From NCBI GenBank assembly GCA_963843145.1, contig CAWJJC010000017.1:1-64000 (forward strand): a stretch of DNA of 64,000 bases. Reading direction: 5' to 3'. Positions 1 to 64,000 of this stretch are shown one piece after another. The notes below the pieces were generated by a model, which saw nothing but the letters and a program-made list of their open reading frames with translations, ran no database searches and was not told the origin of the DNA. The translations under genes were made by a program, and so were the position numbers. Source of the stretch: an uncultured delta proteobacterium. GTDB taxonomy: Bacteria; Desulfobacterota; RBG-13-43-22. How positions within the stretch are numbered: position 1 is the stretch's first letter; every line of letters begins with the position of its first letter.

Positions 1-528
1 AATCGTCTCCACCATATCGTACCTTTTATTGGGAGAGTATTCCCTTTACGAAAAACAGGTCCCTACACGGGTCGATTCGCCGGCCCATATCGGTGATTTT
101 GCCGTGGATCTTATGGGTCATATTTCGGTCAAAGAGGCTTTCCCGGCGGACAGAAAAATTGAGACCATTCCCCTGGACATGCATTTTGATGAAATTGTTC
201 AAACGATCGTCACCTCCCATCAATCCAATTTTCCGGTCATGGATGAGGATGGTCGATTGAGCGGAATTCTTTCCTTAACCGATATGCGTCAGGTCCTCTT
301 GGAAAAGGAACTGCATAACCTGGTCATAGCCAAAGACGTCGCCACGGAAAAGGTCATTACCATAACGCCTGAGGACAGTCTGAATGCGGCCCTGAAAAAG
401 ATGGCGGGGCCGAGATCAGGGAATTACCGGTAGTCAGTCGGGAGGATTCCCGAAAATTGATCTCCATGGTCAGCCGGAAGGATATCCTCCGAACCTACTA
501 TAACAGTATTGAGGAACTTAAGAAGGTG
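1..528 (+). CDS. C-terminal part of a ClC-type chloride channel with tandem CBS domains (5' end outside window; apparent frameshift near 405-410)
   Basis: Frame reads IVSTISYLLLGEYSLYEKQV...SHQSNFPVMDEDGRLSGILSLTD (CBS). After the G-run at about 406 another frame continues EIRELPVVSREDSRKLISMVSRKDILRTYY to TGA at 526-528. Confidence 0.75.
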
Positions 529-623
529 AACCAGTAAGGTGCGGTCATAAAAAGAACCATCGCGAGAAAGAAACGGACGTCCCCCATTTTCACGGGGCAT
601 TTTCAGGTCCCCCAATGGCCGTG

Positions 624-1298
624 TTATTTCAGGTAATGCTCGATGTAATGCCGGACCTCCTGTCTGGAATTAAAAATCCCGAAATGCCCTTCACAGAGGA
701 TATCAGCTTCCAGCTCCAGGAGCCGGAGCATCGATTCCCGCCAATCGTCCAGGTCCGCTCCGAATTCTTCCAGAAAGGGGCCGTGGATGTCCTGGCCGAA
801 GAGGATCCGCTGTCCGTCGCGATCCAAATAGGGGGAAATGGATCCGGGAGTGTGCCCGGGGGTGTGGAGGCAGATGATCTTCTCTTCGTTCCCGACAGGG
901 ATTTCTTCGTTGGCCCCGGTTAATACCTGATCCACCATTAAAGGCGGCAAGGTTACGCCGTACCAGGACGCCCCGGTGCGGATCTGGTCGCCCAGCTCTA
1001 TGGCTTCCCGGTCCCCCTGGTGGGCTACGATCCGGCACCCGGTTTTGTCCCGAAAAAAGGCGGCCCCTCCGATATGGTCCACGTGGCCGTGAGTCAGGAT
1101 GAGCACGGAAATGGTGCCGGGTTCCACTCCCAGGTCGAGGATATTCTTCCAGATAATCTCGGATCCCCAACCCGCTCCGGCGTCAATCAGAACAGCTTGG
1201 TTAAGGCCTCGAACCAGGAATACCGAAGCATCGTGTTCGTGGGATATTTCCGAGCCGCCAACCTGATAGACGCTTCTGGTCACCTCTATTCGGCCCAT
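624..1298 (-). CDS. MBL-fold metallo-hydrolase
   Basis: THGHVDHIGG motif, HTPGHTPGS, CEGH. Start at MGRIEV after a GAGGAGG RBS. Confidence 0.9.
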   Translation of the reverse strand: MGRIEVTRSVYQVGGSEISHEHDASVFLVRGLNQAVLIDAGAGWGSEIIWKNILDLGVEPGTISVLILTHGHVDHIGGAAFFRDKTGCRIVAHQGDREAIELGDQIRTGASWYGVTLPPLMVDQVLTGANEEIPVGNEEKIICLHTPGHTPGSISPYLDRDGQRILFGQDIHGPFLEEFGADLDDWRESMLRLLELEADILCEGHFGIFNSRQEVRHYIEHYLK

Positions 1299-1496
1299 TT
1301 TTCCTCCTCTGCAATGAGTATCTTTTTGGGCTTGCCGGTACGGGTTGGTCCTGAATATCTTGGTGGTGCCTCGATCTCCCGGCACATGAGATGATGCAGG
1401 GTCTCAGGGGCTTGGTTTCCGTTGAACCATGACTTCCTCTTAGATGCCCATATCGGAGGGATAACTTCGTTTGAGATTTTAAAGATTCATCATAAA

Positions 1497-2372
1497 TCAA
1501 GAGGATTTTTTGGTAGACCATCCTTCGTCCCAAGGTAAGGAGGCGTAATATTCTTCAACAAGTTGGAAGACCTCATCAAAAGGGGGGAGCTCACCCTCGA
1601 TCTCCTGGGCCAAGTTATTATATTCAGCTTTTGACCTTCTAATAATTTCTTCGTCATTCAAAGTGTTTTTATCAACTTTCAAATTCCGGGATCCGGCTTT
1701 AATAATTAATGAGTTATGAATTAATTTCTTTAATTCCTGGTCTTCCAAATCACCATTCTTTAAAAGCCAATAAATATCAAAGGCATCTTGTCTTCTAATG
1801 CGGTTTCTGGATTTCTGTTGAATGATGGCCCGATATTTTTCGCCTACTAGATCTGAAATACTATAAGTTTTAATCTTTCTTCCATTTTGAAATTCAAAGA
1901 GATCAATTTCTTGACTTATTTCATTATAACTATAATCAATCCTCAGTACTGTTAGGCATTTTCCTTCCAACAATCTCTTGTGGCTTTTGGAACCCTTGGA
2001 GGCATATCCAATTTTTAAGGTTAAGGTAGGAAAGGACGAATTTTCTCGAGAGGGATTAAGTGAGGATGATTGGATCCTGCATTCTAGTCCATAATCCAAA
2101 AGCTCAGTGGCAAGTAAAAGGTTTTTTTCTAATATGCTTTTAAATTTCACTTCATTATTGGTATCGTATTGCTCTGATGTTGAGAAATCAATATCGCGAG
2201 TAAGTCTTAAACCCTTAAACCTTATCGCCAACAATACCCCACCCTTCATGACCATTTTAGTCTGCAAATATCTGGAGTTAGAAACGGCTAGTAATACTGT
2301 ATGAACTGCCTGGCGGAACTCTTTAATGGCCGAATTATTACTCCTAGTTATCCATTCTTCAATATTCGACAT
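1497..2372 (-). CDS. abiEii: Type IV TA toxin, AbiEii/AbiGii-family nucleotidyltransferase
   Basis: MKGGVLLAIRF...RLTRDIDFS (GG and DxD motifs), EKYRA, R.QDAFDIYWL. Confidence 0.9.
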   Translation of the reverse strand: MSNIEEWITRSNNSAIKEFRQAVHTVLLAVSNSRYLQTKMVMKGGVLLAIRFKGLRLTRDIDFSTSEQYDTNNEVKFKSILEKNLLLATELLDYGLECRIQSSSLNPSRENSSFPTLTLKIGYASKGSKSHKRLLEGKCLTVLRIDYSYNEISQEIDLFEFQNGRKIKTYSISDLVGEKYRAIIQQKSRNRIRRQDAFDIYWLLKNGDLEDQELKKLIHNSLIIKAGSRNLKVDKNTLNDEEIIRRSKAEYNNLAQEIEGELPPFDEVFQLVEEYYASLPWDEGWSTKKSS

Positions 2373-2381
2373 ATTTTTAAA

Positions 2382-3275
2382 TTATTCCAAATTGAGAGAT
2401 AAACTCCAACGTTTTGAATAGGTAGAACTAAACTCCCCAGTAGAGTCCAATTTCCGTGATCCTCCTCTTTGGGCAAAATTTGCCCATTTCTCTATTACGT
2501 CATCCTTAATATCGCAAACCTTCTCTAACAAATATCCGACACGGATTTTTTCAATTTGATTTCCATGCTGATCAACTTCATCAATAATCAGTTTATTATA
2601 AGGGGAGCCAAATTCTTTAAAAACTTCCATAACATGTCTCATCCCTCCACAGTAACCTGGTTCCCGAACCATATCCAAAAAAGTCCTGCCTATGGTCGAA
2701 ACTCTGGTTTTTCTATCTTTAATTGTCTTAAAAGCACCCCAATGGATACTTGAATATCGAACTACCGGACTCTTATTTAATTTATCAAATTTAATTCTTA
2801 CTAGCCGTGAAAAACCTTTGTTTAGATACTCTTTCAAGGATCCCCGACAATCCTTTTTCATCTTTATTAAAGCGAACTCTGCCCATTTTTTGGGAGGAGG
2901 AGTGGAAATGTAAAGCGTATTAGGAATTCTATCGGTAATTCCATGGAAGGCCATGGCGCTGAGATGGGAAATATAAGCAAAAGGATCTACCGAGCAGGCG
3001 ATATCACTGATGTCAAAACCTTTTTTTCCAATTATTTTAAAGACTTTCTCCCCGGGAAAGTTTTTGTGGGGGATTATTATCCCTAAACTAGTGATTGTTT
3101 TTAGTTCGTCATCTACTTGGTCCTTCATCTTAGATTGAGATAATGGTACTAATTGGCCCCCCTCATTTTTTTTCTCCAAAAGGGTATTAAAAATAAACAT
3201 ATCCAATTCATAGTTGGATATGACCGGTTGATCTAATTCTCCTAAGTGGAGGGCTATTGCTCTTGATAAGTCCAT
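2382..3275 (-). CDS. abiEi: Type IV TA antitoxin / transcriptional regulator, AbiEi family
   Basis: AYISHLSAMAFHGITDRIP and VSTIGRTFLDMV motifs. Lies directly upstream of abiEii. Confidence 0.85.
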   Translation of the reverse strand: MDLSRAIALHLGELDQPVISNYELDMFIFNTLLEKKNEGGQLVPLSQSKMKDQVDDELKTITSLGIIIPHKNFPGEKVFKIIGKKGFDISDIACSVDPFAYISHLSAMAFHGITDRIPNTLYISTPPPKKWAEFALIKMKKDCRGSLKEYLNKGFSRLVRIKFDKLNKSPVVRYSSIHWGAFKTIKDRKTRVSTIGRTFLDMVREPGYCGGMRHVMEVFKEFGSPYNKLIIDEVDQHGNQIEKIRVGYLLEKVCDIKDDVIEKWANFAQRGGSRKLDSTGEFSSTYSKRWSLSLNLE

Positions 3276-3279
3276 TTAT

Positions 3280-3330
3280 TTTTGAAAGATAGGTTATACG
3301 TCCTATGGACGTATAACCTATCTTTCAAAA
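3280..3330. repeat. Perfect inverted repeat, 24-bp arms with 3-nt spacer (probable AbiEi operator 1)
   Basis: TTTTGAAAGATAGGTTATACGTCC-TAT-GGACGTATAACCTATCTTTCAAAA. Confidence 0.9.
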
Positions 3331-3338
3331 TATGTCAA
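3310..3338 (-). promoter_or_regulatory. Sigma70-like promoter of the abiE operon
   Basis: Minus strand TTGACA-17 nt-TATACG. The -10 box and spacer lie within operator 1. Confidence 0.6.
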
Positions 3339-3361
3339 CTATAAAAAAGCTTGACAAATTA

Positions 3362-3414
3362 AGTATACTGTGATATTAAAACGTCCTTAGGACGTTTTAA
3401 TATCACAGTATACT
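3362..3414. repeat. Perfect inverted repeat, 26-bp arms with 1-nt spacer (probable AbiEi operator 2)
   Basis: AGTATACTGTGATATTAAAACGTCCT-T-AGGACGTTTTAATATCACAGTATACT. Confidence 0.9.
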
Positions 3415-3737
3415 ATAAATAAACTCATTTTTTCTTTAATTTAAACTACTTTCCTTTTCAAACCGGTACCCAATGCTCTTTTAGCCTTTAATCAATTCCT
3501 GAAACATTCTCATAAGCAAAGGTCAACGTCCTCGGGAAGGCGGATCGATACCTGCTGTTGTCCACGGCCCTGGTGCTCCATCTCCAGGAAACCCGGTAAG
3601 CGGACCGGCGGAATCTTTGGAAGGGACAGGTCAAAAAATCGGTTGTCTGGTTGCGAGATCAGCTTGCGCGAACCCTGTCTTTGAAGGTCGGAAACTGAAG
3701 AGCTGAATTGTAGCTTTCTTCAAAGAAGGCAGGTCAG

Positions 3738-4110
3738 ATGATTAAAATCAGAATCATTTCCGGGGGGTTGACCGGGCCGCCTTGGACGTGGTCCTTGCCC
3801 TGGGGCTTCCCTCTGGTGGGTGAATCCCTAAAGGCCAGCGCGCCGAAAACGGGACGATCCCGGCGAGGTATCCGCTGCGAGAAATGCCATCCTCGATGTA
3901 TCCGATCAGGACGGCCAAGAATGTCCGGAAAGCTGACGAAACGTTAAGTCTAACAGCGGGCGCCCCTACCGGTGGGACTACCCTAACCGTAAAGCTGGCC
4001 AAGAAGCACCGCAAACCATTCCTTGTGTTAACCCTGGACCACGGCGGGGATCCAGACGCCGTCCGCGAGTGGATCGGGGAAAATGAAATCAGTATCCTGA
4101 TTTTTCGGCC
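3738..4110 (+). pseudogene. SLOG-superfamily putative molybdenum-carrier-like gene, disrupted
   Basis: IISGG / frameshift / VDRAALDV...GG*IPKG...YPLRE...RTAKNVRKAD...TGGTTLT. Contains a frameshift, an internal stop at 3821 and a 3' truncation. Confidence 0.7.
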
Positions 4111-4592
4111 AGGCTATCCCAAATCATCCCCTGGTTCGACCGGAAGCCACTCTCCTCCCGGAGACTTTTGGACACCTCCCGCTGGTGGTCCCGCCTCAGG
4201 CTGAAGTGCATGATCTTTTCCCCGGAGTCGAAATTTCTGGATTTGTAGTTCCAGCGGCCATGCTCGACGCAACTTACCGGGATGACCACCTCCGAATTGG
4301 GGCCGATTAGAAAAGTGGCGTTGACGATTCGGTTCTGTTTGGCCCCCTTCAGTTCCTCGCCGTCCAGGATAAAAATTTTAGACTCCGAGTGGTTGACGAG
4401 TTTCAGTTCCGGTACCTGGCCGCCCTCGCTGACCTCGGTGATGACCACCGCCTCCGCCTTGAGGGCCTCCTCCATCGTCAGGTAGTCCGGTTCACCGGAT
4501 TCGGGGGTCAGCAGGAGAAAGAGGACCAAATTCCGGTGGGTCTGGGCTTTGGCGAGCTTGACAATATCCAGGAAATCTTTGATTGGGTCCAT
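4089..4592 (-). pseudogene. ARPP-1 (DUF6569-like) domain gene, 3'-truncated
   Basis: ITEVSEGGQVPEL...LDGEELKGAKQNRIVN...IPVSCVEHGRW...NQGMIWD. The frame runs into the convergent SLOG remnant. Confidence 0.7.
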
Positions 4593-4798
4593 AGTGGTGC
4601 CTCCTTCAAGGTAATTTTGAGGCCAGTATAAACCCGGGGATTGTCAGATCAGGACAATCGGTTGATAAAAAAGATTAAAAAACTTACCAGAGTAATGGCG
4701 AGTTTTTGATTGCGATTGGGCTGTTGGTAATATAAATTTGATATTACATTGATAAAAGAGCGCTCAATGGAATCTCTTTGGGATAAAATTCTAAAAAG

Positions 4799-5056
4799 AT
4801 GGAAGAAGTGAAACGAAAGAAAAGAACGAAATTAATCCATGAAGGGGAATTCGTTGCTGAGGTGGAAGTGGACCTGCTGGAGACCGATGAAGGTTGGTCG
4901 CCCTATCTTTCCCTGGATGACGCCTATAAACTCGATGATGTCCGGGAGTCCCTGAGACGGGGTGATCTCCAATCCGCAGCCAAACTTGGACGGATTTTCC
5001 GGTTGAAACCGGCAACCATTCCATCCCGAGGAAAAAGCAAATCTCTCTCGATTTAA
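4799..5056 (+). CDS. Small conserved hypothetical protein (possibly an orphan antitoxin-like protein)
   Basis: KLIHEGEFVAEVEVDLLETDEGWSPYLSLDDAYKLDDVRESLRRGD; recognisable small family of unknown function. Confidence 0.6.
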   Translation: MEEVKRKKRTKLIHEGEFVAEVEVDLLETDEGWSPYLSLDDAYKLDDVRESLRRGDLQSAAKLGRIFRLKPATIPSRGKSKSLSI

Positions 5057-5275
5057 GCCATAAACTGGGACGCAGTTTCTGAATAAACTTGGCTCCTGTC
5101 TAACGGTTCCTCCTCCGGTTCGAAAAGCTCCCCCCCGGGAGAATCGCCGGCAATCCTGCTCATTCTTGAGGCGCTCAAAAACCGACGGATGGGCGGCCAC
5201 CAGGAGGACGGGACGTAGTTTCTGAGGGAACGTATGGAACCAAAGACGTTCTTAAATTCGTGGAATTAAATTGAC

Positions 5276-5559
5276 ATGGCCCGCAGGCACCCTGAGGATA
5301 TCGATGGTCTGGAAGGCCCTAAGAGGGCGAGCGGAAGGTCTTTTGTTTCCTCCGGGAAGCATCCCGACCGGACCAGGATTTTATCGGCGGGTATGAGCCT
5401 ACTATCGGGGAACAGGGCAGGGAGCCCGACTTCGTTCTCTTCGGCAAACAACTCGGCCCGAGGGTACTTGAAGTCAAGGACTGGCTGATCGACCAGATCG
5501 AGGAGGCCGCCCCCCGAACCAGTCCCGACCGGCAAGCTAAATACAGCGTTCACCGCTAA
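5276..5559 (+). pseudogene. N-terminal NERD (PD-(D/E)xK) nuclease domain remnant
   Basis: After a frameshift near 5320 reads EGERKVFCFLREASRPDQDFIGGYEPTIGEQGREPDFVLFGKQLGPRVLEVKDWLIDQIEEA. Not in the ORF track. Confidence 0.7.
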
Positions 5560-5651
5560 GAAGCGAAGGACGCCGAGATGAAATATTTTTCAACCGGAGG
5601 GAGATACCGCCGGTCGAAAATTCCTTGGTCTTTTGATCCGCCGATTCACGT

Positions 5652-5969
5652 TTAAGGGTGGACATTACCGCCTGGTATATCCATCGCTTTGGAGAGTCTC
5701 GGCAGAGCCCTGATCATTTCCCCGGATTTCTGCTCGGCTAGACGCAAGTTCATAGAGCTTTTGCAGGTTCATCCAGAATTCCGGGCTCGTTCCGAAGAAA
5801 TGTCCCAGGCGCAAGGCCGTGTCCCCGGTCACGCGCGCTGGCCGTTCAGGATTTCGGTTATGCGGTTTGTGGGCACTTTAAGCTTGCGGGCCAATTCAGC
5901 CGCGCTCATGTCCAGCTCTTGAAGTTGTTCGGCGAGATGTTCGCCAGGATATATAGCACTACGTCCCAT
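5652..5969 (-). pseudogene. higA: HigA-family antitoxin with two frameshifts
   Basis: MGRSAIYPGEHLAEQLQELDMSAAELARKLKVPTNRITEILNGQR / VTGDTALRLGHFFGTSPEFWMNLQKLYE / RLAEQK. Confidence 0.85.
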
Positions 5970-5977
5970 AATCCACC

Positions 5978-6260
5978 TCAATGGTAATCGACGATTTCAA
6001 CATTGATCGGCCCCGGCGAACCCTTCGGCCACTCGAAGCAAATCCGCCATTGGTCATTGATGCGGATACTGTATTGGCCCTTACGGTCTCCCTTGAGGGC
6101 TTCGAGACGGTTGCCGGGCAAGTCCAGATCAAGCAGCGACGTAGCGGAGTCCAGTTGGTCAAGCTTCATTTCCGCCTTGTGCTTAAATCCCGTGAAGGCC
6201 TTGACCCGGTTGCCCTCGGACGAAATTTTGCGTTCGCTTATCTTTGAAGCTCACGATCAT
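5978..6260 (-). pseudogene. higB: HigB (RelE/ParE-like) toxin, frameshifted near 6220
   Basis: MIVSFKDKRTQNF / ...PGNRLEALKGDRKGQYSIRINDQWRICFEW...VEIVDYH. Confidence 0.85.
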
Positions 6261-6287
6261 GCGAACTCAATTTTTCACCCTTTATGC

Positions 6288-6304
6288 GTTATGTCAAGCA
6301 TAAC
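6288..6304. promoter_or_regulatory. Probable HigA operator overlapping the higBA -35 box
   Basis: GTTATG-TCAAG-CATAAC palindrome containing minus-strand TTGACA (6292-6297). Confidence 0.5.
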
Positions 6305-6482
6305 AGGAGACTTTCTATTCATGAACCCGTTGAGTTAGTAATACGGTACGTAGTTTCTATCCTGGGAAAAAGTAAGGCGGGATTTCTAATCCCTCGCCTC
6401 CCCTTCCCGCTTCTTGATCAGGTAAAAATCCAATTCCACCCGGGCAGCCTGGACCATATCCTAACCCTTTGGGACAACCAAG

Positions 6483-7970
6483 TCAGCAAGCCACTTCCCT
6501 GAGCTTTTCATAGAGCCTGACCATCCCAAGGGTGTCCATCCGGCAATATTCCAAGAGAGCCTTCCGGACCTTTTCAATTTCAGCAGGATCCCCGGCTTGA
6601 CACATTCGGAAATACCCCTCCATCGCCATCCCTCCATCGATAATTTCCATCCCTTGATAGCCCATGCCAGGGATCAAGGCCGGGAGGACCATCTTCTGGG
6701 AATACGACCCCTTCATTTCCCAGCGATAAATATCCCTGGTCCGGAACGGAACGGCCAAGTCCCGGAGATTGTCGATTATTTTCTCCAGGGCTTGGCGGTG
6801 TTCGGGGAACCAGTCGGCGAGTTGATTCAGGATAGTCTTCTCGAAGGAGGCATTGTAGGCCAGAACACAGGCGTTGTCGGGAATGTCACCAACCAGTTTT
6901 TCGACCAGAGGACGCCTTGGATCGGTCTTCGGTAGCGCCAGAAACTCGGAATGGCCCAAGCTTGAATCTTCCCCTTGAATGGAATGGAGGGAGTACTGAT
7001 AAGGGACCTGCTGGTACGGCCTGGTCCCGTCATAAATCGGGATGGCCGTCATGAAAGTTTCAAAATCAAGGAAGGAGAGGGGAAACCAGAGACTACTCAG
7101 GAATTCCTTTATTCCATCGAGGTTGACGAATTCCTTCTGGTCAAGGTAGGCCTCGACCTGGAGCAATTGGATCGGGGAAAGGCATTCTTTCGAGACATCC
7201 TCAAGCCGGATGAACCCCTGGCGGTATAAATCCCAAGGATTGGCGCCCCGCTTGACTAAATCCAAGACTGAATATTCCGGAATATGAGCCCAGCAGTGCC
7301 CCTGGAAATCGCAGGGATAAGGATCGGCACAATGCTCCCCGATATCAATGGCAGGAGGCCCACTAGCGAGTATTCCTCTCAGCCTGCCGATTTCCTCTCG
7401 GACCAAACCCTCCCTTTCGATTGCCATTTGGGTGACGTCTTCAAATAGGAACAACCGGTCCAAGGCCAAGGCCCCGTTTCTGACGTACTGGTTGTTGATA
7501 TAGACCAGGTAGGCTTTCCGGGCCGGCAGGCCCGAGTTTTTTAGAACGTAGTACTGGAGGGCAACATCGTTGAGGTAAACTTCCTTGATTCCGGTGCTCC
7601 CCTTGACTTCATAGAGGTCCCATTCCTCCCCGACCTTTCTCAGGATATCGGCCTTGACAAAAACTTTATCGAATTGAAAAGCGGGCTCGTAGAGGACTGG
7701 GGTCCCGACGGCTATTTCGGTCTGGGTCATTTTGAGCTGGCTATCGAGAGACATTCCATCGTAGGGGATTACCTTCCCTTCTGGGAAAAGGCCTTGGGCT
7801 ACTATTCCGACATTAGTTCCAGCCCGGAAAACCGCCTCCTGGGCTTCGGAAATTTCATCCCGCAAGTCGGGCTGAGTTTTATACAAGTAAAGAGATTTCG
7901 GGCATTGCAGTCCCCGGAGGAAAAGGCTTTTGCTGAGATAGGAGAGGTCTCTTTTTTTTGGGTTGTCCAT
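6483..7970 (-). CDS. DUF2779-domain protein (RecB/Cas4-like N-terminal nuclease plus RNase H-like C-terminal domain)
   Basis: LSKS...QCPKSLYL, ADIL...LYEVKGST, C..PYPCDF..HCW, FLDFET, YNASFEK, YCRMDT. Confidence 0.8.
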   Translation of the reverse strand: MDNPKKRDLSYLSKSLFLRGLQCPKSLYLYKTQPDLRDEISEAQEAVFRAGTNVGIVAQGLFPEGKVIPYDGMSLDSQLKMTQTEIAVGTPVLYEPAFQFDKVFVKADILRKVGEEWDLYEVKGSTGIKEVYLNDVALQYYVLKNSGLPARKAYLVYINNQYVRNGALALDRLFLFEDVTQMAIEREGLVREEIGRLRGILASGPPAIDIGEHCADPYPCDFQGHCWAHIPEYSVLDLVKRGANPWDLYRQGFIRLEDVSKECLSPIQLLQVEAYLDQKEFVNLDGIKEFLSSLWFPLSFLDFETFMTAIPIYDGTRPYQQVPYQYSLHSIQGEDSSLGHSEFLALPKTDPRRPLVEKLVGDIPDNACVLAYNASFEKTILNQLADWFPEHRQALEKIIDNLRDLAVPFRTRDIYRWEMKGSYSQKMVLPALIPGMGYQGMEIIDGGMAMEGYFRMCQAGDPAEIEKVRKALLEYCRMDTLGMVRLYEKLREVAC

Positions 7971-8113
7971 CGGCGGTCCTGATGCAAGATTATCTGGGTT
8001 TGCTCATGAAATCAAATTCTAAAACTTAATCCTCTTCCCGACAAACAACCCCAAAAACGAAGCCACCAAATTAAGGATTATGGCTACGACCGCCAAGGTT
8101 CTATTAATTCCCT

Positions 8114-8434
8114 TCACGGCTTCCCTTCCTCCCGTCTGGAGTATTTCCGGGCCGCATTGAAAACTGCCCCGGCTGAACCCAAAACTCCGCCGACAACTCC
8201 AAAAAAGATCCATGAGGCGAAGGTCAACCCGGCCACGTCACCGGTATCGGAAAGTATCCCAGGGTAAGGAGGGTTAAATATCAGGCCATGGCCGACACCG
8301 ATTATGATCCCGGCCAACCCACCACCTGCAATCGCTTTACCGAAAGTTTTGGCCACTTGGGGGATAAAGGCGGCGAAATACCCGGTGACCAGACCCAACA
8401 ATACGGTGAGAATCATTAGGCTATAAAATCGCAC
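8114..8434 (-). CDS. Small hypothetical membrane protein
   Basis: Three Gly-rich hydrophobic segments. Confidence 0.5.
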   Translation of the reverse strand: MRFYSLMILTVLLGLVTGYFAAFIPQVAKTFGKAIAGGGLAGIIIGVGHGLIFNPPYPGILSDTGDVAGLTFASWIFFGVVGGVLGSAGAVFNAARKYSRREEGKP

Positions 8435-8581
8435 GGATTGAAGGGAATTCTTTTGGGAAATTGGCCATTTCCATAACTTATCGGAAGGTTTGAGGAAATT
8501 ATTAACTGCTTAAGGGCCTTCACTTGATATGCTCGACATAGGCCCCTTCTTCCCAATCAAATATTCGGCAATCAGCCGGCA

Positions 8582-9286
8582 GTGGCAGTTGGCAACCCGT
8601 TCTTCTGCTCAAAGGAGGCAGAAAGGCCGAAGCGTCGCGGCTCACCAGCCCACCAGGAGGTCACCGACTTGATTGAGGAGGGATTTATATCGGGCTTCCC
8701 AATCGGGATATTCCCGGAAAATGTTCCCGAGTTCGATTACTTGAAGCCTCTCCTGACAATCTGGTTCCTGACCGGATGGAGTTACGTAGAATACGTGGGC
8801 CCCAAATGGAGCCAGGTAAAATTAGAGGAAGGGATCATGCGGCTTGAACCGGGGGAGACCAAAAACGGCAAAGGTCGGACCCTATTCCTGGAACCCGAAT
8901 TGATGGACCTTTTTAAGGACCTTCTCCGAAACCGTCGGTTGGATTGCCAGTTAGTCTTCCACAGAGATGGAACAAAGATTGGTGATTTTCGGAAGTCTTG
9001 GAACACGGCCTGCGAACAGGCGAAGATTCCCAAGATGCTGTTCCACGACTTGAGGAGAAGCGAAGTCCGGAATATGATCCGGGCCGGGATACCCGAAACC
9101 GTGGCCATGGCCATCTCCGGTCATAAAACCAGGGCGGTCTTCGACAGGTATAACATTACGTCGGATGAGGACCTTAAGGATGCCGCAAAGAAGAGGCAGG
9201 CCTTTACCGAGAGCCAGGGGCGACAGGTACGTTTTAGCTACGTTTTACCGAATTCAAGGGAGAAGGCAAAAGAGGCTGCTGGCTAA
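8582..9286 (+). pseudogene. Tyrosine integrase, C-terminal remnant
   Basis: ETKNG, FHDLRR, SGHKT, FDRYNI present. The box I Arg reads TGWS instead of TGWR, and the N-terminal domains are absent. Confidence 0.85.
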
Positions 9287-9298
9287 GTAGTTGATTTT

Positions 9299-9386
9299 TG
9301 GTGCCTGGGACCGGAATCGAACCGGTACAGCCACGAGGACCGAGGGATTTTAAGTCCCTTGCGTCTACCTATTCCGCCACCCAGGC
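9299..9386 (-). tRNA. tRNA-Leu(TAA)
   Basis: GCCTGGG acceptor stem, anticodon loop CTTAAAA, long variable arm, GGTTCGATTCC, encoded CCA. Confidence 0.97.
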
Positions 9387-9456
9387 ACCTGCCGGTTTAA
9401 TCTGAACTTTTTGATCAACCGGCTGATTGTTTTCATTGGTTGTTTATCAAAATATG

Positions 9457-11073
9457 TCAAGGTGAAAGTTGGCGGGGACGGCGCCAGCGTTCCTTTAGTT
9501 TGTCCAGGATTTCTTTGAGTTCCCGAATCCCCAACCAGTGGACCAGCCCGAAATAGAACAACCCGGCGGCGGCGATCACTAAAGCCAGGACGGCCATCTG
9601 GCCTGCCAGGCGCGGTCTTCCCCAGAGTTTTCCCAACTCCAGATTCAGGGCATAGGCCAATCCGCCCATGGCCAGGGAAGCCCCGCTGATCTTGAACAAC
9701 GATTTAAACAAATACCGGAGGTCGAATCCCCCCACCTTACGGTAGAGAATAGTCCCCAAAAAAGCAAAATTTAAAATCATGGTGATGGAGGTGGAAAAGG
9801 CGATGGCCTTATGCTGGAACGTTTCCAGGGTCAAAGAAATAATTACGATGTTGGTGATCACGGAAATAAAGCTGGCGATGACCGGGTACTTGGTGTCCTT
9901 TAAGGCGTAAAAAATGGGGACGGTGATTTTCACCGACGAATAGGCAAAGAGCCCAATGGCGTAATAGGCCAGGGCTTCGGCAGTATGCCGGGTGTCCACT
10001 GCGGTAAAGCGGCCGTGTTCAAAAATAAGCCGGATGATGGGCTCGGCCAGGAAGGCCAAACCGAAGGAGGCCGGCACGGTCAGCAGGAAAGCCATGGTCA
10101 GGGAGGAGACGTAGGTAGCCTTCAGAGAAGTCATGTCGCCCCGGGAGGCCTGGCGAGAGACCAGGGGCAGGGTGGCGATGGAAATGGCCACCCCGAAAAC
10201 CCCGATGGGAAACTGCATCAGGCGAAAGGCGTAGTTGAGCCAGGAAACGCTGCCCTCGGCGCAGCGGGCGGCGAAATTGGTATTGATGAAAATGTTGATC
10301 TGGGTGGCGGACAGTCCGATCACCGCCGGGATCATCAAAACCATGATCCGCCGCAACCCCGGATCCCAGGGATGGAAAACGGGTCGCCATTCAAACCCGG
10401 TTTTATTTAAAGAGGGCATCTGGATAAGCAACTGGAGCAGACCCCCGATCAAGGTGCCCACGGCCATCCCGACGATACGCGGCTGGCCGAAGACCGGGGC
10501 ATACCAGGCGCAGGCCACCCCGCCGAGGATGGAGCCCAGATTGAAAAACGTGGAGGCCATGGCCGGGATGAAGAATACCCCCCGGGTGTTCAGGATGCCC
10601 ATGACCACCGCCGCGATCGAGATCAGCACCAGGAAGGGAAACATGATGTTGGCCAGCAGCCGGGTCAGGTCGATCTTGCCGGCCACCCGCCCAAAATCCG
10701 GGGCCATGATCCGAATGATATCTTCGGAGAAGAACATACCCAGGAGGGTGATCAGGGTCAAAAGCAGGGCCAGCGTGACCAGAACATTGTTGGCCAGACG
10801 CCAGGTGGCTTCCCGGCCTTTGGTCTGGCCATAATCGGTGAAGACGGTGACAAAGGCGGCCGAAAGGGCGCCCTCGGCGAATAAATCGCGCAGCAGATTG
10901 GGAATGCGAAAGGCCACCACGAAGGCGTCCATGTAATAGCCGGCCCCAAAAAGGACGGCCATGACCTGTTCGCGGACCAAGCCCAGGATCCGGCTGCAAA
11001 AAACAGCGACGCCTACCGAACCGGCGGATCTGGCTACCTGGGTGGTGGAAGAAGGCTCAGGGGGAATTTCCAT
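9457..11073 (-). CDS. murJ: Lipid II flippase MurJ
   Basis: SRILGLVRE, AFRIPNLLRDLFAEGALSAAFV, RLMQFPIGVFG. Confidence 0.97.
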   Translation of the reverse strand: MEIPPEPSSTTQVARSAGSVGVAVFCSRILGLVREQVMAVLFGAGYYMDAFVVAFRIPNLLRDLFAEGALSAAFVTVFTDYGQTKGREATWRLANNVLVTLALLLTLITLLGMFFSEDIIRIMAPDFGRVAGKIDLTRLLANIMFPFLVLISIAAVVMGILNTRGVFFIPAMASTFFNLGSILGGVACAWYAPVFGQPRIVGMAVGTLIGGLLQLLIQMPSLNKTGFEWRPVFHPWDPGLRRIMVLMIPAVIGLSATQINIFINTNFAARCAEGSVSWLNYAFRLMQFPIGVFGVAISIATLPLVSRQASRGDMTSLKATYVSSLTMAFLLTVPASFGLAFLAEPIIRLIFEHGRFTAVDTRHTAEALAYYAIGLFAYSSVKITVPIFYALKDTKYPVIASFISVITNIVIISLTLETFQHKAIAFSTSITMILNFAFLGTILYRKVGGFDLRYLFKSLFKISGASLAMGGLAYALNLELGKLWGRPRLAGQMAVLALVIAAAGLFYFGLVHWLGIRELKEILDKLKERWRRPRQLSP

Positions 11074-11590
11074 CCAGAAGACCTTGGAACAATTGGCGCG
11101 TTTTTTCCTGCAGGATCTCGGAGAGATTCAGGACCCCTTCCTGATTGAATGGCACGGAATAGGGGCCGATGACCGTATCCAAGAAGAGTGTTCCGATAAG
11201 AGTGTAGCGAAAGGCCTGCCCGGAAAGCGCCCGGTCTCCCGCCGCTTGGAGGTCCTGGTAATAAACCGTCCCCGGGACCTTCACCCGAAAGGACTTCAGC
11301 GGAGGGATTTCAAACGGCAGGTGCGATTCCCCCCCCATAAGGCGTCGGCCTTCCACCTCCAGTCGGTAGCGGTAACCGGAAACCTTGGCACTGACGTCAT
11401 TCGGGTTGAAAACCTTTAGCGTCCCTTCCAGATCAAAGGCGTCCTGGTAGGTTCGGGAGACCTGGAGGTTTTCTAATTCAATCTGGGGATCCTGGAAGGA
11501 TTTGCCGCTGGAGCAGGACAGCAAAAGGAAAATCGCGGAAACCAGAGGAATAACTAAAACTTTCATTGGCCGGGTAACGGGTCGCCGCAT
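11057..11590 (-). CDS. LEA type 2 (WHy domain) lipoprotein
   Basis: Lipobox LLSC; LKVFNPND...YRLEVEG. Confidence 0.75.
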   Translation of the reverse strand: MRRPVTRPMKVLVIPLVSAIFLLLSCSSGKSFQDPQIELENLQVSRTYQDAFDLEGTLKVFNPNDVSAKVSGYRYRLEVEGRRLMGGESHLPFEIPPLKSFRVKVPGTVYYQDLQAAGDRALSGQAFRYTLIGTLFLDTVIGPYSVPFNQEGVLNLSEILQEKTRQLFQGLLDGNSP

Positions 11591-11600
11591 AATGATCGCA

Positions 11601-11626
11601 TGGTCGGGTCGAGAGGGTTGGACTCC
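11601..11626 (-). repeat. Degenerate copy of the tRNA-Pro 3' end (att-like relic)
   Basis: TGGTCGGGTCGAGAGGGTTGGA vs TGGTCGGGGCGAGAGGATTTGA at 13748; 19/22 identical. Confidence 0.65.
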
Positions 11627-11819
11627 CGTAATCTCAGAGGAGTTCTTTATCTCCTTTAATCAATTTTTTCAATAAATTCAAGCTAAATAAAAAAATGCTA
11701 CACAAGGTATCCCCGCCTGTGCTAACAATGGTAAAAACCAATTGTTCAGGGAAGCGCCCACATCCTCATGATCCTTGGAACAAAGCAAAATTTATTCATT
11801 AATAGAAGGAGGTCCAATT

Positions 11820-12905
11820 ATGGGAAAGAGAGTTTTTAACTTCAATGCCGGCCCCGCCGCCTTACCGCTGCCCGTTTTAGAGGAAATTCAGGCGGAGTTT
11901 TTAGACTATAAGGGCACGGGGATGTCGATTACTGAAATCAGCCATCGTTCCAAACCCTTCGATGCGGTGATCAACGAGGCGGTGACCAGGACCAAACGGC
12001 TCCTTAATCTGGGGGACGACTACCAGGTCCTCTTTCTTCAGGGGGGAGCCAGCATGCAGTTTTGCATGATCCCCATGAACCTGGCCCTGCCGGGCAAGCC
12101 GCTGGACTACATCAATACGGGAACCTGGTCCACCAAGGCCATCAAGGAAGCCAAGATTCAGGGGCAGGATGTCCGGGTCATTGCCTCATCGGAGGACAAG
12201 AATTTTTCTTATATCCCCAAGGAATATACAGTCGATCCAGAGGCCGCCTATCTTCATTTGACCTCCAATAATACCATCAAAGGCACCCAGTGGGCCGAAT
12301 TCCCGAAGGCAGGAAAGGTGCCCTTGGTCTGCGACATGTCTTCGGATATCATGAGCCGGTCTTTTGATGCGGCTCCCTTCGGGTTGATCTATGCCGGCGC
12401 CCAGAAGAATATCGGACCGGCCGGGACGGCCCTGGTCATTATCCGCCAGGATATGCTGGACCGGACTCCGGATAATCTGCCCACCATGCTGAAGTACACC
12501 ACCTTTGCCAAAGACAACTCCATGTTCAACACGCCGTCCTGCTTTACTATTTACACCATCAACCTGGTGTTGAAATGGCTGGAGGAGACCATCGGCGGAT
12601 TGAAGGCCATGGAAACGATCAACCAGGAAAAGGGGGCGCTGCTATATAACTATATCGACCAATCCGGCTATTATCGGGCAACGGCGGAGAAGGACAGCCG
12701 CTCCCTGATGAACGTCACCTTTCGGCTGCCTAGTGAAGAACTGGAGGCCAAGTTCATTGCCGAAGCCCTAAAGAACGATCTGGCCGGACTCAAGGGGCAC
12801 CGTTCCGTGGGCGGCTGCCGGGCCTCCATCTACAATGCCACCACCAAAAAAGGCGTGCAGACCCTGGTGGAATTTATGACGTCCTTTGCCAAGGCCAACG
12901 GCTAA
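11820..12905 (+). CDS. serC: Phosphoserine aminotransferase
   Basis: FNFNAGPAALP, FLQGGAS, YAGAQKNIGPAG, GHRSVGGCRASIYNA. Confidence 0.97.
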   Translation: MGKRVFNFNAGPAALPLPVLEEIQAEFLDYKGTGMSITEISHRSKPFDAVINEAVTRTKRLLNLGDDYQVLFLQGGASMQFCMIPMNLALPGKPLDYINTGTWSTKAIKEAKIQGQDVRVIASSEDKNFSYIPKEYTVDPEAAYLHLTSNNTIKGTQWAEFPKAGKVPLVCDMSSDIMSRSFDAAPFGLIYAGAQKNIGPAGTALVIIRQDMLDRTPDNLPTMLKYTTFAKDNSMFNTPSCFTIYTINLVLKWLEETIGGLKAMETINQEKGALLYNYIDQSGYYRATAEKDSRSLMNVTFRLPSEELEAKFIAEALKNDLAGLKGHRSVGGCRASIYNATTKKGVQTLVEFMTSFAKANG

Positions 12906-12966
12906 TGTTGCGGAATTGACGCGCTATGAGGCTGGTACCATCTTGAGACCATTTACAGATAGACCG

Positions 12967-13002
12967 AGAAGCCCCCTGCACCTTTTGGTATAGGGGGCTT
13001 CT
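12967..13002. terminator. Hairpin downstream of serC
   Basis: AGAAGCCCCCT...AGGGGGCTTCT, between convergent genes. Confidence 0.55.
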
Positions 13003-13109
13003 TGCTTGGATGGTCAGGTAGTCTATGATTTGGGCCGTGCTTCGGACAACGGACATAGGGCGGATCAAGCGAAACGGATCCGCTCTATTTTTTTATACCC
13101 GGCAATATT

Positions 13110-13505
13110 TTATTTGGGCTGCAGGTACGCCAGCCAGGGTGACCAATAGTACTTCTCCCAGCCCTGGCTGACCCCGGCGAAGTCGTTGTCGGCCACATTC
13201 ACCTGAACCAACTCGATCCGGGCACCCTCCCCTTCCGGCCAGAAAGTCAGTATCAGCGTAGAGTCCAATTCCTCCAGCTTCCAGTGGGCCGCCCGCCAGG
13301 ACTGGACGATCAGCCGTTTCGGAACCACCTGCCATATTTTTCCTGAAATCAGGCCGTCGAAGGCCTGGAAAGCCGCGCCGGCTTGAGGGGCGATTTCTAC
13401 CGGGCCCCCCGTGAAAGCCGCGTGCGCAGCCGGATCCAGATACATGTCAAACAACCGATCCGGCGATACCGGAAAAAAAGCGGCCTGCTGGATTACACGC
13501 GGCAT
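13110..13505 (-). CDS. SRPBCC/AHSA1-like domain protein
   Basis: AFTGGPVEI...RLIVQSWR...GWEKYYWSPW. Confidence 0.85.
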   Translation of the reverse strand: MPRVIQQAAFFPVSPDRLFDMYLDPAAHAAFTGGPVEIAPQAGAAFQAFDGLISGKIWQVVPKRLIVQSWRAAHWKLEELDSTLILTFWPEGEGARIELVQVNVADNDFAGVSQGWEKYYWSPWLAYLQPK

Positions 13506-13747
13506 GTCCTGATTCTCCTTCTCAACTGAATAACCCACATCTTCTATTTCCTAGGCCGTGGTTCGGACAACAAGGCGATCGTCCCCAAGGCCGTGGCGCA
13601 CAGGGTCTCACCTTCTTCGGTAACAATCCAGATATCGCATCGGCATACGGCCTGGCGGGCGCCGGGGGCTACGACCGTGGCTCGGGCGACCAGCCGGCCT
13701 TCGCGGGCCGGTTTGAGGTAGTTGATTTTGTACTCCGCTGGAATAAG

Positions 13748-13825
<78 letters not shown>

Positions 13826-13879
13826 ACTTTTAAGTTCATACCACAATTCGGGCGGTTAAGCAAGGAAAGGTGGGGAAGA

Positions 13880-14112
13880 GAAAGGAGAGGGAAGCGGGAA
13901 GATGGAAGATGGAAGAAAAAGCCAAGGGCGTTGAGGAGGGACGGAGTAAAAGGGCAGGTAATCGGAATCTTAGAGGATTCCATCGGGCACTCATCCCATC
14001 GGCTGATCCGTCTTAACGGCTGGCATTAAAGGTGGGTACTGCCTCCATCCCTCAATCGCCTTTTTGTTTTTCACTTCCATCTTCCCTCTTCTATCTTCCA
14101 TCTTTTCTTTCC
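13880..14112. repeat. Inverted pair of 7-bp-period (GGAAGAT/ATCTTCC) arrays
   Basis: GGAAGATGGAAGATGGAAG near 13900; CTTCCATCTTCC...ATCTTCCATCTT near 14075-14105. Confidence 0.6.
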
Positions 14113-14120
14113 CCTGGTCG

Positions 14121-14726
14121 CTAGGCATCGGCTGATTTCAGGATCGCCCATAAATGGAGACGAATCTTCTGCAGGGCCTGGGCGCGGTGGCTGATCCGGT
14201 TCTTTTCCTCCAGGGAGATTTCGGCCATGGTTTTATTGAATTCCGGCAGGTAAAAAACGGGGTCGTATCCGAAGCCATGTTCTCCGCGCGGTCCGGGGGC
14301 AATAATCCCCGGGCAAAAACCCTCGGTCTGAATCCATTTACCCTCCGGCAAATAGAGGACCATCTGGCAGACAAAGCGGGCGGTCCGTCTCTCCTCGGGA
14401 ATCCCTTCCAGCAAAGACAACAATTTTCGATTATTGGCTTCGTCAGTAGCCTCTGCCCCCGAAAAGCGGGCCGAATAAATGCCCGGGGCGCCGTTCAAGC
14501 AGTCCACTTCCAGTCCGGAATCATCGGCCAGGGCCGGGCAGCCGGTGGCCCGGGCGCAGGCTTGAGCTTTTTTGAAGGCATTTTCCAGGAAGGATTGGCC
14601 GTCTTCCACAACCTCGGGGAGGTCCGGGAAATCCTGAAGGGATCGAATCTTCAGACGAGGCAAATCCAGCGACTTTTCAATCTCCCGGATCTTGCCCTGG
14701 TTTTGAGTGGCCAGGACCAAATTCAT
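14121..14726 (-). CDS. rdgB: XTP/dITP diphosphatase
   Basis: [24 protein letters not shown]. Confidence 0.95.
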
Positions 14727-15439
14727 TTGGTCAGGACCTGGTGCTGAAATGCCGTTAACCGATCAATCCCCTGAACGGCCAATTGGGTCATTTGGTCAAA
14801 GGATTCACGTGAAAAGGGGCGGCCTTCGGCCGTACCCTGGATCTCGATGAAACTCCCGTGCCCGGTCATTACGAAATTGCAGTCCACTTCGGCGGAGGAG
14901 TCTTCCCGGTAGTTGAGGTCCAGGCAAATCTCCCCGTTGACCAGACCCACACTGATGGCCGCCACCGAATCCTGGATCGGGTCCCGGGGGATCGAGATTT
15001 CTTTTCGTAAAAACTCAACGGCATCCACCAGGGCCACGTAGGCCCCGGTGATGGAGGCCGTCCGAGTCCCGCCGTCGGCCTGGATGACGTCGCAATCCAC
15101 CCAGAAGGTCCTTTCTCCCAGGAGGGACATATCCACCACGGCCCGCAGGGACCGGCCGATCAGGCGCTGGATTTCATGGGTTCGGCCGCCGATTCGGCCT
15201 TGGGTGGATTCCCGGGTGGTCCGGGTCTTGGTGGACCGGGGGAGCATGGCATATTCCGCCGTAACCCAGCCCCGGCCGGAGTGCCTGAGGAAAGGAGGGA
15301 CCTTTTCCTCGATGGAAACGGTGCAGATGACCTTGGTCTCGCCTAATTCGATCAGCACCGAGCCTTCGGCCTGTTTGATATAATTGCGGATAATTCGAAC
15401 TTGTCTTAATTCGTGGGGTTTTCGCCCGTCATTGCGCAT
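14723..15439 (-). CDS. rph: Ribonuclease PH
   Basis: [34 protein letters not shown]. Confidence 0.97.
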
Positions 15440-15506
15440 GAATTCACTCCTTGGAAATTTGAAAAGGGTCAGCTAACCATGGAGTGAAGCCCCTGTCAAG
15501 CCTTTT

Positions 15507-16064
15507 TCATTCCCATATTGGTTTACGGATGGAATTCTTGTTTTTGTGGTTTTTTTCGGGGACCGGGGCGCCGTTTTTTGTTATATACCCATATTTTTCC
15601 TTGAGACGCTGGTTGACGATCTCCGGGACCAGTCCGTCGACCTTACCGTTCAAGGCGGCGGCCTCCTTGATGATGGTGGAACTGATGTAAAACCACTTGT
15701 AATCGGTCATCAGAAACACGGTCTCGATCTTCTGGTTTAGTTTCCGGTTCATCAAGGCCATCTGGAACTCGTATTCAAAATCCGACAAGGCCCTGAGTCC
15801 CCGCAGAATCAGGTTGCTCTCTTGTCCGGCCACATAGTCCACCAGCAGTCCCTGGAAATGGTCTACCTGGACCCGGGGGTAGTCTTTCAGGACCAGCCCC
15901 AGCATATCCAACCGCTCTTCCAGGGTGAAGAGCGGCTTTTTTTCCGGGTTGATGGCAATGGCTACAATGATCTTGTCAAAAATCTGCAAGCCGCGCCGCA
16001 GCAGGCTTAAATGCCCGTTGGTGATGGGATCGAAAGAACCGGGGTATATAGCGCAACGGATCAT
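15507..16064 (-). CDS. coaD: Phosphopantetheine adenylyltransferase
   Basis: YPGSFDPITNGH, RGLRALSDFEYE, ISSTIIKE. Confidence 0.97.
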   Translation of the reverse strand: MIRCAIYPGSFDPITNGHLSLLRRGLQIFDKIIVAIAINPEKKPLFTLEERLDMLGLVLKDYPRVQVDHFQGLLVDYVAGQESNLILRGLRALSDFEYEFQMALMNRKLNQKIETVFLMTDYKWFYISSTIIKEAAALNGKVDGLVPEIVNQRLKEKYGYITKNGAPVPEKNHKNKNSIRKPIWE

Positions 16065-16088
16065 GAGGAGTCATCCTTTATCGCGTAT

Positions 16089-16640
16089 TTATTTTAGTCT
16101 ATAAAAAGAAATCAGGGTTTGGCCGTAACGGCGCTGATCGGCCAACAGCCCACCGGGCACCCCTTCGGGCATGGCTTCCTTTTGATCGTGCTCCAGAACC
16201 AGGAGGCCCTCAGCGGTCAACAGGGAGGCGGTCAGCACTCCTTCTACGATCCGCTGTCCCCAGCCCCGGAGGTAAGGCGGATCCACCAGGATCAGGTCAA
16301 AGGGGGCGCCCATCTTTTCTAGAAAACCTACTCCACGAGATAGATCCCTTACCGCCACCTGGGAGGCGGCTTCGAACTTCAAACGCCGGATATTTTCCCC
16401 CAAGTTTTCAATGACCCTCCGGTCCGAGTCCACGAAGAGGACCCGCCCCGACCAGCGACTAAGGGCCTCCAAGCCCATGGCCCCGGTGCCGGCAAAGAGA
16501 TCGGCGATATTGGTGAATATCCCCTGCTGCTCTAAAATGTTGAAAATCGCCTCACGGACCCGATCCTGGGTCGGTCGGGTCCGAAGGCCTTTCAGCGCGG
16601 TGAGGCGCTGCCCTTTTCTGCTGCCGGCAATAATGCGCAT
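16089..16640 (-). CDS. rsmD: 16S rRNA m2G966 methyltransferase
   Basis: MRIIAG, RPTQDRVRE, DLFAGTG, DPPY. Confidence 0.95.
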   Translation of the reverse strand: MRIIAGSRKGQRLTALKGLRTRPTQDRVREAIFNILEQQGIFTNIADLFAGTGAMGLEALSRWSGRVLFVDSDRRVIENLGENIRRLKFEAASQVAVRDLSRGVGFLEKMGAPFDLILVDPPYLRGWGQRIVEGVLTASLLTAEGLLVLEHDQKEAMPEGVPGGLLADQRRYGQTLISFYRLK

Positions 16641-16690
16641 ATAAATTATTTGCGCCGACCCGCTCGGGTCGATGGGGTCGGCGCAAAAAT

Positions 16691-17701
16691 CTATTTATTC
16701 TTGACGACTATTTCGGCGATCTGGACCGCGTTGGTGGCGGCCCCTTTGCGGATGTTGTCCGACACCACCCAGAGAACTATCCCCTTCTCGGTGGAAATAT
16801 CCTCCCGGATCCGCCCGACGAAGACCTCATCCCGCCCGGCGGCCAAGATGGGCAAGGGATATTTTTTGACCGCCACATCATCCACGACCACTACCCCCGG
16901 GGCCTCTCTCAAAAGGTCTCGCACTTCGCTCGGGGTAATCTTCTCCTCGGTCTCCAGATGGACCGCTTCCGAATGACCGTAATAGACCGGGACCCGCACC
17001 GCGGTGGCCGCCACCCGGATGGAATCATCCTCCAAAATCTTCCGGGTTTCATGGACCATTTTCATCTCTTCCTTGGTATAGTCGTTTTCCAGGAAGACGT
17101 CGATCTGGGGCAGACAGTTATAGGCGATCTGGTATGGGTAGACCTTGATTTCCGGCGCCTTGCCGTCCAAGAGGTCCTTAATCTGATTCTGCAATTCGAA
17201 AACAGCCTTCTGCCCCGTGCCGGACACCGCCTGATAGGTGGACACCACGATCCGTCGGATCCGGGACCGGTCGTGGATCGGCTTCAGGGCTACAACCATC
17301 TGGATGGTGGAACAATTCGGGTTGGCGATAACGCCCGGGGTACTGACGATCCGGTGGGGATTTACCTCCGGGACCACCAGGGGGACCAAGGGATCCATCC
17401 GATAGGCGCTGGAATTATCCACTACCACACAGCCGGCCTTGACCGCTGCCGGGGCAAACTTCAGGCTGGTGGAGGCCCCGGCCGAAAACAGGGCGATGTC
17501 CACTCCCTCGAAGGACTGCTCGGTCAATTCCTCCACCACCAGCGGAGCGCCCTTGAAAGAAAGGGATTTGCCCGCCGATCGAACGGAGGCCAAAAGTTTT
17601 AACTGCCTGATCGGGAAATTACGCTCCTCCAGGCAGCGGATCATCTGATTTCCTACCGCGCCGGTAGCCCCGGCCACGGCCACGTTCCATAAACGGCTCA
17701 T
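16691..17701 (-). CDS. asd: Aspartate-semialdehyde dehydrogenase
   Basis: GATGAVG, NPNCST, QAVSGTG, DNIRKGAATNAVQIAE. Confidence 0.97.
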   Translation of the reverse strand: MSRLWNVAVAGATGAVGNQMIRCLEERNFPIRQLKLLASVRSAGKSLSFKGAPLVVEELTEQSFEGVDIALFSAGASTSLKFAPAAVKAGCVVVDNSSAYRMDPLVPLVVPEVNPHRIVSTPGVIANPNCSTIQMVVALKPIHDRSRIRRIVVSTYQAVSGTGQKAVFELQNQIKDLLDGKAPEIKVYPYQIAYNCLPQIDVFLENDYTKEEMKMVHETRKILEDDSIRVAATAVRVPVYYGHSEAVHLETEEKITPSEVRDLLREAPGVVVVDDVAVKKYPLPILAAGRDEVFVGRIREDISTEKGIVLWVVSDNIRKGAATNAVQIAEIVVKNK

Positions 17702-17726
17702 AAAGGCACCTCGAACTTTAAATTTC

Positions 17727-17811
17727 TAATTGATTATTGATTATTGGCCCAGGACGAGAATCTTCAGCCTTAATTCAATAATTAATAATCAATTGTTAAT
17801 CGTTAATTGTT
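17727..17811. repeat. AT-rich 7-bp-period inverted repeat (ATTGATT/AATCAAT)
   Basis: AATTGATTATTGATTATT...AATAATTAATAATCAATT. Confidence 0.55.
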
Positions 17812-17842
17812 GATGACGAAGGCAATCGAATTTCTTTTCTGA

Positions 17843-18904
17843 CTAAAGATATCCCACCACCAAATCCCCCACTTCCTGGGTGGTGTAACCCATTTTTCCG
17901 GCGGTCAGATCCTTGACCTTTTCCAGAACCACCCGGCGGATAGCCTGTTCGATCTTTTGCGCCGGTTTCTCCAGGCCCAGTTGCTCCAGCATCATCTGGG
18001 CCGCTCCGATGGCGGCCAGGGGATTGATTATGTTTTTCCCGGTATACTTGGGGGCCGACCCGCCGATGGGCTCAAACATGGATACCGCCCGAGGGTTGAT
18101 ATTCCCTCCCGAGGCAATGCCCATGCCGCCCTGGATCATGGCCCCCAGGTCGGTGATGATATCTCCGAAAAGGTTGTCGGTGACGATGACGTCGAACCAT
18201 TCCGGATTTTTCACCATCCACATGCAGACCGCATCCACATGGGCGTAGTCGGCGGTCAGGTCCGGATACTCTCCGGCCAGCTCAGTAAAAACCCGGTTCC
18301 ATAATTCCGAGGCATAGTTCAGGACATTGGTCTTGGCGCAAAGGGTCAATTTCTTTTTCTTGTTTCTTTTTCGGCAAAAGTCAAAGGCGTAGCGAAGGCA
18401 GCGCTCCACGCCTTTCCGGGTATTGACCGATTCCTGGATGGCCACCTCATCCGGCGTACCTTTTTTAAAAAAACCTCCGACGCCGGCGTAAAGCCCCTCC
18501 GTATTTTCCCGGATAACCACGAAATCGATATCCTCCGGTCTTTTGTTTTTCAACGGGGTTTCCACCCCGGGATAAAGGATCACGGGCCGGAGGTTTATGT
18601 ACTGATCCAGTTCGAAGCGCAACTTGAGCAGCAGCCCCTGTTCCAGAATGCCGGGTTTCACCTCCGGGTGGCCGATGGCTCCCAGATAGATGGCATCCGC
18701 CTGCCGAAGTTCCCGGAGTACCGAATCCGGGAGGATCTCTCCGGTTTTCAGGTAGCGGTCCCCGCCCAGGTCGTACGGAATAAAATTAAAGGAAAGCTTT
18801 TCTAATCCGGCCAGGGTCCGCAGGACCTTCAACCCTTCGGCTACTACCTCCGGTCCTGTGCCGTCGCCGGGCAACACCGCAATCTGATAGGTTCGTGAAT
18901 TCAT
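17843..18904 (-). CDS. leuB: 3-isopropylmalate dehydrogenase
   Basis: LPGDGTGPEV, RENTEGLY, NLFGDIITD, FEPIGGSAP. Confidence 0.93.
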   Translation of the reverse strand: MNSRTYQIAVLPGDGTGPEVVAEGLKVLRTLAGLEKLSFNFIPYDLGGDRYLKTGEILPDSVLRELRQADAIYLGAIGHPEVKPGILEQGLLLKLRFELDQYINLRPVILYPGVETPLKNKRPEDIDFVVIRENTEGLYAGVGGFFKKGTPDEVAIQESVNTRKGVERCLRYAFDFCRKRNKKKKLTLCAKTNVLNYASELWNRVFTELAGEYPDLTADYAHVDAVCMWMVKNPEWFDVIVTDNLFGDIITDLGAMIQGGMGIASGGNINPRAVSMFEPIGGSAPKYTGKNIINPLAAIGAAQMMLEQLGLEKPAQKIEQAIRRVVLEKVKDLTAGKMGYTTQEVGDLVVGYL

Positions 18905-19005
18905 ATAAGGCTCTTTTCTTACTCATCTACCTCCGGCCAAGACGGAGGCTTGAAATTTACCGCCCCTCAAAGGGGCCTGGCCCGAAACGCATACTTTCAG
19001 GAAGG

Positions 19006-19044
19006 GATCGCTTCTCTCGGATCAAGTCCGGGGTCGCCATGACG
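19006..19044. repeat. Half of a short palindromic intergenic element
   Basis: GATCGCTTC...CGGATCAAGTCCG...TCGCCATGAC, resembling REP-like elements ending in CATGAC/AATGAC. Confidence 0.45.
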
Positions 19045-19073
19045 GCTTTTTGATTTTTTCGGGTCCTTTTCTC

Positions 19074-19595
19074 TCAGCGTTTAGCGCTCGGCCCTCCGCG
19101 CTCCCCGCCTTGCCCCTTTTTGATATGCCGGATCAATCCCCCATCACGAACCAATTCCTGCATGAAGGGCGGGATGGGCTGGGCCTGAAATTTCTCTCCG
19201 CTGGTCCGATCTTCGATCATCCCGGTATCGGTATTGACCACCAGTGAATCCCCGGGATTTATCGCCTCGGAAGCTTTCGGGCTTTCCAGGATGGGCAACC
19301 CCATGTTGAAGGCGTTGCGATAGAAAATCCGGGCAAAACTTTTCGCGATGACGCAGGAGAGGCCGGCGGCCTTGAGGGCAATAGGGGCGTGCTCCCGGGA
19401 GGATCCGCTCCCGAAATTTTTCCCGGCCACGAGGATATCGCCCTTTTTTATTTTCCGGACGAATTGAGGATCGGCGTCTTCCAGACAATGTTTACCCAAT
19501 TCCTGGGGGTCGGAAGACGTTAAATACCGGGCCGGGATGATCACATCCGTATCCACATGATCCCCGAATTTCCAGGCCTGCCCTTTATAAATCAT
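19074..19595 (-). CDS. leuD: 3-isopropylmalate dehydratase small subunit
   Basis: [28 protein letters not shown]. Confidence 0.95.
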
Positions 19596-19671
19596 AGATT
19601 ATCCTTTGGCAATACTATGGTTGTTTATTACGATGGTAAAATCGAACACCGTGTATGGCTTTTGTTTTTGC

Positions 19672-19750
19672 CGTCATGCCGGGCACGATCCGGCATCCAG
19701 GAAACTTGAAGCTTAAAAAGCCCTGGATTCCGACTTTCGTCGGAATGACG
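19672..19750. repeat. REP-like composite palindromic element
   Basis: CGTCATGCCGG-GCACGAT-CCGGCATCCAG...CTGGATTCCGAC-TTTC-GTCGGAATGACG. Confidence 0.7.
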
Positions 19751-19846
19751 ACGGGGATACCTTTTCCCCTTAAGTTGCCCCATATATCCCCACTCCCCTT
19801 GCGCAGAAGAGAACAGGGGCCTTAAGGGGGACTGAATGGAAAAGGC

Positions 19847-21160
19847 TTAGACCGCGCGCTTCGAGCTGGGTGCCCGGCGCCTTGCCGTTTTGGGGAGCTC
19901 CTCCACGCCGCCGATCCGGCCCAGAACGGCGGAGGCCGCGGCCACAGCCGGGTTGGATAGATAGACCTCGCTCTTCGGATGTCCCATCCGGCCCACAAAA
20001 TTGCGGTTGGTGGTGGCGATGGCGTTTTCCCCCTGGGCCAGAATGCCCATATACCCCCCTAAACAGGGGCCGCAAGTGGGCGTGCTGACCACCCCGCCGG
20101 CCTGCAGAAATATTTCCACCAAACCTTCTTTGATGGCTTGCCGATAGATCCAGGGGGTGGCCGGAATGATGATTAAGCGCACACCCTTGGCCACTTTTTG
20201 ATTTTTCAGGACCCGGGCCGCGACGCGCAAGTCCTCCAGTCGCCCGTTGGTGCAGGAGCCAATAACGGCCTGGTCGATCGGAACCCGGCCCACCTGGGAC
20301 AGGGGCCGGCTATTTTCCGGCAGGTGGGGAAAGGCCACCTGCGGTTCGATATCCCTCAGGTCGTACTCCCGCACCGCGGCGTATTCCGCCCCCGGATCGG
20401 AGTGGTAGAAGCGGCCTTCCTTCTTTGACCGCTCCCGCACGTAGGCCCGGGTGATTTCATCCGGTTCGAAGATGCCGGATTTGGCCCCGGCTTCAATGGC
20501 CATATTGGCCATCGTCAACCGGTCGGCCATGGAAAGCCGGGAGACGGCCGGCCCGGAGAATTCCATGGCCTGATACAAGGCCCCGTCCACCCCGATATCC
20601 CCGATGGTATGGAGGATCAGGTCCTTCCCGGAGACCCAGGGCCGGGGTCGGCCGCGATAAATAAATTTTAGGGTGGACGGCACTTTGAACCAGGTCGTCC
20701 CGGTGATCATAGCCGCTCCCAGGTCCGTGCTGCCCACGCCGGTGGCAAAGGCCCCCAGGGCCCCGTAGGTGCAGGTATGGCTGTCCGCCCCGATGACTAA
20801 ATCGCCGGGCAGCACCAATCCCTTCTCCGGGAGCAGGGCGTGCTCGATCCCCATCTCGCCCAGCTCAAAAAAATATTCCAGTCGCTGCTCCCGGGCGAAC
20901 TCCCTGATCAGGCGGCACTGTTCGGCGGCGGCGATATCCTTGTTGGGGACAAAATGGTCCGGCACCAGCACGACTTTCCGACGGTTGAAAACCTTTCGCC
21001 CGCCGGCTTCCTTAAAAACCTGGATGGCGATCGGGGCGGTAATGTCGTTGGCCAGGGTCAGGTCCACTTTGGCCTGGATCAATTGGCCGGGCTCGACGGT
21101 TTTCAAACCGGCATGGGCGGCCAGGATTTTTTCGGTAATGGTCTGGGCTTTTCGAGTCAT
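19847..21160 (-). CDS. leuC: 3-isopropylmalate dehydratase large subunit
   Basis: [31 protein letters not shown]. Confidence 0.95.
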
Positions 21161-22689
21161 CGCAATTTCTTAATCGGGTTCTTTTTTAAATACTCCAGCC
21201 GGTTCAAGGCATTCAAATAGGCCTTGGCGCTGGCCGTGATGATATCCGGATCGGCGCCTTTACCTAAAACGACGATCCCCTGCTCCTCCAGTCGTACGTT
21301 GACCTGCCCCTGGGCATCCATGCCCCCGGTGATGGCGTTCACCGCGAAGCTCAAAAGCTTGGAATGGGTCCGGGTGATCTTTTTAATGGTATTGAAAGTA
21401 GCATCGATGGGCCCCACCCCGAATCCGGCCTTTTGTAGGATTTCTCCGTTCCATTCGATCTGGACCGTAGCCGTCGGGACCGCCACGTTTCCGCTGATCA
21501 CGTTCAGATAAATCAGCTTGTAGGTATCGGGGATCATCAGAATTTCATCGGCGATCAGGGCTTCCAGGTCTTCGTTGACCACCTCTTTCTTTTTATCCGC
21601 CAGGTCTTTAAAGCGATCGAAGACCTTCTGGAAATCCTCCGGGTTCAGCGCGTAGCCCATCTCCTTTAGCCGCTCCTCAAAGGCGTGGCGTCCGGAATGC
21701 TTCCCCAGGACCAACAGGTTCTGCCCCAAGCCGATGTCCTTGGGGGTCATGATTTCGTAGGTGGACCTTTTCTTAAGCACCCCGTCCTGGTGGATCCCGG
21801 ATTCATGGGCGAAGGCATTGGCCCCCACGATGGGTTTGTTGGCCGGCACCACCAAACCGGTGATCCGGCTTACCAATCGGCTGGTGGGGAATATCTGCCG
21901 CCGATCGATACGGGTGCCATAGGGCTTCAGATCCTTCCGGGTATGAAGGGCCATGACCAGTTCCTCCAGGGAGGTATTCCCGGCCCTTTCCCCGATGCCG
22001 TTAATCGTCACTTCCACCTGGCGGGCCCCCTGGTCCATGGCTGCCAGGGAATTGGCCAGGGCCAAGCCCAGGTCATTATGACAATGCACGCTCCAGACTA
22101 CCTCCGACGGGGCTTGGACCTTTTCCCGCAGGAATCGTATTTTTTCTCCGAATTCCTCCGGCAGGGCGTAGCCGACCGTGTCCGGCACATTGAGGGTCGT
22201 AGCCCCGGCCTTAACGGCCGTCTGCAGGGCCTGAGATAAAAACCCGATTTTGGACCGGGAGGCGTCTTCGGCCGAGAATTCTATGTTTTGGGTATAGCGG
22301 CGGGCGTAACCGATTCCTTCCCGAATCAACTCCAGCACCTCCCGCCCGGTCTTGCGCAGCTTGTACTTTAAATGAAGGTCCGAAGTAGCGATGAAGATAT
22401 GCAGACGGGGATCGGCCGCGGTCTTGATGGCCTCCCAGGCCCGGTCGATATCTCCTTTTTGGGTCCGGGCCAAGGCCGCTACCGTCAATCCCCGGACCTC
22501 CTTGGCGATCAGACTCACGGCCTCAAAGTCCCCCTGGGAAGCCACCGGGAATCCGGCCTCGATCACGTCCACTTTTAATTTTTCCAACTGGCGGGCCAGG
22601 CGGAACTTTTCCGCCTTGTTCATGCTGGCCCCCGGGGATTGTTCGCCGTCCCGCAGGGTGGTGTCAAAAATGATAATACGTTCCGCCAT
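21157..22689 (-). CDS. leuA: 2-isopropylmalate synthase
   Basis: [33 protein letters not shown]. Confidence 0.96.
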
Positions 22690-22715
22690 AAAAAATCCGC
22701 AATCCTTCCGAGAAT

Positions 22716-23480
22716 TCAAATCGGTTTTTCAACCGGTTCCGGAATCGGTTTTTTTTTCCACAAATAAAGGCTGACTGCCGGACCCGAGAGGACATACCCC
22801 AGGATGAAGACGGTCAGCATCACGAAGGGCTCCATGGCGATCAGGACAAACAACAGGACCCCGGCGACTAAGACATTGAACGAACGCCGCTCCGCCAGTT
22901 TTAACCCCTTGAAACTCGGATAGCTCAGGTTGCTGACCATCAGAAAAGAAAGGGTATACATCATAATCAGAATCAAGAGATAGCCGGTCGAACTGGCCCC
23001 CCCCATCTGGTAGACAAAAAGGATGGTGGCGGACACGATGGCCGCTGCCGCCGGAATGGGCAACCCGACGAAGAAGTTGGGATTCACCTGCCCCACCTGG
23101 ACATTGAACCGAGCCAGGCGCAAGGCCCCGCAGACCACGTATAGAAAGGCCGCCAGCCAGCCGAGGCGGTTGAAAGGCCGCAAGGCCCACAAAAAAACCA
23201 CGATGCCGGGTGCCAGGCCGAAGGCGATCAGGTCGGACAGGGAATCATACTGCACCCCAAAAGCGCTGGTGGTATGGGTCATGCGGGCAATGCGCCCGTC
23301 CAGTCCATCCAGCACGGCAGCCACCAGGATGGAAATCGCCCCCTGGTAAAAATTTCCCTGTATAGCAGCGATGATGGCATAAAATCCACAAAAAAGACTG
23401 GCCGTGGTAACCAGGTTCGGCAATAAAAAAATGCCTCTTCTTCTATCCCGCCGCTTTTTGGCTCTACGCTGCATCTTCAT
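22716..23480 (-). CDS. pssA: CDP-diacylglycerol--serine O-phosphatidyltransferase
   Basis: LPNLVT, DGLDGRIAR...FGVQYDSLSD, RLARFN. Confidence 0.93.
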   Translation of the reverse strand: MKMQRRAKKRRDRRRGIFLLPNLVTTASLFCGFYAIIAAIQGNFYQGAISILVAAVLDGLDGRIARMTHTTSAFGVQYDSLSDLIAFGLAPGIVVFLWALRPFNRLGWLAAFLYVVCGALRLARFNVQVGQVNPNFFVGLPIPAAAAIVSATILFVYQMGGASSTGYLLILIMMYTLSFLMVSNLSYPSFKGLKLAERRSFNVLVAGVLLFVLIAMEPFVMLTVFILGYVLSGPAVSLYLWKKKPIPEPVEKPI

Positions 23481-24112
23481 GACAAATACCCCAACACGGT
23501 CAATCCCGCTTTAGTGCGGTCGCCGCGTTTAATGGTGATCCGGAATTCGAGGGGCAGGTAGAGGTCCACCCGGGATCCGAACTGAATCAGACCAAAACGA
23601 TCGCCGGCGCCGACTCGATCACCGCTTCGAACCCAGCAGACGATCCGGCGGGCGATCAGCCCGGCGATCTGGACCACCGTGAAGTGATCTCCCTGATCCG
23701 TTTTCAAGTGGAGGATATTTTGTTCATTCTGCCCGGAAGCCCTATCCTGGTGGGCCGCAAAAAATTTTCCCGGACGGTAGTCGATCCCCTCGACAACCCC
23801 TTTGAGCGGAACCCGGTTCACATGGCAGTTAAAGACCGACATGAAGATACTGATCTTCAACGTTCGTTCCGCCCCCCCCGGTCCAGCCCCCTGTTCCTCT
23901 ATCAGCAACACCCGCCCGTCAGCCGGCGCCAGTATCGCCCCCTTTCCGCTCGGAGAAACCCGCTCGGGGTCCCGGAAAAAGGCGATCGCGAAGAGAGCGA
24001 AGAGACCGGTCAGACTCATGCCTATCCAGCTCCCCAGCCATCCGCAGAGGACCACCAGTCCCAAACCCAAGGCGATAATGGGAGCCCCCTGGCGGGCGAC
24101 GGGAATACGCAT
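23477..24112 (-). CDS. psd: Phosphatidylserine decarboxylase
   Basis: FFRDPER, APADG, HVNRVP, FGSRVD. Confidence 0.93.
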   Translation of the reverse strand: MRIPVARQGAPIIALGLGLVVLCGWLGSWIGMSLTGLFALFAIAFFRDPERVSPSGKGAILAPADGRVLLIEEQGAGPGGAERTLKISIFMSVFNCHVNRVPLKGVVEGIDYRPGKFFAAHQDRASGQNEQNILHLKTDQGDHFTVVQIAGLIARRIVCWVRSGDRVGAGDRFGLIQFGSRVDLYLPLEFRITIKRGDRTKAGLTVLGYLS

Positions 24113-24126
24113 CCGGATCCAGTGGG

Positions 24127-25116
24127 CTATTTTTTCAGCCAGCTCATCATACCCCGAAGCTTTTTCCCGACTTCCTCAATCGGGTGCTCGGCTTCGATCC
24201 GTCTGAGCCCGTTAAAAACCGGACGATTGGCCTGATTCTCCAGGATCCACTCCCGGGCAAACTCCCCGCTCTGGATCTCTTTCAGTATCCTTTTCATTTC
24301 CTTCCGGGTCTCCTCGGTGATGATCCGTTTCCCCCGGGTCAGGTCCCCGAATTCGGCCGTGTCGCTGACCGAATAGCGCATGCGGCTGATGCCGCCTTCG
24401 TACATCAAATCCACGATCAATTTCAACTCATGAAGACATTCGAAATAGGCGATCTCCGGCTGATACCCGGCCTCGGTCAGGGTATCAAACCCGGCTTTGA
24501 CCAATTCGGTCACCCCGCCGCAGAGGACGGATTGTTCCCCAAAAAGATCGGTTTCAGTCTCTTCCTTAAAGTTGGTCTCAATCACTCCGGCCCGGGTGGC
24601 CCCGATCCCTTTGGCATAGGCCAAGGCAATCTTCAGGGCCTGGCCCGAGGCATTTTGATAGATGGCCACCAGGGAAGGGACGCCGGCCCCTTTTTCGTAT
24701 TCGCGGCGGACCAGGTGCCCGGGACCTTTGGGGGCGACCATGATCACGTCCACCTCCGGAGCAGGCTGGATCTGCCCGTAATGAATATTGAATCCGTGGG
24801 AAAAAACCAGGGTCTTCCCTTTGTGGAGATGTTTTTTAACTTCGTTTTCAAAAAGAAAGGCTTGGGCGTGGTCCTGGGCCAGGATTTGGATGACCTGGGC
24901 CTGAGCCGAGGCCTCGGCGGCCGTCACCGGAGAAAAGCCGTGTTCCTGGGCCAAGCGGTAATTGTCTGTTCCGGCCAATTCGGCCACGACCACATCCACC
25001 CCGGAGTCGCGCAGATTCAGCGCCTGGGCGTGCCCTTGGCTCCCGTAGCCGATAATCGCCACCTTGATCCCTTTCAGGTCATTCAGGTCGGCGTCTTGAT
25101 CATAATAAATCTTCAT
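24127..25116 (-). CDS. ilvC: Ketol-acid reductoisomerase
   Basis: [25 protein letters not shown]. Confidence 0.97.
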
Positions 25117-25166
25117 CTTTTCCTCCTCAGTCTGATAGTCTAATTATAGATAAGGGCGACAGCCCT

Positions 25167-25697
25167 TCATCCTTTCATTTTTTCACGTTTCAAGGCCCCC
25201 TCTTTTTTGCTGCGGGCCAGGGCGATGGCCCCGGTCCGGGCAATTTCTTTAATCCCCAAATGGCTCAGCAGGTCCAAAATGGCCGTGATCTTGCCTTCAT
25301 TGCCGGTGACCTCGATGGTATATTCCTGGGGGCTCACATCCACCACCTGGCAGCGAAAAATATCCACGATTCGCAGGATTTCCGCCCGGGTGGCGGCTTC
25401 GGCCCTGACCTTGACCAGGGCCATTTCTCTTTCCACAAACTCGGTCTGGGTGAAATCGATCACCTTGATCACATTCACCAGCTTGTTCAACTGTTTGGTG
25501 ATCTGTTCGACGATCTGCTCATTGCCCTGAGTGACCAGGGTTATCCGGGAAACCTCGGGCTCCATGGTTTCCGCCACACAGAGGCTTTCAATATTGAATC
25601 CCCGGCCGCTGAACAACCCGGTCACCCGGGACAAAACCCCGGGTTCATTATCCACTAAAACCGAAATGGTATGTTTTTGATTCTGATTATTTTCCAT
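25167..25697 (-). CDS. ilvN: Acetolactate synthase small subunit
   Basis: ACT domain NEPGVLSRV...RGFNIESL. Confidence 0.95.
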   Translation of the reverse strand: MENNQNQKHTISVLVDNEPGVLSRVTGLFSGRGFNIESLCVAETMEPEVSRITLVTQGNEQIVEQITKQLNKLVNVIKVIDFTQTEFVEREMALVKVRAEAATRAEILRIVDIFRCQVVDVSPQEYTIEVTGNEGKITAILDLLSHLGIKEIARTGAIALARSKKEGALKREKMKG

Positions 25698-25701
25698 ACC
25701 G

Positions 25702-27390
25702 TTACACCAAGAGCATTTCTGTCATAGCCGCCCCGGACGGCACCATGGGGGAAACGCACTCCTCGGAACAAACCACAAAGTCCATGATCACCAGCTTGGG
25801 GATCGACAGGGCTTTTTTGATGACCGGAACCACTTCTTCCGGCCGCGTGGCCCGGAGTCCCACTGCCCCGTAGGCTTCGGCCAGTTTAACGAAATCCGGG
25901 TTGCCTTTTAGGGCCGTTTGCGCATAGCGTTTTCCATAGAACAGTTCCTGCACCTGCCTGACCATGCCCAGATAGCCATTGTTCAGGATAGCGATCTTGA
26001 CCGGGACGTTGTTGGCCACGGCCGTGGCCAGCTCCTGGATGTTCATCTGGATGCTGCCGTCGCCGGCGATGTCGATAACCATGCGCTCCGGGCAGGCGAT
26101 TTGGGCCCCGATGGCCGCCGGGAACCCAAAACCCATGACCCCCAATCCTCCGGAGGTGATAAAAGAATTCGGGCGGTCAAAGTGGTAAAACTGGGCGGTC
26201 CACATCTGGTTCTGGCCGACCTCGGTGGTAATGATGGCCTGGCCCCTGGTGACCTCGTAGATCTTTTCCACGACAAACTGCGGCTTTATTTCCTCCCCCT
26301 CCTGTCGGTAGGTCAGCGGGTGAGCCGCCTTCCACTCCCGGATCTCCTCAAGCCAGGGGAGGCGGAACTCGTTCCAATCCTGTTCGGGCCACTGCCGGAC
26401 CCGATGGTTTAGTTTGGTCAGGGCGTCCTTACAATCGCCCACGATCGGGATTTCCACTTTCACGCTTTTCCGGATGGAAGTAGGATCGATATCGATGTGA
26501 ATGATGCGCGCCTCGGGCGCAAACCGGTCCACATTGCCCGTCACCCGGTCGTCGAAACGGGCACCCACCGCAATCAGCAGGTCGCAATGACCGACGGCCA
26601 TGTTGGCCCAATAGGTCCCGTGCATGCCCAGCATCCCCAGGGAGAGCGGATGCGTTCCGGGGAAACAACCCAGCCCCATCAGGGTCGAGGTCACCGGGAT
26701 GGACAGGGTTTCGGCCAGGGTCTGGATCTCCGGGGAGCAACGGGAAGAGAGCGCCCCGCCGCCGGCATAGATCACCGGTTTCCTGGCCTTCTGCAACGCG
26801 GCGGCCGCTTTCTCGATCTGCCCCGGGTGGGCGTTGTAAGTGGGGCGATAGCTTTTCATTTCGACTTTTTTTGGGTATTTAAACTCGGTGATGGCCTTAA
26901 GCACATCCTTGGGCAGGTCCACCAGGATAGGACCCGGCCGACCGGAGCGGGCCAGGAAAAAGGCCTCCTTGATCACTCGGGCCAGATCTTCCACCCGTTT
27001 GACCAGGTAATTGTGCTTGGTACAGGGTCGGGTGATCCCCACGATGTCCACTTCTTGAAAGGCGTCATTGCCGATGAGCTCCGTCGGCACCTGTCCGGTG
27101 AAAACCACGATGGGGATGGAGTCCATATAGGCGGAGGCGATGCCGGTAACCGTGTTGGTCGCTCCCGGCCCGGAGGTCACCAGGCAGACCCCCACCTGAC
27201 CCGAGGCCCGGGCATAGCCGTCGGCCATGTGGACCGCCCCCTGCTCGTGACGCACCAGGATGTGCCGGATGGGCTTCTTTTCCAGGACATCGTAAATATC
27301 GGTAATCACCGCTCCGGGGTAGCCGAAGACAATTTTCACCCCCTCTTGAAGCAGGCTCTCGATTAGAATCTCGGCACCCGATAATTTCAA
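25702..27390 (-). CDS. ilvB: Acetolactate synthase large subunit
   Basis: RHEQGA, TSGPGATN, GARFDDRVTG, GDGSIQMN. Confidence 0.97.
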   Translation of the reverse strand: MKLSGAEILIESLLQEGVKIVFGYPGAVITDIYDVLEKKPIRHILVRHEQGAVHMADGYARASGQVGVCLVTSGPGATNTVTGIASAYMDSIPIVVFTGQVPTELIGNDAFQEVDIVGITRPCTKHNYLVKRVEDLARVIKEAFFLARSGRPGPILVDLPKDVLKAITEFKYPKKVEMKSYRPTYNAHPGQIEKAAAALQKARKPVIYAGGGALSSRCSPEIQTLAETLSIPVTSTLMGLGCFPGTHPLSLGMLGMHGTYWANMAVGHCDLLIAVGARFDDRVTGNVDRFAPEARIIHIDIDPTSIRKSVKVEIPIVGDCKDALTKLNHRVRQWPEQDWNEFRLPWLEEIREWKAAHPLTYRQEGEEIKPQFVVEKIYEVTRGQAIITTEVGQNQMWTAQFYHFDRPNSFITSGGLGVMGFGFPAAIGAQIACPERMVIDIAGDGSIQMNIQELATAVANNVPVKIAILNNGYLGMVRQVQELFYGKRYAQTALKGNPDFVKLAEAYGAVGLRATRPEEVVPVIKKALSIPKLVIMDFVVCSEECVSPMVPSGAAMTEMLLV

Positions 27391-27629
27391 CTTCCCAGCC
27401 CCTTTTGGCGATAGTCGGTGAGGATCTGGTCGATACGGTCCCGGCCGGCCAGTTTCAACTTCTGGAGGCGTTTTCGCTCCACCTGCTCCTGATCGGAAAG
27501 ATAAAGGCGCTTGTTGAATTCCAGCAACTGGGCTTCGAATTCCCGGTGAGCCTTCATGAGGCGACGCAAATCATCATTCCCCGACGCCGCCAGGAGTTGG
27601 TCGATCAATTCTTCGTCCCTTTTTTCCAT
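27387..27629 (-). CDS. DUF465-like coiled-coil protein
   Basis: H..FE.QL...YLSDQEQVERKRLQKLKLAGRD; overlaps the ilvB start. Confidence 0.75.
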   Translation of the reverse strand: MEKRDEELIDQLLAASGNDDLRRLMKAHREFEAQLLEFNKRLYLSDQEQVERKRLQKLKLAGRDRIDQILTDYRQKGLGS

Positions 27630-28125
27630 ACGCTGCTCCTGAATTTTTTGATTAATTATCTTAGGTTATCTATCCTTTTTTGTCAAATGGAAAGATCCGG
27701 GGGGACTGGCGGCTATATTGGTCGGTCTTAAAATGAAACTTGGCGTTTCTGACCCGGATTCACCGTCCGGAAAGAATTTGGAAGGCCCTTTCGCCGAACC
27801 CCGGCGCCTAAGGCGATAGGAGAGCCACCCAGCCAAAAGAATCAAAAGAATGAAGAGATAATTAAAGAAATGACCCAAAGACCGCCATTTCACTATCGGA
27901 AAATGGATGCCAGATGCCGATAGTCTTACTTGTTCTAAAGGGAAAATATTCTCATTCCGCTTTCTAAAATCTAACCAAGAAATGTCCTTTTCCCCTCCGA
28001 TCATATTCCCTTGACAAATACCTTTTCCTTCAGATAAATTCTTTTGGACATCGTGAGAATATTAGAATTACTGAACGTGCGATCTAAACTTTTCAGCCGG
28101 TCTTAATTTCAGGGCCCTAAGTACA

Positions 28126-28767
28126 ATGATGATCAACGAAAACATTTTTCCCCCGGGGCTACCTTTATCCATCGAGTTGCCCCTTTTGGAAAAAATCAGA
28201 TGCCCTAGTTTTTTTCGAGGCAGCAAGGCAAATCACTATGTTTTGATTGACCATCCTCTCCATAACGGCTTTCCTGCCCGAATCGAAGAAAATACATCCT
28301 GCGTGGTCCGTTTTATTTCCGAAGGGAATGTTTTTGGTTTTTCGGGCCATGTCCTCTCGGTCCTTCGGCATCCCTTTCCTTTGGTTTTTTTGACTTACCC
28401 CAATCAGCTCGAATCCATCAATCTACGAACCACCCCCCGTTACCCGGTCCGCATCGAGGCCAGTTATGCTCATCAACCCCAGGAAGGGTCCGCGCCGGAA
28501 AGCGGCACCGGACTGATCATCAATATTTCCGAGGGGGGATGTCTTTTGGAAGGAAAAGATTTTTTCGATCCGGGAAGCCGCCTGACCCTATCCTTTACCA
28601 TCCCTCCCCAGGAACCCGTTCAGGAACTGGAGGTGGAAGTCAAACGGGTCAAAAAAAGGGATGAACAGGCTCATCTGGGATTAACCTTCATCACTCCTTC
28701 AGAAACCAATACGCGCAAGATCAACGATTATCTCACCCGCCTGAAATCCCTCTGGATCTCCCCCTGA
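28126..28767 (+). CDS. PilZ-domain / flagellar-brake-like c-di-GMP receptor
   Basis: RTTPR (RxxxR) and NISEGG motifs after a PilZN-like N-terminal domain. Confidence 0.85.
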   Translation: MMINENIFPPGLPLSIELPLLEKIRCPSFFRGSKANHYVLIDHPLHNGFPARIEENTSCVVRFISEGNVFGFSGHVLSVLRHPFPLVFLTYPNQLESINLRTTPRYPVRIEASYAHQPQEGSAPESGTGLIINISEGGCLLEGKDFFDPGSRLTLSFTIPPQEPVQELEVEVKRVKKRDEQAHLGLTFITPSETNTRKINDYLTRLKSLWISP

Positions 28768-28822
28768 TGGTTTCCACCTCCGTCCCCTCCAACCGAAAAA
28801 CCATTCGCCGCCCACATTTCGA

Positions 28823-28851
28823 TTGACAGGCTAAAAGATTATGAATAACCT
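28823..28851 (+). promoter_or_regulatory. Sigma70-like promoter
   Basis: TTGACA-17-TAACCT upstream of the DUF2889 gene. Confidence 0.5.
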
Positions 28852-28910
28852 CGGATAAAAAGGGAAGGATTCCAGATTCTCTACAGGTAGAATTCGAAGG
28901 GAGGGGCAGC

Positions 28911-29519
28911 ATGGGTCGATTGAAGGAGCTTGTCCCGGGTCCACCCGTTCATCAGCGGAAGATCGAGATCCGCACATTTCCGTTGGAAAACCAACAAATC
29001 ATTGTCGAGGGCTGGCTGACCGATAACCGCCTGATGGAAGGTTATCATTGGGACGGACGCCGCCGGACTCCCGGTGTGGTCCACCGGATAGGGGTCCGGC
29101 TCCTGGTCGGGGATTGGCCGCCGGTTATCCTGGAGGCGGAAGCCGAAATGGTGGACATCCCCCATGAGCTCTGTCCGACCGTAGCCGACTCCGTTCAAAA
29201 GATCGTCGGGGTGTCGGTGTCCGCCGGTTTCAGCGAACAGATCCGCCGTCGCCTGGGCGGGGTGGAAGGTTGCTCTCATTTGACCCACCTGATCCTGGCC
29301 ATGGGCCCGGCAATCCTGCATGGATTCTGGGCGGAGCATTCACGGAAGCCCCGACCCGGACCGCGGTCGAGAGAGGATGTCCAAGGGCTGCCTTATCTGA
29401 TCAACAGTTGTCAACTCTGGCGGCAAGACGGTCCCCTGCTTCACCTGGTTGACGAAACGATCAGGCGATTAAACCAGGAGAAGGAAACGCCCGGGATCCG
29501 AGAAGAGGACGAGGGCTGA
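28911..29519 (+). CDS. DUF2889-domain protein
   Basis: HQRKIE, PHELC, LGGVEGCSHLTHL, INSC. Confidence 0.8.
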   Translation: MGRLKELVPGPPVHQRKIEIRTFPLENQQIIVEGWLTDNRLMEGYHWDGRRRTPGVVHRIGVRLLVGDWPPVILEAEAEMVDIPHELCPTVADSVQKIVGVSVSAGFSEQIRRRLGGVEGCSHLTHLILAMGPAILHGFWAEHSRKPRPGPRSREDVQGLPYLINSCQLWRQDGPLLHLVDETIRRLNQEKETPGIREEDEG

Positions 29520-29552
29520 TGACTTCATCGTTTTAGGAGGAGAATTGCCATA

Positions 29553-30413
29553 GTGGACTTACAGCAAACCGAATACGATTTAAAAGACGGCATCGCCCGG
29601 ATCCGGCTGAATCGCCCGGAGCAGTTGAATGCCTTCACCCCGGTCATGCGGGAAGAATTGATCCATCTATTTAAGGAAGCCGATGAGGATGACGCCGTCC
29701 GGGTGGTGGTGGTGACCGGTGCCGGCCGGGCCTTCTGTGCCGGAGCCGATCTGTCGGCCGGAGGCCAGACTTTTGACCGGGCCCGCCGGGAAGAACGGGA
29801 GATCCCTATCAGCCAGCACCGCGACGGAGGGGGACAGGTGTCCCTGGCTGTCTATAAATGCCGCAAACCGGTGATCGCCGCTATCCACGGCCCGGCCGTA
29901 GGCATCGGGATCACCATGACCCTGCCCATGGATATCCGGATCGCAGCGGAAGACGCCAAGATCGGGTTTGTCTTCGCCCGCCGGGGAGTGGTGCCGGAGG
30001 CCTGCTCTTCCTGGTTTCTACCCCGGATTGTGGGAATTTCCAAATCCGCCGAACTCGTACTCACCGGCCGGATCTTCCGGGCCCGGGAGGAGGCGCACTC
30101 CGGCCTCTTTAACTATGTGCTGCCGCAGGATCAGGTCTTGCCGAAGGCCCTGTCCATCGCCCGGGAAATAGCCGACAACACCTCCGCCGTTTCCGTAACG
30201 TTGAGCAAGGCCCTGCTCTGGCACGGGCTGGCCGAAGGCGATCCTCAGTCGGTCCACCTGATCGATTCGCGCGTATTTTTCTGGGCCGGAAAAAATAAAG
30301 ATGCCTACGAAGGCGTACAGAGCTTCCTGGAAAAACGGCCGCCCCGATTCCCCTTGAGCCCGACCAAAGACCTCCCGGATTTCTATCCCTGGTGGAAGGA
30401 ACCGAAAGTCTAG
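29553..30413 (+). CDS. Enoyl-CoA hydratase/isomerase (crotonase family)
   Basis: LNRPEQLNA, AFCAGADL, KPVIAAIHGPAVG. Confidence 0.92.
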   Translation: MDLQQTEYDLKDGIARIRLNRPEQLNAFTPVMREELIHLFKEADEDDAVRVVVVTGAGRAFCAGADLSAGGQTFDRARREEREIPISQHRDGGGQVSLAVYKCRKPVIAAIHGPAVGIGITMTLPMDIRIAAEDAKIGFVFARRGVVPEACSSWFLPRIVGISKSAELVLTGRIFRAREEAHSGLFNYVLPQDQVLPKALSIAREIADNTSAVSVTLSKALLWHGLAEGDPQSVHLIDSRVFFWAGKNKDAYEGVQSFLEKRPPRFPLSPTKDLPDFYPWWKEPKV

Positions 30414-30430
30414 TACAAAAAAAAACTACT

Positions 30431-30473
30431 CCAATAATCAATTGCCAATTGTCAGTTGATAATTGATTATTGG
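30431..30473. repeat. AT-rich inverted repeat with 13-bp perfect arms
   Basis: CCAATAATCAATT...AATTGATTATTGG. Confidence 0.65.
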
Positions 30474-30484
30474 TTCTTGCAATT

Positions 30485-31715
30485 ATGCGTATTCTCCACG
30501 CTCTCAGCCAGCGCCCGGAAGCCACCGGCAGCGGCATCTATGTCCGGGCCATGGTCCGCGAAGCCTTCCGGGCCGGGCATGACAATTTCCTCTTGGCCGG
30601 TATCCCCTCGGACGATCACCCTCAGCTCGACTGTCTGACCGGCGACCAGTGCTCCTACGTCCATTTCGAAACCCCCCGTCTCCCTTTTCCGGTGGTGGGC
30701 ATGAGCGACGTCATGCCCTACCCCAGCCGGCGTTTTTCCGATCTGACCGCAGCGGACCTGACGCTATATGAAAAATGTTTTTCGGACCGGCTGGATGAGA
30801 CGGTCAAGAACTTCCAGCCGGATATCATCCATAGCCACCACCTCTGGCTTCTGACTTCTTTGATTAAAAGGTCCTTCCCCCAAATCCCGGTGGTGACCAC
30901 CTGCCACGGTTCCGACTTGCGCCAGTTCCAGAAATGCGAGGATCTCCAACCACGAGTCCAGTCCGGATGCGGGCGTCTGGATGGTGTCATGGCTCTAAGC
31001 CAGGCTCAAAAGCGGGAAATTGTCCGCATATATGGTTTATCTCCCGATCAAGTCTCCGTGGTGGGAGTAGGCTATCATCAGGAAATCTTTAAACCGGAAC
31101 CGAAACCCCTTCCCCCGCCGATCGAAATGGTTTACGCCGGCAAGCTCAGCCGGGCCAAAGGAGTCCCCTGGATGTTGCGGGCCCTCTCGGAAGTCAGCGA
31201 ACCCACCTGGAGGCTACATTTGATCGGGGGAGGGGCTGGACCCTGAAAAAGAAGAGGCCCTTTCCTTAGCGGAAACCCTGGGAGATCGAATCCAAGTTCA
31301 CGGCCCCTTGCCCCAGGAAAAACTGGCGGAGATTTTTCGGCGCTCCCATCTCCTGATTTTACCATCCTTTTACGAAGGACTGGCCCTGGTCCTCCTGGAG
31401 GCCCTGGCCTGCGGTTGCCGGCTGGTGTCGACCAACTTCCCCGGCCTCGAGGAGGTGCTGGGAGAACTGCCCGGTTCCTATTGCCGCCTGGTGGACCTGC
31501 CCCGCCTGAAAAGTTTAGATACCCCTTTCCCGGAGGATGAAGGCTCATTTGAAGAGCGTCTGACGGCAGCCATCCGGGATCAGATCAAAGCCGTTTTGAG
31601 GGGGCCTAAAATGGATCCGGGCCTGATCTGCCCTATCTTGGAGCAGTTTTCCTGGCCCAGGGTTTTCGAACGGGTTGAGAAGGTATATTACCAAGCCTTA
31701 AATCGGATTTGTTGA
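30485..31715 (+). CDS. Glycosyltransferase family 4, split by a frameshift at about 31241-31243
   Basis: ORF 30485-31246 (HSHHLW, YAGKLSRAKG) joins ORF 31308-31715 (LPSFYEGLALVLLEALACG) if one C is removed from GGACCCTGAA. Confidence 0.85.
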
Positions 31716-31746
31716 TACGAATAAGGAGAATTCGTCCTCTAGCTGG

Positions 31747-32625
31747 TCAAGTAATTATCCTGTTTTCATTTAGAAACCGAATGATGGCCGTCGTCGTTTC
31801 TTCCGGTCGTTCCATGGGTACGAAGTGGCTGGTATGTTCCATCCCGACCAATTCGGCCGAAGCCAGTTTTCTTTTAAAACGCTCGGCAGCCGGCTTCAGG
31901 AAGGTGTCCGATTCCCGTCCATAAAGCACCAGAGTCGGGCAACGGACTCGCGGAACGAATTGCCAGACGTCATGGGGACAGACGGCGAAACAGCGGGCCT
32001 CCCAGGCGGGATCACAACGCCAGGCAATCCGGCCGTCAGCCGTTTCGGCCGTCCCTTCTTCTACATAAGCCCTCAAGAAAGCTTCGTCCCAGCGGCTCAT
32101 GGATGGTTTGCGCCGATAGGATTGAAAAATCGTCTCCCGGTCCGGCCAGACCCGCCGTCTTCCGGCCGCGCGGTAGGCGATCGGGACAAAACGAGCCGCG
32201 CCCGTTTTTTTGGCCAGGTACCACCACCACATCCAAGAGAAGGGCAGTATGGTGGGATCGATCAATATGAGCGCGCGCACCAATTCCGGGTATTGCACCG
32301 CCAGCATCAGGCTGACCGTCCCGCCCCGGGAGTGGCCCAGGGCCACCAGCGGACTCCCCTGCCTTCGAATGAAGGCCGCCAGATCCTCCGTGAATATCTT
32401 CCAATTCTTTAATTTCCGAGGATCGGCCGGGACCGAGGTTTTCCCGTGGCCGCGGTCATCCAACCCCAACACCCTCAATTTGGCAGTCAACCTTTCGGCC
32501 AGCGGAGTATAGACCCCGGCGCAGTAGCCGGTGGCGTGGGCCAGATGCAGCAGCGGCCCTTCACCCCCCCAGTCCAAGTAATGGAAGTCCCCGTCCACTC
32601 CGGAAAAAAAATAATCGGTCGGCAA
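31747..32625 (-). CDS. Alpha/beta-fold hydrolase
   Basis: HATG, DDRGHG, GHSRGG nucleophile elbow, SHFVPME. Confidence 0.9.
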   Translation of the reverse strand: MPTDYFFSGVDGDFHYLDWGGEGPLLHLAHATGYCAGVYTPLAERLTAKLRVLGLDDRGHGKTSVPADPRKLKNWKIFTEDLAAFIRRQGSPLVALGHSRGGTVSLMLAVQYPELVRALILIDPTILPFSWMWWWYLAKKTGAARFVPIAYRAAGRRRVWPDRETIFQSYRRKPSMSRWDEAFLRAYVEEGTAETADGRIAWRCDPAWEARCFAVCPHDVWQFVPRVRCPTLVLYGRESDTFLKPAAERFKRKLASAELVGMEHTSHFVPMERPEETTTAIIRFLNENRIIT

Positions 32626-32766
32626 GAATCTGCCTCCTTGGTAAGAATATTCGGCCTGAGAAGGCCGTGGCTATCTTTCTGTAGCCCACAGGCAGCTTAT
32701 GCCCTCGTACTTTATTCCATAACGCCTCATTTTTTTGAAAAGGTCAAGGCTGGATTTAAACCGGAG

Positions 32767-32795
32767 TTGACAACAAGAGTGGTCCATAATACATT
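32767..32795 (+). promoter_or_regulatory. Sigma70-like promoter
   Basis: TTGACA-17-TACATT. Confidence 0.5.
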
Positions 32796-32857
32796 ACCAT
32801 CCACAGCAATCGATATCAAAAGAAAGCGCCAAAACTATAAAAGTCCAGGGACCAAGG

Positions 32858-34204
32858 ATGCCGGACCGATCCACCAATAAAAAGGTTAAGGAACTCATCA
32901 ACCTGCTGAAGGAAATCCGAAACTTAAAGGAACCTTCCCTTGACCTGCTCAAAAGATTTCAAGACCAATACGTCGTGGTGAACCGGGATGATCGGGGCTC
33001 CTTCTTTGAAACGCTGGTTTTGACTTTTCAAATCTCCAAAGATCAGATTGCCCCGAATCTGGAGTCCCTGCTGACCGAACCGGATGACCGATCCGACAAC
33101 TGGCAGCGGCAGATGGTCGAACTGCGCCGGAAAATCGACCCCCCTTATCGGCAGCTCTTTGCGCCCTTCCTGAATCTTCCTGGAGGCCTGAAATTTCTAT
33201 TGGACTTTCGGGTAGACCTGTTGGCCGCCCAGCGGCAAACTACCCTGAATCTGGAATACCTGGACGAAGACATCATCACCCTCTTTAACCTGCTGTTTCA
33301 ACAGGGTCTACTGGTCCTTCAGGAAATCACCCAGGATTCTCCTTTCCGTCAGATCCGGTTTTTAAAAGACCGCGACCTGGTCCATCCCATGGCCGATCTG
33401 GAAGAAATGGGCCGGCGTCTGGGAACCGACCGCCGCTGCTTTGCCCTTTATCATCGGGCGCTACCTCAGGAACCGGTGGTGTTTATCGAAGTGGCGCTGA
33501 CCCGGGGGTTGGCCCGGTCCATTGACGAAATCCTCGGCGAGGCGGCGGCCCTGGGCCGGCGCGTCAAGGCCCCTGACTCCGCGATCTTCTATTCCATCAA
33601 CAATACCCAGAATGGTCTAGCCGGACTGGGACTGGGGAAGGTCCTTATTTTCCAGGTCGTGGAGGCCTTGAAAAGAGACAACCCCGATATAAAAACGTAT
33701 GCCACCCTGAGTCCTGTCCCGGGTTTCTGGGAACGGTATTTAAAACCTTCCCTCCAAGGAGAACCGGTTCATTTTGCCCTTACCCCGGAACGTTTGATAA
33801 ACTTTTTCCCGGAAAAGCTTCGTCCTCAGATCTTGGACCAAGGTCGCCGGATTACCGGTCAGGAAACAGGCGATCTGCTGGAGGCACTCTATCAGGTGTT
33901 ACGCCGTACGGACTGGATTGAACAACAAGAATTTTCCAACCTAATCCGGAAACCCTTGAACGAGCTCGTCTACTTCTACCTGACCCAGGAAAAAAACAAA
34001 CGCGGACGCCCTTTGAATCCGGTAGCCAATTTTCATCTTGGCAACGGCGCCACGGTGAGCCCCAACCATATCAACTTCGGGGCCAACCGCTCCGCGAAAG
34101 GCCTGGCCGAATCCTGCGGTCTGATGGTGAATTACATCTACTCTCAATCCTGGCTGCAACAGATCGGCAGGACCATGAAGGCCCTGCTGCCCTGGAAGAT
34201 TTAG
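32858..34204 (+). CDS. Malonyl-CoA decarboxylase family protein
   Basis: DRRCFA, FIEVALT, AIFYSINNTQ.GL.G, TLSPVPGF, NPVANFHLGNGA, GLMVNY. Confidence 0.9.
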   Translation: MPDRSTNKKVKELINLLKEIRNLKEPSLDLLKRFQDQYVVVNRDDRGSFFETLVLTFQISKDQIAPNLESLLTEPDDRSDNWQRQMVELRRKIDPPYRQLFAPFLNLPGGLKFLLDFRVDLLAAQRQTTLNLEYLDEDIITLFNLLFQQGLLVLQEITQDSPFRQIRFLKDRDLVHPMADLEEMGRRLGTDRRCFALYHRALPQEPVVFIEVALTRGLARSIDEILGEAAALGRRVKAPDSAIFYSINNTQNGLAGLGLGKVLIFQVVEALKRDNPDIKTYATLSPVPGFWERYLKPSLQGEPVHFALTPERLINFFPEKLRPQILDQGRRITGQETGDLLEALYQVLRRTDWIEQQEFSNLIRKPLNELVYFYLTQEKNKRGRPLNPVANFHLGNGATVSPNHINFGANRSAKGLAESCGLMVNYIYSQSWLQQIGRTMKALLPWKI

Positions 34205-34251
34205 TTGCTTCCATCATATAGTCTGAGAATTTATCCTAACAATTAAACAAG

Positions 34252-34397
34252 AAAATCTCTAAATCCGAAATTCGAAGCACGAAATCCAAAACAAGCACGA
34301 AAGTTCAAAATCCAAATGGCCGAAACAAAAACGTTTTTAATTTTGAAATTTGATCATTTGAATTTGTTTCGGATTTCGAAATTCGGGTTTCGGGTTT
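34252..34397. repeat. Inverted pair of 7-bp-period (CGAAAT-like) arrays
   Basis: AAATCCGAAATTCGAAGCACGAAATCC...GGATTTCGAAATTCGGGTTTCGGGTTT. Confidence 0.7.
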
Positions 34398-34423
34398 GAA
34401 CAAAAAAAATGCAGGAGGCCTCA

Positions 34424-35224
34424 ATGACCATGTCAATCCCCACCTTGGAAACACTTGCTTTTAGGGAAATCGAACCGCAGATCGGGCTGGTGACCTTGAA
34501 TCGTCCGGACCGGCTGAACGCCATCAACGACCGCATGCTTGATGACTTCGATGAGCTGCTGCGACATCTCGACCGGGAGGATGCCATCCGCGTGCTTCTG
34601 ATCAGCGGTGCCGGACGCGGATTTTGCGCCGGAGCCGACCTGAAAGAAGTCGCCACCCGGGCGCAAACCGAGTCCTTTGCCGATCCCGAGTCCTTTCTGA
34701 GACTGGTGCAGGAAAAATATTCGGGATTGGTGTCGAAATTGCGGGGCCTCCGACAGCCGGTGATCGCCGCGGTAAACGGGGCCGCGGCCGGCGGCGGGAT
34801 GGCCATCGCCCTGGCCGCCGACATCCGGATCTGCGCCCCCGAAGCCTATTTCGTGGCTTCCTTTATCAACATTGGGTTGTCGGGCGGGGAGATGGGCAGC
34901 TCCTTCCTGCTGCCTCGGATGGTCGGAATTTCCAGAGCGGCGGACATCCTGCTCACCGGTCGGAAGGTTTTCGGCGAGGAGGCCGAAAGGATCGGGCTGG
35001 TCAGTCAGGTGGCCCCCGCCGAGAAACTGCTGGAGTCCGCCCTGTCCTATGCCCGAATGATGACCGCCAAGACCGTGGGCGGCCTCAAGTTAACCAAACG
35101 GGCTCTCGAACAAAACCTAACGGCGGCCTCCCTGGATTCCGCCCTGAACCTCGAAAACCGCAACCAGGCCATCATGGTTTTTTCGGGGGAGTTTCGGAGG
35201 ATGATCGGAGCATTTGTCGGATAA
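34424..35224 (+). CDS. Enoyl-CoA hydratase/isomerase
   Basis: LNRPDRLNA, GFCAGADL, QPVIAAVNGAAAGGG. Confidence 0.92.
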   Translation: MTMSIPTLETLAFREIEPQIGLVTLNRPDRLNAINDRMLDDFDELLRHLDREDAIRVLLISGAGRGFCAGADLKEVATRAQTESFADPESFLRLVQEKYSGLVSKLRGLRQPVIAAVNGAAAGGGMAIALAADIRICAPEAYFVASFINIGLSGGEMGSSFLLPRMVGISRAADILLTGRKVFGEEAERIGLVSQVAPAEKLLESALSYARMMTAKTVGGLKLTKRALEQNLTAASLDSALNLENRNQAIMVFSGEFRRMIGAFVG

Positions 35225-35295
35225 AAGGCGTACCTCGAGCATCCTCCTTATTTTGCGGCCGCTGGCGAAGCAGGCTTGCTCAACCCCTGAAAGCC

Positions 35296-35325
35296 TTGAC
35301 ACTTTTCGGTCTATTCAGCTAGACT
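35296..35325 (+). promoter_or_regulatory. Sigma70-like promoter of ndk-thiL
   Basis: TTGACA-18-TAGACT. Confidence 0.5.
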
Positions 35326-35363
35326 CATCTCAAAGAAGGTAAACCTCAGTAAAGGAGATCCAC

Positions 35364-35780
35364 ATGGAACGAACCTTATCCATCATCAAGCCGGACGGCG
35401 TGGCCAAAGGGCTCATCGGGGAAGTGCTTAAACGGTTTGAAGCAAACGGCCTGAAGATCGTGGCCCTGAAAATGATCCAAATGTCCAAAACCCAGGCCCA
35501 AGGTTTTTACGCGGTCCATCGGGAACGTCCTTTTTTTGAGAGTCTGACCGACTTCATGTCTTCCGGACCCTGTGTAGTGCTAATCCTGGAGGGCGAAGGG
35601 GCCATCGAGAAAAACCGCCGCTTAATGGGCGCTACGGACTTTAAAAAAGCCGACCCCGGGACCATCCGGGCCGATTTTGCCGGCAGTATCGAGCAAAATA
35701 TCGTCCACGGCTCCGACGCTCCGGAGACGGCCCAATATGAAATGGGCTATTTTTTCAACGCCCTGGAGATGGTAGGCTAA
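35364..35780 (+). CDS. ndk: Nucleoside-diphosphate kinase
   Basis: [22 protein letters not shown]. Confidence 0.98.
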
Positions 35781-36782
35781 TTGAACGAATCAGCAATTAT
35801 CAACCTTTTCCGAAAGGCTTTTGGTCACCCCTTCCCTGGAATGATCCAGGGCATCGGTGATGACTGCGCAGTCCTCCGGACCGCAGGCCCACCCTGGCTG
35901 GTCACCACCGATGCCCTGGTGGAAGGGGTCCACTTTCGTCTGGAAACCAACCCGCCCTTCCGTCTAGGGAAAAAGTGTCTGGCCGTTAACCTGAGTGACA
36001 TCGCCGCCATGGGGGGGATTCCCCGCTTTGCCTTTTTAAATCTGGGGTTGCCCAGGCCGGTTCCCCGGGGTTTTCTCACTCCCTTTGTCAAAGGACTTAA
36101 GGAAAAGGCGGAAAAATTCTCCGTGGCCCTGGCCGGGGGAGACACCCACCAGTCAACGTCGGGAATCTCCATTGGCCTGACCGTCATCGGAGAAGCTGAC
36201 GGCGCTATTGCCTACCGTTCCGGGGCCCAAGTAGGCGACCGCCTTTACGTCAGCGACACCTTGGGTCAATCCGCGGCGGGATTCAAGCTGCTGACGAAAT
36301 TCCAAAAGAAACCGGCGCCATTAAGACCAAGGGACTGGCGCGAACTTCTTCAAGCCCATCAGGACCCGGAGCCCCAAATCGCCTTAGGCCATTTTTTAGT
36401 CCGCCAAAGATTGGTGAGCGCCATGATTGATCTCTCCGATGGGCTGGCTTCCGACCTCCGGCATATGTGCCGGGCCAGCGGGGTAGGCGCCATACTGGAC
36501 GCGGACCAAATACCCCTCTCCCCGGCCCTCAGGGCCGCCGCCGACCTGCTAAAAACCTCTCCGCTTCAGTTGGCCTTGACGGGCGGCGAGGATTATCAGT
36601 TGCTCTTTTCCGTCCCGAAGGACCGGGTGGAAAAGATGGAAACCCGGGTATTAAAACAATTTAGGCGCCCGGCATACCCGATCGGGGAAATCATTTCCGG
36701 CCAAAAAATATTTATCAAATTTTCCAAAAGAGTCCGAATTCTGAAAGAAACCGGGTTCGACCACTTCAACCCGTTCGCTTGA
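35781..36782 (+). CDS. thiL: Thiamine-phosphate kinase
   Basis: GIGDDCA, NLSDIAAMG, DLSDGL, GGEDYQLLF. Confidence 0.95.
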   Translation: MNESAIINLFRKAFGHPFPGMIQGIGDDCAVLRTAGPPWLVTTDALVEGVHFRLETNPPFRLGKKCLAVNLSDIAAMGGIPRFAFLNLGLPRPVPRGFLTPFVKGLKEKAEKFSVALAGGDTHQSTSGISIGLTVIGEADGAIAYRSGAQVGDRLYVSDTLGQSAAGFKLLTKFQKKPAPLRPRDWRELLQAHQDPEPQIALGHFLVRQRLVSAMIDLSDGLASDLRHMCRASGVGAILDADQIPLSPALRAAADLLKTSPLQLALTGGEDYQLLFSVPKDRVEKMETRVLKQFRRPAYPIGEIISGQKIFIKFSKRVRILKETGFDHFNPFA

Positions 36783-36843
36783 TTAGAGGCTTATTTCGTT
36801 CTGAAAATTTATCTCTAACCTCTTCTTTCGAGTTTGAACTAAA

Positions 36844-37827
36844 ATGAAGGTATCACGAATGCACCTACCCAAAAACGGGCTTTTTTTCTGGCCCTTGATT
36901 TGCGTAACAGCCCTGCTTTTTCCGCTTTCCCTGGAGGCCCAGCAGCCTTACTACAGCTTTCCGACCAACCTGACCCTGTGCGGGGAACCGGTACCGCTGC
37001 AGGACCGCAAAATCTGGGAAATGATGGACCGGGAATTTACTATGGCCGTTTATGACCGGGCGCAGGTTTTCCTTTGGCTCAAACGCAGCAGCCGTTTTTT
37101 TCCTTTTATCGAAAACCAATTGAAGGCCAAAGGGATGCCGGACGACCTGAAATACCTCCTGGTTGCCGAAAGCGCCATGCGCCCCGTGGTCTTTTCCAAC
37201 AAGGGAGCGGCCGGTCACTGGCAATTTATGGAGAAAACCGGCAAACGTTTTAATCTGCGTAAGAATCCCCAAATTGACGAACGATTGGACCTGGCCAAAT
37301 CCACCGAAGCGGCCCTGTCTTATCTGAAATCGCTCTATAATCTCTTCGGCAAATGGAATCTGGCCATGGCGGCCTACAATTGCGGAGAAGAACGGGTCAA
37401 GGAAGAAATCAGCCAGCAGGGAGAAACCGATTATTACCGTCTGGATTTGCCCCAGGAAACCGAACGCTATATTTTCCGCATTCTAACGGCCAAAGTCCTT
37501 TTAAGCGACCCGGCGAGTTATGGCTACCAACTGCCGGATGGGTCTGGCTATCCCCCTGAAGCCTTTGATCTGGTCACCTTTCAATTGCCCTACCCGGTTC
37601 ACCTCCGAGATTTAGCCCGCGGTTGCGGATCGTTTTATAAGGAACTCAAGGAATTGAATGTGGAACTGAGGGGCTATACCCTGTCGGCCGGAATCCATCA
37701 ATTAAAAATTCCACCAGGGAAATCAGTAAATTGTGAAAGAAACCTCAAGGACTGGATAAAAAGTCCAAGAGGCCTCCCCCCTCTTCCCGCTGAAGGTTTG
37801 ACCCCGGTTGATCCTCCCAGTCAATAA
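36844..37827 (+). CDS. Lytic transglycosylase (SLT/MltD-like)
   Basis: LVAES, GAAGHWQFM, AAYNCGE, ETERY. Confidence 0.9.
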   Translation: MKVSRMHLPKNGLFFWPLICVTALLFPLSLEAQQPYYSFPTNLTLCGEPVPLQDRKIWEMMDREFTMAVYDRAQVFLWLKRSSRFFPFIENQLKAKGMPDDLKYLLVAESAMRPVVFSNKGAAGHWQFMEKTGKRFNLRKNPQIDERLDLAKSTEAALSYLKSLYNLFGKWNLAMAAYNCGEERVKEEISQQGETDYYRLDLPQETERYIFRILTAKVLLSDPASYGYQLPDGSGYPPEAFDLVTFQLPYPVHLRDLARGCGSFYKELKELNVELRGYTLSAGIHQLKIPPGKSVNCERNLKDWIKSPRGLPPLPAEGLTPVDPPSQ

Positions 37828-37933
37828 ACCCCCCAAAAATATTTAGATATTAAGGAAGTATAATTTATTTGACACCCCACATCTTGTATAGTAAAGAGAT
37901 ATCAGGTACAAGATAAAGGAAGGGGAACCCGTT

Positions 37934-38119
37934 ATGGAGGAAAAAGCTCGGGAGTGGATGCCTTGCCTGAACCTGAAAATGCCTGACCCCCAATGCCAGC
38001 ATTGTCTTTGGCTGGAATTGAGCCCTAAGACCTTACACTGCAACAATCGGCACAAGGTAATCTGTACCCTTTATGTGGATGAAGTTTTTGGCGCCCTAAG
38101 TACCAAGTCCGTCAATTGA
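37934..38119 (+). CDS. Small Cys-rich hypothetical protein
   Basis: RBS-like GGAAGGGG before the ATG; 5 Cys including CQHC; followed by a hairpin. Confidence 0.5.
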   Translation: MEEKAREWMPCLNLKMPDPQCQHCLWLELSPKTLHCNNRHKVICTLYVDEVFGALSTKSVN

Positions 38120-38126
38120 TTCAGTA

Positions 38127-38173
38127 AGGGGGAGAAATGGCCCCTTGAAGGTCCCCGGGCCATTGTTCTCCCC
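38127..38173 (+). terminator. Hairpin after the small Cys-rich ORF
   Basis: GGGGAGAA-ATGGCCC...GGGCCAT-TGTTCTCCCC. Confidence 0.45.
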
Positions 38174-38215
38174 TCCTATGGCTTTTCAATGGCTTTTCCC
38201 TTCCGGATAATATAA

Positions 38216-38362
38216 TTTATTGAATATTTCCATTTTTATATGGCCATCGTCCCCCGACTGACCAAAGCCGCGGGTTTTGAACTGGGCTCCGGGATGTATA
38301 TCAATACCCAGTTGCCGGAAAAGGACGCCGAATTTTTGAGGGGGGTGCGGATACCCGCTTAA
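38216..38362 (+). pseudogene. galT: C-terminal remnant of a galactose-1-phosphate uridylyltransferase-like (GalT/HIT) gene
   Basis: EYFHFYMAIVPRLTKAAGFELGSGMYINTQLPEKDAEFLR; no upstream portion present. Confidence 0.7.
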
Positions 38363-38566
38363 GCAGAGCACAATCTAAAACAACCCGTCTTCCAGTTTTG
38401 TTGACCGAGGCCGCTGAGGAGGCAGGAGATTTAAATCAATGGCTGACAAACCAGAGGCTTCAGTCCAAACCCAAAGCCCTCGTTCTGGCCGAGGACCTTA
38501 AGCGTGTTAGTTTCGGCCTGTAAGGAAATCCTTCATTAGCTTCTTGTTTTTTCTTACTTTTTCTCC

Positions 38567-38595
38567 TTGACTCCGCACTTCGCTGATTTTATATT
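38567..38595 (+). promoter_or_regulatory. Sigma70-like promoter of glgP
   Basis: TTGACT-17-TATATT. Confidence 0.55.
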
Positions 38596-38626
38596 CATTT
38601 CAATTTAAGGAAGTTCCCAAGCAAGC

Positions 38627-41140
38627 ATGAAACAAAAAACTGATAACCCCGTTTCCTTTAATCCGTCTGAACCCGAGGATATCCGTTCCGGACTGAGCCC
38701 TTCCACGATCGCCCAGGCTTTTTCCGACAATCTGGCCTATCTCTGCGCTCGATTTCCTGAGGTTGCCACCCTCAACGACAGATATGTGGCCTTGGCCTAC
38801 TCAGTCCGCGACCGTCTTCTGCATCGCTGGATCAATACCGCCCGTACTTATTATCAACTGCGCAGCCGATCGGTGTGTTACCTCTCCGCTGAGTTTTTAA
38901 TGGGGCCGCAATTGGGCAACAACCTGGTGAACTTGGGTATCTATGATCAAGTAAGGGAAGCCATGGAGCAATTGGGTCTGGATTTGGACGAATTGCTGGA
39001 ACAGGAGGGGGAACCTGGGTTGGGCAACGGCGGCCTCGGACGCCTGGCTGCCTGCTTTTTGGACTCCCTGGCCACCTTGCAGATCCCATCCATCGGGTAC
39101 GGCATCCGCTATGAGTTTGGAATCTTCGACCAGGCTCTCCGGGACGGCTGGCAGGTCGAGGTCACGGATAAATGGCTGCGGCTGGGCAACCCTTGGGAAA
39201 TCGCCCGACCGGAAATAATCTTTGACATCAAACTGGGCGGACGCACCGAGACCTACAACGAAGGCGGCAGAAACCGCGTTCGCTGGATTCCCGATCGCGT
39301 GGTCAAAGGGATGGCCTACGACACGCCTGTCCTCGGGTATGGCGGGAACACCGTGAACCTACTGCGCTTGTGGAAAGCCGAAGCGGCTGAGTCCTTCGAT
39401 TTCCAGGCCTTCAATACCGGGGATTACTTCAGGGCCGTCATGGAAAAGGTGGTCTCCGAGAACATCACCAAGGTGTTATATCCGAACGACGAATCCCTTC
39501 AAGGCAAGGAACTCCGCCTTCAGCAACAGTACTTTTTCGCCTCCTGCGCCCTACAAGATATGATCCGTATGTATCTGCAACGGACCAGTTCCCTGGACCA
39601 ACTGCCCGAGCGGTGGGTCGTGCAACTTAACGACACGCATCCGTCCATCGCCGTGGCCGAACTCATGCGCCTGCTGATTGACGAGCACGCCCTGCCCTGG
39701 GAACAGGCCTGGCAGATTACTCAGCAAACGATGGGTTACACCAATCACACCTTATTGCCTGAGGCGCTGGAGCGTTGGCCCCTCCCGCTCTTCGGCAGCC
39801 TGCTGCCCCGTCACCTTGAGATTATCTATGAAATCAACCAAAGGTTTTTAGACCAGGTCCGGCTTCGCTTTCCCGGAGATGAGGCCCGGGTAGCCCGCAT
39901 GTCGCTGATCGACGAGCAGGGTCCCCGTTTTGTGCGTATGGCTAATCTGGCGGTCGTTGGCAGTCATTCCGTCAACGGTGTGGCCAAACTGCATACGGAT
40001 CTGCTCAAATCCGGTGTCCTGCGCGACTTCGTGGAGTTTTCACCGGAGAAGTTCACCAATGTGACCAACGGTGTGACTCCGCGACGTTTTCTACTGCTCA
40101 GCAACCCCGGTCTGGCCAAGCTGATCACCCGCCGAATCGGAAACCAGTGGGTCAAACATCTTGAGGAACTCCGGCAACTTGAGGGGGCCGCTGAGGATCC
40201 TTCCTTCCGCCGGGAATGGAGGGAGATCAAACTCCAAAACAAACAAGGCCTGGCCGCCTTGATACTGCGCCTCACAGGGCTGGTCATCAATCCTGACACC
40301 CTTTTCGATATCCAGGCCAAGCGGATCCACGAATACAAGCGGCAACACCTGAACCTCCTTCACATTCTCACCCTCTATAACCGGTTGAGGCAAGCACCGG
40401 ATATTGACCTGTCGCCGCGTACCTTTATTTTCGGTGGCAAGGCCGCGCCCGGCTACGCCATGGCCAAACTGATGATCAAATTGATCACCTCCGTAGCTGA
40501 AACGGTAAATCAAGATCCGCTGATCAAGGGTCGATTAAAGGTGATCTTCCTGCCCAACTTCAATGTTAAAAACGCCCAGAGGATCTATCCGGCGGCCGAC
40601 CTTTCGGAGCAGATTTCCACCGCCGGGATGGAGGCCTCCGGTACCGGTAACATGAAATTCGCGATGAATGGGGCCCTGACTATTGGCACACTGGACGGGG
40701 CGAACATCGAAATCCGCAACGAGGTGGGTCATGAAAATTTCTTTCTCTTTGGTTTGACCGCCGCCGAGGTGGACCAGGTAAAATCCCATGGTTATCGAGC
40801 GCGCGACTATTATGAGGCGGACCATCAACTCCAAGAGGTCCTTGATCTGATCAACTCCGGTTATTTCTCCCCTCAGAATCCCGGGTTGTTCCATCCGCTG
40901 GTGAACGCGCTCTTGGACCACGACGAATTCCTGCTCCTGGCCGATTACCGCTCGTACATCGACTGTCAGGAGAGGGTTAGCCTGGCCTATAAAAACAGGG
41001 AGGACTGGACACGCAGGTCCATCCTCAATGTCGCTCGTATCGGCTATTTTTCCTCCGACCGATCCATCCGGGAATACTGCGAGCGCATTTGGAAGACTTC
41101 CCCGGTTTCCAGCAAACTCGGTGACTCGCAGGCCGGTTAA
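38627..41140 (+). CDS. glgP: Glycogen/alpha-glucan phosphorylase
   Basis: GLGNGGLGRL, QLNDTHP, KRIHEYKRQ, EASGTGNMK. Confidence 0.98.
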   Translation: MKQKTDNPVSFNPSEPEDIRSGLSPSTIAQAFSDNLAYLCARFPEVATLNDRYVALAYSVRDRLLHRWINTARTYYQLRSRSVCYLSAEFLMGPQLGNNLVNLGIYDQVREAMEQLGLDLDELLEQEGEPGLGNGGLGRLAACFLDSLATLQIPSIGYGIRYEFGIFDQALRDGWQVEVTDKWLRLGNPWEIARPEIIFDIKLGGRTETYNEGGRNRVRWIPDRVVKGMAYDTPVLGYGGNTVNLLRLWKAEAAESFDFQAFNTGDYFRAVMEKVVSENITKVLYPNDESLQGKELRLQQQYFFASCALQDMIRMYLQRTSSLDQLPERWVVQLNDTHPSIAVAELMRLLIDEHALPWEQAWQITQQTMGYTNHTLLPEALERWPLPLFGSLLPRHLEIIYEINQRFLDQVRLRFPGDEARVARMSLIDEQGPRFVRMANLAVVGSHSVNGVAKLHTDLLKSGVLRDFVEFSPEKFTNVTNGVTPRRFLLLSNPGLAKLITRRIGNQWVKHLEELRQLEGAAEDPSFRREWREIKLQNKQGLAALILRLTGLVINPDTLFDIQAKRIHEYKRQHLNLLHILTLYNRLRQAPDIDLSPRTFIFGGKAAPGYAMAKLMIKLITSVAETVNQDPLIKGRLKVIFLPNFNVKNAQRIYPAADLSEQISTAGMEASGTGNMKFAMNGALTIGTLDGANIEIRNEVGHENFFLFGLTAAEVDQVKSHGYRARDYYEADHQLQEVLDLINSGYFSPQNPGLFHPLVNALLDHDEFLLLADYRSYIDCQERVSLAYKNREDWTRRSILNVARIGYFSSDRSIREYCERIWKTSPVSSKLGDSQAG

Positions 41141-41335
41141 AAAATCTAGCGAAATTTTTAAGTTTTGGAGGTCCAAGAAACTGGGGACACCCTATACAGC
41201 AAATGAAGCTCCGGCTACCTGCCGCAGCGAAATTTGGCCGACCAATCCCGGAGCCGAAGGACCAACGTCTCCAGTATACTTAAGCTTAGGTCATCTTTAG
41301 CCTGTAGTGCGACCCATCATAAATCGAGTCCCCAG

Positions 41336-43102
41336 CTATTTTACCTCCCCCAAACGAAGCACGGCATCAATCTCTTGGAGGATGGAATAGTTCTGGCGGG
41401 CGCTGCCGGCCGTCTCGACCAGGCCGACCAACCGCTGGGTGGCCGGCTTGAGCAGATGCCAGCCCCCGACCAAACGGACCAGGACTTGAAAGAGGAAGAA
41501 AGAAAGAAGACTCACTATGAGGATGGCGACGGTGGCGTGAAGAAAATATTCGGGGACCAGGGTCTGCTGCCAGAGAAAACTTTTTACACTTTGATAAGCA
41601 AAGAGCCCCATGACCGCCAAGGTCGGAAGATTGAAGATCAACTGCAGAATAAAACCGGATAGGTTTCCTACCCGGCGGTTCAGGGCCTCTTCCAAAGCGC
41701 CTTTCCAGGAAGAGGCCAGGCGCAGACGGAGGTCTTCCTCGTCCTGCAAGACCGCTTTGGCCTCGCGCACCCCCTGATTAAATCCCAGGGCAATCAGTCT
41801 TCCGGCCAAATCCGGCCAAACCTGCTGGATGGTAAAACGATATTTGAGCAAGACGGAAGCCATATCACCTCCTGCGGTGGCTTCTTCAACCGCCTGACGT
41901 GTCTTCCGGTAACGGACCAGGGAGGAAATCAAACCCCAGAGCTGCAGCAACGGGTTTCCAAAACGCAACGTGGCCAAAACACCGGCCCCGGCCATCAGAA
42001 ATCGGGCCCAGAGGGCCACCAGCCATCCTACCGGGCCCCACCAGCGATCGGCCAATTTTTGATAAAACAGGGCTTGTATCCCGCTCAACATCTCCTCCCC
42101 GCTTTCCTTCAGGGTTTCCGTTGCGGCCCTGGTCGCCTTTTGTTCCAGATCCAGGATGTCCTTTCTGATCTCCGTCAGTCTTTCCGGCACTCCCGCCAGG
42201 GTGTGCCGGACCGTTTGGTGTATCCATTCAACCAGATGGTCCGCCCTTTCCAGCCGAACGTCCACCAAGCGCCCTTCCTGGTTGAGGGTCCCGAAGATCT
42301 GATTATGGAGTTGCGGGTATTGATCGAAGCGATGTCCGGGTTTTTCGTCTTCCAGCCAGCCCGGCGCTTTCAAATGGTCGCGGGCACTGAGACAAAATAC
42401 GTGGTCGACCTTTCTTCGCCAGGAGGTCTCCAGATGGGTCTGGAGGTCCGGGAGGATAACGGTCTTTAATTCTTCTTCCGGCAGGCGGTCGCAGCGGTTC
42501 AAAACCACGTAAAGCGAGAGGCCGGGAAAGAGCTCAACGAACCGTTTAAGAAAAACGATGGTATCCCGGCGTTTGGGATTTTCGGCATTCAAGACACAGA
42601 CCAGCACGTCGGTCAGGGCGATGGTTTTCTCCAGAAGCGGATGAAAGGGCAGACTTTCCATGCTGTCCATATCCGGGGTGTCCACCAAGATGACCTGTTC
42701 CAATCCAGCCGCGAGCGGACGGGGCTCCACCTCGACCGCGGCCGGATCCAGGCCCTGAAGCAGGATTTCGGCATCAGCCCGGGATCGGCAGAAAACGACG
42801 ACACCTCTAGTGGTTGGCCGGTCGATTCCGACAGGGGAAAGGTGGTCTTCACCGGCCAGGGCGTTCAAGAGGGTCGATTTTCCGGCCCCGCTGGGACCGA
42901 CCAGGGTGACCACCAATTTGTGGACCAACCGTTCCTCCATTTTTTCCAGCAAATCGACGGCCGCTCGGCATTCCGACGATAGGGTCCGGCCGGGAATCCA
43001 GTGGCCGGCGGTTTCAGCCGTGGTCTGGATTTGTCTAATGGATTCCCTGGCGGCCGATAACCGCCCGCGGGCCTTAAGCGGATAGAAGTCGTCCTGGATC
43101 AT
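41336..43102 (-). CDS. Dynamin-like/Era-like GTPase with C-terminal transmembrane segments
   Basis: GPSGAGKS (G1), RPTT (G2), DTPD (G3), NRCD (G4); long helical region and hydrophobic C-terminus. Confidence 0.8.
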   Translation of the reverse strand: MIQDDFYPLKARGRLSAARESIRQIQTTAETAGHWIPGRTLSSECRAAVDLLEKMEERLVHKLVVTLVGPSGAGKSTLLNALAGEDHLSPVGIDRPTTRGVVVFCRSRADAEILLQGLDPAAVEVEPRPLAAGLEQVILVDTPDMDSMESLPFHPLLEKTIALTDVLVCVLNAENPKRRDTIVFLKRFVELFPGLSLYVVLNRCDRLPEEELKTVILPDLQTHLETSWRRKVDHVFCLSARDHLKAPGWLEDEKPGHRFDQYPQLHNQIFGTLNQEGRLVDVRLERADHLVEWIHQTVRHTLAGVPERLTEIRKDILDLEQKATRAATETLKESGEEMLSGIQALFYQKLADRWWGPVGWLVALWARFLMAGAGVLATLRFGNPLLQLWGLISSLVRYRKTRQAVEEATAGGDMASVLLKYRFTIQQVWPDLAGRLIALGFNQGVREAKAVLQDEEDLRLRLASSWKGALEEALNRRVGNLSGFILQLIFNLPTLAVMGLFAYQSVKSFLWQQTLVPEYFLHATVAILIVSLLSFFLFQVLVRLVGGWHLLKPATQRLVGLVETAGSARQNYSILQEIDAVLRLGEVK

Positions 43103-45072
43103 CGGAGATAACCTCGCAATAAGTCCAGTTCTTTTTTAATTTCTTCAATTAATTGATCGAGGCCCCCTCTCATTTTTACTATTTCCTCGATCACACCGCC
43201 GGTAATGGTTTCTTCGAAGACTTCCCGAACGATAATGGCCCGGTTTTCTAGCCACCGTCTGACCACCGGCTCCAGCATGTCGGAAAGCTGTTTCCGTCCG
43301 GTTTCATCCAGGCCGGCCGAAGCGGGGATGGAAACCAGGGCCCATAAATCGTGCATACCGAAGATACCGTGAAGTTTGGCGTAAAGGCCGCTCCCGCCCA
43401 CCGGGTCACCGGTGGTCAGAATATAGGCGATACCGAGGGTGGCCGGTAAGACGTTCAACGAAGCAAAAAATGATTCACGGGTTCTTTGAAGAAAATTCAT
43501 TTGCAGACGGAATTCGTTAATCAGGCTGGTCAGCTCTGCGGTCAAAACGGCATCTTCGGAAATATCCAAAAGGTTTCGGGCCGTGGAAACAATCCGCTCG
43601 GAGGTAGCCGACCAGGGACGGCCCTCCAATGCTTTCCGGACGGCAGCGGTACCCTCGGGAGCAACCACGTGCAGGGTTACGGTTCCTCTGCTGGGGGCCA
43701 TCTGTCGAAAAGGCAACTGTATTTCCTTGGATCCCCGGTGTTGGCGAATATGATCGACCAGGGCGATCAGGCGGGACCCTTCCGGTTCTTTGGCCACGAT
43801 CTCGGCCACTAATTCCTCGGCCAGGAGGTGGTCACGCAGTTCCGAGGCCGCGCCCAGGAGGTTGGATTTGATTTCCTCCAGCGGATCGATCGGTTGGGCG
43901 AAAGAACCTTTTTGGGAGGCCTCATCCCCCTGGGCCAGGTTCAGTAGCGATAAAAGCATCCGGGCAGGTTTACCGAGGACGCTGCCCACGCCGCGGAAGA
44001 ACTTGAGGTGCGGCGGACTGGTTTCCAGCCAGAGATCATTCATGCTTTGGAGGATCTTCTTGACCGGAATAGAAACCAGGGATTGTTGAACGGCCCGCCC
44101 GAGGGCCAGTTGCAGCGTACCGACATACAGGTCGATCTCCTCCCGCGCGACCTTGGAGGTCTTCATGAGCTGCCGCACATAACCGACGAAGGCCTCCAGG
44201 GTAGAGAGAATCTGTCGTTCCCTGATGGCCCGCGGGTCCAGTCTTCGTAACAATTCCATCAAATCCGGTTCTCCGGAACGGATCGGTCGCGGATTCATGA
44301 AAGCCTGACCGGCGGCCACCTCGTCGCTGGTGTCGGTTCGGTAGGTGCCGATCAGATACTCCTCTTGGGCCGGCCCATATAAATTGGAGGCCGTGGTCTT
44401 CAAATGTTCTCTGGCCTGCTGGTCCTCGATCGTGCGGGAACAACTATAGACCAGGATTAAGCGCCGCATCCCGGTCTCGGTTAGAATCTGCCGCATAAAG
44501 CGGGTGTTCTCCAGATTGTTGTAGGTCGTATTGGTGACAATATAGATCAGGACGTTACAGGCCTCCAGCACCTCCCGGGCGATGGGACGGTTCAGATAAC
44601 GGTCGTCGGACCCGGTATCAAAGTCGGGGGTGTCCATCCAGACCTGATCCTGCGGCACATCCGGGTGGGACACCACCAGCGGCGGACCGGGCTCCAGCAG
44701 GGCCGTTGAATCCTCAAGGGTCTGGGGAATGAAACCAAAAGGCTCAAAGAGGTTTTCCATAAAGTTCTTCTGGCGGAGTATGACGGGGTGTATAGCCGCC
44801 AGAACACGGCGGGTGCTTCCGGCGTCACCTCGGGCCGGTGAGAGACGGATCTTCAACAGAGAATTAAACAAGGTGGACTTCCCTGAGTTGGCGCCACCGC
44901 AGACGGCCACCATGAGGGGCAGGCGTTTATCAATCAGCGGAAGCAGCTTGGCATCCAGGTTTCTCCACTGTTCGCTCGAATCCGGGTCACTGGTCCGGAT
45001 CAAATCGACCAGTCGGGGGAGAAGTTCGCGCAAATGGAGGAGCGGTTGTTTTAATTGATCAATGTTGGACAT
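43099..45072 (-). CDS. Dynamin-like GTPase with a membrane-associated segment
   Basis: GGANSGKS, GSTRR, DTPDFD; G4 degenerate. Overlaps the next gene by ATGA. Confidence 0.75.
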   Translation of the reverse strand: MSNIDQLKQPLLHLRELLPRLVDLIRTSDPDSSEQWRNLDAKLLPLIDKRLPLMVAVCGGANSGKSTLFNSLLKIRLSPARGDAGSTRRVLAAIHPVILRQKNFMENLFEPFGFIPQTLEDSTALLEPGPPLVVSHPDVPQDQVWMDTPDFDTGSDDRYLNRPIAREVLEACNVLIYIVTNTTYNNLENTRFMRQILTETGMRRLILVYSCSRTIEDQQAREHLKTTASNLYGPAQEEYLIGTYRTDTSDEVAAGQAFMNPRPIRSGEPDLMELLRRLDPRAIRERQILSTLEAFVGYVRQLMKTSKVAREEIDLYVGTLQLALGRAVQQSLVSIPVKKILQSMNDLWLETSPPHLKFFRGVGSVLGKPARMLLSLLNLAQGDEASQKGSFAQPIDPLEEIKSNLLGAASELRDHLLAEELVAEIVAKEPEGSRLIALVDHIRQHRGSKEIQLPFRQMAPSRGTVTLHVVAPEGTAAVRKALEGRPWSATSERIVSTARNLLDISEDAVLTAELTSLINEFRLQMNFLQRTRESFFASLNVLPATLGIAYILTTGDPVGGSGLYAKLHGIFGMHDLWALVSIPASAGLDETGRKQLSDMLEPVVRRWLENRAIIVREVFEETITGGVIEEIVKMRGGLDQLIEEIKKELDLLRGYLR

Positions 45073-45257
45073 TGCCTTTTTTATGGTAAAAGGTGAGAAA
45101 AAGGGTTTCTCCTTGGATGTCCTGAGCGGAGGCGACCTCTCTCCGCAGAGTCGCCGGCCGGGAGAAGGCAACGGGTAGAATGATGACGGACATTCCAGGA
45201 AGCGCCGAGCCGACGGAAGGATCGGTTGGAGACTCCGTCATTGAAGTCCGATTTTAA

Positions 45258-46889
45258 TCAATTCATCGGAACGGGGATAAAGGGGGTTTTCAAGCCGATT
45301 ACGTTGTAGGCCATGACCGGTTCGCTGAAGCCTTTCACCTCCAGGGCACCGATTTCTTCCACCTCCACCAGATCCTCCACTTGAAAAAGGGTCTTGCGGC
45401 TGATCAGGATCTGGCCTCCCTTGGCTGCGGCGCATAATCGGGCGGCCAGGTTGGTGGTCTTCCCAATGGCGGCGTAGTCCATTCGCCCTTCGAAACCGAT
45501 ATTGCCCACATAAACGTAGCCGGTGGAAATCCCAAAGGATATATCCAGGGTATAGCCTAATTTGTTCCATTTGGCCCGCAGGTCGACCAAACGCTCCCGG
45601 GCGGCGGTGGCCATGGCCACCGCCCGGCGGGCATGATCCTTAAAACGGACCGGGGCGCCAAAAAAAACCATCACCCCATCCCCGGCAAACCGCTCCAGGG
45701 TCCCGTCAAATTCAAAAATTATTTCGCCGTACACGGCATGAAAGTCACTCAGCATGGCGATAATCTCTTCCGGTTCCGAAGTCTCCGAGAAATGGGTATA
45801 GTTCCGCAGATCGGAAAAGACGATAGAGACTTCCTGGCGGGTAGGCTTCAGAACGTGCGATTCATCACCGGACAGCACCGCCGCCACCAACTGGGGGGAA
45901 AGGTAGCGCTTCAGTCGGGTGATGCGTTCAGCCTCGGAGACATCCTCACTGACCCGCTTTTCCACCTGGGAGGTCACCAGAATGGCTTCTTTTCGCAACC
46001 GGTTCATTTCAATCATGTTGCGAATCCGCACCTGAAATTCCGTGAAATCCTGATGATGCAGGATTTCATCCACCCCGGAACGAATGAGGGTCTGGGCCTC
46101 GATCCAAGGCTCCCCATGGAGTAACAAGACAATGGGCATGTTTTGTGAATGGGAACGCAGTTCCTGATAAATTTCCAGAGGCTCCGGGATCTGATGGCAG
46201 AGCAGGATGCAATCGGGCAGAGGGTTCTCCAGGGCCGCCCGGACCTGATTTCGCTCGGTGGCCTGCCGGATCACCACCCCGGAAGCGACCAGCAGTTCAA
46301 GTTGCTGCTCAATTTTCGAACATCCGGGATGAATGACCAGAAGAGAAGGTGGTTCTTGGTTAGGGGGAAATCAGAGGAATGGAGGGTGCCAGGGGTTCCC
46401 CTATGGTCTTCGGCTTGCCCTCCGGCGATTTCTCCAGAGAAGGTCTCTCGGCTTCGCCCCCGACGATTTCTTCGGCCAAGGTTTTTCCGCCTTCTCCGGT
46501 TCAGCGGCTTGCGGTCGCCGGGCAGCCCTTGGATCGCTCTGCCTGAGCCCCGGATCCTGGGTCTGAGCCGGCGGAGCCGGAAGGACCGCTTCTCTTTCAG
46601 GGATCTGTTCCAGGACGATTTCCGACAGCCCCAGACGTATCTTATCTCCGGGATGCAGCAAGACCCGGGTAATCCGCTGTTCATTGACCAGGGTGCCGTT
46701 GGCGCTGTGCAAATCCTCCAAGAACAGCCCCTCGGACATCAGTTGCAGCAGGCAATGTTCCCGAGAAACCAGCGGGTCGTTGATGACCACTTCGCAATGA
46801 GGGGTCCGACCGATCCTGGCCAACGGTTTTTCTACGGTATAGATCCAACGCTTTCCGACAGATGGGGTAATTTGGAGTTTATAGAGCAT
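45258..46889 (-). CDS. FHA-linker-receiver-like-class III nucleotide cyclase; probably one gene with two homopolymer frameshifts
   Basis: FHA: IGR...VSREH...SANGT. Cyclase: VFSDLRNYT, ERFAGDG, NLAARLC. A bridging frame TLAEEIVGGEAERPS...PLISP joins them via the A-run near 46482-46486 and the C-run near 46353-46357. Confidence 0.8.
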
Positions 46890-47012
46890 ACCGTGTTCTT
46901 CATCTAGATTTTTTTATGATTATACTCCCAAGGTCCAGCAAAGTCAAACCTCCGAAAAAACTGGGATTGACTCCGGTCGAAAGGTTTGCTATTAGAATAG
47001 CGACCACTATTT

Positions 47013-48251
47013 ATGGAATCCTCCACTATCCGCAAAGACTTCATCTTGCTGATCGCCAGCCGGGTTTTTACTCGGATCGGAGACGGCTTTTTGCGCATCC
47101 TCTCGGTCCTCCTGGTGGCCGCCAAAAGCCATGATCCCATGATCGCCGGCTTGGTGCTGGTGTTTCGCTATGTCTGCGAAATACTGATCAACGCCATATC
47201 CGGCCCCTTTATCGACAAACTGCATATTCGCACCTCCCTGATGGCCGCCGAGCTGCTGCGGACGATCCTGAGCCTGCTGCTGGTGGCGGCCGTGCTTCGG
47301 GGTTATCCCTACCCGGTTTATCTGGTCCTCTCTTTTTTGGGAGATTTTGTCTTTATTTTCTTTAAACCGGCGTCCGACAAGGTGGTTAAAGTCAATTTCC
47401 CGGTTAAGGAAGGAACCAAAGTCTTATCCCAGGTGGACGCCGCCAACCATTTCAGCAATATCGCGGGTTACGCCCTGGCCAGTCTGGTGTCCGGTTGGCT
47501 GGGGCTCAAAGTGGCGGTTCTTTGGGGACCGCCTCTATTCTTTATTTCCTTCCTGCTGGTCACCCGCCTACGACTGAGCGGAGAATCCGTCATCGATTAC
47601 CAGAGGGTCCGTAAAAAATCCTATTGGGCCAGCCAAAAAGAGGGGCTCCGCTATACCTGGGGCAAGAAACCGCTGCGGCTTTTATTAATCGGCCGCTCCC
47701 TGGTAGCGGTGGGCCGCGGCTCCTTTACCGTACTTTCGGTGGTTTACTTGGCCCACATGGCCAAGGGCCTGTCGTCCTACGGCTATTTTGAATCCGCCCA
47801 ATCCGCGGGCAAGGTGTTGGTCACCGCCCTGGTGATCCCTTTTTTCTTCGCTTACCGTTCTACCTTTTTTCTCACCGCGGTATCCCTGCTCGTCATCGGG
47901 GCGTCCTTCTTCGGCTTTAACCTGGTAAATGATATCTACCTGGCCTGTCTGGTGGGGGTCCTGGTAGGCGCCGGGCAGGCCTCCGAAGCCGTGGGGATTG
48001 ACGCCATGTTGAACCGCTACTCCGAGGCCCACATTCAGGGAAGGGCCAAATCCACCACCAGTTTCGGTAGTCGCATTTTTGGTTTGGCGGCCATGGGGGC
48101 GGTTTATCTACTGGTGACCACCTTTCAGGTCTCAGCCCGCACCCTTTTCGGCTGGCTGGGTATTTTCCCCGTTTTGGGATCCTTGGTGTTCTTTTTTGGC
48201 TGGAGGGCCGAAAAAGAGGAACGAAACAAAAATCTGTCCGCAGAGAGGTGA
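47013..48251 (+). CDS. MFS transporter (macrolide-efflux/DHA3-like)
   Basis: About 12 hydrophobic segments; motif A-like GPFIDKLHIR; EGLRYTW, HIQGRA. Confidence 0.85.
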   Translation: MESSTIRKDFILLIASRVFTRIGDGFLRILSVLLVAAKSHDPMIAGLVLVFRYVCEILINAISGPFIDKLHIRTSLMAAELLRTILSLLLVAAVLRGYPYPVYLVLSFLGDFVFIFFKPASDKVVKVNFPVKEGTKVLSQVDAANHFSNIAGYALASLVSGWLGLKVAVLWGPPLFFISFLLVTRLRLSGESVIDYQRVRKKSYWASQKEGLRYTWGKKPLRLLLIGRSLVAVGRGSFTVLSVVYLAHMAKGLSSYGYFESAQSAGKVLVTALVIPFFFAYRSTFFLTAVSLLVIGASFFGFNLVNDIYLACLVGVLVGAGQASEAVGIDAMLNRYSEAHIQGRAKSTTSFGSRIFGLAAMGAVYLLVTTFQVSARTLFGWLGIFPVLGSLVFFFGWRAEKEERNKNLSAER

Positions 48252-49477
48252 CTATGACATCGGCCCAGAAACCCCTTCAAGCGTATGAAGCCCCGGAATT
48301 GGAAGATCAGGCCGTGGTTTTTTTTGAGGCCCTGCAACAGGCGGCCACCGCCGGGTTCAAGGAAAGCGATCAAGTCTACGGCGGAGTCACCCTGGGAATC
48401 AACCTGCCGCCTCTCGGGGAGGGGGATCGCGGCATCGTCTATCCGCTGCGTTCCCATTCGCTAACCCTCCCGGAAGCCCGGGGGCCTCTCTGCCTCAAGG
48501 TGGCCAAACAGCAGCCGGTTTGTCGAGAACGTCTCCTGGAAGAGGCCATGACCACGGAATTTTTCCTTTCCGAACAGGTGTACGTCCCTCGTATATATCA
48601 TTTGGATCCCTTAGGCCGTTTTTGCATCAAAGAATTTGTAGAGGGGGAATCCATTACCAGCCTTTATCTGCGTTTCAATGAATTATCGGTTAAAAGCCAG
48701 CAATTGATCCTGGAAGGCCTGGAAAAATTCTTAAACCGTCTTCTGGAATTATTCAAAAAGCGGCCCGATTGCAAAGTCAGCGTCAGCCCTAATAACATTT
48801 ATGTCTTGAGCGAAGGGGGGAAATTTAAAGATCCCACTCAATTTGTCTTGATCGATCCGGGGACCACCTTAAAAAAAAATTACGAAGGCTATACCTTCAA
48901 CAAGTACTGGAATGAAGTCCTGCCCGACCGCATCCGCAAATACCAGCGCACCGGTTACCTGCAGTGGCTGGTGCCTCAGGAAGTGACCCAATCCGAACGG
49001 GACGAGGCCAAGGAATTTGAAATTTTCCATGACCTGAAACCGGCGGAAATATTCCTGCTCCTAAAAACCGCCAAGACCATTGAATTCGAACCGGAGGAAA
49101 TCATCCTCCGGGAAGGGGCCATCGGGGAAAATTTTTACCTGATCCTGGAGGGGGAGGTAGAGGTGCGGCGGGGGCATTATTCCAAACCGGGTTCCTGGCA
49201 CCTGCGGATCGGACGGGGATCGGTCCTGGGGGAAATGGCCTTCCTGCTCCATGTCCCCCGGTCCATGACCGTCGTGGCCGCTACCCCCTGCAAATTGATC
49301 GAAATCGATCAGGACAAGTTCAACGAGCTTTTGGAGGCCAACCTCACGGCCCCCTATAAGCTCATCAAAAACATCTCGGTTATTTTGGCTGAACGGCTTT
49401 TCCAATTGACCGTCAAGCATGAAAAGGTTTTGGAGAATCATGATCCTAACGCCTCCGGGGAAACCTCCCATGGATGA
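48248..49477 (+). CDS. Atypical protein-kinase-like domain fused to a cyclic-nucleotide-binding domain
   Basis: LGEGDRGIVY, LKVAK, SVSPNNIY, LIDPG; then REGAIGENFYLILEGEV...LGEMAF...PRSMTV. Confidence 0.8.
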   Translation: MTMTSAQKPLQAYEAPELEDQAVVFFEALQQAATAGFKESDQVYGGVTLGINLPPLGEGDRGIVYPLRSHSLTLPEARGPLCLKVAKQQPVCRERLLEEAMTTEFFLSEQVYVPRIYHLDPLGRFCIKEFVEGESITSLYLRFNELSVKSQQLILEGLEKFLNRLLELFKKRPDCKVSVSPNNIYVLSEGGKFKDPTQFVLIDPGTTLKKNYEGYTFNKYWNEVLPDRIRKYQRTGYLQWLVPQEVTQSERDEAKEFEIFHDLKPAEIFLLLKTAKTIEFEPEEIILREGAIGENFYLILEGEVEVRRGHYSKPGSWHLRIGRGSVLGEMAFLLHVPRSMTVVAATPCKLIEIDQDKFNELLEANLTAPYKLIKNISVILAERLFQLTVKHEKVLENHDPNASGETSHG

Positions 49478-50441
49478 ACCGAAACCCCATACGGAAATAT
49501 GCCCCCGTTGTGAGGAAGGTTTTTTAGTAACGGTTCAAACCCCTCAGGATATTACCATCGAAGGGTCCATTGTCCGTATCCCCAACGTCCAGGTGGATGA
49601 GTGCCGGGTTTGCGGCTTTCGCTCCCTTTCCGGCAGGGAAGTGGGCTTGTTCGAAATCCTTTTCGCTCCCCAGTATGCCCGAATCAGCGATTTGATCCTG
49701 GCCCTTCAGACCGCCGGTTATTACGGCATGTTCTTGAGGGAGGACCGGTCGGAAACTTTCATCGGCTTCGGGTCCCGGGATTACGTGGCCAACCTGGCGG
49801 AAGATCTGCGGGTCCTTTATCTGGATAACGAATCCAGCCACGTCATTCAGGGGCTGGGCGGCTTTCCCTCCGGGTTCATCCCCATCAACCTGGCCGGCAA
49901 TCATTATACCGTCAAGCTGCCCAGGATCGGGGAAGGGGAAAATGGGATCGTCTACGACTATCAGGAAGCCCCGCAGGCGGTCTTGAAACTCGCCAAACCC
50001 CGTCCCTACAGTCGAAATCATCTGAAGGAGGAATACGAGGTAACGGACTTTTTCGAAAGGCAGGGCGTTCCCGTACCGCGCATCCTGTTGAGCGATCCCT
50101 ACGGCAGCTTCATGATCAAAGAGCGTCTGGCCGGAGAGTCCCTGGCCAAAACCTATTTTTCCCTGGGTGGACCGGGCAATTCGGCCTATCGATTGGTCCG
50201 GGAGAGCGTGCAGGCCTTCATTGACCGGCTGATAGACCTTTTCGACAAAAACCCGGAAGTGAAAACCTCGGTCAGTCCCAATAATATTTTTGTTTTACTA
50301 AAGGGAAATGACTGCCAGTGCCTGTTGGTGGATACCGGTCCCGCCCCTTGCCACGATTATTCGGGGTTTAATTTCGACCACTACTGGGAAACGGTGATCC
50401 CGCAAAAGATCAAACAATATGCTGCCGCCGGGTATCTCTAG
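49470..50441 (+). CDS. YgiT/MqsA-type zinc finger fused to an atypical kinase-like domain
   Basis: CPRC...IPNV..DECRVCG; IGEGENGIVY, LKLAK, SVSPNNIF, LVDTG. ATG overlaps the previous stop. Confidence 0.75.
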   Translation: MDEPKPHTEICPRCEEGFLVTVQTPQDITIEGSIVRIPNVQVDECRVCGFRSLSGREVGLFEILFAPQYARISDLILALQTAGYYGMFLREDRSETFIGFGSRDYVANLAEDLRVLYLDNESSHVIQGLGGFPSGFIPINLAGNHYTVKLPRIGEGENGIVYDYQEAPQAVLKLAKPRPYSRNHLKEEYEVTDFFERQGVPVPRILLSDPYGSFMIKERLAGESLAKTYFSLGGPGNSAYRLVRESVQAFIDRLIDLFDKNPEVKTSVSPNNIFVLLKGNDCQCLLVDTGPAPCHDYSGFNFDHYWETVIPQKIKQYAAAGYL

Positions 50442-51322
50442 CCAAAAATATTTGAAATATTTTTGGCTTCTCGCAGCCGTTTTAATGTTTGAATATTGAT
50501 TTCATCCCAGGGGCGGTCCTCCTGTTTTCCTTTGGGGGTTTCCAAAATAAACGGCCGGCCCGACAAGCGGGGATCCCGCAGGAGCCTTTCAAAAGTTGGG
50601 ATCCCCAGTCCCCCCAGCCCGATCTGTTCATGGCGATCCCCCTTGGCCCCCAAGGACGTTTTGGAATCATTGGCATGAACCACCTTCAGCCGTTTCAGCG
50701 TAATCAGCCGGTCAAAGGACACAAAAAAATCCTCGTAGGTTTCCGTCCGGGAAAGATCATACCCGGCGGCATAGACATGGCAGGTATCCAGACAAACCCC
50801 CAAACGCGCTTCATTCCGGCTCAAGCCGATGATGTCCCTCAAGTGCTCCAGACGGGAACCCAATTGGGTCCCGGCGCCGGCAGTGGTTTCCAGCAGGATC
50901 TGAATGTCAGGCACCTCCGCCCGGGACAGGGCCCTGTCAATCCCCTGGGCAATCCGCCGCAGGCCGACCTTCTCCCCCGCCCCCTGGTGGCTCCCGGGAT
51001 GAAGAACCAGGAAAGGAATTCCGAGCCGGGCCGAGCGCACCAATTCCAGGGCCAGGGTGAGTCCGGATTTCCGGCGCAGGCCCGGATCGGGTGAGGCCAT
51101 GTTCAACAGGTAGGAGGCATGGGCCACCACCGGGGCGATCCCCGTCCGGACCTGCTCCCGGGCAAAGCACTCCACCTCTTCCAACGACAGATCACCCGCG
51201 GCCCACTGCACATTGGGCTTGACAAAAAGCTGGAGGCATTCCCCGCCCACGGCCACGAGGCGCTCAAAAACCCGATGCAACCCCCCGGCCATGGACATGT
51301 GGGCGCCGACAGGATTCACCAC
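50438..51322 (-). CDS. nfo: Endonuclease IV
   Basis: GAHMS, HASYLLN, LHPGS, LETTAG, DTCH, HANDSK, DRHE, ILETP. Confidence 0.95.
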   Translation of the reverse strand: MVNPVGAHMSMAGGLHRVFERLVAVGGECLQLFVKPNVQWAAGDLSLEEVECFAREQVRTGIAPVVAHASYLLNMASPDPGLRRKSGLTLALELVRSARLGIPFLVLHPGSHQGAGEKVGLRRIAQGIDRALSRAEVPDIQILLETTAGAGTQLGSRLEHLRDIIGLSRNEARLGVCLDTCHVYAAGYDLSRTETYEDFFVSFDRLITLKRLKVVHANDSKTSLGAKGDRHEQIGLGGLGIPTFERLLRDPRLSGRPFILETPKGKQEDRPWDEINIQTLKRLREAKNISNIFG

Positions 51323-51328
51323 TCTCTC

Positions 51329-54127
51329 CTATTCATATCCGAAAATTTCCTTGATCTCCAGAGTCCGAGGGTGACCTCGACGGGTAAACTCCAGTCGCAG
51401 ATACCGTAGCCTTCGGCTCGGAAATCGTACGTCCCAGGTCTTTTCGCCGTCGCGGAGCAACCCCCACCCATCGAAATAAACCGGTCCGGACCAGGTCACC
51501 ACAGGGATCTCTTCCCAAAGAATTCCGTCCTGAGAAGCGGTTATCGTGGGGTGGATTCCTCCCCCCGGCGCCTCCAGGTCCACCCGAAGGCGCTGAATCG
51601 GCCGCAGGCTACCCAGGTCAATCCGGAGGTTCCCCTGCCCTTTGGTCCAATCGGGTTTCCATCCGGTTTGCCGCTTTCCATCCAGGACCGCCTTGACCTC
51701 TGCACCCGAGGCCAGCGCCGTGACCTTCCACTGATCCCGGGAAATAAGCCGATCCCTTTCCTTCCCGCCGTTAAAAATGATCAAGGTTCCTCCCTCGGCC
51801 GGGACCGCCATCCAGGCTGCCGGTTGCCCCGTTAACAGCGACCGGGTTTCTTCGTCATCGGCCTCCCTTTTTAAGAATAAAGCGGTCCCCTTTTGAAGGG
51901 CCGTTGGATTTATAACCGCCGGCGCGGGTCCGATCCGACCGCAGGAATTGACATACAGATTGGAAGGAACCGTTTGAATGGCCCCGTTGGAAAGTCGGTT
52001 GATCCGGGCGGACAACCAGGGATCGGCATAAAAATAACGGACTCCTTCCCGGTTCAATAGCGAGAGCAGTTTCGGTGGCGAAGGATTCTCCGCCGGCCGA
52101 GCTCCCGGGCGGTAAATGAAAATTTCATTGGCCGACCAGGAACGAACGGAGGTCTTCCCCTCTTGGACAAAGCGAAGATAACGAAGGTCACGGGGAGGAA
52201 AAACGACCTGGACCCTCCCCCGTCGGACTTTCAAGTAGGCCTGAGGCCCGGCGGAAAAAAACGGGCCTATATAATCAGAAATCTCTGCCAGAGATAGCCA
52301 GTTTCTCCCGTCCAGGGATCCTTCCAACCGAAAGCTCTGAGGGATATCCTGCCAGAGGGGGACCCCAAGATCCATCCGCCCGAGGCGTTCTCGTTTACCC
52401 AGATCGACGGTGACCCATTGGCCCGGCTCCTGTGGTCCGTTGGTGGTCCATCCGCTGGCCGCATCCCGGTCGGCTAAGTTGCCCGCCGCGCTTGGATTGG
52501 GATGGACCGTCAGGGTCCAATCGCGGGGGGATACGGCCTCATAATCCTGGATGGTCTTCCCTTGATACCGGATCACGACAAACGGTCCTATTTGGTCTAC
52601 CTCCGGTTGCCAACCCAAGGCTTTTAAGGTACTCGTAATCCCCCGGGTCAACTGGTCGTTTCCAGCAGGCTGCCAGCCCGTCACCCAAGGAGGTTTATCG
52701 GCCCCATCCACCAGGACGGCCAAGGGGAGGTATTCCTCCCGCCAGGGATCGGCAGCCACGATTTTTCCTCCGGTCAGGAAGGTAAATTCATACGAGGTGA
52801 TCCCGGGCGCCTCTTCCACATAAATCCTACGCAGGCCGCGATCCTCTAACCACTGTCTGAGGGGGGCCGTTTGCCGCCTCAACGCCTCCCAGCGCCTCTC
52901 CGCGGGGGGTACCGAACCAGCGGTATCCTGCCAATTGATCCAGGATTGGAATCCGAGCCATCCGGCCAGCACCCCGATGGCCAGGGCTTTTTTCCGATTC
53001 AGCGCTCGTTCCAGGGCCTCCCCCATCCAGACCGGCAATACGGAATAGAAGGGCAGCAGGTAGCGGATGCCCGTACCGCCGATCTCCCCTCCTCGCGGGG
53101 TAAATAGGACCAGGACCAGATTCGAGGCCAAAATCCCCCACAAAATAATCCTGCCGGCCCCGGGCAACGACCGCAGACCCACCACCCAGGCCATTTCCCC
53201 GGCATCCCGCCTGAGGGCCGAAGCCAGGGCGAACGTTCCGAAAAGCACCAGAAATACCGCCACCGCCACCTGGACCGGCCTCCCCAATCTATCCGGCTCA
53301 AACCCCAACAACCGGGGGAAGCTTTCCGTCAAGAGCAGGATTCCCCTATCCGCCAATCCGATCGGGGCCCCTCCCACACGGAAGGTGGCCAGTCGGGCGG
53401 AAGGGAAGTGACCCAGTTCATAGAGCCACATCGGCAGGCTCCCCCCCAAAAAGCCCAGGGGAAAGAACCAGAACCGTTTTCCAAACCCCAAACGGGTCCG
53501 CAGGGCCAGCAAACCCAGGGGGATCAAATACACCACAATCAACAAGTTGTTCCACCAGCCTAATCCGCCCAGGAGACCGGCCGCCAGCCAATCAGCCGGC
53601 GCATTTCTCCGGCCGAAGAACAGGGAGCGGGTCAGGAGCAGCAACAGGTTTCCGAGCAGCAACAGGAGGGGATAGTTCAAATTCCCGTTCAGGCTCCACT
53701 GATTGAGCAACAGGGCCGGGACCGCCGAGAGGAGGGCATAACAGGCGGCGGCCCGTCTCCCGGAAAATCTCCGGGCCACCAAATAGCCGGTCCCCCAGAG
53801 GGTGAGACCGGCCCCGTAGGCGAAGCAGTCCAGGGCCAGGGGCGAGGCCCCGAAGATTAGGAACCAGGGCGCCAGCAGGTAGGAGGGGAAAGCTCCCATA
53901 TATTCCACCCCCAATTGGTGAATGGGGAAATCTCCCTGGAGAATACCCAGGGCCGGGACCGCCAGGCGGACTTCATCCCAATGGGCCCAAAGCCCGAAAT
54001 GGCCCCAAAAACGGAGCCCGCGGGAGGCCAGGCCCCCCAGGACCAGGATCCCGAGCCACAACCACCCGGACCTTATTCCGGCCGGACGATTCATTGGGGT
54101 GGGAACAGCCTGGGCATTCATGATCAT
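51329..54127 (-). CDS. GT-C (ArnT/PMT-like) membrane glycosyltransferase with discoidin (F5/8-type C) domains
   Basis: HWDE motif after the first TM, about 11 TM helices, then two DG..T.W...DLG domains. The longer ORF start at 54292 runs through a repeat element. Confidence 0.75.
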   Translation of the reverse strand: MIMNAQAVPTPMNRPAGIRSGWLWLGILVLGGLASRGLRFWGHFGLWAHWDEVRLAVPALGILQGDFPIHQLGVEYMGAFPSYLLAPWFLIFGASPLALDCFAYGAGLTLWGTGYLVARRFSGRRAAACYALLSAVPALLLNQWSLNGNLNYPLLLLLGNLLLLLTRSLFFGRRNAPADWLAAGLLGGLGWWNNLLIVVYLIPLGLLALRTRLGFGKRFWFFPLGFLGGSLPMWLYELGHFPSARLATFRVGGAPIGLADRGILLLTESFPRLLGFEPDRLGRPVQVAVAVFLVLFGTFALASALRRDAGEMAWVVGLRSLPGAGRIILWGILASNLVLVLFTPRGGEIGGTGIRYLLPFYSVLPVWMGEALERALNRKKALAIGVLAGWLGFQSWINWQDTAGSVPPAERRWEALRRQTAPLRQWLEDRGLRRIYVEEAPGITSYEFTFLTGGKIVAADPWREEYLPLAVLVDGADKPPWVTGWQPAGNDQLTRGITSTLKALGWQPEVDQIGPFVVIRYQGKTIQDYEAVSPRDWTLTVHPNPSAAGNLADRDAASGWTTNGPQEPGQWVTVDLGKRERLGRMDLGVPLWQDIPQSFRLEGSLDGRNWLSLAEISDYIGPFFSAGPQAYLKVRRGRVQVVFPPRDLRYLRFVQEGKTSVRSWSANEIFIYRPGARPAENPSPPKLLSLLNREGVRYFYADPWLSARINRLSNGAIQTVPSNLYVNSCGRIGPAPAVINPTALQKGTALFLKREADDEETRSLLTGQPAAWMAVPAEGGTLIIFNGGKERDRLISRDQWKVTALASGAEVKAVLDGKRQTGWKPDWTKGQGNLRIDLGSLRPIQRLRVDLEAPGGGIHPTITASQDGILWEEIPVVTWSGPVYFDGWGLLRDGEKTWDVRFPSRRLRYLRLEFTRRGHPRTLEIKEIFGYE

Positions 54128-54160
54128 CCTGCTCGTCTCCGCCTCTATTATCTTCTTTCT

Positions 54161-54266
54161 ACGCTTTGCCCTTTTGGGTGGGTACCCCCCCGAGATCTGG
54201 TATGGCCGTGGGGTCTCGGCGAAAGGGTTTTCCAAAGGTACTCCGGACTTCGAATCCGGGCCTAAA
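54161..54266. repeat. Solo copy of the left arm of the MITE-like element at 59024
   Basis: Near-identical to 59025-59128. Confidence 0.85.
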
Positions 54267-54415
54267 TTACTAACTTTTTCAGTTCCGTTCAATAAGAAGC
54301 CGGCCTATTTTACATTTGCGTGCTTAATAAAAATACTATAAAAATGAGGAATGCCGCTCGAAAAAAAAATTACCGCGGATAATATGAAGACAAACATCAT
54401 CCTCCGAATATTCTT

Positions 54416-55639
54416 ATGAAAATCGAAACGGTCAGAAAAGTTGATTACTGGATTGGCATCCCGGTCTGCCTCCTGCTTTCCATCCTGGGTTGGGCCCGGA
54501 GCAGGCTTTTCCCAAAAAAAGAGCCGGGCCGGGCGTTAAAAAAATTCCTGCTCATCGAGCTGTCCGAAATGGGCAGCGCCATTCTGGCCTATCCAACGAT
54601 TAAGGCCATTCAGCGAGATTATCCCGAAGCCGAGCTGTATTTTATGATTTTTGAAAAGAACCGGGCCAGTGTGGACATCCTGAATCTCGTCCAGAGGGAA
54701 AACGTCTTGACGATCCGTGAGAAATCCCTGGGATCTTTTCTGGGCGATGTGGTTAAAACGGTGGTCCGAATGCACCGGGAAGGAATCGACGTGGTCTTCG
54801 ATCTGGAACTGTTCACCCGGGTGACGGCCATCCTGACCTTTCTAAGCGGCGCCCCGGTCCGGGTGGGCTTTCACAGATTCCGGATGGAGGGATTATACCG
54901 GGGAAATCTGCACACCCATAAAATCCAGTACAACTTTCAGCAGCATATCAGCAAGTCCTTTCTGTCCTTTTTGGACGTGCTCCGCTACCCGACCAAGGAC
55001 TGGCCGACTATGGACGCGGCCATTCCGGACAGCCGTCTGGAAACGGCCTTGTATCAGGCTTCGGAATCGGGAAAAATCCGGATCCGGGAAAAAATCCGAA
55101 AACGGTTTCCAGAATTCGGCGAATCCACTCAGATCGTCATTTTAAATCCCAGCGCCGGGGAAATCCCTATCCGGGCCTGGCCTCTGGAAAATTATGTAGA
55201 GCTAGCTCACCGATTATTGCAAGACCCCCACCGGATCGTCGTCCTCATGGGAGCCGGCGCGGACCAGGAAACCACCGGCCGACTGGCGGAAAAGTTGTCT
55301 GATCAGCGCTGCCTGGATCTGACCGGCGAGACCACCTTTGAAGAGTTGATGGACCTATTCTGCGTCTCGGAGGCCTTGATCACCAACGACAGCGGCCCGG
55401 CCCACTTCGCGTCTTTGACCGGGATAAGAAATTTTGTTTTCCTCGGTCCCGAGTCCCCTTATCTTTACAGCCCTTTGGGCGAAAACACCCACGTTTTTTA
55501 TTCGAAATTCCCCTGCTCTCCCTGCCTGACCGCCTTCAACCACCGCCACACCTCCTGCCTGGACAACAAATGCCTCCAGGCCATCTCGGTGCCGGAAGTC
55601 TGGGAAGTGATCACCGAAAAACTATCCCGCGTTAAATAA
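54416..55639 (+). CDS. Glycosyltransferase family 9 (heptosyltransferase-like)
   Basis: SEMGSAIL, RAWPLENY, TNDSGPAHFA, CSPC...C.DNKC. Confidence 0.9.
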   Translation: MKIETVRKVDYWIGIPVCLLLSILGWARSRLFPKKEPGRALKKFLLIELSEMGSAILAYPTIKAIQRDYPEAELYFMIFEKNRASVDILNLVQRENVLTIREKSLGSFLGDVVKTVVRMHREGIDVVFDLELFTRVTAILTFLSGAPVRVGFHRFRMEGLYRGNLHTHKIQYNFQQHISKSFLSFLDVLRYPTKDWPTMDAAIPDSRLETALYQASESGKIRIREKIRKRFPEFGESTQIVILNPSAGEIPIRAWPLENYVELAHRLLQDPHRIVVLMGAGADQETTGRLAEKLSDQRCLDLTGETTFEELMDLFCVSEALITNDSGPAHFASLTGIRNFVFLGPESPYLYSPLGENTHVFYSKFPCSPCLTAFNHRHTSCLDNKCLQAISVPEVWEVITEKLSRVK

Positions 55640-55736
55640 AAGGCCGCCGGCAACATTATTAGACGGCGGCTATCGGAATGGTGCGTCGATGGCTACGACG
55701 TGGTGCAACCATCTGTCGATCCGGGAATATCAAATA

Positions 55737-56146
55737 CTACTCCTCAAGCAGGATCAATTGGAGATAGATGTGGGTAACGGAGACGGGGGCAATTTGGACG
55801 CGGATTTCACCACCGGGAAATAAGTTGGTCTGAGTGTTGAGATAAGCTGTTCCTGCCGTAAGACTTGCGGCGAGTGCCGCTTCGGCTCCAGATACTGTCC
55901 CGCCATTCACGGCAATAAAAGTCGGACTGTATGACGCGGCCAGGGTCATATCTAACGTACGGACGTAATCTCCTGAAGTCACGCCGGAAGGGAAACCAGG
56001 GAATGTTGGGACCGTCGTGGCGACTCCGGTATTCGTGGTTGGTAGCTCAGGACTATGTATGTGCGACGCGGTAACATTCCCTAAAAGACCACTGAAGGGA
56101 ACATTCAGACTCAGTGTGTGAAGTATATCATCGTAATCGATATCTG
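55737..56146 (-). pseudogene. CHRD-domain protein remnant, no start codon
   Basis: FSGLLGNVTASHIH...VATTVPTFPGFPSGVTSG...AYLNTQTNLFPGGEIR. The frame is closed by TAG near 56174 with no ATG. Confidence 0.75.
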
Positions 56147-56281
56147 CTCCGGACTTTACAAATCCCTCTGCATCCTAAACTTCCCTTAAACGGGGGCATG
56201 ATCTTCGAAAATCTCGAAATCCTGACCAAAGGTTTGGATGGCTTTGGCGGCCTCGGCCAACGGGCTCAACCCATCCGATTG

Positions 56282-57169
56282 TCAGCCGACCATCTCGCGG
56301 ATAACCTCTTTTACGGAGAGGATGTCTTTGACGAGCTTTGAAATCTGCCCTGCAGGAAGAATCCCCACATGCACATTCCCCTTGATCCAGGAATCCTCCA
56401 TGGCAGGACCACCGAAGACCGACATCGCTTGAGTCTCTCCACCTCTGATTCGCTCCGTCAGAGATGTCCGCAAGGCTCGAACTTGGAAACGTCCCAGGTC
56501 AATGAGCACAGTCCCCAAGTCATTTGCTTCAAGGATGAGGTTCTTGTAGTTGTCATGCGCGACGCATTCCTTTGTGGCTATGAATCGCGTTCCTACTTGG
56601 ACACCCTCAGCCCCGAGAGCCATGGCTGCCCTGTACCCCCGGGAGTCCCCTATTCCTCCGGCAGCGATTACCGGAACCTTGACCTCGTCCACAACCGCGG
56701 GAACCAGAACCATTGTTGATGGTCCCCCAAAGCCCTGCACCCCACCTGATTCACTGCCTTCCGCCACAATGGCGTCCGCGCCCAACGCCTCCGCCTTGCA
56801 GGCAGAATCGACGGTCGGTGCTACGACCAGGACTTTTACCCCACGTTCACGGAGAAAGGGAATCAACTGCTTTGGAGATCCCCCGGAAACTGTCACGGCG
56901 CCTATGCCTTCCTCGGCCATCACTGCGGCGAATTCCAACGCCTTGGGATTCATGGCAAAGAGGTTCGCTCCAAAGGGTTTTTTCGTACGCTCCTTGGTGG
57001 ATCGTACCTGATTACGTACAACTTGTGCATCAGTCGCGAAAGCCGTCGCGAGAAGGCCGTAGCCACCCGATTCAGAAACCGCGGCCACGAGCTCCGGATT
57101 ACATATTACTCCCATGGCGCCCTGAATGACTGGATAATCAACACCTAAAATTTCAGAGACACGCGACAT
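56282..57169 (-). CDS. Nitronate monooxygenase / FabK-like flavoprotein
   Basis: YPVIQGAM, AEGSESGG, PVIAAGGIGD, GVQVGTRF. Confidence 0.9.
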   Translation of the reverse strand: MSRVSEILGVDYPVIQGAMGVICNPELVAAVSESGGYGLLATAFATDAQVVRNQVRSTKERTKKPFGANLFAMNPKALEFAAVMAEEGIGAVTVSGGSPKQLIPFLRERGVKVLVVAPTVDSACKAEALGADAIVAEGSESGGVQGFGGPSTMVLVPAVVDEVKVPVIAAGGIGDSRGYRAAMALGAEGVQVGTRFIATKECVAHDNYKNLILEANDLGTVLIDLGRFQVRALRTSLTERIRGGETQAMSVFGGPAMEDSWIKGNVHVGILPAGQISKLVKDILSVKEVIREMVG

Positions 57170-57351
57170 TCTTCTGTACCTCCATTTCAGCCAGAATTAT
57201 GTAGATTTTTTTCTGCTCCTAGGCGTCCACAAAGCCCACAAGCCGGCAACTTCTAATAGATGGCGTCAAGGTGGATTACTCCCCCTCCCTGGACCATGTC
57301 CTTGGGAGTGGCCAGATTTCCTTGCCCAAGGATATCATTTTTGGTATCATT

Positions 57352-57537
57352 ACAGTTGACGAATACCTGAAAACCTGCAAGAGGATCGGGCGAGAACCGG
57401 AAAAGCCTTTCTCCGGTCGGTTCATGGTGCGGATTCCTTCCGAGCTGCATTGTGCCATTGCCCTGGCGGCCAAGAGGGAACGCAAGAGCATCAACGCCTG
57501 GATCGCCGAAATTTGTGAACAAAACGTTTTTGCTTAG
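57352..57537 (+). pseudogene. hicB: HicB-family antitoxin C-terminal remnant
   Basis: VDEYLKTCKRIGREPEKPFSGRFMVRIPSELH..IALAA...SINAWI. N-terminus and hicA absent. Confidence 0.75.
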
Positions 57538-58982
57538 CCTTTCACCACCCCAAGCGGCCGGAGCCGCGCCACCTTTTTAGAAATCCCGGCGCCGTGAACC
57601 ACCTCCACCACCTGGGCCACGTCCTTATAGGCCTCGGAGATCTCTTCCACCACCGTGCCCATTCCAGCCCCCCGGACGATGATCCCCTTATCTTCCAGCT
57701 CCCGGAGGACGGCATGACCCCGGGCGGCTTTTTTAGCAGCCTGGCGGCTCATGACCCGTCCGGCGCCGTGGCAGGTGCTGCCGAAGGTCTCGGCATAGGC
57801 CTGTTGGGTCCCCAACAGCACATAGGAGTAACGACCCATATCCCCGGGGATGATCACCGGTTGCCCCAGTTCAAAAAAATCAGGAGGGATCTGGGGGTGA
57901 CGGGGAGGAAAGGCCCGGGTGGCTCCCTTGCGGTGAACGCACAGCCGTCTGATTTTCCCTTCAACCAAGTGATCTTCAAACTTGGCAATGTTATGGCACA
58001 GGTCATAAATCAATTCCAGTCGAAGATCCTTCGGTCCGCGTTGCAAGACCCGCTCCAGGGTTTCCTGGACCCAGTGGGTAATGATCTGCCGGTTGGCAAA
58101 GGCGAAATTAGCCGCCGCCGCCATGGCCCCCAGATAGTCCTGCCCTTCCGGGGAATTGATGGGGGCGCAGCACAATTGCCGGTCCGGGAGCTCGATGCCA
58201 TACTTGGCCGTGGCCCGGATAAGCTGTTTGATGGAATCGTCGCAGACCTGATGGCCCAGCCCCCGGGAGCCGGTATGCACCATAACCGTCACCTGATCTT
58301 CAAAAAGCCCCAGGGCCCGGGCCGCCGCCGTTTCATAAATCGTTTCCACGTAGCCCACTTCCACAAAATGATTCCCCGATCCCAGGGTTCCTAACTGGTC
58401 CTTCCCCCGTTCCAGCGCCCTGTTGGAAACGAGGTCCGGCCGAGCCCCTTCGATGCACCCCGCCTCTTCAATATGTTCCAGATCCTTGGGCGATCCATAG
58501 CCCTGCCGAACGGCCCATTGAGCCCCCTGCTGGAGGACCTTTTCCTGGTCTTTCGGAGAAAGTTTAAAGTCCTTGCGGTGGGACCCGACCCCGGAAGGGA
58601 TGTTGCGGAACAGGGCGTCCACGATTTCTTTCATTTTTCCTTGAAGGTCATGGCGGCTCAACCCGGAGCGCAGCAGACGCACGCCTCAGTTGATATCATA
58701 GCCCACCCCGCCAGGGGAAACGATCCCCTCCGCAGGGTCAAAGGCCGCTACTCCGCCGATGGGAAACCCGTACCCCCAGTGGATGTCCGGCATGGCCAGG
58801 GAATTCCCCACGATCCCCGGCAGCCAGGCCACGTTAGCCACCTGGTTCAGGCTCTGGTCCTTCCGGATATCCGGCAACAGCTCCGGAGAAGTGAAAACCA
58901 GGCCGTCGGTCCGCATCTTCCCCTCCCGGGGGATTCGAAATCGATAAGGATCGATTTGTTCCATCTTGATTTTATCCGCCAT
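57534..58982 (-). CDS. rtcB: RtcB RNA ligase with an in-frame TGA at the catalytic Cys (probable selenocysteine)
   Basis: [14 protein letters not shown]...[16 protein letters not shown]. Downstream [39 protein letters not shown], terminal KG are intact and in frame. Confidence 0.92.
58653..58671 (-). promoter_or_regulatory. Candidate bacterial SECIS hairpin
   Basis: mRNA GC-GCUC-(CGGGUU)-GAGC-C-GC. The loop starts 21 nt after UGA and has G at its second position. Confidence 0.55.
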
Positions 58983-59023
58983 ACGCCCTCCCCTAAAATT
59001 TTTCTGAACAGAGAAAAATTTAA

Positions 59024-59342
59024 GACGCTTCGCCCTTTTGGGTGGGTACCCCCCAGATCTGGTATGGCCGATGGGTCTCGGCGAAAGGGCTTTCCAAAGG
59101 TACTCCGGACTTCGAACCCGGGCCTAAAATACCAATTTTATTTGAAGCAGGCCCAAACTCAGAGGCTTTTGATGCTTCTTCGGCCGGCCCTGCCTCTGTG
59201 AAGATTTAGTAACATGGGGGCCGGGTTAGAACCTATAAAGCAAGGTGGAAAACCCTTTCGCCGAGACCCATCGGCCACGAAGGCCTGATTTCAGTCTAAT
59301 CTACCAGATATTGTGGCCACCCACCCAAAAGGGCGAACAACC
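59024..59342. mobile_element. MITE-like element with long imperfect inverted arms and an 8-bp target duplication
   Basis: Arms TTCGCCCTTTTGGGTGGGT...GGGTCTCGGCGAAAGGG and the reverse complement at 59246-59337. Flanked by AAATTTAA at 59016-59023 and 59343-59350. Confidence 0.75.
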
Positions 59343-59352
59343 AAATTTAAAA

Positions 59353-59781
59353 CTAAATATCAAAAATCACCCTGGCCCGCCAGCCTTTCGGGGTTTCCCG
59401 AATCTGCACTTGGTGATAGGTTACGGCCTTAACCCCGTGTTTGAAACCGTGCCGTTCCGGATCGTAATCCTCCCCCCAAACCCGGGCCTTCAGCGACCGA
59501 TCGTTCAGCTCCTCGATTTCAAAACGGCTGAAAACCAGACGGCGGGCGTCGAATAAATACAATAGTTCTCCCAGCCAGGCCACCAGCAGGGCCTCGCGAT
59601 CCGGCGCTTCGACCGAGACCTCCAGCGGTTTTATCGGTTTAATCTTCCGGACGTCCACCAGGAGGTCAAAAAAAGCCCAGGCCGATTGCTCGAAAAGGTC
59701 AGCCCGGTCTTTGCCTTGAACCGTCATCCCCAGGTCCCCGGTGTGGCTGATTAAGCGATAGGGCTTCCGGCTGAAAGTCAT
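59353..59781 (-). CDS. Archease (RtcB activator)
   Basis: SHTGDLG, LLVAWLGELLYL, VKAVTYH, C-terminal VIFDI. Confidence 0.95.
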   Translation of the reverse strand: MTFSRKPYRLISHTGDLGMTVQGKDRADLFEQSAWAFFDLLVDVRKIKPIKPLEVSVEAPDREALLVAWLGELLYLFDARRLVFSRFEIEELNDRSLKARVWGEDYDPERHGFKHGVKAVTYHQVQIRETPKGWRARVIFDI

Positions 59782-59875
59782 GGGGCTATTGTAACCCAAG
59801 GCAGTTTCTTCTTGCAATCTCACTGTTTACCTATTAAAAACCTAATTCAATTGATCCACTGCTTTAGGAGTGACT

Positions 59876-62356
59876 ATGATTAGACCCATTGTGCTGCTCT
59901 GCTTTTTTTTCTCCGGTTTCAGCGGGTTGCTGTATGAAGTCTTATGGCTGCGCCTGCTGATCCTCATCTTCGGCTCCACTACCCTGGCCATCAGCACGGT
60001 CTTGACGGCCTTTATGGGCGGTCTGGCCCTGGGCAGCTACTTTTTCGGCCGGATGATGGATCGTCAAAAACGTCCCCTCCTCTATTACGGAATACTGGAA
60101 GGGGTTATCGGTCTTTACGCCTTGATCATCCCCTGGATCTTCGGCAGCCTGATTCCGGTCTACCAATTTCTCTGGCAGCAATTTAATTTGAATTTCTACA
60201 GCTTCACCCTCCTGCAATTCCTGCTGATTACCGTGGTCCTGATCATTCCCACCACCTGCATGGGCGCCACCTTGCCCATCCTGAGCACCTGGGCCGTCCG
60301 GGAAGAAACCACCCTGGGGGTGACCATCGGCCGTCTTTACGCCTTGAACACCTTCGGGGCCGTGTTAGGCACCGCCCTCAGCGGTTTCTTCCTGTTGCCC
60401 GCTCTGGGGGTCCAACATACCTTGTGGATCGCCGTAGGCATAAACCTGCTGGTCGCCCTGCTGATCCTCGCCCTGTTGCCCCGGTTTCCTGAGCGTCCGA
60501 TGGTGGCGGAATCTCCGGGGTCAAAACCTGCTGGGAAATTTCTGGAAGCCACTTCGGGCCTACTGCCCAAGAAGGTAGTCTGGTCCATCGTCATCGGGAT
60601 CTCCCTATCCGGATTTATCTCCATGATCTACGAAGTGGCCTGGAGCCGGACCCTGTCTCTGCTGGTGGATTCTTCGGTTTACGGTTTTACCATCATGCTG
60701 ACCACTTTCCTGGTCGGGATCGCTTTCGGGTCTCTGATTTTTTCCCGGTGGGTGGATACCTTTCGTTACCAGGGATTTACCTGGGCACTGATGCAAATCG
60801 GAATCGGGGTCCTGGCCTTCCTGAGCCTGATTTTTTTTCAGGAGCTCCCCTACCTTTACCTCTTGCTTTACCAGACCATCGGGCAGTCCATCAATTTGCT
60901 TTTGCTCGGGAAGTACCTGCTGGCTTTTTTTATCATGTTGGCCCCTACCCTTTTAATGGGCGCCCTCTTCCCCTTGACCATCAAAATCTGCATGTCCCAT
61001 CTCAACCAGGTGGGCCGACTGGTGGGCAATATTTACACTATCAATACCCTCGGCTGCATTTTGGGGTCCTTTGCCGGCGGCTTCTTCCTGATCCCGCTGA
61101 TCGGTATCCGCAACACCATCCTGTTGGGCATCGGTCTGAATCTGCTCTACGGCCTATACGTCCTCTTGATCTCCCCGGCCCCGCGCCTCTATTTGAAAAG
61201 AGCGGCTTATGCGCTGACCATTCTTTTCGCGGCCGCCATCATGGCCTTTCCACCCGAATGGAAAGCGCCCTTGATGGCCAGCGGCGTCTATATCTATGCT
61301 CATAATTTTGAAAACACCTCCCGGTCCGACCTCCTGGCCATGTATTCCCCCCAAAACGAACCCCTCTTGTATTATAAGGAAGGGCAAACCTGCACCATCA
61401 GCGTCCATAAGTCCAAGTACACCGGAACCATTTACATGAAGTCCAACGGCAAAGTGGAGGCCTCGACCAAGGGGGACATGCCTACTCAGGTGCTGGTGGG
61501 CCACATTCCGCTGCTGCTGGCGCCCAAATTGGATGAAATCCTGGTGGTCGGCATGGGCAGCGGGGTGACGATCGGATCCGTGACTACCTTCCCCGCGAAA
61601 AAAATTACCCTGGTAGAACTGGAACAGGCGGTTATCGAAGGGTCCCATTTCTTTGACCACGTCAATTACCGTCCGCTGGAGGACCCGCGGATGCTTCTAC
61701 GGGTGGCCGACGCCCGTAATTACCTCCTGGTGACCCCCGATTTTTATGACGTGATCATTTCCGAACCTTCCAACCCCTGGATGGCCGGTATCGCCAACGT
61801 CTTCACCCGTGAATTTTTTCAGCTCGGCTTCGACAAGCTTAAACCGGAAGGCGTTTTCTGCCAGTGGCTGCAGTTATATAAAATTTCCCCGGAAAGCTTT
61901 AAAACCGTTTTGCGGACCTTTCGCGCCGTCTTTCCCCACGTCTACGTTTTCCAGCCTCAGGACAAAGACCTGGTCCTGGTGGGTTTCAAAACCCCTCCCG
62001 TGTTTTCTACGGCGGAGATCGAAAAACGAATGCAATGGCCCAAAGTGGCCCAGGACCTGAAGCGTATTGAAGTTACGGAATTGAAAACCCTCCTGGATCG
62101 TTTCGTGATGGGTCCCCGGGAAATTGCCGTGCTGACTCAAAAAGGCCCGCTCAATACGGATGACAATAACATCATTGAATTTTCCACGCCCAAGTCCCTG
62201 TTTGAAGAAACGGCGGAACTGAACAGCCAGGTCCTGGAACCCTTCCGCCGTCCGGCCGGAGACTATTTTAAGGACACCCTGCCGCTTCAGAGCCCGACTT
62301 GGAAATATGACAACTTCCGGCAGACCAATAACCCGAAAAGTCTAACAGGAGACTAA
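59876..62356 (+). CDS. Fused MFS / spermidine-synthase-like protein
   Basis: LLYEVLWLR, MGATLP, YALNTFG repeated TM units; VGMGSGVT, VELE, ADARNYL, DVIISEPSNPW. Confidence 0.9.
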   Translation: MIRPIVLLCFFFSGFSGLLYEVLWLRLLILIFGSTTLAISTVLTAFMGGLALGSYFFGRMMDRQKRPLLYYGILEGVIGLYALIIPWIFGSLIPVYQFLWQQFNLNFYSFTLLQFLLITVVLIIPTTCMGATLPILSTWAVREETTLGVTIGRLYALNTFGAVLGTALSGFFLLPALGVQHTLWIAVGINLLVALLILALLPRFPERPMVAESPGSKPAGKFLEATSGLLPKKVVWSIVIGISLSGFISMIYEVAWSRTLSLLVDSSVYGFTIMLTTFLVGIAFGSLIFSRWVDTFRYQGFTWALMQIGIGVLAFLSLIFFQELPYLYLLLYQTIGQSINLLLLGKYLLAFFIMLAPTLLMGALFPLTIKICMSHLNQVGRLVGNIYTINTLGCILGSFAGGFFLIPLIGIRNTILLGIGLNLLYGLYVLLISPAPRLYLKRAAYALTILFAAAIMAFPPEWKAPLMASGVYIYAHNFENTSRSDLLAMYSPQNEPLLYYKEGQTCTISVHKSKYTGTIYMKSNGKVEASTKGDMPTQVLVGHIPLLLAPKLDEILVVGMGSGVTIGSVTTFPAKKITLVELEQAVIEGSHFFDHVNYRPLEDPRMLLRVADARNYLLVTPDFYDVIISEPSNPWMAGIANVFTREFFQLGFDKLKPEGVFCQWLQLYKISPESFKTVLRTFRAVFPHVYVFQPQDKDLVLVGFKTPPVFSTAEIEKRMQWPKVAQDLKRIEVTELKTLLDRFVMGPREIAVLTQKGPLNTDDNNIIEFSTPKSLFEETAELNSQVLEPFRRPAGDYFKDTLPLQSPTWKYDNFRQTNNPKSLTGD

Positions 62357-62357
62357 C

Positions 62358-62612
62358 ATGACCAGTCCGTTTATCGATCCGGCCAAAGACCTTTCCATTC
62401 GACGGATCGTCTGCGCCGGCGAACCGGGGGCCGGCATCCCCAGCACCCGGAAACGCCTGGAGGAGGCCTGGGGTGCGAAGGTCTTCGACCATGTGGGGGC
62501 CACGGAGATCGGAGCCTGGGGCTACGAGTGTACCGAGCAGAACGGCCTCCACCTCAATGAAGCCCGGTTCCTGGTGGAGGTGGAAGACCTGGTGACCGGA
62601 GAGCCGATCAAT
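62358..62612 (+). pseudogene. Internal fragment of phenylacetate-CoA ligase (PaaK-like)
   Basis: CAGEPGAGIPSTRKRLEEAWGAKVFDHVGATEIG...LHLNE...EVED; both ends missing. Confidence 0.75.
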
Positions 62613-62734
62613 GGAATTTCATTCCTTCCAGAGTCTACCCCGGCCGGAGGGCAAGGCCCGGCGGTTCAAGGACCTGAGGAAGCATTGATACTGAATTCCG
62701 GATAAGGGCAAAAAGCAATAGGAAAGACCACGAA

Positions 62735-62880
62735 ATCGAACGTCCAACATCGAACATCGAACGTCCAACGTCGAAAAAACAAACGGCCCCATACCGAAGC
62801 ATTAAATACCGGTCTCGGCGGGATTTATTCATCTTTTCTTATTCAACATTCGATGTTGGACGTTCGATGTTCGATGTTCA
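62735..62880. repeat. Inverted pair of 7-bp-period (ATCGAAC/GTCCAAC) arrays
   Basis: ATCGAACGTCCAACATCGAACATCGAACGTCCAACGTCGAA...TTCGATGTTGGACGTTCGATGTTCGATGTTC. Confidence 0.8.
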
Positions 62881-62914
62881 TCTTTTTAGCATTTCTGGGG
62901 TGAAGGAGATCACG

Positions 62915-63100
62915 ATGGAACCAACCGAAATCGCCAAATTAAAAGCCTTGAGTATGCAAATTCAAATCATCAAAACCGCCGCCCTGGAGATTAAGAATCT
63001 CTCCGGAGGAGTTCAGGCGGCGGACTGCAACGCCGACCGCATTTTGGCCAGCGCCAAGATGCTGGAGATTAATTTCAGCGACCTGTTGACCGTCCTTTAA
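62915..63100 (+). CDS. Small conserved hypothetical protein
   Basis: AAGGAG RBS; helical, with NADRILASAKMLEINFSD. Confidence 0.65.
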   Translation: MEPTEIAKLKALSMQIQIIKTAALEIKNLSGGVQAADCNADRILASAKMLEINFSDLLTVL

Positions 63101-63114
63101 CGCGAAGAAAACCT

Positions 63115-63687
63115 ATGAAACCTGCCATTATTGTCGTCGACATGGTGAAGGACAATTTTCACGACGAGGACCACCTGCCCATTACCGCCCACGCCCGGGC
63201 CATGGTCCCGGCGCTGAACCGCTTGCTTGAGGAAGCCCATCGACGAGGAATTCCGATCATTTTTGCCTGTGACAGCTTTCTGGAAGGTGATTTCATTTTT
63301 CAGGGGAAGATGAAGGCTCACTCGTTACGAGGTACGCCGGGGGCTGAAGTGCTGGAGGCTTTGGATCAGGCCCCCACGGACATTATTTTACCCAAACGCC
63401 GCTTCAGTGCCTTCTTTAAAACCGACCTGGATATGACCCTAAAGCTGTATCAGGTCGATACCGTGGCCGTCACCGGCATCGCCACCCATTTCTGCGTTCT
63501 GACCACAGCCTTGGACGCCCTTTGTCATGACATCCGGGCGGTCATCCTGGAGGACTGCTCGGCCGCCCCCACCCCGGAAATACACCAGCGGACCCTGGAT
63601 AATTATCGGCGTAATCCCCTTTATCCGCTGCTAAGAGTCATGGATTCGGCCGCCTTCCTGCAGGAATTAATTTTTAAAGACGAATAA
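63115..63687 (+). CDS. Isochorismatase-family cysteine hydrolase
   Basis: IVVDM, KRRFSAF, GIATHFCV. Confidence 0.92.
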   Translation: MKPAIIVVDMVKDNFHDEDHLPITAHARAMVPALNRLLEEAHRRGIPIIFACDSFLEGDFIFQGKMKAHSLRGTPGAEVLEALDQAPTDIILPKRRFSAFFKTDLDMTLKLYQVDTVAVTGIATHFCVLTTALDALCHDIRAVILEDCSAAPTPEIHQRTLDNYRRNPLYPLLRVMDSAAFLQELIFKDE

Positions 63688-63769
63688 TGACGATCTATAT
63701 TGGGGTTTCTGTATTCAGTACATTTATAACTCCCTTAAAATTATCTCAAGCCACGAGGCGGCCATAAGA

Positions 63770-63807
63770 AAAACCCCGGCTCCCCTTTCCGGGGAAACCG
63801 GGGTTTT
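63770..63807. terminator. Bidirectional intrinsic terminator
   Basis: AAAACCCCGG-C-TCCCC-TTTCC-GGGGA-AA-CCGGGGTTTT between convergent genes. Confidence 0.8.
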
Positions 63808-63850
63808 ACTCATCCTTCGAATGTATTAAACCCGGTCCGGCAGGCTTAAT

Positions 63851-64000
63851 TTATTTCTTATAATCGAACCACCCCGCGCCGGTCTTACGTCCCAGGCGGC
63901 CGGCCCGGATCATATTCTTCATCAGGGTCGGGGCCACCCACTTGCCTTCCTTGTTCAGCTCCTTATAAAAATAATCGGCTACAAACTTGCAGATATCCAC
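63851..64000 (-). CDS. C-terminal end of a 3-hydroxyacyl-CoA dehydrogenase (partial)
   Basis: VDICKFVADYFYKEL...APTLMKNMIRAGRLGRKTGAGWFDYKK*. Confidence 0.85.
   Translation of the reverse strand: MDICKFVADYFYKELNKEGKWVAPTLMKNMIRAGRLGRKTGAGWFDYKK

What the first reader, a model, noticed from the sequence alone, without database searches (positions are those of the whole stretch)
57534..59781. Probable selenocysteine-containing RtcB RNA ligase next to archease
Seen: the ORF track splits rtcB in two, but both parts are in one frame. They are separated only by TGA at 58686-58688, giving [13 protein letters not shown], and every other RtcB motif is intact over 482 codons. A GCUC-CGGGUU-GAGC hairpin follows, with its loop 21 nt after the UGA. 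An intact archease gene lies upstream. Established: this position is the invariant Cys of DINCG/DIGCG that ligates Mn2+ and is oxidation-sensitive. Bacterial Sec insertion uses UGA plus a nearby downstream hairpin with a loop G. Archease activates archaeal/eukaryote-type RtcB. Inference: a selenoenzyme RNA ligase in which Se is a metal ligand rather than a classic redox residue, linking RNA repair to selenium supply. Automated annotation would probably call it a pseudogene. I cannot verify whether Sec-RtcB has already been reported.
Basis: partly seen in the sequence, partly recalled or inferred. Interest (0 to 1): 0.92.

Follow-up and report, generated by a model that had tools for sequence, protein, structure and literature searches.

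The report
Selenocysteine-containing RtcB RNA ligase
This bacterium's only RtcB RNA-repair ligase gene has a UGA, most likely read as selenocysteine, where all studied RtcB enzymes have their essential, oxidation-sensitive metal-binding cysteine, and dozens of related species share the feature although databases record the gene as truncated.

Summary
rtcB (57534-58982, minus strand) is one 482-codon frame with a single TGA at 58686-58688. That codon aligns with Cys98 of Pyrococcus horikoshii RtcB, the residue that bridges both Mn2+ ions.

The same TGA is in the same column in 64 distinct relatives, from Thermodesulfobacteriota-type genomes and Acidobacteriota. It alternates with TGC/TGT in close kin. 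dN/dS is 0.03-0.16 on both sides of the codon.

A short hairpin sits at one fixed place in all 64 Sec forms, with its loop starting 20-21 nt after the UGA. It coincides with the strongest synonymous-site constraint in the gene. Most Cys forms lack it.

The genome has selA, selB, tRNA-Sec and a Sec-type selD. It uses TGA as an ordinary stop, and this is its only rtcB.

Weak points:
- There is no protein-level evidence.
- Classical covariation is nearly absent.
- The window's own hairpin is weak (-6.1 kcal/mol).

I found no report of a natural Sec-RtcB: a 2026 inventory of 119 prokaryotic selenoprotein families omits it. Public protein sets hold 366-382-aa truncations instead.

Verdict: very probably a genuine, previously unlisted selenoprotein family. 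Resistance to oxidation is a hypothesis, not a result.

The parts
57534..58982 (-). rtcB coding sequence, 482 codons plus a TAA stop; the only RtcB gene found in the genome
   Evidence: PF01139, E 9e-178, full model length; E 1e-190 to T. thermophilus TTHA1785 and 3e-169 to P. horikoshii RtcB; stop is TAA; one PF01139 match in the 97.9%-complete genome
58686..58688 (-). In-frame TGA, codon 99, proposed selenocysteine. It aligns with Cys98 of P. horikoshii RtcB, in the motif [14 protein letters not shown]
   Evidence: Same column is TGA in 33, TGC in 56 and TGT in 12 of 101 unique complete homologues, and TGA in 32 of 32 further loci
58653..58671 (-). bSECIS-like hairpin GCGCUC-[CGGGUU]-GAGC(C)GC. 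The stem begins 14 nt and the loop 20 nt after the UGA
   Evidence: A hairpin at this place of -4 kcal/mol or better occurs in 64 of 64 distinct Sec forms, 14 of 68 Cys forms and 2704 of 12800 synonymous recodings. Synonymous diversity is lowest in the whole gene at codons 104-110 in Sec forms only
59353..59781 (-). Archease gene (RtcB activator), upstream on the same strand. The open frame extends to a GTG at 59823
   Evidence: (PF01951, E 1.1e-43). tblastn finds archease upstream on the same strand in every Sec-form locus and most Cys-form loci

Best explanation
rtcB at 57534-58982 (minus strand) encodes a full-length RNA 3'-phosphate/5'-OH ligase. Codon 99 (UGA) is read as selenocysteine by the organism's SelA/SelB/tRNA-Sec/SelD system, directed by a short hairpin 14-33 nt downstream inside the coding sequence. 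Sec99 takes the place of the invariant cysteine that bridges the two catalytic metal ions. The rest of the active site is unchanged (D96, H205, H236, H330, and the guanylylated His, H405) and archease is encoded upstream, so the enzyme should work by the normal RtcB-GMP / RNA-ppG pathway with a selenolate instead of a thiolate at the metal centre. Shown here: the codon, its conservation, selection on both halves, the positioned hairpin, the Sec machinery, and the lack of a second rtcB. Inferred: that Sec is actually inserted, that it ligates the metals, and any benefit from doing so. The most likely benefit is easier recovery from oxidation of a residue known to be RtcB's weak point.
For: (1) There is one frame with one TGA. 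Pfam RtcB covers it end to end.

(2) U99 aligns with Cys98 of P. horikoshii RtcB. D95, H203, H234, H329 and H404 of that enzyme are all matched (alignment). Review passages give Cys98 as a ligand of both Mn2+ ions.

(3) The Sec/Cys pattern holds across relatives:
- Among 101 unique complete homologues the column is TGA 33, TGC 56, TGT 12.
- 32 of 32 extra loci have the TGA at that column and no other stop.
- 47 of the 150 listed matches in a 401-genome sample of the phylum carry one TGA.
- 4 of 72 matches do so in a 151-genome sample of the phylum of an Acidobacteriota MAG.
- On the protein tree Sec and Cys forms interleave. At least 7 switches are forced by well-supported branches, and 11 is the minimum overall.

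(4) dN/dS is 0.03-0.16 upstream and 0.05-0.16 downstream of the TGA in the pairs where it could be computed, out of 13 tried.

(5) The 7-codon window with the lowest synonymous diversity of 476 starts at codon 104 in Sec forms (0.343 against a gene mean of 0.555). The same window ranks 449 of 476 in Cys forms.

(6) A hairpin at this place occurs in 64 of 64 Sec forms, against 14 of 68 Cys forms and 21% of synonymous recodings. Per-sequence p is at most 0.05 in 55 of 64. Several lineages keep or strengthen the helix through amino-acid changes that shift its register: S109E, R105G, R110A/V, S109M (alignments; folds).

(7) The machinery is present: selA, a SelB wing domain in a 651-aa frame, tRNA-Sec with anticodon TCA, and selD that itself carries an in-frame TGA. 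The selD TGA is followed by a similar small hairpin with loop CGGGC, 16 nt downstream, at -5.7 kcal/mol.

(8) TGA closes 537 of 1465 long open frames, so it is an ordinary stop here.

(9) This is the only RtcB gene found in the genome.
Against: - There is no protein, 75Se or mass-spectrometry evidence. Every Sec form whose record title I saw is a metagenome-assembled genome.
- Classical covariation is almost absent. No pair has a change on both sides among 33 sequences. Among 64 sequences there is 1 pair with 2 such cells, and the covariation score is 0.097 against 0.086 for shuffles, with 13 of 500 shuffles as high.
- RNAalifold did not recover the hairpin from the 65-sequence alignment.
- The window's own hairpin is one of the weakest, at -6.1 kcal/mol. 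That is short of the -7.5 in the published bSECIS model. It is no more stable than synonymous recodings by plain MFE (p 0.33) and only borderline by the positioned test (p 0.055).
- When the free mRNA is folded from the UGA, another fold wins (-13.3 kcal/mol) and the conserved pair has probability 0.01-0.14.
- 14 of 68 Cys forms also have a hairpin at this place.
- SelA was not found in one Sec-RtcB genome, G002, which is 90% complete.
- An engineered P. horikoshii RtcB with Sec at position 98 was recovered as a cleaved fragment (passages of PMC4150793), although the authors discuss that position as a protein-splice junction.
Confidence: 0.88

Rival explanations
1. The gene is a pseudogene, or the TGA is an assembly error: a nonsense change in a dying rtcB, or a miscalled base.
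For: Gene callers treat it as broken. The closest database proteins are 366-382-aa fragments that start just after the TGA. Only assembled contigs, not raw reads, could be laid on the site.
Against: The same TGA is at the same column in 64 distinct sequences from two phyla and many independent assemblies. No other stop or frameshift appears in any of them. dN/dS is about 0.1 on both sides. It is the only rtcB in the genome. A 176-nt contig of a DNA run matches 58547-58722 without any difference, though that run may be the source sample.
Confidence: 0.02
2. The UGA is read through, but not as selenocysteine. A near-cognate tRNA would insert Trp, Cys or Arg, or tRNA-Sec would carry Cys, and the hairpin would only slow termination.
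For: Nothing here shows which residue is inserted. The own-sequence hairpin is weak.
Against: TGA alternates only with Cys codons at a residue where alanine substitution inactivates RtcB. That is the signature of Sec/Cys pairs used to find selenoproteins (review passage). Sec machinery is found in 18 of 19 Sec-RtcB genomes of the window's group and in 3 of 3 Acidobacteriota genomes tested. The hairpin's loop and spacing resemble those behind the UGA of the genome's own selD. Low-level near-cognate read-through would be an odd way to make a genome's sole RNA ligase.
Confidence: 0.04
3. The UGA is a programmed termination or regulatory site. It would mostly stop translation, giving a 98-aa N-terminal peptide, possibly alongside a separately initiated 382-aa C-terminal protein, or it would act as a selenium-dependent gate on ligase synthesis.
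For: A GTG start two codons after the TGA gives the 382-aa ORF that gene callers pick. Sec decoding in bacteria is generally inefficient (general knowledge), so some termination product is expected.
Against: A split exactly at the metal-bridging residue would remove that ligand from both pieces, and its loss inactivates RtcB. Close relatives with TGC or TGT make the single-chain protein. A selenium gate is compatible with the main explanation and does not replace it.
Confidence: 0.03

Closest known systems
Cys-type archaeal/bacterial RtcB with archease (P. horikoshii PH1602, PDB 1uc2/4dwq/4isz/4it0; T. thermophilus TTHA1785, PDB 2epg)
   Same: The alignment runs the full length (E 3e-169 and 1e-190). 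The motifs around D96, H205, H236, H330 and H405 are identical. The archease gene is adjacent.
   Different: The metal-bridging Cys98 position is encoded by UGA. P. horikoshii carries an intein at this very junction (PMC4150793 passage); the window's gene does not.
Selenoproteins in which Sec ligates a metal: formate dehydrogenase FdhA (Mo/W) and [NiFeSe] hydrogenases (Ni)
   Same: Sec replaces a Cys metal ligand. The review text says the advantage of Sec in [NiFeSe] hydrogenase seems to be protection of the active-site Ni from irreversible overoxidation.
   Different: Those are redox enzymes. RtcB is a GTP-dependent nucleotidyl-transfer ligase with a binuclear Mn2+ site and no redox step. No RNA-processing enzyme appears among the 119 families in the 2026 inventory.
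Bacterial SECIS consensus model (bSECISearch model, as given in the Fig. 2 legend of PMC13188914)
   Same: It is a hairpin inside the coding sequence directly after the UGA. The loop is 4-6 nt, G is in the first two loop positions and is followed by G or U, and the spacing is 20-21 nt. The GGUC loop of many relatives is, from my recall, the loop of the E. coli fdhF element.
   Different: The window's own copy is less stable than the model's -7.5 kcal/mol cut-off. It has only 4+2 bp with a bulge.
Engineered P. horikoshii RtcB U98 (UTu system, PMC4150793)
   Same: Sec is placed at exactly the homologous position.
   Different: It is artificial (UAG codon, EF-Tu delivery). The product was recovered as a cleaved fragment, and the position is discussed as a protein-splice junction (passages). 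It is not a natural selenoprotein.
Metazoan RTCB protected by PYROXD1 or thioredoxin
   Same: Both concern the same problem, oxidative loss of the active-site cysteine (abstracts; passages).
   Different: Animals add a protecting oxidoreductase. Here the residue itself is changed. That this is a protective solution is my inference.

Membership tests
RtcB RNA ligase (PF01139) | Full-length match to the family profile | tested here: met
   E 9e-178, model positions 1-426 of 426; 585 bits in the genome search
RtcB RNA ligase (PF01139) | Metal ligands and the guanylylated histidine (P. horikoshii D95, H203, H234, H329, H404) | tested here: met
   They align with D96, H205, H236, H330 and H405 (alignment). 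The residue roles come from review passages
RtcB RNA ligase (PF01139) | Invariant cysteine bridging both metal ions (P. horikoshii Cys98) | tested here: not met
   The codon is TGA, not TGC or TGT. If it is read as Sec, the chemistry is analogous but the residue differs
RtcB RNA ligase (PF01139) | Archease partner, for archaeal/eukaryote-type RtcB | tested here: met
   PF01951, E 1.1e-43, upstream on the same strand. The arrangement is conserved in relatives
RtcB RNA ligase (PF01139) | 3'-P/5'-OH ligase activity with GTP and Mn2+ | not testable with these tools
   Needs an enzyme assay
Bacterial selenoprotein | In-frame UGA aligned with Cys in homologues, with conserved sequence on both sides | tested here: met
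   TGA 33, TGC 56, TGT 12 of 101; dN/dS about 0.1 on both sides
Bacterial selenoprotein | selA, selB, selC (tRNA-Sec) and selD in the genome | tested here: met
Bacterial selenoprotein | bSECIS model: apical loop 3-9 nt, upper stem 4-16 bp | tested here: met
   The loop is 6 nt and the stem is 4 bp, a bulge, then 2 bp in the window. Criteria are from the PMC13188914 Fig. 2 legend
Bacterial selenoprotein | bSECIS model: G in the first two loop positions, usually followed by G or U | tested here: met
   The window's loop is CGGGUU. Relatives mostly have GGUC or CGGGUU. One has AGUU and one GGAU
Bacterial selenoprotein | bSECIS model: 16-37 nt between the UGA and the apical loop | tested here: met
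   20 nt in the window, 20-21 nt in relatives
Bacterial selenoprotein | bSECIS model: MFE of -7.5 kcal/mol or lower | tested here: inconclusive
   The window's hairpin alone is -6.1. By my count of the printed values, 28 of 33 and 29 of 32 relatives reach -7.5. Longer folds of the window's sequence reach -13.3 but use a different pairing
Bacterial selenoprotein | Selenium shown in the protein (75Se labelling or mass spectrometry) | not testable with these tools

The most novel reading that the evidence does not exclude
Sec99 is the bridging ligand of RtcB's binuclear metal centre, and it is kept because a selenolate recovers from oxidation that would permanently kill the cysteine enzyme. On this reading, soil, wetland and sediment bacteria solved by a one-residue swap the weakness that animals solve with PYROXD1, and in doing so made RNA repair and ligation depend on selenium supply. 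It would be the first selenoenzyme of RNA metabolism and a clean natural test of 'why selenium' in a non-redox active site.
Probability: 0.4. Interest if true: 0.85.

Novelty: new variant of a known kind. Interest (0 to 1): 0.72.

Why it matters
RtcB's active-site cysteine is described in the field's own reviews as the enzyme's Achilles heel: oxidation removes the catalytic metals and the activity (passages). A natural lineage that replaces exactly this residue with selenocysteine gives a ready-made comparison, because close relatives carry Cys. That comparison can test oxidation tolerance, metal preference and the guanylylation chemistry.

For selenium biology it adds an enzyme class, RNA ligation and repair, that is absent from a 2026 list of 119 prokaryotic selenoprotein families. 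The family is widespread: at least 47 of the 326 RtcB-bearing genomes in a 401-genome sample of the phylum carry the TGA.

There is also a practical point. Public protein sets hold these genes as 366-382-aa truncations lacking the N-terminal 100 residues and the key ligand, so annotation pipelines need a Sec-aware RtcB model.

Tried and rejected
Classical covariation. The count of structure pairs on 33 and then 64 distinct Sec-form sequences found an almost invariant helix: 86% of cells paired, against at most 49% for slid partners. Pairs with changes on both sides numbered 0 and then 1. RNAalifold returned only a trivial 3-bp structure. I therefore do not claim covariation. The register-shifted variants were read by eye from the alignments and the single-sequence folds.

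Plain MFE against synonymous recodings. This test was weak: median p 0.08 for Sec forms and p 0.33 for the window's own sequence. I replaced it with a test of a hairpin at the fixed position. I designed that test after seeing the data.

Rfam and tRNA scans. Rfam at E up to 1 and the tRNA scan found nothing in 57000-60500 and 56000-61000 respectively.

Y-RNA idea. I considered that the strongly folding archease-rtcB spacer might be a Y-RNA-like partner of RtcB. I rejected this because no Ro/TROVE gene was found in the genome, the element is a dispersed repeat, and it is absent from the relatives' loci.

Reads. Only Logan contigs were available. One 176-nt DNA contig of run X1 covers 58547-58722 with no difference, but it may come from the source sample. 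A 343-nt contig of an RNA library (X18) from a relative spans the site, and no difference at 58686-58688 appears among the rows shown, but 82 rows were not shown. I draw no conclusion on expression or habitat from these runs.

SelA as a discriminator. It is present in 37 of 41 related genomes whether RtcB is Sec or Cys, so it does not discriminate.

Literature. The search pairs RtcB + selenoprotein, selenoproteome + 'RNA ligase', RtcB + selenocysteine, UPF0027 + selenocysteine, and 'tRNA-splicing ligase'/selenoproteins/'in-frame UGA' gave no report of a natural Sec-RtcB. What I read of each paper:
- PMC13188914: section 7 parts 1-2, including Table 1, plus passages from two term searches.
- PMC12013277: term search only.
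- PMC10630183 and PMC13247085: term searches and passages.
- PMC4150793: passages.
Subscription-journal papers are not in the library.

Structure prediction, the complex prediction tool, the atlas search and the search of protein representatives were not used, because solved homologues at E 1e-190 made them unnecessary.
Full report
**What is in the window**

The ORF table splits rtcB into a 98-aa piece (58686-58982) and a 382-aa piece (57534-58682). Both are on the minus strand and in the same frame. The sequence shows a single TGA at 58688->58686 between ...GGVGYDIN and GVRLL.... Read with TGA=U, the frame gives 482 residues with one recoded codon, U99. The real stop is TAA.

Pfam RtcB matches residues 47-482 over the whole 426-position model, E 9e-178. 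The upstream same-strand ORF is an archease, E 1.1e-43. No NCBIfam model specific to a selenoprotein RtcB appeared. The best NCBIfam match was to the two extein halves of intein-containing RtcB, below its cut-off.

**Which residue it is**

Against solved structures, the protein aligns end to end with T. thermophilus TTHA1785 (E 1e-190) and P. horikoshii RtcB (E 3e-169). In the printed alignment U99 falls on Cys98 of the P. horikoshii enzyme. D95, H203, H234, H329 and H404 of that enzyme are matched by D96, H205, H236, H330 and H405.

A 2023 RtcB review states three things in the passages I read:
- One Mn2+ is held by Cys98, His234 and His329, and the other by Asp95, Cys98 and His203.
- Alanine substitution of the equivalent Cys gives dead enzyme.
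- This cysteine is found oxidised in aerobically purified protein.

A 2026 review calls the cysteine RTCB's 'Achilles heel' (passage).

**Is the TGA real and conserved?**

- In 41 related genomes, 37 have an RtcB match and 19, including the window's own, carry exactly one in-frame TGA. In all 19 it is at the Cys column, and 11 other loci have Cys there.
- A scan of one genome per species returned 80 loci. Of these, 21 have TGA at the column and 59 have TGC or TGT. By their record titles, the TGA forms come from delta-proteobacterial/Thermodesulfobacteriota MAGs and from Acidobacteriota MAGs (Vicinamibacteria, Thermoanaerobaculia, Polarisedimenticolia, Marinacidobacterales).
- After removing 6 duplicates and 3 truncated loci, 101 unique complete genes remain: TGA 33, TGC 56, TGT 12. 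Every Sec form is an otherwise intact frame of 474-495 codons.
- In an even sample of 401 genomes of the window's phylum, 326 have RtcB at E 1e-60 or better, and 47 of the 150 listed matches have one TGA. A further 184 weaker matches were not listed.
- I fetched the 32 of those 47 that I had not yet seen. All 32 have the TGA at the same column and no other stop.
- In 151 genomes of the phylum of an Acidobacteriota MAG, 4 of 72 matches carry one TGA. I did not check the column for the 3 new ones.
- A 176-nt contig from a DNA run matches 58547-58722 exactly, but it may be the source sample.

**Are both halves translated?**

Pairwise dN/dS among Sec forms is 0.03-0.16 for codons 8-98 and 0.05-0.16 for codons 113-482. 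I tried 13 pairs; for three pairs one of the two values could not be computed because dS was saturated.

On a maximum-likelihood tree of the 101 proteins, all Sec forms lie inside one well-supported group of 80 rows (47 Cys, 33 Sec). The label changes at least 11 times, and at least 7 of those changes are forced by well-supported branches. That interleaving of Sec and Cys orthologues is the usual picture for selenoprotein families. It excludes a one-off nonsense mutation.

**The hairpin**

All Sec forms carry a small hairpin at one place. The two common forms are GCGCUC-[CGGGUU]-GAGC(C)GC and GCGCUCA-[GGUC]-UGAGC(C)GC. The stem starts 14 nt and the loop 20-21 nt after the UGA.

Evidence for selection on the hairpin:
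- Synonymous diversity in Sec forms is lowest, of 476 seven-codon windows, at codons 104-110 (0.343 against a gene mean of 0.555). In Cys forms the same window ranks 449 of 476.
- A hairpin at this position of -4 kcal/mol or better is present in 64 of 64 distinct Sec sequences, 14 of 68 Cys sequences and 2704 of 12800 synonymous recodings of the Sec sequences. Per-sequence p is at most 0.05 in 55 of 64.
- Lineages with amino-acid changes here (S109E, R105G, R110A or V, S109M, G107S with S109E) have helices that are continuous or re-registered, and often stronger, at -11 to -17 kcal/mol.
- Some Cys forms close to Sec forms keep the hairpin unchanged (L007, L029, L047, L053). I read these as recent Sec-to-Cys replacements.
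- The genome's own selD has a UGA followed at 16 nt by a 5-bp hairpin with loop CGGGC, at -5.7 kcal/mol. That is much like the rtcB element.

Evidence against:
- With a fixed register there is essentially no covariation: 0 pairs with changes on both sides in 33 sequences, and 1 pair with 2 cells in 64.
- RNAalifold does not find the helix.
- The window's own hairpin is only -6.1 kcal/mol, weaker than the -7.5 cut-off of the published model. Its p is 0.33 by plain MFE and 0.055 by the positioned test.
- When the free RNA is folded from the UGA onward, a different fold wins, and the conserved pairs have probability 0.01-0.14.

My inference is that the competing fold uses nucleotides 4-13 after the UGA. 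These would lie inside the ribosome when the UGA is in the A site, so the conserved hairpin is what can form there. In line with this, it is the MFE structure once the first 13 columns (the UGA and the next 10 nt) are left out.

**Machinery and genetic code**

The genome is 5.35 Mb in 32 contigs and 97.9% complete. It encodes:
- selA (C28:727775-728872, E 5e-156);
- a SelB wing domain in a 651-aa open frame (C27:357164-357301);
- a 97-nt tRNA-Sec with anticodon TCA (C28:246093-246189);
- selD with its own in-frame TGA (C27:447576-448499).

TGA closes 537 of 1465 open frames of at least 400 codons, so the code is standard. PF01139 finds only this one RtcB gene.

SelA was found in 18 of the 19 Sec-RtcB genomes. 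It was not found in G002, which is 90% complete. It was found in 3 of 3 Acidobacteriota Sec-RtcB genomes tested.

**Mechanism proposed**

SelB carrying Sec-tRNA-Sec binds the hairpin at 58653-58671 as the ribosome reaches UGA99 and inserts Sec. The full-length enzyme binds its two metal ions through D96, U99, H205, H236 and H330. With archease it is guanylylated on H405, and it then joins 3'-phosphate or 2',3'-cyclic phosphate ends to 5'-OH ends as other RtcB enzymes do.

The codon, hairpin, machinery and selection are shown here. The insertion, the metal ligation by Se and the activity are inferred from homology.

The likely benefit is also inference. Oxidised Se species are more easily reduced than sulfinic or sulfonic acids. 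The review text says that in [NiFeSe] hydrogenase the advantage of Sec seems to be protection of Ni from irreversible overoxidation. A change in metal preference is an alternative benefit that I cannot exclude.

**Comparison with what is known**

I found no report of a natural Sec-RtcB.
- Five literature searches returned none.
- Table 1 of a May 2026 review lists 119 prokaryotic selenoprotein families and subfamilies and contains no RtcB or any RNA ligase.
- A 2025 paper reporting nine new families does not mention RtcB in its main text.
- Two RtcB reviews contain no word beginning 'seleno'.

The nearest item is an engineered P. horikoshii RtcB U98 made through a UAG codon and EF-Tu, which was recovered as a cleaved fragment (passages).

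Among the best 120 hits in a 5.8-billion-protein collection, 12 are 366-382-aa proteins that begin just after the TGA, at 91-95% identity. The other 108 are full-length Cys forms. None spans the column with U. The family is therefore present in public data but mis-called.

**Verdict**

This is very probably a real selenoprotein form of RtcB, widespread in anaerobe-rich lineages of two phyla and apparently unlisted. It is a new variant of a well-known enzyme, made by a well-known recoding mechanism. The oxidation-resilience story is attractive but untested. Interest 0.72.

Noticed in passing
window 58995-59345 (minus strand), between archease and rtcB: This is a roughly 325-nt palindromic element that folds into a very long stem (-179.6 kcal/mol, z -12.4). 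It contains a tRNA T-arm-like hairpin, by my reading of the sequence. It is a dispersed repeat: 29 places in the genome align over at least 290 nt, including this copy and reverse-strand self-matches of the palindrome, on 14 contigs at 68-98% identity. It is absent from the relatives' rtcB loci. I read it as a MITE-like insertion that widens the archease-rtcB gap to 373 nt, against 156 nt in the closest relative. It gave no Rfam match, and no Ro/TROVE gene was found in the genome. Whether it blocks co-transcription of archease and rtcB is unknown.
   Followed up: partly
genome contig C27:447576-448499 (outside the window): The genome's selD is itself a Sec-type gene (context ...AAG-U-ASKLGPG). 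A 5-bp hairpin with loop CGGGC lies 16 nt after its UGA. The loop and the weak stability resemble the rtcB hairpin.
   Followed up: partly
loci L007, L029, L047, L053 (Cys-form relatives): These orthologues have TGT or TGC at the column but keep the Sec-form hairpin sequence unchanged. L008 keeps it with one base changed. They look like recent Sec-to-Cys conversions carrying a fossil SECIS.
   Followed up: partly
window 57271-57537 (+): An 88-aa HicB-family antitoxin-like ORF (PF05534, E 7e-20) converges on rtcB and overlaps its stop codon by 4 nt. I did not look for a HicA partner.
   Followed up: no
window 59870-62356 (+): An 828-aa ORF combines an MFS-like membrane region with a spermine/spermidine synthase domain. 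It is transcribed divergently from archease.
   Followed up: no
rtcB codon 99, compared with P. horikoshii RtcB: The codon that is recoded to Sec here is the site described as the protein-splice (intein) junction in Pyrococcus RtcB (passage of PMC4150793). The best NCBIfam match is to the extein halves of intein-containing RtcB. Two different unusual genetic events therefore target the same catalytic residue.
   Followed up: no
relative genome G020, contig C13:443527-444625: This genome has a second, broken selA copy with TGA and TAA stops and frame changes, beside an intact copy.
   Followed up: no
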